64,000 nucleotides of DNA from Hamiltosporidium tvaerminnensis FI-OER-3-3 (Eukaryota; Fungi; Microsporidia): assembly GCA_022605425.2 (NCBI GenBank), contig CM061251.1:186001-250000 (forward strand), in the 5' to 3' direction. Under the pieces are notes generated by a model, which was given only the letters and a program-made list of their open reading frames with translations, did no database searches and had not been told where the DNA came from. Position 1 is the first letter of the stretch. The number at the start of each line of letters is the position of its first letter. The position numbers and the translations under genes were made by a program. Below, one piece after another: positions 1-64,000 of the stretch.

Positions 1-2240
1 GCAATTATTTAAAAGATAAAAAAATATCAATTGCGGAAACCAATAAATATTGGTCTAAGATTAATAAAAAAACGAGAGAATATAAAAAATAATAGGAATT
101 TAATTAGGAATTAAACAAGTAACAGGATTTTGCAAAAATTCTTTGTACTTTTCGTTGAGAAAGTGAGTTTTTCTAAAATTTTAATTGATTATATATTTAC
201 TGTAAATATTATTCTATTTAATTTTTTATACTTTTTTTTTATAAGAAATATTTTTATGCTGGTTGTTGATTTTGAAACCATATAACGCAATTTCTGTAAA
301 TATTTAATTTTAAAAGATATAATAAAGAGTTTAAATTAAATCTCAATATTTAAGAGACTATAAATAATATTACATCTTTATAAAAGCGGAATATTTTCTA
401 TTTTCCTAAATAGATTGACGTTGTTCTAAGTTTTCATAGAACACAGCTGCTTAAAATTTTATCGGATTTTTTTAAAAATATCCTTTCCTAATTTCTTCAT
501 CTAAAAAATGTGTAAAACCTATTTAAAAGATAAACATCTTCCAAGAATGTGTAAAATCTGTTTCCTCACGTTGAATTAGAGGTCTAAATTTGATTATGTA
601 TCGTCAAGACTAAAATTATTCCTAGTTTCATTAAATTCTTTTGAGCCAAATAGACCTCCTAATAATGTACATCAAGTCAAATTCTGTAGGATCCAACTGT
701 AGTTACAATGTCATACCTCTATTTATAAGTGCTATTGCATATTAAAGAAATTTTTTCTTCTGTATTTTCCATGCTCTAGATCTTCTCACTGTGCAATATA
801 TCACGTTTTTTAAGACTTTTACATGTAACTTACCTACAACTATGGTCGTGGTTTCTAATCTGATTACATAAAAACATAAAAATTGACTTTTTTGAAAAAT
901 TTTCACCAGTTTCTAAATATTCTCTTTTTTATACAAATTTCTATGGAATAAACGAAAATTTTGTATTGTTTTTATTGCACCGAAAATCCCTACAATGATT
1001 TTAATGTTAATTGTGTAAATTATTTAGATGCAGATGGTTTTAAAAACGATCATTATTCCTCTGATAGTATTTAAGAAAATAAATTATTTTTTTGCACAAT
1101 GTCTAAGCTTTAGAAAAAATATTTTCTTTGAGTTTAAATGAAAATATATAAATATTATCAATCAAATAACTTTTTAATAAATAGATTTTCTTAGCGAAAA
1201 AAGGTTTTGAGTAATTTAGTTCAAACAAAAAAAAATGAACTGCTAAGTAGTTCTGAATAATTCTCTCAGTTAATTGAAAAGTTTAATGAGGTTCTTTAAA
1301 TTTATAGATTAATTAAATCTATTTCCGAAAACATATTAATAACGGTTATAAATAAAAAAAAATTTAAAATTCTATTTTCTTTGTAGAAATATTTGATTAC
1401 AACTTACAAATTATCACCTTAAACAAATTATAAATAGTTTTTTTTTGTAAATATTTTGAAATAAGTTTTTAAATATAAAGAAGGAAAATTTAATTAAATT
1501 TTTTTATTACCGATAAATATCAATTTTTTTACTGAAAAAGATTTTCAATACAAAATCGACCATTAGAACGATAATTTTTCAGATTAAAAATTATTGGAAC
1601 AGAATAGAACATTAGAAATTCTTATATCTTTAATTAAAATTTATTTAATCATTCCCTTGACTAAATAACAGATTTTTAACCTAAATTTTTGAATCTTCCT
1701 TGTTGAAATATAAAATTCTAGGTAAAAAATTTTTAATAATTTTCGCTTTTTTTTACCTTCCTTATACATCAAAATCCTTATGAAGTTTGTTATTTGTTAA
1801 ATATATTTAAGACAAAATTATTCTTTATTATGTTATTTTCAATAATCATGTAATTGTAACTTATTTTTTTATAAGAATCCAATACAAATTTCAATTAATT
1901 TGTTTCTTTTCTATAATTTTTCTAAAATAAGTATATCAACTAATTGAAAATTAAATTTTTAATTGTAAATAATCCGAAAACACCAAAAACAATAAAGTTT
2001 TGATATATAAATGCAATTTTTTTATTTTTCTATTTTTTTAAAATATTAATATATTTTTTTTTTGAATTTTAATCTAATATATTAGTAATTTAATCAATAA
2101 AACAATATTTTATCATTTTAAATTGTAAAAAGAATTGAGATAAAAAAACAATTTGTTAGAAAACCGATATATACTTAGATAATTTGTATTTCTAATTACG
2201 GTAAAATATTTTATATAAAGAAAAAATCGAAGACAGGGTC

Positions 2241-3104
2241 ATGGACAATGATTATTATAACAAGAAGATTAAACTTCGTGATTCAAAAGAATATCATTTG
2301 GAAGAGGAATATGAGGATGATAAATGTGAGACAAAGTCTTATAATGAAAGAAATAAGAATTGTTTGATTAAGAAAATGATACAAAATGAAAATTACGGCG
2401 CAAAAGATAATAATTTGCATTATTTTAAAAGGTCTATGCAGCAAAACGATTTAAATTATCAGGATTTTGAAGCAAAGCGTGGTGTTATAAATGGAAAAAT
2501 CGATGAATTTTCTTTAAAAGCACAATCACTGAAGGCTATCAACTATTTTAATGAAAAGACAAAGACATTCAGATCGTCAATTTGTAAAAAATATGGATTT
2601 GATGCCATATCTAGTTATGAAAGAGAATATTGGAAAAGACCAAATTATCATGATAATATTTACGGCCAAAAAAATATATATCTTAAAAACAAAGACAGCC
2701 ACATTAAATATATAGAACAACAATGTGTATTTAATTTTAATGAAATTAGTAAAGAATCCTTATTAGGGTTATTAAATCGTCTGATGAAAATTGATTCATT
2801 TTTTAAAAATAAGAGCAATTTTTTGCCAAATTTTGATTTTTTGCTTCAGCAATATGACATATTTTTTCAACGTAAAAAGAAAACAAAAGGTGGTATATTA
2901 GGAATAAATGAAAAGCGGAGAAATCATGTAAATTCGGAACACAGAAGAAAAGATGCTATATCTATTGGTATAAATGCATTAGGAGATATTTTACCTAATC
3001 AAGATTTTTTTGAAGATGATGCTGATATTGTTTTTGAAGCAGTTTTTTATATTTTAAAGCTACGTTATAAAAATATTCTATTGCGAAACAATATAAAAGA
3101 ATAA
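2241..3104 (+). CDS. bHLH transcription factor (C-terminal basic helix-loop-helix, Ino2/Ino4/Max-like)
   Basis: 287-aa ORF. C-terminal KRRNHVNSEHRRKDAISIGINALGDILP...DADIVFEAVFYILKL fits the bHLH H-x3-E-x2-R basic region plus helix 1 and helix 2. GGG motif just upstream (ACAGGGTCATG). Confidence 0.8.
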   Translation: MDNDYYNKKIKLRDSKEYHLEEEYEDDKCETKSYNERNKNCLIKKMIQNENYGAKDNNLHYFKRSMQQNDLNYQDFEAKRGVINGKIDEFSLKAQSLKAINYFNEKTKTFRSSICKKYGFDAISSYEREYWKRPNYHDNIYGQKNIYLKNKDSHIKYIEQQCVFNFNEISKESLLGLLNRLMKIDSFFKNKSNFLPNFDFLLQQYDIFFQRKKKTKGGILGINEKRRNHVNSEHRRKDAISIGINALGDILPNQDFFEDDADIVFEAVFYILKLRYKNILLRNNIKE

Positions 3105-4199
3105 AATGATCGTTTTATTAATTTAATTGCTTTTTTATTTTCAATTTATGTGGAAAAGTGTCTGATTTATTTAAAATATTATTAGATTGGCTTAATCAGT
3201 ATAATTTTGATAAATTAAATTGTTTAATCTAAAATATATAAATTAAAAAAATTCTCATTAACACTTATTAAATAGGAATAATTGCCTTTAATTTACTATA
3301 GATTTTTACCATGCTTCTATATTTTATTAATTAATAATTATAAATCGAATTGATCATACAATATTATTAAAATCCGAAATACTTTGTATTACATTGAAAT
3401 TTTCTTTAGTAAAATTAAGCAAAATGATTTCATATTAAAATAATAGTTAAATTTAATTAAATTATGGAATGTAAAATATCTTACAGTAAAAAAAATATTT
3501 TGATTCAATAAAATAACTTGTGTTTCTGTTTCACGCGATTATTTTTATTAATGAAATAATTTGCAATTTCATATTTTTGAGGCTAATTTTGCACATTGGA
3601 ATTGTAACAAAAAGTAAGAACATATCTAACCAAAATTGCATTACTCTAATATAAAAAAGTATGATACTTTATATATAGATCTTTGAATATTTTAAATACG
3701 ATCTCTTCTTTGTGTATCTCATAAACTTTCAAATTGCAATTTAGACTGAATGATTTTGAAGGGCTTAGAAATGTTTATTTATATTTTCACATATTATGAT
3801 AACATACTCTTTTGTTTTTTCACGGTAGAAAAGAACTAGAATAAAAATATTTGGTCGATAATGCATCCTGTTTCATATAAATAATAGATGAGTCTGTTCT
3901 TATTACGTTTAAAAAATCTATTAGTGTCAATAAACGTGCTTCTAATGAAACTTCCATGATTAATTTAAAATTTGCAACAAATCTGGCATCGGAAATACAC
4001 ATTTCGGAAAATAATTTTTTCTCGACTTTTAAAGTCCAACTTACCTCAATAAAGAGCCAAAACAACATATTATAAGCATTTACATAAAATCCAATGGAAT
4101 TTGTGTATTATATATACTTTCTTTCTTTCTATCTATTGTATTGTTGGGTTCATTCTACCCTTTCCTGGCTTTGCTTGAAATTTTACTTATAATTCATAT

Positions 4200-7100
4200 T
4201 TTGAGTATGGCGACTTGTTCCGGATTTTAGATTCATTGGTTTTGAATCTTGTACTTAACATTTTTTCTCATGGGCGTCTATATATAGAGGAGATATGGGT
4301 TTTTGTGTCTCCTAGGCCCTTGTATGAAATCCAGTGATACCCTTTCCCATTTCTTCACTGCATATGATAATTACTCAAAACCTCTTTTTGGAATAATTAA
4401 AGAGTTAAAATGTTGTTTTTTAGGAACTACTGACTGGGTGTATGTCATATTTCTTGAAGGCATTTGAAGCACTTGATGCAAATTCGACATTTTATGGTCA
4501 AATGACATTGTAGTTTATTATATCGGAGATGATTTTATCCAAGCACCAAAGAAACTGTCTAATTGATTGGAAAATAGGTTTTAATAATAGACATCTTAAT
4601 ATTCTATCCCAGCAGGTGATTTTATAAAGAGATTCAGACTTTGATGAGAGAATTTTTACTGCAACTCTTATTCAAAATAAAAATATTTTCTCTAGTATTC
4701 CAAATTTAACATATTTTTATATTCTGGTGTTCAGTTTTATTTTCGAATAAAAATTTCATGAATTTACGAACAGAGCGATTATTACTCGTTTCGCCAACTT
4801 TAATTCATATCGATTTTTTAAAAATAAATGCAAGAAGTTTTTCATCAGATTGTCTCGTCCGTTTTAGCCATGCCGGTAATTTTATTACAGTAGGTCGCCA
4901 TATATCTAGGGATTTACTAGATTTATTACATGTTTGAGCTTCTTCTTCTACACCCAAAAGTATCTTTTTATTATGTATTTAACAAAAATTTGCTTTCAGA
5001 CGACTCTAAATTAAATTTCATTGGGCATTTGAAGGTATCACTGACAATACCAAACTAATTATTTATAGCTTTAATGGCTTAGCGAGCCTTTTCTATTTCG
5101 TTAATATATTTTCTGTTTAATATTCTTTCCTTGAATATCTTTTGATAAATCTTTACAACATTTATTTTACTTGAAAAAACTCTTTTCTATTGAAAAAGAT
5201 ATTTTATCATTATCGATCTCCATTAGTTTTTCTTTTTTAGTCGATATTTATCTATATATTCCTAGACGAATCCATTCTTGACAAGCCTTATGCTTACTTC
5301 GCAAACTCCATTGTATTTACTCTTTTCTGATTTGTTTAAGTAGAGACCTATGTGTTTTATATTTTTTCTTAAATTTATCCTGTTTTTTAACACTATGCGC
5401 TAACATAGCCTAACCATATGAAATTATTCGGTTCAGTCAAGGTAATTCAATGTGACAGTTTCTTATTTATGTCGCTATTAATTGTCCCATGAAATAAAAT
5501 TCTTGCATTTACTTTCATGTTGAAAGCCACTTAACTTTTGATATCAGCATAATGTCGAATAACTTCTACTATTTCCTATAATTTTTAGACCTCTACTTCT
5601 TCTCAAAATTAAATTTGTTATCACACAACGTATAATTTGCCCTTGACTTTTTATACATATTTTGAAACATATAACTCCGATAATTCTTTAACCTTGTCTG
5701 TTATATATGCAACTTTGAACTTTTTCAACAAGGATCTTAAATAAAAATCAAGAGGTGAGGCTTGGTCGTATATGATCAGAATTCGGATATATTTGTAGTA
5801 TTCTACTACAAAAAAAAGGTTTTTTAAATTTTTTTATAAAATATAAAGTTATATTCTATTTACCTCCTAATGGTGGAAGAAAGAAACAAACAAAAACCTG
5901 AAGAAATTCTTTAAATAAACCTTATCATCGAATTAACTCTTTACTTAAACGGATTGGCAAACTTTTTATTTTAAAGATGGAAGCCTGTCTCTTTCAAAGA
6001 AACCTTTTATCAGGGTCCCTCGACCAAGGTTACGACAGTACTGATACCTTTAAATAGTTCACATTAAGATCTCGCACAAAAATAAATCACAGCAAATAAA
6101 CTAAGCGTGACAAATTAACTTCTTATGCAGTTCATTCTTTGTTTGTGCCATTCATTTTATAGGCTTTATCCAAATATAAATTGCTTACATTGATATAGCT
6201 TTAATGAATATTAGAATGGAATTGGGAGTTCGATTCGCAATGTAAATTATCAAACAAGCAACGATTTCTTAATAACAGTTTCTGAAAACTCAATTTATGT
6301 CGCCTCTATTGTTTAAATAGGTATATTTACGAAGGTTCAATAAAGCCTATACTTTGATTTTTCCCTTCTATTAGTGTTAACATTTAGATTTCGGATAGCA
6401 AATCAAAGTTTTCTATAGGCGCCAAATACCCCTTGGTATATATTCCTTTGTTAAATATTGGGGTTTAACATACGAACGATGGCTCGGTGTCGGTATATTC
6501 TTGTGAAATGCCTCTAAAAATCGAATACTTAAGCTGGCAGTAAAAAATTGAACTGAATCCTGTTATGAACAACAACTTTTATAATTTTAGAGAATTTTTA
6601 AAGTGATTTCAATTTCTTGAATTAAATATAAATCCATCAGTTCAATAGCTTTCTAGTTGAGAAATCTTTTTCTTTTAATGTTATTACTAAATCGTCCAAA
6701 TAAATAAAAAATTAGCTGAAGAATATCTTATACAAAAGTATTAAATATTTCTCAGCATTAATTGTTTCATCATTAATTTACAATTTTAGTATCATGCACT
6801 TATGTTTTAATACGGTTAGCATATGTTAGAATATCCAAGCTTTAGTATAACCCAAGATGATATCGAATTTGGATCAACTCAAAAATTAGATTCTCTTTTT
6901 TTCAATTCTTCACACTTTCATAAACCATTAAGTTTTTTTTACCAAACATTTTTAAACGCCTTATCTTAACTAGAGCCTTAAGAGATTTTTTTCAGTTTAA
7001 AAAAAATTTAAGTTCGAATGTTTTTCGAAGTCATTTTGTATCAGAAACGATGTTTTTTTCGACTGATGTGTTTTTTTGGGAAAATCTTTGAAATATATAC

Positions 7101-7500
7101 ATTAAACCTTACTTGTTATGTTTTATTCCAAGAAGATCTGGGATATTACTTGCGATTTATCTCTTTGTAGGGTTACGCGCAGTCTTTGATCCCTGTAGAG
7201 GCTTTAATATATGAAGGTACACCATAACCTCTCATTTTTGCAAAATATTTAGTTTATCAAGAGCCAAAACTTAGTTGACAATAAATTTACATGGATGTTT
7301 CCGATTTGATTTGCCACTATTTAATTCTTTATACGAAAAGGTTTTTTATATTCGCACTATATATTTAACGGGTTAATGTTTTAGATAATGTCATTGCGAA
7401 CACTTTCGAGTAGATAATTATCTATTCTACATTCCTCTCTATATTCTTAATTTATAGTTACTTTGTTTTAATTACCACTGACCACTATATCGGATCGATA
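4200..7500 (-). mobile_element. Heavily decayed Ty3/gypsy-like LTR retrotransposon internal region (gag-protease...integrase remnants)
   Basis: Hand translation of the minus strand gives fragments in gypsy order: WCTF..KASTGIKDC (zinc-knuckle-like, ~7180-7225), KFDIILGY (retropepsin C-terminal motif, ~6845-6870), DKIISD and FKKYDIHPVSSS (integrase core, ~4420-4545). Many stops and frameshifts; ends approximate. Confidence 0.45.
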
Positions 7501-8589
7501 GTATCTGTAAATTCAAATATTACATTGTACCACCAAGAAGCACGTCTAAACCTTTTTACAAATACTTAAAATATATTTTATTTAAAAAATACAACTTTAA
7601 TCAACTACTAGGGCCGGCTTCTATTAAATTGAAAATTTCTTAATCCATTGTGCACATCCATTCATCTATGGCTTTACTACATATTTTTATAATTTTTTGC
7701 AATAGATTTCCGTAGAGAAATCTTCTGAGGCGAGAAATTAATACAAACCGGTGTATTTAGGGATTTTTAATCTGTAACGGAATGGTTTTAATATGTGTTT
7801 CGACCAGGTAAAGATGTTAACCGATTGAATTAATATATTTTTAGATCAATCTTTAATTTATCATTCTTTCCAAAATTCTACAACATTTTTAATTTTTTTT
7901 TTGCTTTCGATTTCTTTTTTTCACTGATAATAAAATTTAAACAAAACTTAAATAAATATTATGGTTCAAAATTAAACCAAATATTGTCGAGATATCCGAA
8001 GAGATCTATAATCTAAAAAGATTCGCTAATCAAACACTTTGTTGCTTTCGTCATATGAAGTTACATAGGAATTAAATAAAATATACAGGTAAATTTATGA
8101 AAAAGAGAGTTTGTTCTTAATATATTACATAGCTTATAATATACTATAATTCATAATCAGATAGAATTCAAATTTTTCAATAAAATGTCTTAGCTTTATT
8201 GTTTATTTATTAGGTTTATAGCGGATTAAATAATCATAGATTTATTCCGGATCACATAATTTTTAATTTAAATCAAAATATTTTAAAAAATATGATTAAA
8301 AAGATCGAAAAGTATAAAGAAACTAATAATTTATGATTCTGATTATTAAACTTTTTTTGTAACTTTTAATAATTTGAAATCTTGAATTGCCTGGGTTTTA
8401 GTGAATTGATAATTTTTTTTAGAAGTATCATGAAAGTTAGATATATATTCTATATGGCTTATTTCAAATTAAATAATTGTAATAACATTCATTTAATTGG
8501 TTTCCGTGTAAATTCTTGGATAAAATATTAATACATCATTACGAATGTATTTAAGAAATTTATCCCGAGGAAACAAACTTTTTATTTAT

Positions 8590-9527
8590 TGTCGTATTTT
8601 ACTCTGCCTCTCCCGTCAAGAAATAAAAAAGCTATATTAAAATGCCGCTTTCCCAGACCCCTGATCAATATTTTTGTATTTAAAAGTAAAATTTAAAAAT
8701 TTCCTCGTTCCAATTAAATTATAATATTCTAAATACTTGGGTTTCGAAGAATTTCTTATTAATCTTTTACTCATTTTTTTATTGATATTTTCTTATATTC
8801 CATCGTTGTTCTTTATTATATTCTCTGTTAAGCTACATAATTTAGGGTGCATGCCTGTTAATAAAAGGAAAATAATATATTTTTTTGAAACCCTTTGATT
8901 TAAAATGTATTTTTAGTAACTTATGTCTTATTTTTCTTTATATTTTAAAATTTTCAAATTTTAGATTTTAGTTTAAAATACAAAGTTGTCATTAATAAAA
9001 GAAAAGTAGAAAAAATAAAAGAGAAGACAAATGTAATAAAATTAAAAAGAATAAAAGAAAAATAAAAAGTGGAGACAAATGTATAAAAATGGAATAAAAG
9101 AAAAATAGAAGAAAAATAAAAGAAAAAACATTAAAATTAGAATAAAAGAAAAAACATTAAAATTCAAAATTTTTTATATTTTTTATTATTTAATGCTAAT
9201 TTTTCGTAATATTTTTCTAATTTTTATTAATTCATTCTTTTTTATAATTTTTTATAATTTTTTTCGTTTTCTTTTTTTTATTCTTTTTTAAATCGGTTTC
9301 AATATATTTTTTTAATTTATTTAAAATTTTTTTTCGGTTTAAAACTGTTTTTTTATTTAAAAATTTTAAGTTATCACAAAATATATATTGAAACCGATTT
9401 AAAAAAGAATAAATACGGACATTTTTGCGATTTCATACGATTTAGAGCTGCGATGATCTGCTAGATTTTACTTTTGGTCAGGGTAAAATTCAGCAGGGAG
9501 ATTCAATATTCAATATAAAATACGACA
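8590..9527. mobile_element. Non-coding TG...CA element, copy 1 (solo LTR or non-autonomous TIR element)
   Basis: Termini TGTCGTATTTTA / TAAAATACGACA form a 12-bp perfect inverted repeat. A highly similar inverted copy lies at 35916-36778 and a diverged copy at 54294-55121. Internal 31-bp perfect inverted repeat at 9277-9307 / 9383-9413. Confidence 0.8.
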
Positions 9528-9956
9528 ATTATTATTAAAACTGAAAATTTTAATTGTTTAGCTATTTATATTGCTATATTGATTTCTAACGAACTAGAAG
9601 ATATCAAAAAATCAGGTATAAAAAATCCAAAAAATAAAAAGATATGACCAAAAACCTTAGTAATTGACTTACCAACAGAATATGCCATATGTTTCATTTC
9701 TCGGATTTCATAAATTCAATGAAAAACTAAACCGAAAAAAATGCAGACAAACTTTATTTTAGATAAAATATTAAAGCTTTTTAAATGTATATTCACAAAT
9801 AAAATGTTTAAACTAAGTCAAATGCATTTCTAACAGAAATTTCAAACATACAGAGATATTTAAGACCAAGGTAACCATTTAAAAATATAATTAAAAAAAT
9901 TGGAGATTTATAAAGAAATAAAAAATTTTATTTTCTTGAGAAATAGTCAACGAACA

Positions 9957-11573
9957 TTAAATTTCTATTTGCTTCATGGCTTTTCTAAATTGCTTTCTAT
10001 TTTTTTCACCTATATTTTCAAAAGAAAGTTTTACATCATCCATCCATACATATCTATTATATTGTTCAATTTTATCAAAAACCGATGTAATATCATGTTT
10101 GTCTAAACTCTCTGTTAATATTTTCAATTTAACATTTATTAACTCTGATTTTGCGGTTTGAGAGCTTATATATTCGAAAGCCTTCAATTTTATCAAATTT
10201 TTAGACTTTTCTTCAATATCATTGAGAATCAAAGGAAAGTTTAAAGTGGTTTTGTTTTTATACTCATTAAAAACAAGATTTAAATAACCAATTATATCAA
10301 AAAGCGATGTTTCAAAATTATTATTTTTTACTAATGAATCCCCAATATAGAGAAATAATAATATTGAATAGTAAAAATTATAATATGTAAATAATTTATA
10401 TTCTTCTGATATGGGATTTGGACTTAATTTATTTTTATTTTCATCAAAAAAATTAATATTATCCATGAATTCGGCAATCATTTTAAAGGTTTCGGGTTTA
10501 ACTTTATCTGAAATGTTATTTAGAGAGCAAAATATTTCCCTTATTAAATAATTTAAAATTAATAATCGTTCAAAATAAAAGTTGGAATATAAAATATCTT
10601 TGGTATCCCTTGAATCAATTTGTAATTTTCTGTATGTATCTTCAGCAATAATTATAAGCAAAAATGTAGGCAATGCAGAGTACAAATTCAGATGGTTATA
10701 GGAATTTTCAGAGTTAAATATAAAATTTAAGGCTGTCTGAAACTGAGGGAAAAAATGAAATACTTTATCTTGAAAATCATTCAAAAATAATTCAATCAAA
10801 TACTCTCCAACAATAATATTTATTTGTGATAAATTGGTTTCACAGTCACTCAAATACTCAAAATTAAATCTAACAAATAGAGCGATATTTGCCTTTAGGT
10901 GTACTATAAAACCGTAAACCTTTTCTTCTGCCGCCTGAGCTACGATTATTTCTTTAAAACTCATTAAGGATTCGTCATTATCAATCTTGAATAGCTCTTT
11001 GGATAGTGTTTGCAGCCAAAAAAATATTATTTTTAAATTTAGATTTTTAAACGTCTTGTCAGTTGAAAATTTTTCTAAACAATTCATCCTGCTATCTAAT
11101 TCAAAAATTATCTTTTTCTCCAGAATTTCAGATATTTTTGATAAAAAATATTCGTGTTTTTTATCATCATCATCAGATTTATATATTCTTTCTAATTCAT
11201 CTTCATTGGAGGAAATATCATCAATGTTCCCTACAGATCCGGTTTTGTCGTGTTTAAATGCTAGATTTTTTTTTGTTGTAATTTCAGCTCTATTAACTGA
11301 AAATGAACAGCTAGAAACTTTTGATGTACATTTACTACCACTTTTTACCTTTTTTTTGTGCTGTAACAAAATTTTAGATACTCTTTCACAAACATTCAAA
11401 TTTCCTTTATTATTTCTTCTGTTTTTTTCGATTTTTTTAAATCTAGAAATATTTGAATCCCGGATTCTGATTCTACCAACATTTTTATGCTCGAAAATCA
11501 TTTTTTTTCTTCTTAAATGAGTATTAGAAACTTCTAGGAAGAATAATATCACAATTATTAGTGATAGACACAT
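9957..11573 (-). CDS. Secreted lineage-specific family protein, paralog A (538 aa)
   Basis: Start moved from 11627 to the ATG at 11573, which follows a CCC motif (ACACCCACGATG) and opens a hydrophobic signal peptide MCLSLIIVILFFLEVSNT. Shares HEYFLSKISEIL, FPQF, YFERLLI.NY and LFTYYNF with the ORFs at 23146 and 39017. Confidence 0.85.
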   Translation of the reverse strand: MCLSLIIVILFFLEVSNTHLRRKKMIFEHKNVGRIRIRDSNISRFKKIEKNRRNNKGNLNVCERVSKILLQHKKKVKSGSKCTSKVSSCSFSVNRAEITTKKNLAFKHDKTGSVGNIDDISSNEDELERIYKSDDDDKKHEYFLSKISEILEKKIIFELDSRMNCLEKFSTDKTFKNLNLKIIFFWLQTLSKELFKIDNDESLMSFKEIIVAQAAEEKVYGFIVHLKANIALFVRFNFEYLSDCETNLSQINIIVGEYLIELFLNDFQDKVFHFFPQFQTALNFIFNSENSYNHLNLYSALPTFLLIIIAEDTYRKLQIDSRDTKDILYSNFYFERLLILNYLIREIFCSLNNISDKVKPETFKMIAEFMDNINFFDENKNKLSPNPISEEYKLFTYYNFYYSILLFLYIGDSLVKNNNFETSLFDIIGYLNLVFNEYKNKTTLNFPLILNDIEEKSKNLIKLKAFEYISSQTAKSELINVKLKILTESLDKHDITSVFDKIEQYNRYVWMDDVKLSFENIGEKNRKQFRKAMKQIEI

Positions 11574-13042
11574 CGTGGGTGTTAATTTTAATGTTATGAA
11601 ATAACAATTATTTATAGTTTTTTTCATTTTCTAAAAATAGAATATTTTTTGATCCATTTGATTGGTTTTATTTCTTTAGAGAAAAACGAAGAATTATATT
11701 TTCTCCTTAAATTATGTCTTTTAAATTAAATATTTTGTCATTCTTTTAGTTGTAATTTGTTTTAGAATTAACGGTTTTACGTATTTACAATAATTTACAC
11801 TATAGCCACGGTTTATTTTCGACTACCTGTTAAGTTCGTTTTTCAGAGATTAATTTTATATTCAACAAAGAAATAAAAATTGAATAAATTTCTTTTGGTA
11901 AACATCATTGGTTTAGCTATAAAACTTTGCTACATTAGTCTGGATTTTATAAACTGTCATGCTTTGTTTACTTGTATATTTTTAGTCTTTTATATCCGCA
12001 TTTTGGCCGTCTCTAAGCAATTTTATAGTAAATTTACAAAACATATTTTAGTTATTAAATTTTCAATATCTGTATTAAGAAGTTTTAAATTTATAGTAGT
12101 TGTAACGGATTATTTTGTTTGCTCAATCAAGCTCACCATCTATATTCATAACTTCGCTTGGTTTTGTATCCATTTATTTGAGTGAAGAATTTTCTATGTC
12201 TGAAAAAACTGTTCTTTTTAACGATATATTGTATTGGTTATTCATTGTATAAATTCTTAGTCATTTTTATTAAAACTTTTTTAATTTAATCAAGTATAAA
12301 GTTCCACAAACTATTCAAGCAATAATTGTTTTATACAGTTATCATTGAGAATATAAATAAATTGCACGGAAGAATGATAGAAAGGCTTAAATCTTATCAT
12401 AAAATTTTATATTAAACTGTAGATTCTTAAAAAAAAAACAGAACAAATTCATTTAAATTTTTTTCAAGAATGGAAACTTTAGAAAAATGAAAAAAAAAAC
12501 ATTATGTTATTCTTGATAAATAGTACAATGCAGAAGCACATTCACGAATTTTATTGCAAATGTTTTTTTGAACCAACAGAATCTTTTTAATAATTTTCTA
12601 TTCAGTTCGACTCACTATTATTGTTATAAGTTTTAAAAACAGATAGAAGAGGCCTATTTTAATTCGAGCACTCATATTGGTGTCTTGTAGTATTTTAACC
12701 AATTAAAGATTTCGAGTCTTTGCCGTTGTCGTCGGGACATTGCTGAATTATATAAATGAATGATGATATGATGGGTTTGTTCATATAAAAATTTTGACCC
12801 CAAGAATTATTTGCTCGATAATATTTCTCTTTGCGATTTTGGATGGATTAATATGCTCTTGATGTAGTTGTTTTCACGATATACACTTATTGATTAAAGT
12901 AAATAAAAATATTAAAAATTCAATTTAATTATAAAGTAACAGTTGAAACTCATTAAATAATAGAATTATAATACTTTTTTATTTAAATCCAAAATATTAT
13001 AAATATTTTCATATTTAAAACTTTAGTGTCGCATTTAAATAT

Positions 13043-15339
13043 TTATTTAATAAATTTCTCATTCAAAATGTTTTTATCATAATATGCATTTTCTTCTTTT
13101 AAATCCGATTCGATATTTATGTTTATATTCAGTTCTTCTATCCAAAATTTTAGGTTCTTTATTTTTTGTTTTAAAATGTTTAACACAATTTCCACGTTAT
13201 TCGGTTGTATTAAAGGGGGTGTTGGCTCCTAGTGCGACTTAACTTTTTCCTACCATCCACTGGCCCGCTTTTCCAGCTCTCTTCAGCATTTATTCCTGAC
13301 TAAGTTCTCTTGGTCGTTAAAGGAAATATCTCGACTGTCTTATTAAGTACTATTAACTAATATATGTCTTTATATTCGTGGGTATTTATACTCTTTTAAC
13401 ATATTTACGTGGGTATTTTGTCACAATACCATTCCAGTTTATCCCAAAGGAAATTATCTCAACACTTTACTTATATATAAAAAAACTCATTTGCTAATAG
13501 GTCATATTTCCTAAGTTTTTCAGTTTCAACTATTTGAAATGAATCTTGTGAAGTAATTCCTACTTCAATTAGTTCTTAACTGTTCTTCCTCTTATCTAAA
13601 GTAAATATTTTCGATTTATTACACCGAATCTTGAAATCGGTTTTTATCTTGGTGTCCCCTTTTATCTGCTTATGCTCGTTTTCAAGAATTTCTTGCACCG
13701 AGTGGTTTCTAATCCGTTTTGAAGACTTAAACTTGTATCTATTTAGCAGAATAAGGTGCAGGCATCAAACCACTCCAGTATGTCGTCGGGTAAAGTCATA
13801 GTCTAGGATTTTCTCATATCGAGTCGCCAAAGGGTCCGTTGTTTCACGAGATTTGATACAGTCTTGGCAAATATCTTCTGACCCACATAATACATTTCTA
13901 TCCTGTATATAGCAGAACACTGCTTCATTGCGTGGCCTAATATTCCCTTTTTTTAGCCCCCTAGAAGAGTCACTAAAACTTACAAGCTCATTTTTTCTTG
14001 CATTATATAACTTTGAATGAAGTTTTCGTTTTTCTATTTCGTTATATAGTTTTGCAAGTTGAGCTTTTTCTAAATTCTTCATAGTGACTTCTTCCAGCCT
14101 ATATTTTATTTTAGGAAGCCTTTTATTAGTCGAAGATGGGTTTTATTAGTATTCTTCACCTTAAAGATTGCTGCTCTTCTAGTTGATATTTTTTTACTTT
14201 TTTCACGACTATCCAAGAGCTGCAGAAGCATATGTTCACTTCACAACTTAAGACTATGAAGACATCTTCCAAGTTCTGTTTTAGAGGGTATAAACGCTCA
14301 TTGTAACCTGGGTTTTATGTATATTATTCTTACCAACACTGCACGCACAGCATCATTTATTTTAGAGAAGTCAGCCGGTTCAAGCCGAAGTAATACTATG
14401 TGATAGTCGATCGACGATATCGCATGTTGATTAATTGCAGAAAATAAATTGTTTACATTTGGTTTTGTGCAACAAAGTCTCTTTAGTTGTGGTATCCCTT
14501 CGCTCTGTATTTTATTAAGCGACTTACTTGTTGGAATTCCTCTGCTTCTCTATTTTTACAAGATATTTTGTACACATATTCCTTCAGGAAACTCGCAGTA
14601 TCTTCGCAACATGGATTATTTGTTTCCGACTTCTCTCTGTTTTTTCCTATTCTATATTGTTCATAAACTTCTTCACCTCCTCCGTCATCTTTTCCAATGT
14701 TTTATATATCTGGCAAAAGAGCTTAAGATCATCAATAATCAAAAAGTGATTGGTAGATTGAAATTGAATCTTGTTGCACTGTCACCTTTGTGTATTTTGA
14801 ATTAAGCCTTCGGCTCCATAGATCCATAAACAGCACAAAATAAATAGGAACAAAGTCTATTTCTAAAGAATCTTTCTCTCTGAATTCATGCCAATGTGTT
14901 TTTCCGACCCTACTGATATTATCAAGTTTCATTATGAAATAATTACCTTAATAAATCACAGAAACTTATCAGATAAATTAAGGTTGTAATGTATTGAGTA
15001 GAATAGGCTTGATCAATGAAACCATAAGCTTTTTTTTACATCCATCTAGTTGCCTTAAGATTTTTTCGTAATCTTCATTAAGAACATTATTATGAAGAGT
15101 CTGCTCTCAGCACACTTCCTGCAGCAATTAATTGGTTCTATGCAAGTAACCCTCGTCACTTATTCGATTTGCACGACTTTCGCTTTATATTTTGTAATTA
15201 ACTTATAGAGGTTAGACATATAAGTGATTGGCCTGTAGTCAGAGCCTCTTTACGCAATTCTTTTTGTATCAAATACATAAGCCCGCAGTAGAATTAATCA
15301 GTTTGTGTTGTTCCTTCTACACGAATGCCCTTTATAAAA
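13043..15339 (-). mobile_element. Decayed 3' half of R4/Dong-like non-LTR retrotransposon
   Basis: Collinear nucleotide similarity to the intact element from the EGTPQADW region to its 3' end (TTATTTAATAAA). ORF fragment 13765-14082 matches AQLAKLYNEIEKRKLHSKLYNARKNELVS. Multiple stops, frameshifts and internal deletions. Confidence 0.9.
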
Positions 15340-15346
15340 TATAGGG

Positions 15347-15485
15347 TTTTTCGATCAATATAATAATCCTTGCAATCAATATAATAATTTTTCGATCAAT
15401 ATAATAATACTTGCAATCAATATAATAATTTTTCGAACAATATAATAATCCTTGCAATCAATATAATAATCCTTGCAATCAATAT
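15347..15485. repeat. Array of 20/21-bp direct repeats in the outer left TIR of the Tc1-like element
   Basis: Units TTTTTCGATCAATATAATAA and TCCTTGCAATCAATATAATAA in the order A-B-A-B-A-B-B. The last unit is cut by the LINE insertion. Confidence 0.9.
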
Positions 15486-18400
15486 TTATTTAATAAAATT
15501 CTGGGTTAAAATATTTTTAACATTTTTATATGTTTTCTTCTACCTCTTTAACCACATTTGTCTCTTCTTCCAAATCCGGCTCTTCATTTATGTTATTGGT
15601 CGGTTCCTCTAAAGTGGTTCCTCCTTGTAAAATAAAGGGGGCTTTATATTTTGGTTTAAAATTTTTGGCACCATCTTCCTCTGTTTTCGCTTCTTTTAAA
15701 GGGGGTATTGGTTCCTCATGCATCTCTGATCTCATAATAATACCCATTGACGCTCTCTCCCAGCTCTCTTCGGCATTTAGTCCTGACTCAAGTCCTCTTC
15801 GTCGATCAAAGGAAATAGTTTCGACTGTCTTTTTAAGTACTATAGACTGAATGTATGCTTCTACATTCATGGATATTTCTAGTCTTTTAAGATGAGATTT
15901 ATGGTATTTTGTCACAATACCGTCCCAGGTCATCACATAAGGGATTATCTCAACACTACACCTATAAATAAGACCCAACTCATTGGCTAGCAGGTCATAC
16001 TTCCTAAGTTTTTCAGTTTCAACTATTTGAAGTGAATCTTGGGAAGTGATTCCTACTTCAATGAGTGTTATCTTATTCTTCTTCTTATCTAAAATAAATA
16101 TGTCCGGTCTGTTATTCCGAATTTTAACATCAGTTTTAATTCTGGTGTCCACTCTTATCTCTGCATACTCATTATCAAGAATTTCTTGAACTGAGTGGCT
16201 CCTTATTCGTTTTGAAGACTTAAACTTATATCTATTTAGAAGGAGAAGGTGTAGGCATCTAACCACTTCATTATGCCGTCTAGTGTAATCATGGCCTAGC
16301 ATTTTTTCACATCTAGTTGCTAGATGATCCACAGTCTTACCAGACTTCCCGCAATGTTGACACACACCATCTGCACCCCAGAATACATTTCTATCCTGGA
16401 TATAGCAGAACACAGCTTCATTTCGTGGCCTAATATTTCCTCTCTTTAGCCATCTTGAAGAGTCACTAACACTCACAAGCTCATTTTTCCTTGCATTATA
16501 TAACTTTGAATGGAGTTTTCGTTTTTCTATTTCGTTATATAGTTTTGCAAGTTGAGCTTCTTCTAAACTTTTCTTAGTGACTTCTTCTACCAACCTGTAC
16601 TTTACTTTTAAGAAGCCTTTTATTAGTGCAAGATGGGTTTTATTATTATTCTCCACCTTGAGGATTGCTGCTCGTCTAGTTGATATTTCTTTACTTTTTT
16701 CCAGACAATCCAAGAGTTGCAGAAGCATATGTTCGCTTCGCAACTCAACACTATGTAGACCTCTTCCAAGTTCTGTTCTAGGAAGATACAACCGCTCTTT
16801 ACATCCTGGGCGGAGATGTATCTTATTTTTAACCAACACCGCACGCACTGCCTCATCTAACTTAGAGAAGTCAGCCGGTTCAAGTCGAAGTACTCCTATG
16901 TGGTAGTTGATTAACGATATCGCATGTTGATTGATTGCAGAAAATAAATTTTTTGCGTTTAATCTAGTGTGACAAAGTCTTTCAACTCTTGATATAAGTT
17001 TGCTCTGTACTTCTTCAAATGAGCTACGTGTTAGGATTCCTCTGCTATCTTCTATTATTCCTAAATATTTGTAAACACTAACACCTTCTAGAAGAGTAGC
17101 AGTATCTTCACAACACGTATCATTTGTGGCTGACTTCTCTTTGTTAATCTCTAAGCCAATCACCTCTAAAAATTCCTTTGCCTCGCCTGTCATAGCACTC
17201 AATGTGGAGCTGTCTTTTGCAAGGAGCTTAAGATCATCAATAAACAAGAGATGATTAGTAGAATGGGATTCTGCATCTGTTTGTACTGTCACTTTTGTGT
17301 ATTTTTCATTAAGCTTTCGGCTTAATGGATCCATACACAACACAAATAACAAAGGTGACAGACTATCTCCTTGTAGAATTCCTCTATCAATCTTCTTGCT
17401 CATGATTTTTTCAGGCCCTACTGATATATCAATTTTCCATTTTGATATAATTACCTTAATAAATTTCAGGATCCAATCAGGTAAATTAAGGTTTTCAATG
17501 CATTGAGTTAAATAAGCATGATCTATTGACTCATAAGCTTTTTTTACATCAATCCATGTTGCCTTAAGATTATTTCCATACTCTTTATTTAAGGCAATAT
17601 TCAGTAGAGCCTGCTCTTTCGCTCCCTGCACACCTCTTACCGCCCCTAGTTGGTTCTCTGCAAGCAACCCTCGCCTTTCCACTTCGAGTTGAACGACTTT
17701 CGTTACACACTTTGTCGTTAACTTATAGAGGTTGGACATACAAGTGATTGGCCTGTAGTCAGAGCCTCTTCGTGGAATTCCTTTCGGTATCAAATACGTA
17801 AGCCCGCAGTAAAACCAATCAGCTTGAGGTGTTCCTTCTAAACATATAACTTTCACAATATCATAAAGATATTTGTGAAGAGTTGTAAGTTTCTTAATGA
17901 AAAAATTGTAAATACCATCAATTCCAGCAGCTTTCCAATTAGGGAGCCAATTAATGATATTCACAAATTCATCAAGTGAAGGAAACGTGGTCGGATGATT
18001 ATCTGATACAAATGGAATCAAATAATCATCGTACGTGACTGTGTCATCATTTTTGTTCCACATTGTAGACCAAAAACTCACAATTTCATCACGGCTAACC
18101 ACATGCTCGGATTCCACACGCTCGGATAACCCACGATAAAATCGACCTCGGAAAAGCTCAAACATACGATTCTCTTTTCGGAATTGCTTCCTACTTTCAT
18201 GCATCGTAATTTTTTTCTCGTAAACATTCAAAGACTCATTCTTCTTAACTAAAGCCTCAGAAAGATCAGTTACGCTGCTCAAGTTTAAATTAAACTCTCG
18301 CATGATTTTCTTAAGGCTCTTCGTTTCCGAAGTGGAGAGCTTTTCCTGCTTACGAGCTTTCTCGAGGAGATCTTTGGAAAGTACTAACTTAGAAATTTTA

Positions 18401-19298
18401 CTTTCTATGTTTTCCTTCCAAGCGGATCTAGGCTTCTCTTTACGTGTTGCCTCGTCATAGCATACCTGCGCAGCTTGCATGATATACGCGGCTTCCGTAA
18501 TTGACTCAGGTACATGAGCTCCTGCATATTCACCGACTATTCGATTTATGAGATCCAGAACTTTACTATCAACCAATTCATTTGGATGTTTTCTAGTTCG
18601 GACCACCACTTTTCCAATTTCGTTCTCAGAGATTTCTTTGATTTTACTCAAGAATTTATCTCTCAGGTTTATGTACTCCGTGGTGTCGGTCAAGGTGCAT
18701 GTATCAGCGAGACAAGTGGCGATTCTACGTCGCTCTCCATTCTCTTCTGATTTTACATCCTTTCCCATCTCACTTTGTGCCAATTTTTTTAACACTTCGA
18801 GAGTTTCAGTGCAGCCAAATTTCTCATTATAGTACCTGTGAAGCTCTGTCCAGCCATTTCTTGGCATTCTTTCAAACCTTGTCTGTACTGCAAAAAAAAC
18901 AATTCGAGGCCATTCCTTCGGGTCGGCTGTTACGGAATCGAATATCGTCCGCAATGCCATTAGCCTGTTACCTTCCGGAATAGCTAGAGTACAGGGGCTT
19001 GTCATGTCGTACGATGGCTCGCACGCAGAGACTTCAACCGAAGAGGGAACTGGTGCATTAGGCGAAGGTAAGGTGTCAAGCCCACTATTTTGCATTTTAC
19101 TGCATGTTTGGCTTGGTGGTGGAGGTGTTATTGTTGTGTAGGAGGAGGAAGGTAGGGGAATCGCCGGTGGGTGTAGCTTACATTTTTGTATCTCACTATC
19201 ACTCTTTTTCACCTCATCAGCGTCGTTTGCAGCCTTTATTTTGGTATTATTCGATATTTCGCTGCTAACATTTTTCTTTCTACCCATGTTTTTTTTTT
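15486..19298 (-). mobile_element. Full-length R4/Dong-clade non-LTR retrotransposon with 13-bp target-site duplication
   Basis: Flanked by direct copies of TTGCAATCAATAT (15473-15485 and 19299-19311). Single long ORF, ~11-nt A-rich 5' leader, ~40-nt 3' UTR. Confidence 0.9.
15526..19287 (-). CDS. Reverse transcriptase / CCHC / restriction-like endonuclease polyprotein (1253 aa)
   Basis: RT motifs KAAGIDG, DYRPIT, WIDVKKAY, GILQGDSLSPLLF, FIDD and YKYLG. CQHC..DHLATRC zinc knuckle, RHN, and PD-(D/E)xK endonuclease RPDI...IEV...K..KY. Start set at MGRKK (19287) because the upstream 36 codons of the listed ORF are mostly Tc1 TIR sequence. Confidence 0.93.
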   Translation of the reverse strand: MGRKKNVSSEISNNTKIKAANDADEVKKSDSEIQKCKLHPPAIPLPSSSYTTITPPPPSQTCSKMQNSGLDTLPSPNAPVPSSVEVSACEPSYDMTSPCTLAIPEGNRLMALRTIFDSVTADPKEWPRIVFFAVQTRFERMPRNGWTELHRYYNEKFGCTETLEVLKKLAQSEMGKDVKSEENGERRRIATCLADTCTLTDTTEYINLRDKFLSKIKEISENEIGKVVVRTRKHPNELVDSKVLDLINRIVGEYAGAHVPESITEAAYIMQAAQVCYDEATRKEKPRSAWKENIESKISKLVLSKDLLEKARKQEKLSTSETKSLKKIMREFNLNLSSVTDLSEALVKKNESLNVYEKKITMHESRKQFRKENRMFELFRGRFYRGLSERVESEHVVSRDEIVSFWSTMWNKNDDTVTYDDYLIPFVSDNHPTTFPSLDEFVNIINWLPNWKAAGIDGIYNFFIKKLTTLHKYLYDIVKVICLEGTPQADWFYCGLTYLIPKGIPRRGSDYRPITCMSNLYKLTTKCVTKVVQLEVERRGLLAENQLGAVRGVQGAKEQALLNIALNKEYGNNLKATWIDVKKAYESIDHAYLTQCIENLNLPDWILKFIKVIISKWKIDISVGPEKIMSKKIDRGILQGDSLSPLLFVLCMDPLSRKLNEKYTKVTVQTDAESHSTNHLLFIDDLKLLAKDSSTLSAMTGEAKEFLEVIGLEINKEKSATNDTCCEDTATLLEGVSVYKYLGIIEDSRGILTRSSFEEVQSKLISRVERLCHTRLNAKNLFSAINQHAISLINYHIGVLRLEPADFSKLDEAVRAVLVKNKIHLRPGCKERLYLPRTELGRGLHSVELRSEHMLLQLLDCLEKSKEISTRRAAILKVENNNKTHLALIKGFLKVKYRLVEEVTKKSLEEAQLAKLYNEIEKRKLHSKLYNARKNELVSVSDSSRWLKRGNIRPRNEAVFCYIQDRNVFWGADGVCQHCGKSGKTVDHLATRCEKMLGHDYTRRHNEVVRCLHLLLLNRYKFKSSKRIRSHSVQEILDNEYAEIRVDTRIKTDVKIRNNRPDIFILDKKKNKITLIEVGITSQDSLQIVETEKLRKYDLLANELGLIYRCSVEIIPYVMTWDGIVTKYHKSHLKRLEISMNVEAYIQSIVLKKTVETISFDRRRGLESGLNAEESWERASMGIIMRSEMHEEPIPPLKEAKTEEDGAKNFKPKYKAPFILQGGTTLEEPTNNINEEPDLEEETNVVKEVEENI

Positions 19299-19415
19299 TT
19301 GCAATCAATATAATAATTATTTTTAAAAAATAAAAATTTAAAAAAAAATTAAAAAAATAGAAATTTATAAAATAAAAATTGAAAAAATAATTCATTCATT
19401 ATAAAATTAACTCCA

Positions 19416-20585
19416 ATGTCAAATTCTTTTTCAGGTAAAAATACCAACGAGAACAAATATGATTTTCATGTAGGTGAAACACAGGAATGTATAGAGTGCG
19501 AAAATGACAATGTTTTGAAGTGTCTTGTGGAAACATCGGGATTACATGATGAAAATCACCCACTAACCCCAATTCCAACTCTGAGGAAACAAAAAGTTTC
19601 TATTAATGATCGGGAACGCATAATTGAAAAGAAATTAGAAAGCTATTCTATGTCCGCAATTGCCTCTATGTATCGAATAAATTACCAGACGGTTAATAGT
19701 ATCGTTAGACGATATTTAAAAACCGGCTTGGTATTTGTCGAGAAAGGAGGTGGTGATAGGCGCTCAAAGTTAAGCTTGGAAATAAAAGAGAGCTTACAAG
19801 CCTATGTTGATTTGGAATGTACAAAAACCCTGTATGAGTTGGCAGAATGGGTCAAATGTACATTTAATGTATATGGGTCAACTAGTACAATTGATCGCGC
19901 ACTAAGGGAGTTCCATTACACTCTAAAGCGTGTAACATTAGTGCCTGAGCGTAGAAATACACTTTCGACAATTGAGCTAAGAACCAATTACGCAACTAGT
20001 TTTCGTGAGTTGGAGGTTGATAACGATGACAAAAACTTTGTCTTTTTAGATGAAGTTGGGTTTGCAGTAGTCACACGCCCCAGTTGAGGTCGTAACATGA
20101 GAGGTGAATCTGCATACCTATCTGTAACAGCCGCTCGAAGTAGAAATATTTCAGTAGTCGCAGCAATGAACAAATATGGTATGATATACTATAAGATTCA
20201 TAAGAAGGCCGTAAATGGTGAGGATTTCAAATTATTTATTAAGGAGATCAATGAAAGTTGTCAAAGGCAAGGAATTTTGACTCCAATATTTGTAATGGAC
20301 AATGCGAGAATTCATCACTATCGTGGATTGAATGATGATGAGGAAATTGCTTCGTATCGAATAAAATATCTTCCACCTTACTCTCCATTTCTTAATCCAA
20401 TTGAGAATGTATTCTCAGTCTGGAAAAATAAAGTAATTCGAGGTGGTGCTCGTACTGAGCCTCAGTTGAGAATATTAATTTGTGAAAAATTTAATGAAAT
20501 CACGGGAGAACATTGTAGTTCTTTTTACCGTAAAATGTTAGGATATTTGCAAAAGGCTGAAGTAGGGCAAGTGATTCTTGAATAA
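19416..20585 (+). pseudogene. DD34E Tc1/IS630-family transposase with one in-frame TGA (20085-20087)
   Basis: ORFs 19416-20087 and 20097-20585 are in the same frame, separated by a single TGA (RPS*GR, probably CGA>TGA). N-terminal HTH region, catalytic FLDEVGF, MDNARIH and LPPYSPFLNPIE, with 34 residues between the second D and the E. Confidence 0.9.
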
Positions 20586-20721
20586 TAAATCTCAAGTACT
20601 ATTTATAATTTTATTTTTTAAATTTTTATTTTTTTAATTTTTATTTTTTAAATTTCTATTTTTTAAATTTATTTTTTAAATTTTTATTTTTTTAAAAATA
20701 ATTATTATATTGATTGCAAGG

Positions 20722-23070
20722 GAAAGTCATATATTTAGAGAACGCCTCAAGCCGATTGGTATTATTGTGGACTTACTTATCTGATACCTAAAGGTACACC
20801 AAAGACTGGTTCTGATTACAGGCCAATAACCCGTGTGTCAGACCTGTATAAACTGACTACAAAATGTTTTACTAAAGTGGTACAGGTTGAGGTGGAAGGG
20901 CGAGGGTTACTTGCAGAGAACCAATTAGGGGCAGTTTTTGGGTGTAGAGCGTAGACCTTATTGAATATTGCCCTAAATAAAGAGTATGGAAACAATCTTA
21001 AGGCAACATGGATTGATGTTAAAAAAGCTTATGATTCAATAGATCATGCTTATTTAACTCAATGCATTTAAAACCTTAATTTACCTGATTGGATCCTGAA
21101 ATTTATTAAGGTAACAATATCAAAATGGAAAATTGATATTTCGGTAGGGTCTGAAAAAATTATGAACAAGAAGATTGATAAGAGGATTCTACAGGGAGAT
21201 AGTTTGTCACCCTTATTGTTTGTGCTGTGTATGGATCCATTGAGCCGTAAACTCAATGAAGAATACGCAAAGGTGACAATACAAACGGAGGAGGCATCAA
21301 ACTCTACCAATCATCTCTTTTTCATTGATGATCTAAAGCTCCTTTCTAAAGACAGCTCAACATTGAGTGCTATGAAAGGCGAGGCAAAGGAATTTTTAAT
21401 GGTGATTGAGTTGGAAATTAACAAAGAGAAGTCAGCCACAAATGATACGTGTTGTGAAGATACTGCTACTCTTCTTGAAGAATATGTGTTTATAAATACC
21501 TTGGAATTATAGAAGATAGCAGAGGAATTCCAACAAGTAAGTCGTTTGAGGAAGTACAGACCAAACTTATAACACGAGTAGAAAGACTTTGTCGCACGAG
21601 ATTAAATGCAAGAAATTTATTTCAAGCCATTAATCAACATGCAATTTCTTTACTAAACTATCATATAGGTGTACTCCGACTTGAACCGGCTGACTTCTCT
21701 AAGTTAGATGATGCGGTGCGTGCAGTGTTAGTAAAGAACAAAATACATTTACGCCCAGGATGCAAAGAACGTCTATACCTTCCACGTAAAGAACTTGGAA
21801 GAGGTTTACATAGTGTCGAGTTCAAAAGCGAACATATGCTTTTGCAACTCTTGGATTGTCTGGAAAAACATAAAGATACATCGACCAGAAGAGCAGCAAT
21901 CCTAAAGGTTGAGAATAATAATAAAACCCACCTTTCACTAATTAAAACTTTTTAAAAATAAAATAGGGTTGTAAGAGGACGTCACAAAAAAGAAATTGGA
22001 AGAAGCCCAACTAGCTAACCAATATAACGAAATCAAAAACCGAAAACTACATTCAAAGTTATATAGCGCTAGAAATAACGAGCTGGTAAGTGTAAATGAC
22101 TCCTCAAGATGGTTAAAGAAAGGAAGTGTAAGACCACGTGATGAAGCAGTGTTCTGTTATATCTAGGATAGAAATGTATTCTGGAGTGCAGAAGGTATGT
22201 GTCAAAACTGCAACCAGTCTAGGAAAACAGTTGATCACTTAGCAACGAGATGTGAAAAAATACTTGGTCATAACTATACTAGACGACATAATGAAGTGGT
22301 ACGATGTATACATTTACTCTTGCTGAATAAATATAAGTTTAAGTCTTCGAAACGAATTAGAAGCCACTCAGTTCAAGAAATTCTTTATAACGAATATGCA
22401 GAGATAAGAGTGGACACCAGAATAAAAACTGATGTCAATATTCGGTGTAACAGACCCGATATTTTTGTTACAATAAGAGAAAAAATAAGATACCACTTAT
22501 TGAAGTAGGAATTACTTCTCCAAAGATTCACTTCAAACAGTTTAAAGGGAGAAACTTATAAAGTATGACCTGCTAGCGAATTAGCTGGTCTTATATATAA
22601 GTGTAGTGTTGAGATAATTTCTTATGGGATTACCTGGGACGGTATTATAACAAAATATCATAATATGTATGTGAAAAGATTACAAATACCTAAAAATGTA
22701 TAGGCATATATACAATCCATAGTACTTAAGAATACAGTCGAAACAATTTCTTTTGATTGACGAAGAGGACTTAAGTTTGGAGCAAAGGCCGAAGAGAGCT
22801 GAGAGAGAGCATTATTAACTGTTATTTTAGGAGCTGTGAGGCACAAGCAACCAACACCCTCTTTAAAAGAAAAGAAGAATAAGAGAGATGTTGTAAAACA
22901 AATAAATACCGAAAATATTATACCCTTTGTTTGGATGGTGTTACCACTGTAGTGGAACCAACAATAAATAAAAACGAAGAGTCGGATTTAGAGGAAGAGA
23001 TAAAAGTGGTTTAAATGGTGGAAAGAATAATTTAAAGGAGATAGGAATTTGTTAACAAAAATTTATTAAA
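20722..23070 (+). mobile_element. Decayed 3' half of R4/Dong-like non-LTR retrotransposon (sister subfamily)
   Basis: ORF fragments 21162-21512, 21716-21955 and 22197-22508 match the RT, post-RT and CCHC/RLE parts of the intact protein. Several stops and frameshifts. Starts at GAAAGTCATAT, equivalent to VKVICLEG. Confidence 0.92.
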
Positions 23071-23145
23071 TTTACTTTTAATTACAAAACCGATAAATAA
23101 TTTATAAAAGTTAAAATAGTTAAAACAAATTTAATCTTTTTTAAT

Positions 23146-24735
23146 TCATATATTTTTTAGCATCCTATTTGTACGATCAGTCTCTAGTTCAAAGTGGGAG
23201 GCAAATAATTCATTAAACCTGTTTATTCGATCAAGAACAGTGATTTCATCAGATGGATCAAAAAATTGACTTAAAAGGCTTAATGCATAAAATATCGGTT
23301 TTGATCCGAAATTCCCACGAGAGGTAATTTTAAAAGCATCTAATTTGATCAAATATACTGACTTTTCTTCAATATCATTGAGAATCATAGAATAGTTTAA
23401 AGTGTTTTTTTTTCTAATCACATTGAAAACATGATTTAAACGACCAATTATATTAAAAAGAGGCAATTCTAGAGCACTGTTTTTTGTTTCTTTGTTCTGA
23501 ATATATAGAAATAACATTGAATAGTAAAAATTATAATATGTAAATAATGTATATTCTTCTGATATGGGATTTGGTCTTAATTTATTTTTATTTTCATTAA
23601 AAAAATTAATATGCTCCATAAATTCGGCAATTCTTTTAAAGTTTTCAGGTTTAACTTTATACGAAATGTTATTTAGAGAGCAAAATATTTCTCTTATTAA
23701 ATAATTTAAAATTAATAATCGTTCAAAATAAAAGTTGGAATATAAAATATCTTTGGTATCTTTTGAAATAATTTGTAATTCTTTGTATGTATTTTCAGCA
23801 ATAATCATAAGCAAAAATGTAGGCAACATTGAGTCCAAATTCAGAAGGTTAGATGAATTTTTAGAGTTAAATATAAAATTCATGACTATTGCAAATTGAG
23901 GAAAAAAATGATATATTTTATCATTAAAATATTTAAGAAATATTTCAATCAAATACATTGCTGTAACTATATTTATCTCGGCCAATGGCATTTCGGATTC
24001 TATCTCATTGTAAGAATCAAATTTCGAAACCCGAGAAAGTTTTTCCTTTAAAAAAGTTAGACAGCTGTATAAAGTTTTTTCGGCAGACATAGACATTATC
24101 ATTGCTTCGAATTTTATTAAAGACGTATTTTTTGCAACTAAGGCTGGCCTTTTTGATAGTGTTACGAGCCAAAAAACTATAGTTTTTAAATTTTGATTTT
24201 TTAAATCTCCGTTTGTTAAAAACTCTTCTGAGCAGTGCATCATACTATCTAATTCAAAAATTTTATTTTTCTCGAGAATTTCCGATATTTTTGATAGAAA
24301 ATATTCATGTTGTTTATCATCATTAAAGCCAAATTTTCTTTCATTTTTATTAGAGAAAGGACCATCAATTTTTCCAACAGAGTAAGATCTTACATCTTTA
24401 ATTTTGGAATATTTTTCTGTTCGAATTCTAGCTTTTTTAATTGAAAATGAACTGTCGAAAGTTTGTCTTGTAGAATGTTTATAACTAACTGGCCTCTCTC
24501 TTTTGTGAATTGGCCATTTTATTCGTGTTCTTTTACGCACGATAACATTGCTTGCATTTATATATCCGTTAGCTTCATTATTTACCTTATTTTTTTTGTT
24601 GTTTTTAATGTCTGGAATATTAAAATTCGAGATTTTACTAACATTTTCATAATCAACAACCTTTTTTATTGTACGAACAGGAATGTTGGAACTCTGTGAA
24701 ATAGTTAGTAATGTAATTGCTAAAAATAGTTGCAT
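23146..24735 (-). CDS. Secreted lineage-specific family protein, paralog B (529 aa)
   Basis: Signal-peptide-like MQLFLAITLLTISQSS, CCCC motif upstream (CACCCCATAATG), and the same conserved blocks as paralogs A and C. Confidence 0.88.
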   Translation of the reverse strand: MQLFLAITLLTISQSSNIPVRTIKKVVDYENVSKISNFNIPDIKNNKKNKVNNEANGYINASNVIVRKRTRIKWPIHKRERPVSYKHSTRQTFDSSFSIKKARIRTEKYSKIKDVRSYSVGKIDGPFSNKNERKFGFNDDKQHEYFLSKISEILEKNKIFELDSMMHCSEEFLTNGDLKNQNLKTIVFWLVTLSKRPALVAKNTSLIKFEAMIMSMSAEKTLYSCLTFLKEKLSRVSKFDSYNEIESEMPLAEINIVTAMYLIEIFLKYFNDKIYHFFPQFAIVMNFIFNSKNSSNLLNLDSMLPTFLLMIIAENTYKELQIISKDTKDILYSNFYFERLLILNYLIREIFCSLNNISYKVKPENFKRIAEFMEHINFFNENKNKLRPNPISEEYTLFTYYNFYYSMLFLYIQNKETKNSALELPLFNIIGRLNHVFNVIRKKNTLNYSMILNDIEEKSVYLIKLDAFKITSRGNFGSKPIFYALSLLSQFFDPSDEITVLDRINRFNELFASHFELETDRTNRMLKNI

Positions 24736-25399
24736 TATGGGGTGACCTTTATATTTAATTTAATAACAACATTCGCTGTAATTTTTAAACCCCCCGTTCG
24801 CTCGAACCTCTTTATTTTGCTTTACCAGTGGTTTATGGTAAAGCACTGCAGAACATTTTGCGTCCTTCGTTAAAGGTGATTCATCTAAAAAAAATATTTA
24901 TCTATTTTTTGGAAAAGAGTCGTTTTAGAAATTTTGGCAGATAATTAAAAATTAATGAAATAATTGTACAAATAACGTTAAAAATTAAAACATAAAGAAA
25001 TAGAATTTAAAAATAAAAATATAAAAACCGGTTATTTATTAAATTTTCTTTTCATTTCCTTGAACTTGTTTATTTTTCATTTTTTTGTATATTTTGACTG
25101 TTAATATATTAATATTAACTGGATATCTATCTCAAAAAATGTATCATCCACAAAGAAAAAGTCACATGGATTTCATAAAATTGTAGATTTGTTGTAAAAT
25201 GCTTAGTATAGTCACTCTATCTGTAATATCACAAGCAAAATTTATATAATTTTATTTGGCGCTTTCAGTTGTTTTACGTTTTAATCATATAATCAGCAAT
25301 AAGCCTCTTAGTATCAATATTGTCATCATATAAAATATTTTTTTTAATTGATGCTTGTGTTAGACAACACTCATAGATCTAAATGTTTCCTAAAATCTC

Positions 25400-26450
25400 A
25401 CTATATCGTTTTCGGATGCAAAATTATGTTTTATCTAATTTTATATTAGCTTCAGTGAGATTATACTTTTGCTATTTAAATCAATGTTCATTATTGTATT
25501 CTACCAATCCTGATTGATTTATGAGGCTTTACCTGAATATAAATAAAAACTTGATTTGTTTACCTTTGTGTGTTGTTAAATTTAAAATATACAATAGTGT
25601 TTCAAAGTAATCAATTTATTTTTCGTTAAATTTAAACATTTCTTCTTTCCAACGAAAGTTCACGGTCTGGTCACTTTTTTCACAATATCTCGGTTTTTTA
25701 TATTTCTTGTATTCACCGTGGAATATATGATTATTGGCATGTTGAAACGGTTTTTGATCAAAATTTCATTTTTAAAGTCCGTTCCTTTTTCAGACTGTAT
25801 GATCGTTGGAATACCTCACCGCCTAAATCGAGACATTGAATAAGTCAAAATTGTATTTTCTGCCTTTCATTATAGCTTATTACTAATATGTGCTTCACAA
25901 GTACTGATTATATCTAAAATCTAACAGATCCATGATTTTCTATTGGGTATATTCTTAAATGAATGCACTAAATAGAATAAAGATAAATATCTGGACTATT
26001 GATTAAATGAACGCATTCAATAATTTTAATACAAAAAAAATTCCTACACTTAACACATGAATTCACATGATCTATCTATCAGCTGATGGAATTCTGTGAT
26101 TTTTTTTTTGTTTCTTAGATCAGACGTAGGGTAATAAAAATACAAACATGCTGATTTTCTGCCAATATAGGCTCCTTTTTAATTTTTTTTTGACAAACCT
26201 ACAATAATGCTATAAAATTCTTCAATCAGCTTTTTCATAACAAATTTGAACATCCGTTGGATATAATCGATCAAGTAACCTTTTAATGTAGATCTCTGTT
26301 ACTTTGAATGGTCATTTAGGTAGCATTTACCTTTAAAAATGATATATTATTTGCTTTTCTTATTGTTCTGCAGATAAGAGTTCGCCAAAGTTTTTAACCC
26401 GCAGGCCATGTTGACCTCTATAAAAAGTCTCTTGGGTTGAGAAACCATTA
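25400..26450 (-). mobile_element. Decayed rve integrase (Ginger/KRBA2-SCAND3-like) remnant
   Basis: Minus strand reads GIPTIIQSEKGTDFKN (~25770-25817; cf. GxPxIxQSDNGxEFxN) and IFHG...EKSDQTV (~25660-25730; cf. HG.P.HPQSQG.VER.NQT). Boundaries approximate. Confidence 0.5.
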
Positions 26451-27299
26451 GCTTTTATACCATTATATGGAAAAATATTCCTAATTGTTTATTGTTGACA
26501 TTTTAATCAAATACTTAAAGTTCCATACAGACGTTCGAAAAAATAAAAATGTATCCACAGAATATTTTTAAAAAAAAATATTTTAAAAGGTAAATTAGTA
26601 ACACAAAATAAAACGTAAGAAAAAAATAAATTGCGGATTTATATTAAAAAACGTTGAATTCGAAAATACAGATTTATAAATCTTATCATTCCATCTGTAA
26701 TACATAATGGACATCAGTTTAATTTTTTTTAAATTTATACTTTAGCTTTCTTACGTTGATTTACAAGCTTTCAGCTGATAAATCTTTATTTTACGCTTAT
26801 ATAATGGTTTTGCAGGTAATAGTGGCCGTAACATCGGAATAACAAGCCAGAATTGGCATAATTAACGGGCAAACATCCTAAACCACGATCTAGACACAAA
26901 TTATTTCGATTATGAACAAGACCTTGTAATACGAACTAATGTTTGAAATAGAAGATAGACAAACCTTATCATCAGTCCAGAGTTGAATCCTGATCTTACG
27001 TATGAGAGTTTGGTGTCTTTACCCCGCAAAAAGTCAGTTACTTTTCTCAATTATAGACAAAAGGCCACATTGTTATGTCTTTGCCTTTTTTTATTCAAGT
27101 TTAAAATTTACTTTGCAATCCATATTATTATTTTATTTCAAAATAATCCAAACAAAATGCTTATTCGAGTTGTCTAGTAAAAATTTAAGTAAAATATTTT
27201 ATCTAAATAATTTTAATTTTTATTTAGTTGCTTTATAATTAAAGTTTAAAAACTTATTAATTTCATTTATTCAATCAAAAATCTAGGTGTAACCTAGAG

Positions 27300-29330
27300 T
27301 ATTCTTTCGGATTTTTTTTAATTTAATTGAATATAACTACTGACAAATATGAAGATGGTTAGTTTATCCAGAACGTTTATAGAATAATCGAAGTCAATAC
27401 TGTTTTTTTAAGTCAATTAATAGGATAATATGTGCTTTTTACTACTAAGCAATGCCCTCGGGAAAGGATACAAGATAAAACGTCAATAAGAAACGAAAAA
27501 CTCTTAGAATTACTCAAATATACTAGAAATTAAAATTTAGAAATAGATGAAACCTTAAAACGCGGGTATAATCTTAAGAATCGTTGTCTAAGTAAGTAAA
27601 TTCGGAACAAGAAACTGCAACCCAAGGTAGATTTCATGTTAGCTCATTTATTGTCAGAACGTAGTGAACAGTTTATAGACAGTTACTTAATTAGAGATTG
27701 TATTATTGTTGCAACATTAGAAATGTATCCGGAAAATTAATATCTTTAGAAAAATTAGTTTTTCCGCCAGCCCAATAGCAAGAAGTCTAGGCGACGTTCC
27801 AAATAATACTATTAGATAAATATCCAGCAAAAACAGACACTTAGAACAATTTTCCTTGTCTCTGGTGACTAAACACAATTTTCGAATATAACACGGGGTT
27901 TGCTTTTATTTTGAGGATGGATCAGAAAGATGGACTATATAGAGATTTTAGACGGTTATAGCACTTATAGCAAGACTGAACACGAAATATTTCTACATAA
28001 GTCAAGATTTCTTAAAAATAAAAATCTTCGATGGAAAAATTGAAATTTAATTGAAGTAATAACGGAAAAAATACAAGTGTTTTTGCTTTCGATTTAAAGG
28101 CGAGAAAAATGAATTAGTACAAAACCAGGCATAGAGCCTCTTATTTTTTATCAACAGTCGTTGGGTGGAAAATGCTTAGACAACTCTGAAGCTTTAAAAT
28201 TAGTCTTGTCAACAGTTTACTATAGTAAGTCCCATGCCCTAAATCATCGTTGATTCAGAAAGTTTATTAAAATGTTTGGAAAAATTATTTGCAATAACAT
28301 GCTGCAGTTCATTGGCTCAGCTGTGAAAAGGTTTTGTACCAGTATTATAACCTCATAAAATCATCGAAATATCTTTTTACGAAAGATATTGTCACCTTAT
28401 TTAGTTAAAAAGTAAATAATGGCTATAGATGCTGTTTTTTTATACAGATTTAACCGAACATATGGATAATTTCAACTTTAAATTAAATTAAAAATTAGAT
28501 TATGCCTGAAATACATCTATATTGGATCGGTCTGTCAAAAAAATAATATTTTTTAAAACCAAGATAAAAAAAATGTTGCACACATTCCAATCCTGTCATT
28601 TCATTGAGGAGAAAATATAGGGTAAATTTTGAATAAAATTGTAATAGAAACATTAGAAAGTTTCAAAGAACTATTTTGCTTTGTTTCAAATGATATAAAA
28701 AATTGTCAAGTTTCTCTTTTACTGCTGATTTCGAAATCCTAGCCAAGGACTTTGTTTGGAAGTAAAGGTTTTGCCCTTAGTGATATTCTAAAAAACAAAT
28801 ATTAAAAATCATTATCAAAGTAATTTAAACGGTGTATTATAGTCACGCTGTTCATTAATTGTCATAAATTTGCTCAGAGGTTTGTTTTTGCTTTTATCAC
28901 TACCTATACGGGTGAAAACATTCTCTTAAATGAAGTAAACAAAAGTTATATACAAAAAAATAAAAGATAAGCACTCGAAGTCGTTATTTATAATTTCTAA
29001 TTTAAAATTTAATTACATGATAAAAAAATAATTATGACAGTGTTTAACTACATCGATCTCATTAATAATAAATTATGCCACTAATTATTTGTTATTTAAT
29101 TTCGCTTTTTTAGTATTTATCAACAAAATGTGATTAATGGTTTTAAAAACGAATTTCAAAACTGAATTTTTTCCTTTGCAGCACAAATCCATGATGAAAA
29201 TTATCTATTTTTGTAATTTTTTTACATTATTACCTCAATCAAAAACACATATTCTACAAAAAAAAATTTGTGGCAGGCCAAATGCGGTTAATGTCTAAAG
29301 TGCTGCCATGACCCGTAGTTTGCCAACCTT
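27300..29330 (+). mobile_element. Decayed hAT (Buster/SPIN/GTF2IRD2-like) transposon
   Basis: Plus-strand fragments STVYYSKSHALNHR*FRKF (~28210-28265), HAAVHWLSCEKVL (~28297-28336) and AFITTYTGE (~28890-28916) match the hAT motifs LNHRQF, RWLS and STY.CE. The 3' end CCCGTAGTTTGCCAACC resembles a hAT TIR. Confidence 0.65.
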
Positions 29331-30635
29331 TTTCTTTACAATTCCGATATTATTTGGTGGTCTCTCAATCATTTTAATTGTAAAATATTAAGTATGTTTA
29401 AACATATTAGTAATATACTAAAAATAAGATATTGATAAACGTACCGAACGGGGTATGTTTAAAAATTTTCTGACCAGTGATGATGCTTAAGAAGATGATA
29501 TTGATTTGAAAATTAAAAATAGAATTTAAGTGCAGGACAAAGCTTTTGAGTACAAATAATTCTTTTTTTTATTACTGTTTTTGTGAAGAAAACATTTCCA
29601 ATCATTCCAGGATTCATACTAGATAAATTATAAACAAATGGCTATCGTATTTAAACCCAGATATTAATTTCTGGTGTGCAAAATAGTTTAAATTTGAATT
29701 ATACATTAAAGAATTAGTTCATTCTCATGGCAAGGTGAATTCATGAAACCCGACAAACGAGAATAAAATCTATCGAAAGATCGATACAGGGCTCATAAAA
29801 TATGTGACGTACATATAAGAACCTAGCAAGAATAATATAGAATAAAAACGAGCATATATCTTTATAATGAGTGCAAGGAAAAAAGTTAGTTATTTAAATC
29901 CATCTAAGTATATATAGGGAACTAGATACTAAACTTAGAAATAAAAGTTCGTACTGAAGAAATTTTAAAGTAATAACTCATTTAATCCTCTATATTTTCA
30001 CCCCGGGATGATTGTAAGTAGTGAGTTTGATATTTTAATCCGAAATCTTATATATTTCTCTATATAATTCTTAAAACTTGATATAATTCGTATTCTTTCT
30101 TTCTTTAAGAGAAAATATACACATTGCTCAACAATTTCACTATGACATAGCATAGGACACGATTATAGTCAAATAAGGTAAAGTGTATTTAATTATAGAC
30201 GTACCGTAAAGAAATTAGCCATATATGCACTAGATATTATTCAAAATAGGATTAAATTATTCTTTCGATCGGCCAAGAATATTATTGTGATGACGCAATG
30301 CTAAAGAATTTATTGAAAAAATATTAGAGATGTCGTAATATTTGAATGTTCCCAAACTAATTATTAATAACGCATATACACCAGAAAAGTGTAGGTTTTT
30401 AAACTTAATACTAAAATTTTTGAACAATTGAAATTTATAGAACCGCCAAATCCATATAAAGATTCGTCGAAAATACAAAGTTTGAGTCGCATAATAAAAA
30501 GCCATTAAAACAGCTTGGTTAAAACAAAAATAACAAAATAATATATTACTCAGCATTTAAATAGATTTTAAATTTGCTAAAATCATTATTTACCCACTAA
30601 CAATATCAGATAAAAAACTGATTTTTTAGAAACTA

Positions 30636-30787
30636 CAAAAATCTAAATATTTCTTAAATTTAACCCACAAAAAATGTCACATAAGAAGCTTCTTCCATTT
30701 AAAAATTACAAAAATCTAAATATTTCTTAAATTTAACCCACAAAAAATGTCACATAAGAAGCTTCTTCCATTTAAAAACTACAAAAA
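30636..30787. repeat. 73-bp tandem duplication of the promoter and first codons of IES6
   Basis: ACAAAAATCTAAATATTTCTTAAATTTAACCCACAAAAAATGTCACATAAGAAGCTTCTTCCATTTAAAAA occurs twice with period 73. Confidence 0.95.
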
Positions 30788-31082
30788 ATCAAAAATAGGA
30801 AAAAACATAAAATATAGAGGATCTAAACATCTTCTAAAACAATTACAAGAAGAAGGAGCAGAATATTTATTTATGATAAATCAAATAACAAATAAACCAC
30901 TTAAAAAAATATGCGACATAACTGGCTTACCATCTAATTATACATGTCCCAGAACCAATTTAAATTATTATAATGGAGAGGTATATGAATATATAAGAAA
31001 TATTAGACCAGAAATTGTTCAACAATATTTAGATATTAAGAATTCTGGAAAAGAAATGAAAATGTTTAAGAAGACATTTTAA
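30747..31082 (+). CDS. IES6: INO80 complex subunit Ies6 (YL1_C domain)
   Basis: KPLKKICDITGLPSNYTCPRTNLNYYNGEVYEYIR matches the YL1_C motif K.CD.TGL...Y..P...L.Y. 111 aa. AAATTTAACCC upstream. Confidence 0.8.
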   Translation: MSHKKLLPFKNYKKSKIGKNIKYRGSKHLLKQLQEEGAEYLFMINQITNKPLKKICDITGLPSNYTCPRTNLNYYNGEVYEYIRNIRPEIVQQYLDIKNSGKEMKMFKKTF

Positions 31083-31483
31083 CGCATATTTTCAGAATCT
31101 TTAGGATGAAATGCTTAAGAATCCCTTTGATATTTAATTTAATAATTTATTAAATTAGAATTAGTTATCTTTTCAGAAGGTTTTATGTAGAATAATTGAT
31201 TTCATCGTCAAACAATTTAAATAAAATAATTTACATCAAAATATAAATATTTTTATCTAATTTTATCTAAAAATATTTTTTAAGATATTCATATTCATGT
31301 TTGTTAAGGGTTACTTAAAAAGACACTAATTTGTATTTCTTTTTAAATTTTAGATTTTGAATTTCTTATAGACTTTACATCACAAAACTAATATTTTACC
31401 GAATTTATAAAAAATTTAAAAAATAATATTTTGGAGATTGAAAAATTTTTAAAAAAAATAAAAAAATATAAAATCATGACGGT

Positions 31484-32083
31484 TTATTCAATCTTAGAAA
31501 TAAGGTCATTTACTTCCCTTTGGAAAGCCACGGAAGAACGGATTTCATTGATTTCTTTTTGCTTTGCTTCCATTTCAGACTTCTTTCTTTGAATTATTGA
31601 TTCTTGTTCTTTTCTAATCTCATCAAGTAATTTTCCATGCTTCCAACCTATTCTTGAGCAAAGTTGTCCAAAAGAACAAAACTTCTTATCTGGAAAGGTT
31701 CTTCCTACTCCTCTCATAGCTTTTGGACACATCATAAATTCAGTATCAATTAAATCTTGAGGAATACCTTCGAAAATAGTAAGTCTGGAAAGTGCATTTT
31801 TTCCTTTTTTAATTTGATATTGTACCATCCTTTTGACAACTCTGAAAAATAATTTGCTTGGTTCGTGATAATGGAATGGACCTCTTAGTGGATTAATTCT
31901 TGATTTTTTTCTAAGATAATCTTTGTACCATTCGACTGCTTTTTTAAGTGATCGATTGAAGACAACAAGATCAGCATTTACAACTTTTATTGTATAACCT
32001 TCTAAAAGATGTTTTGCTATGAAGGAACCAAGTTTTCCTGCTATATGGTCTTTACCATCTACAACTATTTCTTTAGATATCAT
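31484..32083 (-). CDS. RPL13A: 60S ribosomal protein uL13 (L13a / yeast L16)
   Basis: IVVDGKDHIAGKLGSFIAKHLLEG, NPLRGPFHYHEPSKLF, ALSRLTIFEGIP. TACCCTTAAATG start context. Confidence 0.96.
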   Translation of the reverse strand: MISKEIVVDGKDHIAGKLGSFIAKHLLEGYTIKVVNADLVVFNRSLKKAVEWYKDYLRKKSRINPLRGPFHYHEPSKLFFRVVKRMVQYQIKKGKNALSRLTIFEGIPQDLIDTEFMMCPKAMRGVGRTFPDKKFCSFGQLCSRIGWKHGKLLDEIRKEQESIIQRKKSEMEAKQKEINEIRSSVAFQREVNDLISKIE

Positions 32084-32100
32084 TTAAGGGTATTTTTTGC
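32084..32100 (-). promoter_or_regulatory. Microsporidian CCC-type core promoter motif upstream of RPL13A (representative of the window)
   Basis: AAAAAATACCCTTAA-ATG. Equivalent CCC/GGG motifs lie within ~12 nt of the ATG for RPS12, RPL32, IES6, YAH1, cutA, the methyltransferase, paralogs A and B, and the bHLH gene. Confidence 0.7.
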
Positions 32101-32286
32101 TAGAATATTTTTAAAAAAATATAAAAGAATAAAAATTAGCGGATGTAACGAAATCTGGGTTTTTTTATTTAAAATTGATTTTAACGATATAATAGATTTT
32201 AATAACGATGAAATTATTTTTTGTACAAAATAAAATAATTTTTTAAGTGAATAATATATTTTATTCTTTAATTACAATTATAGGTG

Positions 32287-32980
32287 GAGGGAGGATAACC
32301 ACATAAAAAACTTTCTGCTTTCAATGAGTATGTGAAATTGAAGTGATGGCTATTGTTTGGATTTTTAGTGGGAATAAAACCACACTACATCTTTGGTTCT
32401 TCCATGGGAATTTTATGAGGAGAAGAGGTCTAAGAAATGGAGAAACTTTTTCTACAAATTTATTTGTAGTTTTTTATGTAAGTAGAATGCAGACCGCAGC
32501 TAAAATAATAGGTAATTTCCATGTAAAAGCATGAAAACCTAGCCTTGCTCACTCGGGTTAGAAGACTTAGCGCCTGGGAGATATAAAAAATAAAACCCTT
32601 TAAAGCCAGGAGAGCTAGATGAAAAGTTATACCTGTTGGTATGACATTGCACTGTCTAGGTGGACACTATGTAAGTCTCTGAAATATATCTTAGCTAGAA
32701 GTTTATTGGGTTCAGAGTGTGTAGAGTAAGTAAAATGCTGCAAAATCTTAGTGGAGCCTAGAGTGGGTTCCGACCTTCGACAACACATCATGCAACGGAT
32801 ATTTACAATTTCGGGCAACTGCCTCGCCTATCAATTGGGTTCTACAGACTTTTTAGATGAAAGGCTTTGGAATCTAGGTATCGCTGGAGGTACTGATTGA
32901 GCGTTGGGGTATAAATTTTTTATGTTAAACCTAGAACTGCGTTAATGTCATTACAATAATCTAACCTTGTCACTGTTTTA
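32287..32980. repeat. Unclassified ~0.68-kb dispersed repeat, copy A
   Basis: Collinear with ~47190-47835 and 48768-49466. Shared blocks TTTGGATTTTT, TATCTTAGCTAGAA, ATGCTGCA, TAGATGAAA and TTTATGTTAA.CCTAGAA. GC-richer than the flanks. Confidence 0.9.
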
Positions 32981-33378
32981 AAAAAAGGGGTGTTTAAAAA
33001 AATTTTCAAAGTCAAAAAAAATTCTAAGCCGAAAAAATGCAATAACAATTCATACGTTGACTATAAAAATAGACACAGTAAAAGAAAAAAGATATAAAGT
33101 CCACAAAATCTTCGATTATTGAATCATTTATTATTTATAAAAAAAAATTAAAATGATCTCATAATTCAAAATATGAAAAATCTCTTAAATAATGAAAACA
33201 GATTATTTAGAAAAAATATGACACAATGTAAAAAACATAAAGCAAACCAACCAAATTATAAATAATTTATAACCACCTAACCCTTTTGTTTTATCTTCAT
33301 TACATATATAATACATTACTTCTCGTATCTTTCTACCCCGTCACTTCAATATTATTATTCAAGACATTTATCCCTTGT

Positions 33379-33774
33379 ATGCTCAAAAATTTGGGTGGAT
33401 TTCCGTTTGAAAAGATAAAAAATACGATAAACGTTATTTTTAAACAATCAGAAAATACAAAAAACATAAAAGCACAACAAGGCGATACAATACTATCAAC
33501 AGCTCACAAAAACAATATAGACCTTGAAGGTGCATGTGAAGGTAATTTGGCGTGTTCAACATGCCATGTGATATTATCCAAACAACTTTATAATAAGTTG
33601 GATGAACCGACAGATAGAGAATATGATTTGCTGGACCAAGCATTTAGTCAGACTTCTACTTCTCGCCTTGGGTGTCAGCTAAAAATCGACGATCGTTATA
33701 CCAACGAAATTATTGTTTTACCGAGTGCAACACGAAATTTTTCTGTAGATGGATATAAACCAAAACCACATTGA
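33379..33774 (+). CDS. YAH1: Mitosomal [2Fe-2S] ferredoxin (adrenodoxin/Yah1 type), 131 aa
   Basis: LEGACEGNLACSTCHV, EYDLLD and SRLGCQ motifs. Start moved from TTG 33286 to ATG 33379, which follows TCCCTTGT. Confidence 0.95.
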   Translation: MLKNLGGFPFEKIKNTINVIFKQSENTKNIKAQQGDTILSTAHKNNIDLEGACEGNLACSTCHVILSKQLYNKLDEPTDREYDLLDQAFSQTSTSRLGCQLKIDDRYTNEIIVLPSATRNFSVDGYKPKPH

Positions 33775-34012
33775 AAGTTTATAGAAGAGAGGAATCAGCA
33801 ATAAGGATACAAATTAGAAAGTACAATGTATTTATAGATTAAAGGTAACATAAAAGATCTAAAAAACGGCTGTATTAGTATTAAATGACTATATGGTAGT
33901 AATTTTATCTTAATACCTTTTGAATTATAATTTGTCTATAAAAGAGGTAGTAATTTGAAGGTGTTATTTATTAAATATTTATTTAGGTGAAGGGTTGTTA
34001 ATTTATGATTGT

Positions 34013-34150
34013 AAAGGTACATTTGTTTAAAATCTAATAGTAGAGAATAAAAGGGGTTTAAATGCACTTTCGAAGATTCGGTTTTTCTATTTAAAGGTAT
34101 ATTTGTTTAAAATCTAATAGTAGAGAATAAAAGGGTTTAAATGTATTTTT
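34013..34150. repeat. Two-copy local duplication, period 80 bp
   Basis: AAAGGTAYATTTGTTTAAAATCTAATAGTAGAGAATAAAAGGG at 34013 and 34093. Confidence 0.85.
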
Positions 34151-34602
34151 AAAATCAATTTGATGTAATTTAATTGTGATGTAATATTAAAAGTTTATTG
34201 ATTAAATAGTAACGAATATTTTTAAAAAATTAAATTTTAAGATTACTTCATTGATATAAATAGAAGTTAAAAAACATGAAAATATATTAAAAGAATTCAT
34301 TAAAATTAATTATTAGATAAATAAATTTGATTTTAATATAATTACTGATAAGAAATTATTATTGAAAATATAAATTATTAGATAAATAAATTTGATTTCA
34401 ATAACTATAATTAGTGATAAGAAATTATCATTAAAAATCTTAAGTATAGAAATAACATGATATTTGAATAAGAGTAAATATAATAAAAAGAGAATATAAA
34501 GTAATTATAAAGAGATATAAGTTTAAAAGAAGGTGGAGATAAGCTAATATAAAGTTATTGTTTGTATGGAAAGGGGTCATTTATTAAGAGCAATAGTACA
34601 GC

Positions 34603-34920
34603 TTATACTTGTCTGGTAGCTTCTTTCATCCAGCGCTTGTATTTTCTAGTAACATAATCAAGTTTATAGCAAATAAACTGTGGTGTCTCATATGAATGGA
34701 GTCGAGAAATGATTTTTTCAATTTTTAAAATTAATTTTCTAAACGTTTTTATACTTAAAAGAATTTCTTCTGAGGATTCTAGGTTTCCTTTCCATGGATA
34801 TGAAGATTTTATTTTGTATTCTTGTATACAGGCAACTAATTGCTTGGTGAAAAGTTCACTTTTTATTTTTTCAGCTTCTTCTTCATCTTTAACTGTTATT
34901 TGTATTATTACTGGTGTCAT
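34603..34920 (-). CDS. cutA: CutA divalent-cation tolerance protein
   Basis: 105 aa with LVACIQ, SSYPWKG, E..L.IKT, LHSYETP and Y..W, the canonical CutA1 motifs. AAAATTGCCCC upstream. Confidence 0.93.
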   Translation of the reverse strand: MTPVIIQITVKDEEEAEKIKSELFTKQLVACIQEYKIKSSYPWKGNLESSEEILLSIKTFRKLILKIEKIISRLHSYETPQFICYKLDYVTRKYKRWMKEATRQV

Positions 34921-35414
34921 TTTATTTTTGGGGCAATTTTATATTTTTAGGTAAATTTGTTGGTGAAAAAAAGAAAATTTGTTTTGAATAATTTAAAAGC
35001 GATATTGTGCAGTAAAATCTTTCGAATTTTAGTTTTTAAAATATATAAATGCAAATTATGAAAACTACAATAAAATTATTAAAAATATTTGAGTTTTTAT
35101 TCAAATATTTTATAAGGAAAAGTTTTTTAAATAAAAATTCTACAAATTTAATTTATCATTAATAGTTTATGGTTTAATATCATTAAAATATTTGCATTTT
35201 ATACAATAAATTTTTTGTAAATATTAGCTATAAAAATATATTAATGAAATAGGATGGAAAAGTATATATTCTATCTTTGGATAATATATTTCCTAAAATG
35301 AAATAAAGATCCAAACTTTAAGTATTTTTTTAAATATTGATAAAAGCTAAATAAATTAAGATATTAAATAAATTAAATAACAGTATTTTATAATAAAAAA
35401 AAGTTAATCATTTT

Positions 35415-35640
35415 TAGTATTAAATTCAATTATATTAATGAAACAGGTATTTGTATGCGTGTCTTATATAAAGAAGATTTAAATTTTTTATTATTAAATT
35501 TAATTATATTAATGAAACAGGAATTTGTATGCGTGCCTTATATAAAGAAGATTTAAATTTTTTATTATTAAATTCAATTATATTAATTAAATAAGAAATT
35601 ACATATATGTCTTTATAAAGAAGATTTAAATTTTTTATTA
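35415..35640. repeat. Three-copy tandem repeat, period 74 bp
   Basis: TATTAAATTYAATTATATTAAT...AAAGAAGATTTAAATTTTTTATTA repeated three times with a few substitutions. Confidence 0.9.
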
Positions 35641-35915
35641 GTAAATTTACTTTGATTATCTATTCATTTAAAGTTGAAAAAATCTTTACTATGAATCTTT
35701 TATATGAAGTCTAAAAGGCAATTAATACTTAAAAAAAATTACATTTTAAATTAAAAAAAACAGAATCTTGTTTTAAAAACATGTAATTGTAGATAATAAA
35801 TAAAATCTGATGGATACTAAAAAATCACAGGAAAAAGCATCATAAAATAATTATCTCTTAATGGTAAAAAATATACTCAGCAATACAACCTAAACCGAGC
35901 TTTTGTTGAATTGTA

Positions 35916-36778
35916 TGTCGTATTTCATATTGACTTCTCTTCTTATTCTGAATCCTTTGCTGAATTTTACCCTGACCAAAAGTAAAATCTAGCAGATCAT
36001 CGCATCTACTAAATCGTATGGAATCGCAAAAATGTCCGTATTTATTCTTTTTTAAATCGGTTTCAATATATATTTTGTGATAACTTAAAATTTTTAAATA
36101 AAAAAAACAATTTTAAACCGAAAAAAATTTAAATAAATTAAAAAAATATATTAAAACCGATTTAAAAAGAATAAAAAAAAGAAAACGAAAAAAATTATAA
36201 AAAATTATAAAAAAGAATGAATTAATAAAAATTAGAAAAATATTACGAAAAATTAGCATTAAATAATAAAAAAATTTTAAATTTTATTACTTTTTTTTTC
36301 TCTTTTTCTTTTTTTCTTTTATTCTAATTTTATTACATTTGTCTTCTCTTTTATTTTTTCTACTTTTCTTTTATTACTGACACTTTGTATTTTAAACCAA
36401 AGTCTAAAATTTGAAAATTTTAAAATATAAAGAAAAATAAGACATAAGTTACTAAAAATACAGTTTAAATCAAAGGGTTTCAAAAAAGTATATTATTTTC
36501 CTTTTATATACAGGCATGTACTCCAAATTATGTAGCTTAACAGAGAATATAATAAAGAACAACGATGGAATATAAGAAAATATCGAAAAAAAAATGAGTA
36601 AAAGATTAATAAGAAATTCTTCGAAACCCAAGCATTTAGAATATTATAATTTAATTGAAAAGAGGAAATTTTTAAATTTTACTTTTAAATACGAAGATAT
36701 TGATCAGGGGTCTGGGACAACGGCACTTTAATATAGCTTTTTTATTTCTTGACGGGAGAGGCAGAGTAAAATATGACA
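35916..36778. mobile_element. Non-coding TG...CA element, copy 2 (inverted relative to copy 1)
   Basis: Reverse complement of 8590-9527 over nearly its full length, e.g. CCCTGACCAAAAGTAAAATCTAGCAGATCATCGCA and GACGGGAGAGGCAGAGTAAAATATGACA. Confidence 0.85.
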
Positions 36779-37157
36779 ATAAATAAAGAAACTTCTGACA
36801 CGAAATTCTAATTTATTTATATATTTTAATTAACAAAAAAAAATTATTTGATATAAAAATCGCTCTTACAATCTTTTTAAAATAAAAAACGATCAAATAC
36901 CTAAAAAGCATTGGTTACGAACGCTAAAGAGATATAAATTTCAAGATTTAATACTTTCACATTTAAATGTAAATAAATATCAAATTATTAAAAAAGATAG
37001 CGAATACCAATTAGGGAAATATTTTTTAAGGAAAGTTTAGATTATTTTATAAAAATAATAAATAAAGTTTAAAATACTTTTTTTCTAATATTAAATAGAG
37101 AATTTTAAAAAAGTAAAATATTTATTTAAATTCGAATTACAATTTGTCTAATGGTCT

Positions 37158-37400
37158 AGATGTTAATACTTACAAGAGGCGGGTTCGGTTTCTGGTATTA
37201 TACACTCTTCTTTCTTTTAAATTAGAGAATTTCGTTAAGATGTTAATACTTACAAGAGGCGGGTTCGGTTTCTGGTATTATATACTCTTTTTTCTTTTAA
37301 ATTAGAGAATTTCGTTAAGATTTAATACTTACAAGAGGCGGGTTCGGTTTCTGGTATTATATACTCTTTTTTCTTTTAAATTAGAGAATTTCGTTGAGAT
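37158..37400. repeat. Three-copy 80-bp tandem repeat containing a tRNA T-arm-like motif
   Basis: Unit AGATGTTAATACTTACAAGAGGCGGGTTCGGTTTCTGGTATTATA...TTAGAGAATTTCGTTA x3 (80, 79 and ~80 bp). Confidence 0.92.
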
Positions 37401-39016
37401 AACAAACTAACCATTCAAAATAAATATATTTGAATATACTAAGTATAACAAAGCGGCTTAAATTTTCTCGTAGATTGTGTTTCATTTTAAGTAAAAGAAA
37501 CAAGCTAAATAAATATTTATTATAATTAAAGTAGTTAAAATATGGTAAAATGTTTACGAATAGTCTATAATATTTAAAAAAACATTTCAGGAAATCATAG
37601 ACAGGGGATATCCTTGTAAACTACCAATATAGGTGTAACTCGTCCGGAACTAGCTGATTCTTTTAATTAGATTATGTAGGACGTGTAGTATTTAGTCAAA
37701 GATAAGGTCCACATCAGACTAAGATGTAAAAAGCGACTGTGCCTATCTAGTTCTAGACTTAAAAGAGGCTCTTTGGTGTTGAGATGAAAGGCAAATGTAT
37801 GCATTTGTCCCTCTTGAATTACCTGTCATAAAAACACGAAATATTCACTGGTAGAACATAAATCATTAAGATTAAAACTGATAATAACCCGTACCTTGCA
37901 CCCATAATGGAAATACTGATGTTAAAAATAGGTTTGCAGTAGAAATAAAAGAGAATTTAGAAAAAAAATAACTGGCGAATTTATATAACTAAAATATAAA
38001 ACAGAAAACAACATCCAGGTTTAATATGTTGGGAATAGTAAGTTAGTAGTTCTTAGTGATTCCGAAAATTGTTCAATAAAAGAAACTTACGTTCATGCTC
38101 TAAATGGTTTCCGTTACATTCAAGACGAAATATTATATACGATACAGACACAAAGCCATCATCGTTTAAATTATTAAAATTTAGTAAAAAATTTGGTAAT
38201 AAAGACTGAAAACGTTTTTGATTTACTGTACTTAATGTCATTAGTAGATCATAAGGCTATTTTTTTTAGTTTTTTATCAATAAATATAAGTTGATTTTCA
38301 TAACGAAATAGAGTTACTCGGTTGAAAAAATGAATATAAAGAAAAACGAAATAAACCTTCATAAAAACCGAACTTAAAATATGGAATAATAACTTGAAAA
38401 TGTTTTTCTTGGATATTAAATAAAATTTTCTACTAATAGAAGTTGTGGTGAATTGACAAGATTCGCTTCGAATTTTTGAAACCAAAATCTAAGGAAGTAT
38501 ATTTTTTAGTCTAAGCAGCGGGGTTTTTTTCATAAATGTATTGTTAGATAATTCATGTATGTAATTTGAGATGTTATTGTAACTAGATTCTATAAAATTT
38601 ATCCCACAAAGATTTAAATTTCAGTAGAACGGAGAAAGCCTTCAGTCATTGGTATTCAAAAAACGGTCAAACAATGTATCTTGGTTAAACAAAGAGTCTA
38701 GCTCAAGATAAAAAGCTTATTACTGCCAGTAAAAGACGTCATGAATGAAATACAAGGGCGTAAGAATACGAAAAACACGTACGTTACTAGTTATAGACTT
38801 CAATAAGAAATAAGGTACTAAACCAACAAATACCAAAATTAATGAACATAAACATACGAGCAAGACAGAAATCAAAAAAATTGACCCAAAAAGTAGAAAA
38901 GGCGTAAAATATAAAGGACAGATGAAATGAAATTCTAAAGAGGTAGAAAAATGCAAGCAAAAAAAGAACATAAAATTTACCGAAAAAATAACTTTTATTT
39001 TACTTTTTTTAAAAAA

Positions 39017-40864
39017 TTAATTTTTTAATTTTCTTTTTAAATAAGAGGTATTTTTACGAATAGATTTGTTATACCGTGTTATTCTATTAAAAAACGACAT
39101 TTTATGGTTTTCTTCGAAAACTCGATTCAAAATTTTTAATTCAGTAGTTCTACTGCAAATATTTTTAAATGGATTCAATTTTAAGAATTTTCTCGACATT
39201 TCTTCAATCCTATTAAAGATTGTAGGATAGTCCAAAGTACAGTCGTTTCTATACATATAAAAAATAAGATTTAAATAATCAATTATATTAAAAAGCGACG
39301 TTTCAAAATCCTTGTTTTCTGATGATGCATTCTCAATGTAAAGAAATACTATAGAATATAAAAAATTATAGTAGGTAAATAATATATGCACATTTGACCT
39401 GGGATGTAATATTAGCATAGATTTATTTTCGTCAAAAAAATTAATATTATCCATAAATTCAGGAATCATTTCAAGGTTTTCTTGTTTAACTTGATCTGAA
39501 ATATTATCGAGCGAGCAAACTAGTTCCTGTATTGCATAATTAAAAATTAATAAACGTTCAAAATATTTATTAGTATATAAAATTTCAATGTTAGTCTTTT
39601 GCCCACCTTGTAATTCTTTGTATGAGTCTTCAACAATAAATATAAGCAAAAATGTAGGAAATATTGAGTTGAAATTCAGAAAATTATATGAATTTTTCGA
39701 TTCGAACATTAAATTTAAAACGGACTCAAACTGGGGAAACAAATGAAATATTTTCTTGCGAGAATTAATAGAAAATATTCGTCTTAAGAATTTTGAAACA
39801 ATTAGATTCATTTTTGATATATCAGATTTAAAGTCTTCAATATTGTATATATTTATTTCTACGAACAAAGAGATATGTTGCTTCAGATATATAAGAAAAT
39901 CCTTAACAATTTCCTCTGCATATATACCAAGGATTATTTCTTCGAAATTCATTAAAAGATTTTTTTTGTCAATCTTATTGAGCTCTTCCAATAGTTTTTG
40001 CAGCCAAAAGAATATTAAATTTAAATTATTATTTTCAAACGTCTTGTCTTTTAAAAATGCTTTTGAATTACATATACTTTTAGCCAAATTTAAATTTGGT
40101 TTTTTTTTTAGAATTTCAGATATTTTTGATAAAAAATATTCGTGTTTTTTATCATCATTAAAGTCATATATTCTTTCTATTTCTTCTTCATTAGAAGAAA
40201 GAAAGTCGTCGACTGTTTCAGTTTTATCATCATTAAAGTCATATATTCTTTCTATTTCTTCTTCATTAGAAGAAAGAAAGTCGTCGACTGTTTCAGTTTT
40301 ATCATCATTAAAGTCATATATTCTTTCTATTTCTTCTTCATTAGAAGAAAGATAGTCGTCGACTGTTTCAGTTTTATCATCATTAAAGTCATATATTCTT
40401 TCTATTTCTTCTTCATTAGAAGAAAGATAGTCGTCGACTGTTTCAGTTTTATCATCATTAAAGTCATATATTCTTTCTATTTCTTCTTCATTAGAAGAAA
40501 GATAGTCGTCGACTGTTTCAGTTTTATTATGTTTAAATTCCAAACATTTTTCCTTTTTAATTTGATACATTTTTTCCATATCCGAACTGCCAATATATTT
40601 TCCCTCTTTTTTATTTCGCCATACTAATACGTTATTTTTGCTCAATGAGAGAATAGAAGGTGTTTTATTGTCATCAACACCAGTATTTTTACTAAATCGA
40701 TTATTTTTTATATACGTTTCGAGTGGTTTAATTTCGTTAATATTATCTATATATGGTGTTTGTCGAATTCTTCTATATTCTAAGAATCTTTTTCTTCTGA
40801 TTACCGTAGTATTTGAACTCAATAGAAACAATGGTAAAACGATTGGTAAAAACAAATGCTTCAT
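39017..40864 (-). CDS. Secreted lineage-specific family protein, paralog C (615 aa), with five 25-aa acidic repeats
   Basis: Signal-peptide-like MKHLFLPIVLPLFLLSS, (KTETVDD[Y/F]LSSNEEEIERIYDFNDD)x5, and the family blocks HEYFLSKISEIL, FPQF, YFERLLI and LFTYYNF. Confidence 0.9.
   Translation of the reverse strand: MKHLFLPIVLPLFLLSSNTTVIRRKRFLEYRRIRQTPYIDNINEIKPLETYIKNNRFSKNTGVDDNKTPSILSLSKNNVLVWRNKKEGKYIGSSDMEKMYQIKKEKCLEFKHNKTETVDDYLSSNEEEIERIYDFNDDKTETVDDYLSSNEEEIERIYDFNDDKTETVDDYLSSNEEEIERIYDFNDDKTETVDDFLSSNEEEIERIYDFNDDKTETVDDFLSSNEEEIERIYDFNDDKKHEYFLSKISEILKKKPNLNLAKSICNSKAFLKDKTFENNNLNLIFFWLQKLLEELNKIDKKNLLMNFEEIILGIYAEEIVKDFLIYLKQHISLFVEINIYNIEDFKSDISKMNLIVSKFLRRIFSINSRKKIFHLFPQFESVLNLMFESKNSYNFLNFNSIFPTFLLIFIVEDSYKELQGGQKTNIEILYTNKYFERLLIFNYAIQELVCSLDNISDQVKQENLEMIPEFMDNINFFDENKSMLILHPRSNVHILFTYYNFLYSIVFLYIENASSENKDFETSLFNIIDYLNLIFYMYRNDCTLDYPTIFNRIEEMSRKFLKLNPFKNICSRTTELKILNRVFEENHKMSFFNRITRYNKSIRKNTSYLKRKLKN
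40148..40527. repeat. Coding minisatellite, 5 x 75 bp
   Basis: Five near-identical 75-bp units that differ at one base (Tyr vs Phe codon). Confidence 0.97.
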
Positions 40865-41629
40865 ATGGTTTACTTTGAAATTTTATTTAAATAGATGATT
40901 TTTTTTAAAATTTGCTATAATTAGATTGAATACTTGATTGACATTAAAAATTTTTATTTTTTTACAAAAAAAATAAGTTGACGGTTTTGAATTTAAAGTT
41001 TTATGATTTTATTTTATTTTGAATAGTGACTTTTGTAGTCTATATAAATCTTTTTCTAGAATTTCAAAAAGAAATTTTATCAAAATTTTACAGCTAGATC
41101 TTAAAAAAATGTCGGTTATATACTACAACAGAAAAATATAATGTTTCAAATAAATCTAACTTATTATTCTAAAGTAAAAATAGGTTTAGTTTCAATTGCT
41201 GTATTTTCTAATCGTTCTGCCATAATATATATCAAATAAAAAAATTACAGAAAATATTTTATAAATTTCTAAAAAATAATACAAAGATAAAAAAATTTTA
41301 CAATTGATTAAGCTTCTTTTCTACATATTTAGATTTTTTTTACATTTTTAATCGTAGATTTTTATACTTTTATTCATAATATAACTTTTAGGCTAATAAT
41401 ATAGTTTATATTTCAAACTAATTTATTTTTGAACAAAATATTTCTTGTCCAAAATATATTTAGATATTAACGAGAAACTGCCACTCTTTTGGTATAATTT
41501 GGCGCTTTTAAACACTTGGGTATAATGAAGGTTTGCAAAAAAAAAAGAATAATCCGATTTTGAAAGTACAACTGAAGAATATATTAAGAGTTAAAAATTC
41601 TAATCCCTAATATAAAGCAAGAAAATTAT

Positions 41630-42800
41630 TTTATGCAATTAATGAATATGTGTTCGTTAGTTAACAATCATTTAGGAGTACCTCGACTTGAACTGGCAGA
41701 TTTCCAGGATTGAATGATGTGGTGGCCAATTTTGGTTAAAATAAAGTACAATTCAAATTAGAATATGAAAATAGTTTGTACTTACCGAGATCTAAAATTA
41801 GAAGAGGCTCGTATAGTGTTGAATTGCAAAGCGAACATATATTTTTGAAATTCTTGGATTCTCTGGAATGAAATATTCCCTAAAAATATCGGCAATCACA
41901 AAGGTACAAACAAAATAAAATCCATCCTGCACGCGTAAAAAAGCTTTATACAATTATAATCCAGGAGAGGATATTTAAAGAAAATTTTGCACAAAAATTC
42001 AACCAGCGACTATGTAAAAAAACAGAAAATGTTTTTTTAAAAATTATATATAAACCGTAAATAATGAGTTTTTTGGCACTTCTACTCTCCAAATGATTCA
42101 AATTAAGATTTTTAAACTACTTTTGGAAAAGGTTTTTTTTAATTTAGAGTATTGATGTATATCTGGATGTAATATTTAAAAGCAGCACTGTAGAACCCCG
42201 TTAAAATATATAGAAACTAATAAAAATGCCCTAAATGAAATATAAAATAATTTCAAATTTAAATAATCAAATTTAAGTAATCGTTTGAATCGAAATAAAT
42301 TCAAGTCAGCTCATAGAACAGTATAAAAGACCATTAGGCTAGAGAAAAAAACGATTATGAATAGATTAATGCTGCTATTATAAGAGACAATACAAATTGC
42401 GAAATAATAACCTTTAGATATTAAAAATTGCAAGAAAATAAGATATGACACGAGCAACCTGGAATTACTTGACAAGACTTGCTGAAAATTGATAAATTTA
42501 AAAATAATCAAATAACTACTAAATCTTAGCACATATTAGGTTTTTTAGATATACGATGGTTCTAGATTATTCCCTATACGGATTATTGACATGGTTTGTT
42601 AGAAATATCTTAAAATTTACTTTAAGAACGCCTGAAGTCAGAAATAACAGGGAATTATACTTAGTAATGGTGTTAAAGATGGCATTTAAAACAATTTCAT
42701 ATTATCAATGAAAAAAAAATGTGAAAGCTAAATCCGGATGAAACCGGAGTAATATACAGTTATGCCACATTATAATAAAAAAAAACGAGAATCCATACTC
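41630..42800 (+). mobile_element. Old, highly decayed fragment of the same R4/Dong-like LINE family
   Basis: GGAGTACCTCGACTTGAACTGGCAGATTTC and TACTTACCGAGATCTAAAATTAGAAGAGGCTCGTATAGTGTTGAATTGCAAAGCGAACATAT align with GVLRLEPADF and LYLPRTELGRGLHSVELRSEHM. Right end approximate. Confidence 0.75.
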
Positions 42801-42954
42801 CACTTACACATACAATGAAATATGTGTTAAAAGAACGAAAAATATTGAACCAAAAAATTTCAATAAAAAAATAAAAATCTTGCATTTGACTCAAAATATA
42901 AAATTAGTTCAAATATAAAAAAGAACGAACAAATAAAACCGACAAAGGGGGTAA

Positions 42955-43165
42955 AATAAATCAAAAAAAACCAAGAGATTCTTTCTTTTGTGAAATTCAA
43001 TAAATAAGAAACTTAAATTTTTCTAAATTTAAATACAAAAATGTTTATAAATAAATCAAAAAAAAACCAAGAAATTCTTTCTTTGATGTAATTCAATAAA
43101 TAAGAAACTTAAATTTTTCTAAATTTAAATACAAAAATATTTATAAATAAATCAAAAAAAAATAC
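42955..43165. repeat. Tandem duplication (period ~96 bp) of the RPL32 3' flank
   Basis: ATTCAATAAATAAGAAACTTAAATTTTTCTAAATTTAAATACAAAAAT at 42995 and 43091. AAATAAATCAAAAAAAA occurs three times. Confidence 0.9.
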
Positions 43166-43178
43166 TAAATAAATTCTT

Positions 43179-43604
43179 TTATTCCTTTCCCTCACTGACC
43201 AATCTTGCATCCTTATTAAGTACCAATATATCCAATTCATTAGCACGACACACAATTTCAATACGTTTCTTTGCACCCACTTCATGTGCAATCTGTGCAC
43301 AATAAAACCTATTTAAAGAAGTAAGAGCTTCTAAATCTTTAATATTTGAAACAATTACTTTTTTATAACTATTTGGTAAAATATGTCTGATAATGTTGTC
43401 AGATTTATATCCCTTACTAGGCATACGTAAATAACCACGTAGTTTCTTACGTACTGGGTTATCTATACCTCTAGGTTTACGCCATGAAGAACTTATACGT
43501 TTGTGACGGTCAGATTGAAATCGTTTAAAGACATATTTTGTCTTTTTTTGTTTTGTAAATTCTACTAACGGTTTTGACACTAAAATTAGAAAATGTGACT
43601 TACT
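43179..43604 (-). CDS. RPL32: 60S ribosomal protein eL32; ATG split by a 24-nt intron (exon 1 coding base 43604, exon 2 43579-43179)
   Basis: FKRFQSDRHKRI, WRKPRGIDN and YCAQIAHEV motifs. The listed ORF starts at GTG. The minus strand reads ACCCATAAAAAA|GTAAGT...CTAATTTTAG|TGTCAAAA, and splicing gives A+TG. Confidence 0.95.
   Translation of the reverse strand, partial: SKSHFLILVSKPLVEFTKQKKTKYVFKRFQSDRHKRISSSWRKPRGIDNPVRKKLRGYLRMPSKGYKSDNIIRHILPNSYKKVIVSNIKDLEALTSLNRFYCAQIAHEVGAKKRIEIVCRANELDILVLNKDARLVSEGKE
43580..43603 (-). other. 24-nt spliceosomal intron within the RPL32 start codon
   Basis: GTAAGTCACATTTTCTAATTTTAG has a canonical 5' site GTAAGT, branch point CTAAT and 3' TAG. Removal restores ATG in frame. 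Confidence 0.9.
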
Positions 43605-43930
43605 TTTTTATGGGTAAAAATAAAAAGAAGTAAAAAAAGAAGTGAATGATTTAAAAAAAAATGAAGAAAGATTGGGGAGGGATAAATAATAAATATAGTG
43701 GGAGTGATTAAATGGGATGTAAAAATAAAGAGTGAGGGGTTAAATAAATAAAAGATTTTTTACTAAAAAGCGGTATAAAAATTTAATAAATTATTTTTTT
43801 AAAGAATATTTTATTATAAAGCTTGTTTTTAACAATATAAGGACATAAAATAATGTAAAGAGAATAAAAGATAAATAAAATATTTAAAATGTTAAATGGA
43901 ATCTTATAAGTGGTTTATAATTTAAAATAC

Positions 43931-44065
43931 TTTCTATCTCAATTCTTCTGAATAATATTTTTTCTAAGTACATTTGTGTTTCTAATTCTTAATTTAAGTT
44001 TTTTTCTATCTCAATTCTTCTAAATAATATTTTTTCTAGGTACATTTATGTTTATAATTCTTGAT
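43931..44065. repeat. Two-copy tandem duplication, period 72 bp
   Basis: TTTCTATCTCAATTCTTCTRAATAATATTTTTTCTARGTACATTT at 43931 and 44003. Confidence 0.85.
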
Positions 44066-44198
44066 TTATCTTACTCTTACATATCTTTTTATTAAAAAAA
44101 ATTTCTTAATTCTATCTCGGGTTTTTAATACCTCTCCTATCTTAGTTTCTATAACAATTTTTTATTAAAAAAATATTTTATTACACACACTTTGTTTT

Positions 44199-45029
44199 CT
44201 AACTTCTATTCTCCAATTCATTATTTTTTTCTTTACAAAATATTCCTTGAATCCACACACGTAACATTTCTAATTTCTTTTTACGATTAATCAATAATCT
44301 TTTATCTTTAAAAAGTGAAAGAACATTGAAATAATTATTACTAAATAAAGAATGTATTTCTTCTACTTCAAAGAAATAAGCAAGTGTACCATCACCTCGT
44401 TTATACAAATTCTTATTTAAAACTTGATTTGGTTTAAATCTTAATTGTGCTAAATCCATATGACAATAATCTTTAAAATATATTTTACCGTTCGGTGAAA
44501 GAGAACGAGAAAGTTTGGAAATAATATTTTGGTGAAAAGATGGATGAATAGAAGAAAGAGTAAAAATAAGAAGAATAGCATCAAAATTGGAATATGGCAG
44601 TTCTTCTGTACTTGTTATGTCATGGAGAAAGAATGTTATTTGAGATGAAGAATTCTTTTTGGCGTGTGTGAGTGCATTTATAGAAAAATCACATGCGTAT
44701 ATTTCTTTGGTGGTATCTTGTAAATGAATAAGTGAACTTCCTGTTCCACATCCTATTTCAAGAATCCGTTGAGTCGAATCTGAAAATATTTCGGGAAATT
44801 CTAATATTAGCCAGTTTCGCGGCTTAAAAAATAAATTTTTATGATTTTTGTAAAAAATGTCCCATCTTTTCATCGTACTTTCTTTTTCTGTGTCTTTAGG
44901 TGGTAAAGAATTGTCTCTGTTTACTTTTTCGATTGCTTTAATTAAATCTTCACCTTCTAGTTCTACATTGTCCCATGAATTATATCCATATTTGTCTTTT
45001 TCATCCGTTAAACTCCGTGATCTGAACAT
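44199..45029 (-). CDS. tRNA m3C32 methyltransferase, Trm140/METTL2/METTL6 family (276 aa)
   Basis: WDIFYKNH..FFKPRNWL..EFPE, ILEIGCGTG, YACDFS, IFTLSSIHP, FKDYCHMDLAQLRF, YKRGDGT and RVWIQG motifs. Start moved to ATG 45029, which follows GCCCTTT. Confidence 0.92.
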   Translation of the reverse strand: MFRSRSLTDEKDKYGYNSWDNVELEGEDLIKAIEKVNRDNSLPPKDTEKESTMKRWDIFYKNHKNLFFKPRNWLILEFPEIFSDSTQRILEIGCGTGSSLIHLQDTTKEIYACDFSINALTHAKKNSSSQITFFLHDITSTEELPYSNFDAILLIFTLSSIHPSFHQNIISKLSRSLSPNGKIYFKDYCHMDLAQLRFKPNQVLNKNLYKRGDGTLAYFFEVEEIHSLFSNNYFNVLSLFKDKRLLINRKKKLEMLRVWIQGIFCKEKNNELENRS

Positions 45030-45813
45030 AAAAGGGCTGTAAATACATTTATTATCTAAAAAATCACATTTTTTTTTATTTTTATAAATCTTCCAATCGT
45101 ATTTCAAATATATCTTTACTGTAAACTATTAGATTCTTAAAACGAATATAAAATATTTTTTAATCCAAGAAATAGTTATTATTACTTATATGTTGGTGAT
45201 TTAAAAACGTTTAACATAGTTTAGATTCTATATATTATAAAATAGAGTCAATACAGCTAGAATATTATTTCCTGTAAAGAGTTTTAAAAATTCTATTTTC
45301 ATTTTGGTTAATACAGTTTTTTAAATTCAAAAGAAGATTTTATTAAAATATTTTTTATAACCAAGTAAGTTTTAAAATTTACATAAAAATTTTACAGTTA
45401 TGTATTTCTATAAGTAATCTAAACAAACTGTTTCTTAATTTATTTTATCTTCATTTTACTCTTAAATACATATAAAAAGAAGTCTTTCTAATTTAAGTTC
45501 TATTTATTATTAATTTACTATTAACAATATTTTCTTTTATATTTTATTTCTCTTCTTCTAATTTAATTTTTACTTTTTTTTACTTTTCTCTTATATTTAC
45601 TATTAATAATATTTTATTTTTAATTTTTTACTTTTTCTTCTAATTTTTACTTTTTTTTACTTTTCTCTTATATTTACTATCAAAATATTTTATTTTTAAT
45701 TTTATTTCTCTTCTTCTAATTTTTTACTTTTTTCTAATTTTTCTAATTTTTACTTTTCTCTTATATTTACTATTAATAATACTTCCTTTACTTCTTCTTT
45801 TACTTAAATAGCC

Positions 45814-46212
45814 ATGTTAAAAAGAATATTACAACGTATAAATAATCCTTTATTATTTTTTAAAAAAGTACCTAAATATGTTCTAATAATAGACAATTAT
45901 AATACTTTTACATATGATTTATTATTAAAAATGAAATGTATATTACAAATAGAAAAGTTAAAAGTACTGGTTGATAAAGAAAAAAATGAATTTGATTTGG
46001 AAAATAGTAAATATAATATAAATTATTTTTATGATAATACTTTATTACCTGATATGATTATATTGTGTAATGATATTTTTTCTTTTAAAATAGAAAATCC
46101 TTTATTGTTGAGTAGAGCTGAAATATGGTTTAGTAGGTATAAATTGAATGAAAATACTTTTTATCAGGCTTATTGGCATTATTCTGATTGTGAAATAAGA
46201 AATGGGGTGTAA
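45814..46212 (+). CDS. NUS1: Highly reduced Nus1/NgBR-like cis-prenyltransferase subunit (132 aa)
   Basis: KVPKYV (cf. KLP.H), LPDMII (cf. .PDL..), RAEIWF (cf. R.TEI) and C-terminal YSDCEIRNGV, which carries the RxG tail typical of Nus1/NgBR (CEQR.GK). Confidence 0.62.
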   Translation: MLKRILQRINNPLLFFKKVPKYVLIIDNYNTFTYDLLLKMKCILQIEKLKVLVDKEKNEFDLENSKYNINYFYDNTLLPDMIILCNDIFSFKIENPLLLSRAEIWFSRYKLNENTFYQAYWHYSDCEIRNGV

Positions 46213-46249
46213 AGATATATTTATAGCAATAAAAATATTAGTGACTTGT

Positions 46250-46512
46250 GTTTATATTTCTTATACTTCTTTGTATTTTTTATATTTCTTTGTATTTTTT
46301 ATATTTCTTTGTATTTTTTTACTTCTTTGTATTTTTTATACTTCTTTGGATTTTTTATACTTCTTTGTATTTTTTATACTTCTTTGTATTTTTTATATTT
46401 CTTAATACTTCTAATACTTCTTATACTTCTAATATTTCTTATACTTCTAATATTTCTTATATTTCTTATATTTCTAATATTTCTTATACTTCTAATACTT
46501 CTTATACTTCTT
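46250..46512. repeat. Low-complexity 9/24-bp period repeat downstream of NUS1
   Basis: (TATACTTCTTTGTATTTTT)n grading into (TAATACTTC/TTATATTTC)n. Confidence 0.9.
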
Positions 46513-46633
46513 TATTAATTTTAAATGAGATTGGAATATTTTTATTGAGAGCAATATTATATCTTTTGATTTTCTGGTTTTTATCAAATATTTCATATTA
46601 CTAGAATAAAAGTAAAGTCTTAAATTTCAGGTA

Positions 46634-46912
46634 ATTATCCTTGTTCTAATCTTTTATTGGGTTTTTTATTATTTTTTATGAAAGGAATAGAAATTTGTTG
46701 GTTAGTTTGTGAATAAAGATTATCCTTGTTTTAATCTTTTATTGGGTTTTTTATTATTTTTTATGAAAGGAATAGAAATTTGTTGGTTAGTTTGTGAATA
46801 AAGATTATCCTTGTTTTAATCTTTTATTGGGTTTTTATTATTTTTTATGAAAGGAATAGAAATTTGTTGGTTAGTTTGTGAATAAAGATTATCCTTGTTT
46901 TAATCTTTTATT
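46634..46912. repeat. Tandem repeat, 3.3 x 85 bp
   Basis: TATCCTTGTT at 46636, 46721, 46806 and 46890, with near-identical intervening sequence. Confidence 0.95.
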
Positions 46913-47189
46913 ACTATTATATCTTTTTCTTGGATTTTTAATTCTAAAAGAAATAAATATTTCTGTGGCTTGACACTTTTCTTATATTTAAAGAGTCTTT
47001 TGCCTCAGATGGCATAGAAACTTTATTTAATATTTTCCAACAATTAATAGAAGGTAAACTATTTGTTCATACTCAACAATGAGAGGTACAGGGAGACTGG
47101 GATAACTAGGTAAATAAGCAATAAAAGGTAAACCTTTTTTTTTACCTTAATTTTATCTTATTTCCTCGTTAGAGCATGGATTGAAGCAT

Positions 47190-47835
47190 CAAAACACATC
47201 TGTAAGGCAATTATTTGATGAAATTGATGAAAAAAACTTTGTTTGGATTTTTATTGGGAGTAAACCCTCATTGCATTTTCGAACGTCCAGTAGAAATTTT
47301 ATAAGTAAGAGAAAGTCTAAAAAATTTATTTATTTTTAAATAATGCGACTAAAAACCATGATTAAAGCTGTTGTAATTACCATATAAAAGCATGGAATTA
47401 CAGCCTTTCTCAGTCGGTTCAAACGATTTAACGCTTTGTAGATACAAAAAAAAACACTCTTTATTAAACCAGGAATATTTTTTTTAGCAGATTATACATG
47501 TTTGTATGGCATTCAATGTCTATTTGGATCCCATTTAAGTCGCCGAGATATATCTTAGCTAGAAGTTTATTTGGTTCTTGAAGTGTACAGTAAGTTTAGA
47601 GCAAGTGGGAATGCTGCATAGTCTAGAGGAAGTCTAGAGTAGGTTTCGACTTATGATTATACTCTAGGCAACAAACATCGAGCAACCGCCTGGTTCATTT
47701 AATAGGTTGTATAAATCTGTAGATGAAAAGTTTTGAAATATAAATATCGTATGAGCCGATAAAATTTTAAGAAGCAGTTATTTATGTTAAGCCTAGAACT
47801 GGGTTAATGTCATGAAAACAATATAAATTTATCTG
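47190..47835. repeat. Unclassified ~0.68-kb dispersed repeat, copy B (most diverged)
   Basis: Shares TTTGGATTTTTA, CCATTTAAGTC, TATCTTAGCTAGAAGTTTATT, GGGAATGCTGCAT, GCAACCGCCT and GCAGTTATTTATGTTAA with copies A and C. Confidence 0.8.
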
Positions 47836-48108
47836 TTTATACTACAATGTATTATTTTTTAAAATAAATTCAAATAAAAAGTATTCAAATTTCAATTTTT
47901 CGACATCTTAGTTTTAAATATAATAAAAATTTAAAAAAAAATGTAATTTTTGTTTCTTTAAATTTTCAAGGGTTATACAACAATCATTTTATTTTTCTTA
48001 ATTAATATTCTCACAATTTTTATTTTTTTTTGTTTCATTTCCATCGGTTTATATCTTATAAATTTTCATTTTTGTATTTTCTTTTTTTTAAAAAAAACTG
48101 TACCCTTA

Positions 48109-48516
48109 ATGGTTGAAGAAGTGTATGCACCAATAATTGATACTCAAATGACATTAAAAGATGCATTATTTCAAGTGTGTCATGTTTCAAGAGCACAAAA
48201 CAAACTAGTACGAGGAACTAGACAGACAATAAAAAAAATATTGAGAAAAGAGGCATTGGTTGTTTTTCTTACAGAAGATTCTAATAAAAATGTCGGTGAG
48301 TTGATCAAGGCATTAACAACAAAATATGATATTCCACTTTTACCACTTGAAGATTCTACTGAATTAGGAAAAATTGTTGGTTTTGAAAAAGTAAAACTTG
48401 GAGGAGAAACTCGTGTGGCCAAGTGTAGTGTTGCTTGCGTGGTGGATTATGTTAGAAATTCTGAAGGAAAAGTTTTTCTTGAAAATACTTTACGTGATAT
48501 GCAGGCGAAAAATTAA
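48109..48516 (+). CDS. RPS12: 40S ribosomal protein eS12
   Basis: MTLKDALFQV, KLVRGTRQ, ELGKIVG and RVAKCSVACVVDY match eS12 (L7Ae fold). TACCCTTAATG start context. Confidence 0.92.
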   Translation: MVEEVYAPIIDTQMTLKDALFQVCHVSRAQNKLVRGTRQTIKKILRKEALVVFLTEDSNKNVGELIKALTTKYDIPLLPLEDSTELGKIVGFEKVKLGGETRVAKCSVACVVDYVRNSEGKVFLENTLRDMQAKN

Positions 48517-48767
48517 TAAAAGGAATTAAATTTATTTATTTTTATGTGTAAGTCTAACTAATTCATTTCTATTATATTTTTATTGTATTTTTAGATTTCG
48601 TTTTTTTATATTTTATTGTATTCTTGGTATTTTTTTATCTTTATATTTAGTAAGATTAATGGTTTATATTCATTTGATTATGAAATAGACTCTTATTTTA
48701 CTATATTTTTAGGTTGGTTACGATTGGGATTTTATATTTTTTTTATACAATAGATTTTTTTTGATAA

Positions 48768-49466
48768 AGAGGGAAGGAATAGCTACATAAAAAACTATCT
48801 GGTTGGAAGTGAGTATGTGGAATTAATGTGAAAATCATTTTTTGGATTTTTGTTCGAAATAAATCCACACTAAAATTTCGGTTGCCCAATGGATTTGTAT
48901 GAGGAGGAGAAAGTCTACGAAATGACGAAATTTTTTTTACAAATTTATTTTGTAATTTTTTATGATGACTAGATTGAAGACCGCAGCTGAACTTGTAGGT
49001 AATTTCCATTTAAAAACACGTGAACCAAGCATTTTTCACTTGGGAGAAAACATTGAGCTACTAGGAGATATAAAAATGAATACATTTGAAGTAGGAGGCT
49101 AAATAGCAGGATATGTCTGTCGGTATGACTTTGCACTATCTTTTTGATTCCATTTAAGTCTCTAAAATCTATCTTAGCTAGAAATTTTTTGGGTTTGGAG
49201 AGTGTAGAGTAAGTGGGAATGCTGCATTGTCTTTGGGGAGCTAGGGTGGATTTCAATATTCGATCACACTCCATGCAACGGACATTAACGAACCCCAGGC
49301 AACCGCCTCGCCCATTAATTAGGTTCTACGCACCTGGTAGATGAAAAGCTTTGGTACTTAGGTATCGCAGGGGTACCAATGGAGTGTTGGGGTAGCAGTT
49401 ATTTATGTTAAACCTAGAATTACGTTAATGCCATTAAAACAAATATAACACTTGCCACTATTTTAA
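48768..49466. repeat. Unclassified ~0.68-kb dispersed repeat, copy C
   Basis: Collinear with copy A from GAGGGAAGGA..ACATAAAAAACT.TCTG to CTTGCCACTATTTTAAAA. Confidence 0.9.
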
Positions 49467-50929
49467 AAGGATGTGATACTTTTGAATAAAGTTAAACTTT
49501 TTTGTATGAATATCATTTTTAGGATGTATTTTTTTATATTACGCCGACATCCGTTAGAGTATGAATATCTTTGTATGAAGCAAATTATTGCATCCAAAAT
49601 TTATAAAAGAGATTCTTCCTAGAAAATAATTATTTCTTTACTGTTCGGTTGTATAATCAAATATATTTCTTTGGGACTTATAGAGCGTTTCTCTTTGAAA
49701 GGTATAAAAAAAATATAGCAAAAAACCTAAAAACTTTGTTTGAAAAGACAATCGTAAAATTTAAATTATATGTTGCAACGATATGTTCGTTATTTGTATT
49801 CACTTTTTACCAAATATAAATTTGAGCCTTAAAAACGAAATAGGTGTTACCCTGTTCAATAATTCTTCAAATATGTGTGTAAAAATAAAAAGGTTACTAT
49901 AATATAACAGATATCTAAGATTAATATTTGGACTGACACATTATACATTTGTATTGGATTTTTAGTGTAAAAGATGATGCTTGTTGATGTTTGAATTACA
50001 GGTATGTTGTTTCTTGAGATTATTTCAATAAATCATCCTAACAAATTCACCTTATTTGTCTAATCTGTCAGTCAAATATATTAGGGTAATATGAAAATAA
50101 CTTTTTATTAAATGATTCGTGTATAGGCTACCATGTATACATTTGAGAGATTCATTATTAGGATTAGAATTGAACCACAAGGACAATCGGTACACACTAT
50201 AATTCCGATGTCATTTATTTCAAGATACGTAGAGAAGTTTCTTGATTTCCAGTCAAACATAATATAAGCGCCATTGTTATGCTAATATAAAATCAAAAAA
50301 TATTTAAAAATATGTATAATTAAATAAAAGTTTAGCTTCAAAACCGTATAGATTACAGAAAAATCTTAAAAACTCAATTGTAAAAACGAGAAGGCAAAAA
50401 ATCTTGTTTTTCTTTCCAAAGACTTTACGGTTATGTGATATAAAGAGCAATTTGTATAATTGAAGTTCAAAAATATATGAAAAAAAATTGAAAAAATATT
50501 GCGCAACTATTGTCGAATAAAGAGGTTAAATTATTGGACATTGTTTTAACCTTAATAATTATTTCAATAATTAAGTATAATCTGCTTTAAATTTGTTTGA
50601 ACGGTTGAAAACCGATTTGTTTTTAACAATTTTAAATATTTTTTAAATAGAATCAGACGTTTCAAAATTATTATAAAGATTCAAAGGTTTTTTTTAGACC
50701 CCTTTTTACCATTTAAATGATAATTTTTCGCTTTAAAATAATTTTAAAATTTGTATTTTATTTTTCAGATAAGCTAGTTTTTTGTTTAATAATAAAAAAA
50801 TCATATTCTTTTTGTCTATATAAAGAGCTCACAATCTTATTCAAATTATTGATTCACATGAATTTATTGCTTAAATTATGAAACATATTTCTGAAACTGT
50901 TATAAAACGAATTTCCTTTTTTGTTTTAA

Positions 50930-53584
50930 ATGTTAGACAGAAAATATATTGTTCCTGTAGTTGATTCTGACCAGTTTATCTATGGAGATACAGATATAAA
51001 CAACCCAAAGGAATGTTTGGAGAGAATAAATGAAATTTTGGATAATACGGAAATGATAAATCAAGAATTAGAAAAACTTTTGTTTATGACATGTACAAAA
51101 GAAAATAAAGAATATTATAAAATAGTTTCTAAACTTTACGATATAGGCAGAAAGTCATTGTTTAATGATGAATCTAACGATATCCTATTAAAAATATTTG
51201 AGTTCGTATTGTCTATTTCGAATTTCAGAGATAAGTGGATATTGAAATTGAAAATAAATGATATTTTTGTGACAAATAAAATCAAAGTTCTGGTTCCACA
51301 GAATTATAAAAACATTGTATTTTCAGAAGATTGTAAAAATATTGTGTCTTTAGCTAAAGAATATTTAGAAAAGGAGATTGGAAAGAATATCACACGAACA
51401 AAGATAGCAGCTTTTTGCGTAATTTGTTCGATTGAATTAGACGATCAAGCAATTATCGAGCTTGAAATGCTTGATGAAAATATTTTTTATTTTATAGCAT
51501 ATGTATTTTCAAACTCCAAAACGAAATATGAAATTTTATTAAGTTGGTTAAAAAATTTAAAAATAGAAGAAATAGAATTAAATTTACTTTATCTAGAAAA
51601 TATTGATTCCATGAAATTCATTATAAACGAACTAAATAACATAAAAGACAATAATGTTTTTGTGTCTATAATTAAACATTCGAAATCTCATAAATTGATA
51701 GATGTATTTTTTTCTAGATTATATGAATCTAAATATTTGCTAGAGATATTACTTATTACGTATAAAGATGAAGATCACGAATATACCAACTCGATTTTCT
51801 CCAAAATATTTGCAATTGATAATAACGAAGGTGAAAAAATGCTGAAAAGGTTTTTAATTGAAACCAAAAGTAAATATTTTTCCGCAATGTTTTTTGAAAA
51901 GTGCAAAAATGTAGATAGTTATTACATTGAAGCTTGCCTGATCTGTTCCAATAATATCGATTTGATTCGTGATGAAAATATAATTAAGGTTTCGCAAAGT
52001 CATTATTTTTCGTTTCTCACTTCTGAATATGTGATTTATGAAAAGTGCCTAAGAAAATTGAAAAAAATATTTGATGAAGATAAATTTGAAATTTATGATA
52101 CTGTTAAAGATAAAAAATATTTCATAAAAAACCTATGTAAGAGATTATTTAAAGAACAGATCATAATCGAGGCTGTATCTATAAAGAAAATTTTGCTTTT
52201 TCTAGAACTCTTTCCAGAGTCATATAGTGAAATTTTTAAATACTTAATTGAAGTTTTGATAAGGGAAAAACAATTTGTTAAAAATAATAAACTTGAAAAT
52301 ATCGAGATAAACCGCAGTACCAATACTCTTGCCGAAAATAATACACATAAGATAATAACAAGCCAAGAAAATATTATAATTTGTGGATTTAATACAAATG
52401 ATAAAAACCTATTATTTACTTTAATTGACAAGTTACGTCATGATAATAGAATTATAAATTATATAGACATTCTTTTAGGCATTGATTATGAGATATATCT
52501 TGAAAATGTTGTGTTTAATGATTCGAATATCCTTGATTTACTTTTTATAGAAAGTATTAATTATTTTATTTCAAATATGGTGGAATTAGATTGTAAAAAA
52601 AAATTAATAAAAAAAATCATCAAGTATAAGCATTTATCTTGTAGAGAAACCTATTACTGGAATATTATTTTGAGAAAAAATATAAATACTTTTGAACTAT
52701 TCGATGATTCGGTTTTGATGGACAAACTTATGGCTGAATCAATTGGGAAAAATCTACAAGAAATAGATAAAAATGAAATGTATTTTTACAATTCTAATTC
52801 CAATATAATTTCTATTTTGATTAATGACATAAAGAATAATCATCCAAAATACAGAAATTATAAGTTATATGACAAAATTTTAAAAAAATTTCAGTTAGAA
52901 AATTCATATCCCGAGGGTCTGGTATTTTTTGATTCATCTATAATAATAGAAAGACGAATGGTTAGCTTCTGTTGTTACATTATTTATTTTCAAACTGATG
53001 TTGAAGCAGAACAAAATTTAATTTCACTTTATGGCAATTTGATCACAACAATCGGTTTAAAAAATGCAAGATTATTTAGAAAAATACAAAATGGCAAACA
53101 AGAAGAAACCATACTTTTAGATCAGGGGAATAACCACTCTAAAGAAATCAATCTTTCACTTTCATACAATTCCGGTATTCTTTTACTGTATATAAATGAA
53201 ATAAAATATAAATTTTATATAACAGATATCAACAAATTAATTATCGGCAAAAATTTCAAAGGAATTGTTAGTAAAATACTTTGGTACGAATATTATGGAT
53301 TTAAAATGGAATATACTATTGACATTCCAAGATCTCGCTATTTCATTGATTTTCTAAGTGATTTAGAAAAAATATTAATTTTTAATAACCATGCAGGTGT
53401 TTACATTGACACGCTTACACCATATTTTCTATCTTCTTGTCCAATCGATATATATATAAGCAACATTTATAAAAATTCTAATTTTTATTGGAAACAAAAT
53501 ACGGATCTTAAAAATATTTTGTTGGAAGAATCCATAAAAGATCAAACTATCAAATCTTTATATGAAAAATATTTTACAGAATAA
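50930..53584 (+). CDS. Hypothetical protein, 884 aa (helical N-terminal part, beta-rich C-terminal part)
   Basis: A 2.65-kb ORF is far too long to be chance in DNA this AT-rich. AATAAA follows the stop. No family confidently recognised. Confidence 0.85.
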   Translation: MLDRKYIVPVVDSDQFIYGDTDINNPKECLERINEILDNTEMINQELEKLLFMTCTKENKEYYKIVSKLYDIGRKSLFNDESNDILLKIFEFVLSISNFRDKWILKLKINDIFVTNKIKVLVPQNYKNIVFSEDCKNIVSLAKEYLEKEIGKNITRTKIAAFCVICSIELDDQAIIELEMLDENIFYFIAYVFSNSKTKYEILLSWLKNLKIEEIELNLLYLENIDSMKFIINELNNIKDNNVFVSIIKHSKSHKLIDVFFSRLYESKYLLEILLITYKDEDHEYTNSIFSKIFAIDNNEGEKMLKRFLIETKSKYFSAMFFEKCKNVDSYYIEACLICSNNIDLIRDENIIKVSQSHYFSFLTSEYVIYEKCLRKLKKIFDEDKFEIYDTVKDKKYFIKNLCKRLFKEQIIIEAVSIKKILLFLELFPESYSEIFKYLIEVLIREKQFVKNNKLENIEINRSTNTLAENNTHKIITSQENIIICGFNTNDKNLLFTLIDKLRHDNRIINYIDILLGIDYEIYLENVVFNDSNILDLLFIESINYFISNMVELDCKKKLIKKIIKYKHLSCRETYYWNIILRKNINTFELFDDSVLMDKLMAESIGKNLQEIDKNEMYFYNSNSNIISILINDIKNNHPKYRNYKLYDKILKKFQLENSYPEGLVFFDSSIIIERRMVSFCCYIIYFQTDVEAEQNLISLYGNLITTIGLKNARLFRKIQNGKQEETILLDQGNNHSKEINLSLSYNSGILLLYINEIKYKFYITDINKLIIGKNFKGIVSKILWYEYYGFKMEYTIDIPRSRYFIDFLSDLEKILIFNNHAGVYIDTLTPYFLSSCPIDIYISNIYKNSNFYWKQNTDLKNILLEESIKDQTIKSLYEKYFTE

Positions 53585-53925
53585 TTGTTTAACAATAAAA
53601 CCAAATTTTTACTCATAATTCATAGGTTATTCTGAAGTCTAAATTACCAATTAAATAAAATTATTATTTATCCAATTATAGATTTGTATTTGAACGTACC
53701 ATTTAAATTATCAAATTTGTGACCTATAATTTTACAAAAAAAGAAAATAAAAATAATTTATAAAAATAGACAAATAATTTTGTAAAATGATATTTTATAT
53801 TAAAACAATAGCGAATAAATATTATAAAATAAATGATATTCCTCCTTTTTTCTGTTACATTTGTCAATTATTATTTGATAATTTTTTTTATTGAAACTAT
53901 TTAATAATTAAATTTATTGCTTTTT

Positions 53926-54171
53926 ATGGAAATATTTTCGATATTGTTTTCTATTTTGTATGTTCTTTCAACTATTGAATGCATGGGTAATAGTGGTTCT
54001 CAACCAGAAACTCCTACGAACCAAGAACAAGCTGTAAAACCAGAAGTTAAACCCGAGGGTACTGGTGACCAAAATGGTCAACTTACTTCGCAAAGATATG
54101 ATAATAATAGATTCGAACGCCCTGTTCAAAATTCAAAGGTTCCACGTGGTTCATACTCAAGAAGAGGGTAG
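53926..54171 (+). CDS. Small secreted protein (81 aa), Pro/Gln/Glu-rich
   Basis: MEIFSILFSILYVLSTIEC hydrophobic leader, then a hydrophilic body with higher GC than the flanks. AATAAA lies ~25 nt after the stop. Confidence 0.7.
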   Translation: MEIFSILFSILYVLSTIECMGNSGSQPETPTNQEQAVKPEVKPEGTGDQNGQLTSQRYDNNRFERPVQNSKVPRGSYSRRG

Positions 54172-54293
54172 CCCGGCAGTTCTTGTTGACATTAAATAAA
54201 AGTGTTAAAAAAATTCTTTTACTATTTAATTCAAAATAGGATTACTATAAAAAAAAATCACGATATTCTACAAAATACTTAGATTATAAATAA

Positions 54294-55121
54294 TGTCGTA
54301 TTTTATTCTTTCCACTCATTTTATTTTGCTCTTCTCCCGTTAAAAAATAGAAAAAATACAATAAAATACCATCGTCTAGACTTAATTACTTTTTTCGTTT
54401 TTAAAATTTAAATTAAAATTTAAAATTTTCCATCGATTTAAACTAGATTTTCATATTCTATATGTTAGGTTTTGGAAGAGTCTCTTACTAAAAATGTCGT
54501 AATTTCTTCTTGTTTTTTCATTATGTTACTTGTCTCATTCTTGAATGCATTGTCTTGTTAAATTGTATTTATTAGGCTAAAACATGTATATGAAAACCGC
54601 AAAAAAAAATATTTTTTGAAACTCTTTAATTTATGGTGTGTTTTAGTAACTTAGGTCTTATTTTCTTTATTTTTTTTAATTTTAAAATATCCACATTAAA
54701 ATGCAAAAGAGTCTCATATAGAGGAAGTAAAGAAAATAAGGAAATAAAAGTGTATAAAAAATGGAATATAAAAAAATTTCATTAAAATTCAAAATTTATT
54801 ATATTTTTTATTTGTTGGTAATTTTTCTAATATTTTTTGAATTCTTCCAATTCTTCAATTTTTTTCATTTGTTTTTTTTACTCTTTTAAAAAGATTTTCA
54901 AAATATTTTTTTAATTTATCTAAAAATTCTTTTGGTTTAAATAGTATTATTGTATTAAAATTCTTTAATTTATCGCACAATAAATATTTCCCCGCCAAAA
55001 AAAAGGATAAATACGAATCTTTTTTCATACTCCATTCGATTTAGCAGATGTGATGATTTGTTGGATTTTACCTTTTTTTCAAGGTAAAATTATCAGGCGA
55101 AAGTCAATATAAAATACAACA
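54294..55121. mobile_element. Non-coding TG...CA element, copy 3 (diverged, same orientation as copy 1)
   Basis: Begins TGTCGTATTTTA and ends TAAAATACAACA. Internal blocks CTCCCGT, TTTTAGTAACTTA.GTCTTATTTT and GATTTTAC...GGTAAAATT align to copy 1. Confidence 0.75.
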
Positions 55122-55410
55122 AGAAATAATTAGAATTCCAAATTATTATTCAAGGAATATTTAATAATTTTTTTATTTTAAAGATTATATCTAAAAATAT
55201 CTTAAAACTTTTAAATAAACTTATCTTTCCTTAAAATGTAACTATCAATATTGTATTAAACACTTGTCTAAAAGACCATATTTATATTCTAGCTACTATC
55301 TATCTTATTTTAAAACTGTGTAATGTAAAAGACGAATTATAAAAATTATTTATTTATGTGATTGATAGTTACAAATTATATATTTGTATTGTTTTTTTAG
55401 GTACAATAGA

Positions 55411-55641
55411 ATGAAAATATTAATAAAAACTTTTAAAACTATAAAATTACTGTTTATAGTATATGGATTTATATGTGCAGACCGTTCTTTCCGAAGTATA
55501 GACGATAATTTTAATAAAAAAGAATCATATTTAATGGACTTAAACGGTGATTTAAAGTATGAAGTATTTGGTACAAGAAATATAGCAAATGAAGCGGCTT
55601 TAATGTCTAGAATATCAAATAATGAGAAACCAATTCATTAA
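55411..55641 (+). CDS. Small putative secreted protein (76 aa)
   Basis: MKILIKTFKTIKLLFIVYGFICA has a basic n-region, hydrophobic core and I-C-A cleavage-like site, followed by a hydrophilic tail. AATAAA lies just after the stop. Confidence 0.55.
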   Translation: MKILIKTFKTIKLLFIVYGFICADRSFRSIDDNFNKKESYLMDLNGDLKYEVFGTRNIANEAALMSRISNNEKPIH

Positions 55642-55737
55642 AATTTAAATAAAAGTTCATTTTTTACTTTTTTCTTTGTCTAAAACAAAATTATTTATTT
55701 GTTTCGGAACTTTTTAAAACAAAAGATGAAAGAATTT

Positions 55738-55903
55738 TTTTTTGTTTTAGAATTTAAGTAAATTATCAGTGAAACTTTTCTATGAATATTCTTTAAATAT
55801 TATAAAACCGTTTTTTTGTTTTAGAATTTAAGTAAATTAACAGTGAAACTTTTCTATGAATATTCTTTAAATATTATAAAACCGTTTTTTTGTTTTAGAA
55901 TTT
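55738..55903. repeat. Tandem repeat, ~2.2 x 74 bp
   Basis: TTTTGTTTTAGAATTT recurs with its G at 55750, 55824 and 55898. Confidence 0.9.
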
Positions 55904-56299
55904 TTTTTGATATAAAATGAAGTTTCGTATATTTTTTAAATTAAAAATATTCAGACACTTTACAGTAAAATGTAAAAATTTGCCATTTACCTGAGTAAAA
56001 TACTTTTCAATTTTTAATCTTTTAGAATTAAACAACAGTTATTTATGTCTTTTGTTTATTGCTTCAATATTTCTATTTATGACGAAACAACATCATAATA
56101 TTCTGTATTTATTCGTCATTAAGAAGATTTTGGATAAAAAATTAAGAAAACAGAACTAAGTTTAAAAAGAAAGCCAAGCTAGTTAATCAATATTGATAGA
56201 AGAATTTATTTTATTATCTTAAACACGAGTCTGTTTTTTCTAATATACTGGTTATTAAACTAATGGAAACGAACTTAATATTACATCTACCAAATAAAA

Positions 56300-57480
56300 G
56301 AAAATAATGTATTTTATATTTTTATAATTCATTAACTGACCTTTTGTTATTTATCTTTTCATTTAGACTTTTACAACCAAGACTGTTCTGTTTTCTTAGA
56401 TATGTTTTTAGTATTTCATATCAGCGTTTATAGGCGACCTTGTGTAATTTCTTAATATAATTTTAGAATATTTTTTTGAATAATATACTTTTCTACTTCT
56501 GTTCTGCTTGCTTTTAATTTTATTAGAACTAAAGTAATTGTTTTATGTTTATTCTTTTAAGTTGACTATCTAGATTTATGAAATAAATTTTTATTTTTGT
56601 TGAAGTCTTCGTATAAAGCACTGTCATTGCCTTAAAAAACAGTTTTTTTGCAAAAAAATTTATTGGTTGATTTAATTATTATAAAACTTACTGGTTATCT
56701 CATTGAAATCTTTTAATTGATAAGGTATAAAACTCATTGTATTAATCGAAGCATAGTTGCTTTATTGAAATATTCATTGAGGATATAAATAAATTGCACA
56801 TAGAAAAGGCAAAAAATATTAATTCAACTTGACTATTGTTTAGAAATTAGAAAAAAAATATTGGCAATAAAATCCGAAAAAAGGTGATTAAAATTGAATT
56901 TTACTTCAAAGAATCCAAACAAAAATATATTTATTAATGTGCTTCTTATGGTGTCAACATAGAAGAATTTTTTGAAAAATAAGTGTAAATATTTTTTTAA
57001 ACTAATAAAAACGGGCCAAAATGTTTCATGTTCTACTTCTAGACATTATTATTGTTTGGTGGGATCTATCAATTATTCACAAGCGACATATTCTTAATCT
57101 TAATACTATTGTATGTGTCTTGCTTTTTTTGAATAAATTGAACACCTCGAGGTGCTTCTTCGCAGTTTCCGCCATGCCATTACTCGATTATATAATAGAA
57201 GATAGTTCTGAATATTTAAATTTTCATTTCTCAGCTTTCTTACCGATTTATTTGTTAATAGTATAAAATCTTTCAAACTTTCATCATAAGTATTTCATTT
57301 GTGGATATATTATTCTTTCAAGCTTGTCTTTATGAATTATCTCTTCAAATTTATAGGTTGGAATTAATTTAAAATAGAATATCTGCTATCTTTGGTTCTA
57401 AATATTCCAAAAGATGGTTTGATAAGCAATCGATAAATATTTTTAGGAATCGTAATAATATTTAAGTCTATATGTTTTAT
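56300..57480 (-). mobile_element. Possible decayed LTR-retrotransposon integrase remnant
   Basis: Minus-strand fragments KIADIL (~57375-57393; cf. N.vADaLS), HGG (~57168-57176) and ICRL* (~57078-57092; broken CxxC) occur in the expected order. Weak. Confidence 0.3.
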
Positions 57481-57527
57481 CTGTCAAAAATACATAAATA
57501 TATATATGAATAAAGTTTTGAAAATTT

Positions 57528-57815
57528 ATGAATTATATTTCATTTATAGTTTTGATAGTTCTTGTAGTTAGTAAACCCGAATGTATTGGTTCAACGACAT
57601 GTAAAACTAAGGAATGCCAAACACCTTTAACAGGTACAATAGTTGTTCAAGCTTCCGAACCAAAATGTGCTAGTTTTTAACGAGCTGTACAGATTAACAA
57701 AGCTAAAAATACTTGTGAATCAAATAATAGCGATAATGACAAATGTAAACCTAAAGATAAATGTAAAATAGTCTCAAAAAATGATTTTTATGAAGATATT
57801 CCATTAGAAATGTGA
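57528..57815 (+). pseudogene. Cys-rich small secreted protein interrupted by one in-frame TAA (57678-57680)
   Basis: MNYISFIVLIVLVVSKPECIGSTTCKTKECQTPLTGTIVVQASEPKCASF*RAVQINKAKNTCESNNSDNDKCKPKDKCKIVSKNDFYEDIPLEM*. Signal peptide, 7 Cys, and the frame stays open for 44 codons past the stop. Confidence 0.65.
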
Positions 57816-59230
57816 TCATTAGCATATTTTTTAGAAATTTTATAGACCAATGATTTTACAATAAAAAAGCAATATTTTTTTTCAAATTTTATCATTTTAA
57901 TTCAGATTAGATAACGGTGTAAATCTTAATAAATTTATGTATTAATTCTTCAGAGTCTTCACAAAAATTTCACACAATAAAACTAAATCTCTAAAGGTAT
58001 CAATACATAGGTTATCGTTTTTTATGATATATTATCGCTGTATTTAACCATATTTAATTTATTTGGTGTTGATATCATTTTTTAAACTAAACCAAATTTA
58101 ATTTTAAAAATGAAAAATATCATTCGTTAACGTTCATTAACCACCTACTAGTATTAAATATTTATCCTAATCACTTACTTTTAAAAGATAAAGGTATTAT
58201 TGACATAAAATATAACCTAATCGAACTGTTAATGAGACGTTTTATCTTAAATGTCTGTATAAAACAAAATCTTTTTATTAAATTGACATGAACACTATTT
58301 TGTATTTATTTATATACCAATGCTTTATTCTATACCTATTTTATTATCATTTATATTAAATATCATACGAATATATTTGCTTAAAATTTTTATACTTTTT
58401 TAAAATAAACATCTTTTCTGATTAAATTATAAATATTTTCTATTAATTCATTTGTTAGATTTTGATTTAAAAAAAAGTTTCTGAAATCATATTTCTAATT
58501 TGAAGAGTATTTGGCGCTTGGTGTAATTTTAAGCTTTTTTCATTCGAAACAAGCTATCTGAAAAAAAAATTGATTAAATCTTTTTTATTATGAAACAGTC
58601 TTTTTAAAAACAAACCCGTGTAATCAAAAGTTTTGTATTATACTCATTTCTTTTTTTCATAGATTAAATGAATCTGAGATCTAAAAAAATTTATTCCTGT
58701 ATTATTATTTTTTAAATATAATTTTAGCCATTTTATAAATACCCTTATCAATTTAAAGTATTTACTTTAAATATAATTAAATATCATTTTTACTTCACAA
58801 AATCGATTCTTAATTCCGAAATATATTTTATAAATTTCCCCATTATCTATGCTTTTAATTAATTTTTCATTTGTGAGAAGGTTTTCTTTTTAAGGCTTTT
58901 TATAGTTTTTTTTTAATATAAAATAAAAGAACATCATATGATATTTTTAATTAAATAAGAAATGATTTTGGCGTAACTAAAGATTATTTTGCAAAAATAT
59001 TAACTAAATTAAACTTTGTTGAAAAGTGGTAGTAAAATATACTAAAACAAATATAAATGTTTTTATTCTTCTTTATTTTTATGTAAAACATTCGAAACTG
59101 ATATTTTTACTTTTAAATCAGGGATTTCTATATATTCTATATTCTTCTATTTTCTATTTGTATGAACTTTATAGAATCATTTTCAATACATTTTTAAATA
59201 CCTTGATATTTAAAATTTTATGCTTTTTTT

Positions 59231-59590
59231 TCACTTCTTCTTGGCTTTTTTATCATCCTTAATAATATCTATATCATCTTTTTTGTTAGGTCTATATATT
59301 TTAGGATTTTCTTTAATTTCATCCTTTTGTTTTTTCTTTTCATCTTTCTTCTGTTTCTTTTCTTCTTTTTTCAATTTCTTTTTATTCTTTTCAGAATTTC
59401 TTCTTTCTTTCATTTTTTCAAACCAACTTTTACTTTTTTCTTCCTTTTTACCACTTTTATTAGCCTCTTTTTTTTCAGAAGTTTTATCTTTTTCAGAATT
59501 TTGGATATTTTCTTTTTTCTTTCCAAAAAAGGAAAAAGTAAAAATACTTTCACACATTGTAATCATAAAAATAAAAAATTTCAGATTCAT
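59231..59590 (-). CDS. Small Lys/Glu-rich protein with N-terminal hydrophobic leader (119 aa)
   Basis: MNLKFFIFMITMCESIFTFSFFG followed by a highly charged K/E-rich body. Ends in AKKK. Confidence 0.65.
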   Translation of the reverse strand: MNLKFFIFMITMCESIFTFSFFGKKKENIQNSEKDKTSEKKEANKSGKKEEKSKSWFEKMKERRNSEKNKKKLKKEEKKQKKDEKKKQKDEIKENPKIYRPNKKDDIDIIKDDKKAKKK

Positions 59591-60229
59591 AATTTCTACT
59601 TCGTGTCAGAATAAATACTTTATAATTTTAAAAATCATACAAATGATATTGTCTCGTGATTATCTTAAAAGCACCATCTTTTTTGATTATCAACTTATTA
59701 CATACAACCACTCATTCTTTAATTTAAATACCAATCAAATTTATTCTACACCGATTCTTCTTTTCATAAATGCAACTGCTCAATTTTCATAATATATTAC
59801 CAATCAAATATTTTTAATAAAGATTTAACAAATCATAGTTACAACCATTTAATCTTTAAATCCAATTATCATTAAATTATGTTTTTGATTATTGTTCAAT
59901 TAATTAATAATGATTTATACTTAATTTTTGATTTTGGCACTTATCTTTATAGTTGAAATCTGAGCTAAAATAAATATTTAAAAAAATATTCTTCAAATTA
60001 AAAGATTTGAGGATTTATATTGAAATTAAATTTGTTTTTCTTCTAAAATACGGTATTATACAAGAAAATAAAGATAATAATTGGAATTCTTTATTTTGGG
60101 AAATATTGAAATTTATAAATCTGATTACTAAGTTCTTAAGCAAAAATGACTTTAAAGATAATAATTGCGTCATTTAAATCACGAATGAATAACTTTTTGT
60201 AAAATAAAAATATTGTATTGTAATGTATT

Positions 60230-61300
60230 CTGTTTTTTTCTAATTACTAAATTATTTCTTCTGTACCTTCGTAATTTTCTATCGACCACATCTCGGCTCC
60301 TTTATATCTCACCGGATGTTTATAAGAAAAGTTTAAGACTTCTCAAAACGTAAATAGTGATCGTATAAAGATTCCTTATATGTTTAATTTTTGTAAAATT
60401 TTAGCGAGGCAATAAAATTTTTCATGATATAAGTTCGATAATAACAGTAAATCGCATTTTTAGAAGCAAAATGATAAACTATAAAGAACAAAACTTATTT
60501 TCTATACCATAATTAGGATTCTTGTCTTCCACTTAAATTTTTTTCTATACAATGCTGTCTACAAATTTTTGGTGCATCAAGATCAAATTCTGAAAATAAG
60601 AAAAATTATATGTCTTGTATTTATGCGGAAGTCTTTTTTCAATGGTGGTTTTATAATATAAAAATTTATTGTGAAGCTGTTTACATTTTTATCATTTGAT
60701 TTTTTTCTTTAGAATGATGTCAGTGAATACTGTTACACCTGATTCAAATTTTCCCTATTTTCAATGCTAAAAACTATGTTTGTTGTAAATACCCTCGGAA
60801 CTTTATGTTATCGTTTCGTTAGGGTTTCAAGTAAAACCTCAGAGTTGCCTTGTATATTTAAAAACTCTTTTCCATCATAGTAACGGTAATGACTTACTCT
60901 CACAGCCATTATTGTACCAAGTTTTATCATTTGGTTGTCTGAACGTAGAATATCAAAACTTACTCCGTCAAAATTGGCCCAATAGGAATATATAATGCAG
61001 TTATATAGACTGAAAACAAGTCAAAATCATTCTAAAAATTCTTTGTATTCGTTTTATGTAACTTATTATTAGCTATCTTTTATTATTGGGTTGAATTTTG
61101 TCTTGACTCTACGCTTTTACTTCGGAAGGCTTCTACATATTGCCAGCATTTGAGATAAATTTTGAACGTTTCAAGAAGTAAATTTTCGAATTCACAGCGG
61201 AAATAAAGACTTTTTTTAGAATATATTTCAATTTTTCACAGGCTATTTAGTACTGTTATTCGTTTAAAGATCTAAAAATGCTTTGTATATGTGCCAATTA
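60230..61300 (-). mobile_element. Decayed piggyBac transposase remnant
   Basis: Minus-strand fragments in piggyBac order: YIPIGP..GVKF* (~60955-60993; cf. YIPxKPxKYGIK), YDGK (~60865-60880), SGVTVFTD (~60719-60742; cf. DNFF) and KG..DVVDRKLRRY (~60263-60303; cf. KGGVDxxD). Ends approximate. Confidence 0.6.
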
Positions 61301-62811
61301 TAATGAGAATTCCGCAATACTGTTTATTTTAAACATATTTTTTTCTTTTATAATACTATACATCAAAAACTGAATATCTTTTAATTGATCTCTTTGCTAA
61401 AGACGTCACAAGATTGTTTAAGAAAGCCAATTTTTTTATTAATTAACAAATCCTACCACTTTTTTATACTTGTCTCTAAAATCCTGAGTTGTTTTATCGA
61501 ACCAAAGCAATTTTTATTAAAGATATAATAACCAAAGTAGAGTTCATTTAAAGCGAATAGAAAAGCAACCAGAATATTATCATAACTAAAAACTCCTTAA
61601 ATCACTTTACTCTATTTTGTCATATAAAGATCATTTCCGAGTAGATTTAAGAATTTTAGTTCTGGCAATAGCAATCGCTTTTCACTTTCTTGTCCTCATC
61701 TAAATAATACTATGATTTAAATTACAAACCAAAGTTTCTCTTAATCTATTGTGACAGCTTAAAAATTTGTTATTATTTTTTGTTCACAAACAAAATAACT
61801 TCAAAGACTATTTGAAAGATATAATCAAAGTTTCAGATAAATCTACGAATCAAATAGAGTTTTTTTGTGCTTGTTTAGAAACCTAAGAATTATTCTATCT
61901 TGCAAAAATACATAAAATTCAAACCAAAAAGAAATAGAATGAAAATAAATAATCTTTTGATCTAGATCCATAAAACATATACTGTAACCAAATTGCCACT
62001 GGATGTTGAGTGTAAGGGGAAACAATATAACACAAATCAAAATACACGGAAATAAAGGAGAATTTATACAAAATAAAATGACAGTTTTTGATTTTGAGAA
62101 CGATGAATTATTCATAATATAAACAAATTAACTTATAAAAAATCAACGAAACAAGTATAAAAATGTATTTTTTATAGAACTAACCTATTATACTATAAAT
62201 AAAATTTTATTTGTCACTTTTTTGTTTTATAAATAAACATAAAACAAACAAATAAATGAAAATGGAATTAACACATTACAAAATACTTTATAAGATTTAT
62301 TCTGCGATGTCTAAAATGATGAGTAAATTTAAAGGATTGTTTAGTCACGTATCGGATACGAACTAAAGAAATATTTTTAATTAAAGATTATTAGTTATAT
62401 GGAAGTTTAATTTTTTTTTTCTAAGAAATATCAAAGGTATTTTCATGTTGTATATTTTTAAATTATATTCTTCCGGTCAATTTCTGGGATTTAATACTTC
62501 CCATTTAATGTTTTATTTATATTCAATTTACTTAAATTATACTTATTTACATATTTCAGTCTTCGTGTACCTCTTGCTGATGAGGATGCTAGATTATAGA
62601 GATTCTTTAAAACAATTTATTATAATGCAAAAAAAATAAATTATTTAACTTTACGAATACAAACCCATCCATTTTAATGATTTAATAATACATTCAACGA
62701 TTCTCTTACCAAACTTTCATCATTACTTATTTCAATTCATATTTATAATCAATTTACCACAACATCTATTCTTTAAATCTTTATTCAAACTGATTACAAA
62801 TTAATTTAAAT

Positions 62812-63525
62812 TTACAATCTATTTATATCAAATCCAACAGATTTTAAAGTAATTTCTATAGTTTTTCTATCAACAATAATAGAATAAATATTTCCTCTTT
62901 TAATAATAACATTTTTATTAACAAGACTATTTAATGTTACTTTGATTAAAAATGAATTTCCAAGATTATTATCGATTTCTTTAACTGTTTTAAACAAATA
63001 TTCATATCTATTTGTAATATTGAGTGCAAATAATATTACTTTTTCCAAATATGTTAATATTAGAGCACATATAGGGTAATTAATAAATTTAATATGATTG
63101 GATAACTGAAATATATTTTTCTCTAAAAAAAGTGGTTTTTTTATTTCAGATATTAAATTTTGAGAATATTTATGTTTTAAATAGTTGAGTTTTTCTGATT
63201 GCGATATTGTAAATATGTACGGTATAAAATCCAAATGAATAGATTTGTTGAATAATAATATTTTATAATTTACAAGATTTGTATTTGGGTGTTCAAAAAT
63301 GATGTTAAGTATTTTTTTATCGTACATATTTGTTAAAGAAGGATATATTGGTTTATATGGTATTGATTTGTATTTTAAATATTCTGAAAATGTTTCAAAT
63401 GCTTCTAATGTTAATATTTGTATTTGAAAATGTGATGAGTTATTTATTATTTCTATTAAATTATCCAATGAAGAAAATCTTGTATAATTTATGGTTACAG
63501 ATTTTAGTTTTCTTTTAGTTGACAT
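62812..63525 (-). CDS. Hypothetical protein with Orc5-like C-terminal winged-helix region (237 aa)
   Basis: LTYLEKVILFA, TLNSLVNKNVI and YSIIVDRKTIEITLKSVGFDINRL resemble the Orc5 C-terminal pattern (L.Y..K.IL.A ... SLV...L ... Y...V....I..I...V.FDI..L). TCC motif upstream of the ATG. The CDS is likely; the Orc5 call is tentative. Confidence 0.55.
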   Translation of the reverse strand: MSTKRKLKSVTINYTRFSSLDNLIEIINNSSHFQIQILTLEAFETFSEYLKYKSIPYKPIYPSLTNMYDKKILNIIFEHPNTNLVNYKILLFNKSIHLDFIPYIFTISQSEKLNYLKHKYSQNLISEIKKPLFLEKNIFQLSNHIKFINYPICALILTYLEKVILFALNITNRYEYLFKTVKEIDNNLGNSFLIKVTLNSLVNKNVIIKRGNIYSIIVDRKTIEITLKSVGFDINRL

Positions 63526-64000
63526 CTTAAGGATTAAAAAAAAATGAAATTTAAAAACCGTTTTTTTTGAGATTCAAAAAAATATTTAATTTCTAAGAAA
63601 TTACGTGAAGTGGAAAATATTTAAAACATTTTTTTGGGATCTTAAAATATCTTTATATTTATGAGAAAAGATGACCAAAAAACAGAGAAATAAATCTAAA
63701 AATACATAACTTTATAGGAGAAATACATTTAAATATGCAATTTTTATAATATAATTATAATAAAACCAGATACTTGAAAGAGATAGAACAAAAGAGTACA
63801 ATTATATTCAATTATTTTTTGTTAAATCGAGAAAGAAAGGTAAAGAAAAAAATTTAAATTAATTTCTTTGAACCAAAATAAAATTTAAGAAATAAAAAAG
63901 TGAAAAAGTATGAATTGTAGAAGAAAATGATTTAGAATGAAGGGATAGTAATCATTTTCTAAACACGGTTGTACCATACATATAATCATTGTATCATTTT

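What the first reader, a model, noticed from the sequence alone, without database searches (positions are those of the whole stretch)
40148..40527. Secreted protein with five tandem EPIYA-like tyrosine motifs (EEEIERIYDF): candidate phosphotyrosine-mimic effector in a eukaryotic parasite
Seen: paralog C has a signal peptide, a basic cluster (RRKR) and five 25-aa acidic repeats, each containing E-R-I-Y-D. Three units also carry VDDYL. Paralog A has one equivalent unit (ELERIYK) and paralog B has lost the Tyr motif. Established: bacterial effectors CagA (EPIYA), Tir (EHIYD), Tarp (ENIYE) and AnkA (ESIYE) use E-x-I-Y-x motifs, often in variable-number tandem repeats, that host Src/Abl kinases phosphorylate to recruit SH2 proteins. 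Inference: this may be a convergent system in a microsporidian, with copy number tuning avidity. Units differ at only one base, so the expansion is recent.
Basis: partly seen in the sequence, partly recalled or inferred. Interest (0 to 1): 0.8.

Follow-up and report, generated by a model that had tools for sequence, protein, structure and literature searches.

The report
Variable acidic repeat in orphan secreted protein
A Daphnia-infecting microsporidian (Hamiltosporidium) gene for a probably secreted, genus-restricted, fast-evolving protein carries a real 25-residue acidic repeat whose copy number differs between isolates, but nothing beyond a short, chance-prone E-x-I-Y match supports a phosphotyrosine effector.

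Summary
A 615-aa minus-strand ORF (39017-40864) carries five 75-bp units. Three units are identical and two differ from them by one base (Tyr/Phe in VDD[Y/F]L). Every unit encodes EEEIERIYDF.

The genome matches the Hamiltosporidium tvaerminnensis long-read assembly. The gene belongs to a family found only in Hamiltosporidium:
- Five intact paralogs and one pseudogene, in two clusters.
- A signal-peptide-like N-terminus and a basic stretch.
- A variable region modelled at low confidence.
- A conserved ~380-aa all-helical domain with no sequence or fold match.

Orthologs in other isolates have 1, 2, 3 and at least 5 units, so the array is a coding VNTR. A second family member carries an unrelated 46-aa repeat that also varies in copy number. 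The helical domain evolves near neutrality (7 synonymous against 40 nonsynonymous segregating sites).

The phosphotyrosine reading is untested and weakly grounded:
- E-x-I-Y is expected 0.34 times per 1000 aa in this AT-rich proteome.
- The five copies are one duplicated occurrence.
- Paralog B lacks the Tyr.
- Each unit also holds three acidophilic Ser/Thr kinase consensus sites.

Best reading: a lineage-specific secreted or surface protein with a slippage-driven acidic spacer.

The parts
39017..40864 (-). Gene C: 615-aa ORF, a member of a Hamiltosporidium-restricted family. It is present in NCBI nr as a 615-aa protein on a 1,005,214-bp contig.
40811..40864 (-). Residues 1-18: signal-peptide-like segment (MKH, a 12-residue hydrophobic core, then SSN). 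The Ser-Asn pair after the hydrophobic run is invariant in all 7 aligned family members.
   Evidence: S17 and N18 invariant; Kyte-Doolittle 19-residue window 1.9 at residues 4-22. No SignalP was available.
40760..40798 (-). Residues 23-35: basic cluster RRKR...RRIR. Related basic runs occur in paralogs A and B. It could be a dibasic processing site, a heparin-binding-type motif or a nuclear localisation signal; none was tested.
   Evidence: residues 21-113 hold 22 basic against 11 acidic residues
40151..40525 (-). Five 75-bp (25-aa) acidic units, KTETVDD[Y/F]LSSNEEEIERIYDFNDD. The region holds 50 acidic and 10 basic residues in 125 aa. AF2 pLDDT is about 28-39.
39020..40150 (-). Residues 239-615: conserved all-helical C-terminal domain of the family, with no Pfam, PDB-fold or ESM Atlas match.
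9957..11627 (-). Paralog A, 556 aa, with a single unit-equivalent (ELERIYK at 11181-11198).
23146..24735 (-). Paralog B, 529 aa. The unit-equivalent reads NERKFGF (24325-24345), with no Tyr.

Best explanation
Gene C encodes a secretory-pathway protein of a small, clustered, fast-evolving family found only in Hamiltosporidium. Its architecture is a signal-peptide-like N-terminus, a basic stretch, a variable region that is probably disordered, and a conserved ~380-aa helical domain. The 75-bp array is a coding minisatellite. It arose by duplication of the acidic linker segment that sits just before the helical domain. That segment is single-copy in paralog A and in the H. magnivora CWI36 ortholog. 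The array expands and contracts by replication slippage or unequal recombination, giving 1 to at least 5 units among isolates. Its shown effect is to lengthen a strongly acidic spacer, with a net charge of about -8 per unit. By inference, the protein is host-exposed or sits on the parasite or spore surface, and the units at most multiply a short linear motif. That motif could be the Tyr or the acidophilic Ser/Thr sites, and which one matters, if either, is unknown.
For: The gene is real. It is a 615-codon ORF in ~25% GC DNA, where a stop codon is expected roughly every 11 codons by my own calculation. It has intact orthologs in four other isolates and paralogs at 41-51% identity. The family is restricted to the genus: the word search returned only Hamiltosporidium proteins, and the five hits of a profile search of 1.84 billion representatives were Hamiltosporidium-labelled, apart from one unnamed fragment of paralog B. 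The own genome holds 5 intact copies plus one pseudogene with 9 stops. Unit counts are 5 here, at least 5 in CWI37 (gene split across two contigs at the array), 2 in CWI38, 3 in CWI39 and 1 in CWI36. A second member (L014/P0011) has its own 138-bp x3.1 coding repeat, and the short-read isolate's protein P0009 is exactly one unit (46 aa) shorter. AF2 gives pLDDT below 50 for residues 1-321 and a helical C-terminal domain at 55-86. Evolution is near neutral. The C-domain has 7 synonymous against 40 nonsynonymous segregating sites, not different from the neutral expectation (p 0.33), and pairwise omega is 0.84-3.3. Paralog A has omega 0.73. Clade-specific, rapidly evolving families enriched in targeting signals are the known profile of microsporidian host-exposed proteins (PMC5423893).
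Against: Secretion is inferred only from inspecting the N-terminus. Counts from short-read assemblies may be collapsed. Omega near 1 fits relaxed constraint as well as host-driven diversification. Two internal hydrophobic segments score 1.5 on Kyte-Doolittle, so a membrane-associated topology is not excluded.
Confidence: 0.6

Rival explanations
1. Phosphotyrosine-mimic effector. The protein reaches the host cytoplasm. Host Src/Abl-type kinases phosphorylate the Tyr of each ERIYD unit, and the array recruits SH2 proteins with an avidity set by copy number.
For: ERIYD fits the loose E-x-I-Y-[ADE] pattern of EPIYA-related motifs such as Tir EHIYD and AnkA ESIYE (PMC3593179). Ile at -1 and acidic flanks suit Src/Abl preferences (established knowledge). 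The motif sits in variably duplicated units in a low-pLDDT region, as in CagA, Tarp and AnkA. ERIY is kept in all 21 units seen and in paralog A of both named species.
Against: E-x-I-Y is expected 0.34 times per 1000 aa here. I estimate about 80 chance E-x-I-Y-[ADEG] hits in a proteome of 3,573 proteins. The five copies are one duplicated event. Paralog B has Phe and Lys in place of Tyr and Ile. The other repeat-bearing family member uses an unrelated unit. Invariance of Tyr across 7 unit variant sites has about 0.75 probability by chance. No delivery or phosphorylation evidence exists. EPIYA-like repeats were predicted in eukaryotic parasites in 2010 (PMC2999339), and I know of no validation. 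The pY+1 to +3 residues (D-F-N) match no classic SH2 preference I know of, whether Grb2 pYxN, Crk pYxxP, p85 pYxxM or Nck pYDEV.
Confidence: 0.06
2. Structural extracellular protein of the parasite (spore wall, polar tube or sporophorous vesicle). The repeat is a length-polymorphic spacer, and the basic cluster acts as a heparin-binding-type adhesion motif.
For: Several microsporidian spore wall and polar tube proteins carry tandem repeats, and several spore wall proteins carry heparin-binding motifs (PMC7040029). Polar tube protein repeats vary enough to genotype Encephalitozoon hellem isolates (Xiao et al. 2001, cited in PMC5439460). Gene C has a signal-like N-terminus, an RRKR basic run and a VNTR.
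Against: There is no sequence similarity to any named spore wall or polar tube family. The helical domain evolves near neutrality, which is unusual for a structural component. There are no Cys-, Pro- or Gly/Ser-rich features typical of PTP1, PTP2 or SWP1.
Confidence: 0.22
3. The functional element of the unit is the acidic Ser/Thr cluster, not the Tyr. The LSSNEEE and TVDD stretches are acidophilic kinase (CK2-type S/T-x-x-D/E, Fam20C-type S-x-E) sites, or the array acts as a polyanionic cation- or protein-binding stretch.
For: Each unit holds three S/T-x-x-[DE] sites and one S-x-E site but only one invariant Tyr (sequence; consensus motifs from established knowledge). SSNE[ED]E is conserved between paralogs A and C. 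Net charge is about -8 per unit.
Against: This is consensus matching only, and such sites are also common by chance in acidic low-complexity sequence. Nothing was tested.
Confidence: 0.08
4. The five-unit array is an assembly or polishing artefact.
For: Near-identical 75-bp units are hard to resolve. The read-level check failed for technical reasons.
Against: The assembly used ONT reads with N50 32.68 kb plus PacBio and Illumina polishing (PMC10542269), and a 375-bp array is trivially spanned. Independent assemblies of four other isolates show arrays of 1 to at least 5 units with distinct unit variants. The frame is intact.
Confidence: 0.03

Closest known systems
Bacterial EPIYA-type effectors (CagA, Tarp, AnkA, Tir, BepD-F, LspA; PMC3593179)
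   Same: An E-x-I-Y-[D/E/A]-type pentapeptide sits in tandemly duplicated segments whose copy number differs between strains, in a region modelled as unstructured.
   Different: The organism is a eukaryotic parasite with no type III or IV secretion. Delivery, phosphorylation and SH2 binding are all untested. Arg at motif position 2 is not among the listed variants. There is no homology, since this is a functional class and not a family. The motif is chance-prone in an AT-rich proteome.
Microsporidian host-exposed, clade-specific, rapidly evolving protein families (Nematocida NemLGF-type; PMC5423893)
   Same: A targeting-signal-like N-terminus, restriction to one genus, clustered paralogs, near-neutral or diversifying evolution, and no recognisable domains.
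   Different: The family is small (5 intact genes plus 1 pseudogene) and not large. There is no sequence relationship to Nematocida families and no experimental evidence of host exposure.
Microsporidian polar tube and spore wall proteins with repeats (PTP1, SWP1, NbSWP16, EOB14572; PMC7040029)
   Same: A secreted protein with an in-frame tandem repeat whose number varies between isolates, and a basic motif that could be heparin-binding.
   Different: No sequence similarity. The repeat is acidic and Glu/Asp-rich, not Pro- or Gly/Ser-rich. A large helical domain is present. Localisation is unknown.
EPIYA-like repeats predicted in eukaryotic intracellular parasites (Plasmodium, Leishmania; PMC2999339)
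   Same: A computational prediction of repeated E-x-I-Y motifs in exported or hypothetical proteins of an AT-rich intracellular parasite.
   Different: Different phylum and unrelated proteins. To my knowledge those predictions also remain unvalidated, which shows how little the motif alone proves.

Membership tests
EPIYA-type tyrosine-phosphorylated effectors (functional class) | EPIYA or a related pentapeptide ([E/N/T]-x-[I/L/V]-Y-[A/E/D/G]) | tested here: met
   ERIYD occurs five times, the same pattern as Tir EHIYD. E-x-I-Y is expected 0.34 times per 1000 aa by composition.
EPIYA-type tyrosine-phosphorylated effectors (functional class) | Motif embedded in segments duplicated a variable number of times among strains | tested here: met
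   1, 2, 3, at least 5 and 5 units in five isolates. Counts from short-read assemblies may be underestimates.
EPIYA-type tyrosine-phosphorylated effectors (functional class) | Motif lies in an intrinsically disordered region | tested here: inconclusive
   AF2 pLDDT is 28-39 over the array, but DSSP on the model draws helices. The alignment was shallow and no disorder predictor was available.
EPIYA-type tyrosine-phosphorylated effectors (functional class) | Delivered into the host cell cytoplasm | not testable with these tools
   Only a signal-peptide-like N-terminus is seen.
EPIYA-type tyrosine-phosphorylated effectors (functional class) | Tyr phosphorylated by host Src/Abl kinases, then binds SH2 proteins | not testable with these tools
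   No phosphoproteomic or binding data were reachable. A paper search for microsporidia plus EPIYA gave one irrelevant paper.
Microsporidian host-exposed clade-specific families (PMC5423893) | No homologs outside the clade | tested here: met
   Named hits are Hamiltosporidium only, in the 5.8-billion-protein word search and the 1.84-billion-representative profile search.
Microsporidian host-exposed clade-specific families (PMC5423893) | Secretion signal or transmembrane targeting signal | tested here: inconclusive
   A hydrophobic N-terminal run followed by an invariant Ser-Asn in all members. SignalP and Phobius were not available.
Microsporidian host-exposed clade-specific families (PMC5423893) | Rapid sequence evolution | tested here: met
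   C-domain has 7 synonymous against 40 nonsynonymous segregating sites, with pairwise omega 0.84-3.3. Paralog A has omega 0.73. The only control is weak: RPL13 shows 0 nonsynonymous and 2 synonymous differences.
Microsporidian host-exposed clade-specific families (PMC5423893) | Large paralogous family | tested here: not met
   Only 5 intact genes plus 1 pseudogene in the 21.6-Mb genome.
Microsporidian polar tube / spore wall proteins | Sequence similarity to a characterised PTP or SWP family | tested here: not met
   No Pfam family above threshold. No named relatives.
Microsporidian polar tube / spore wall proteins | Localisation in the spore wall or polar tube | not testable with these tools
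   This needs spore proteomics or immunolocalisation.

The most novel reading that the evidence does not exclude
Gene C would be the first eukaryotic (microsporidian) EPIYA-type effector. It would be secreted into Daphnia cells and tyrosine-phosphorylated on each ERIYD unit by host Src/Abl kinases. The isolate-to-isolate variation from 1 to at least 5 units would tune SH2-protein recruitment, making it a polymorphic virulence locus in the Daphnia-Hamiltosporidium coevolution system.
Probability: 0.05. Interest if true: 0.85.

Novelty: new member of a known kind. Interest (0 to 1): 0.33.

Why it matters
Daphnia magna and Hamiltosporidium form a field model of host-parasite coevolution, yet no parasite interaction genes are characterised. 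This gene is genus-restricted, probably secreted and evolving near neutrality, and its coding repeat differs in length between isolates and between the two named species. That makes it a concrete candidate marker, and possibly an interaction locus, to follow in population samples. The phosphotyrosine idea would be a striking case of convergence with bacterial effectors if it were true. The present evidence only makes it testable, not likely.

Tried and rejected
2. Family and fold searches. Pfam gave only a sub-threshold PRiA4_ORF3 hit on the repeat (E 0.0093, 16.1 bits against a cutoff of 26.6), which I treat as noise. The ESM Atlas feature search scored at most 0.82. Foldseek against PDB gave nothing at E <= 0.001, and the Atlas shape search gave TM <= 0.21. 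All are uninformative.
3. Second AF2 model. A model of the C-domain alone with 12 sequences was no better (mean pLDDT 48.5).
4. Repeat-only word search. It found only the gene's own orthologs.
5. Kex2-processed repeat protein idea. Rejected, because there are no dibasic sites inside the units.
6. PEXEL-like export motif. RFLEY and RVLEY do not fit R-x-L-x-[EQD].
7. Anchors and retention signals. There is no hydrophobic C-terminus and no KDEL or HDEL, so no GPI anchor or ER retention signal is apparent.
8. Transmembrane reading of the C-domain. Kyte-Doolittle peaks are 1.2-1.9, contain charged residues and are inconsistent between paralogs. This stays unresolved.
9. Selection on the Tyr. There were 7 unit variant sites, all nonsynonymous and none at the Tyr. 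Both outcomes are non-significant (about 0.27 and 0.75 by chance), so there is no power.
10. RIY elsewhere in the family. R-I-Y or E-K-I-Y also occurs once in the N-terminal regions of the two distant paralogs (P0009, P0007), but not in aligned positions. I treat this as chance.

Full report
**What is there.** TRF reports one clean array at 40147-40527, with period 75, 5.1 copies, 99% matches and no indels. It lies inside a 615-aa minus-strand ORF at 39017-40864. I cut the coding strand into units. Units 1-3 are identical and units 4-5 are identical to each other. The two groups differ at a single base, which changes Tyr to Phe in VDD[Y/F]L. Every unit encodes EEEIERIYDF. The plus-strand ORFs over the array are by-products of the repeat. 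In DNA of about 25% GC, a stop codon is expected about every 11 codons by my own calculation, so a 615-codon frame is not chance. The only addition is that the gene is on the minus strand.

**Organism and gene status.** The closest proteins are all labelled Hamiltosporidium tvaerminnensis or H. magnivora. The genome has 21,638,905 bases in 17 contigs. That matches the published long-read assembly of H. tvaerminnensis (21.64 Mb, 17 contigs; ONT, PacBio CLR and Illumina; Iso-Seq-guided annotation; PMC10542269). A 615-aa protein on a 1,005,214-bp contig sits in the same 90% cluster in NCBI nr (P0019). The gene model is therefore already annotated, presumably as hypothetical.

**The family.**
- Paralogs A (9957-11627) and B (23146-24735) share 51% and 41% identity with C over the C-terminal ~400 residues.
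- A profile search of the own genome finds five intact members. Three are in this window on contig 6 and two are on contig 3. There is also a pseudogene with nine stops on contig 15.
- A profile search of 1.84 billion cluster representatives returns five proteins. Those with a source name are Hamiltosporidium, and the unnamed one is a fragment of paralog B.
- Pfam, the ESM Atlas, Foldseek against PDB and the Atlas shape search give nothing usable.
- The alignment shows the shared architecture: a short hydrophobic N-terminus followed by an invariant Ser-Asn, a basic stretch, a poorly conserved region, and then a conserved helical domain of about 380 residues.
- AF2 models residues 1-321 at pLDDT below 50, with about 28-39 over the array. 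It models the C-terminal part as helices at 55-86. A second model of the domain alone was no better.

**The array is a VNTR.**
- Orthologs carry 1 unit (H. magnivora CWI36), 2 (H. tvaerminnensis CWI38) and 3 (H. magnivora CWI39).
- Isolate CWI37 carries at least 5. There the gene is split over two contigs that both end inside the array.
- The order of the Tyr and Phe unit variants differs between isolates. A few other unit variants exist: I>M, I>K, D>N, T>I, T>S and E>G.
- These counts come from short-read assemblies and may be collapsed.
- The single-unit state matches paralog A, which has one ELERIYK or ELERIYY just before the domain. The array therefore arose by duplication of the acidic linker that abuts the helical domain.
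- The contig-3 member (L014/P0011) carries a different in-frame repeat in its N-terminal region: 138 bp, 3.1 copies, 94% matches.
- Its counterpart from a short-read isolate (P0009) is exactly 46 residues, one unit, shorter.
- Repeat gain with copy-number change is thus a recurrent property of this region of the family. It is not specific to the ERIY unit.

**Rate of evolution.**
- Nei-Gojobori comparisons of gene C among four isolates give omega of 0.12-0.48 for residues 1-113. For the helical domain they give 0.84-3.3.
- Counting segregating sites gives 7 synonymous against 40 nonsynonymous in the domain. This is indistinguishable from neutrality (p 0.33).
- The N-terminus shows 6 against 8. 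The contrast between the two regions is marginal (Fisher p 0.057).
- Paralog A against H. magnivora has omega 0.73 (14 synonymous, 45 nonsynonymous differences).
- The only control available, RPL13, shows 0 nonsynonymous and 2 synonymous differences, which is too few to mean much.
- Intact frames across isolates and paralogs argue for function. The near-neutral rate fits either host-driven diversification or weak constraint.

**The phosphotyrosine reading.**
- On pattern alone, ERIYD fits the loose set of EPIYA-related motifs listed in PMC3593179 (EHIYD, ESIYE, ENIYE and others). It also shares their context of variably duplicated segments.
- From the amino-acid composition of ORFs in this window, E-x-I-Y is expected 0.34 times per 1000 residues. 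One other ORF here has it.
- I estimate about 80 chance E-x-I-Y-[ADEG] matches in a 3,573-protein proteome.
- PMC2999339 found such motifs in 107,231 of 9.2 million proteins. AT-rich Plasmodium falciparum topped the protist list, with 47 proteins carrying two or more copies.
- That paper had already proposed such effectors in eukaryotic parasites. I know of no validation.
- Five copies here are one occurrence multiplied by duplication.
- Paralog B has Phe and Lys instead of Tyr and Ile.
- The Tyr is invariant in all 21 units seen. With only 7 variant sites, that has about 0.75 probability by chance.
- The residues after the Tyr (D-F-N) match no classic SH2 preference that I know of.
- Each unit also contains three S/T-x-x-[DE] sites and one S-x-E site. 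An acidophilic Ser/Thr kinase reading is at least as easy to construct.
- Delivery into the host, phosphorylation and SH2 binding cannot be tested with these tools.

**Alternative contexts.**
- Several microsporidian spore wall and polar tube proteins carry tandem repeats, and several spore wall proteins carry heparin-binding basic motifs (PMC7040029). Polar tube protein gene variation is used to genotype Encephalitozoon hellem isolates (PMC5439460). A structural extracellular role is therefore a serious rival.
- Clade-specific, rapidly evolving families enriched in targeting signals are what proximity labelling found as host-exposed proteins in Nematocida (PMC5423893). That profile fits this family apart from its small size.

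**Limits.**
- I therefore have no expression or read-level evidence.
- No signal-peptide or disorder predictor was available.
- Twenty public runs from seven studies hold most of the locus as contigs, but de Bruijn contigs cannot size a 75-bp-unit array.

**Verdict.** This is a real coding VNTR in an orphan, probably secreted, fast-evolving protein restricted to Hamiltosporidium. The phosphotyrosine-effector idea remains a low-probability hypothesis (about 5%) that is now cleanly testable.

Noticed in passing
window 10357-10656 (paralog A) against the matching part of paralog B: Paralogs A and B are 90-97% identical at DNA level over about 300 bp, inside genes that are otherwise 50-80% identical (76% overall).
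   Followed up: partly
L014:806-1234 (G000 contig 3, family member P0011): A distant family member has its own in-frame 138-bp x3.1 tandem repeat (46-aa unit, unrelated sequence). The short-read isolate's version (P0009) is exactly one unit shorter.
   Followed up: partly
L015 (G000:C15:214424-215185): A sixth family copy is a pseudogene with 9 in-frame stops (4 TGA, 1 TAG, 4 TAA).
   Followed up: no
L007 / L008 / L009 against window 39026-40864: The gene C ortholog labelled H. magnivora CWI39 is closer to the H. tvaerminnensis sequences (C-domain dS 0.010-0.017) than to H. magnivora CWI36 (0.040). It also shares unit variants (TEIV, K..N) with H. tvaerminnensis CWI37. Shared polymorphism, introgression or labelling could explain this.
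   Followed up: no
   Followed up: no
window 42954-43162: A 96-bp x2.2 AT-rich tandem repeat with 94% matches, just downstream of the RPL32-like ORF (43179-43580, minus).
   Followed up: no
window 15526-19395: A 1289-aa ORF with a reverse transcriptase domain (RVT_1, E 8e-27) lies between paralogs A and B, so the paralog cluster is interspersed with retroelements.
   Followed up: no
I worked beside it and did not examine it further.
   Followed up: no
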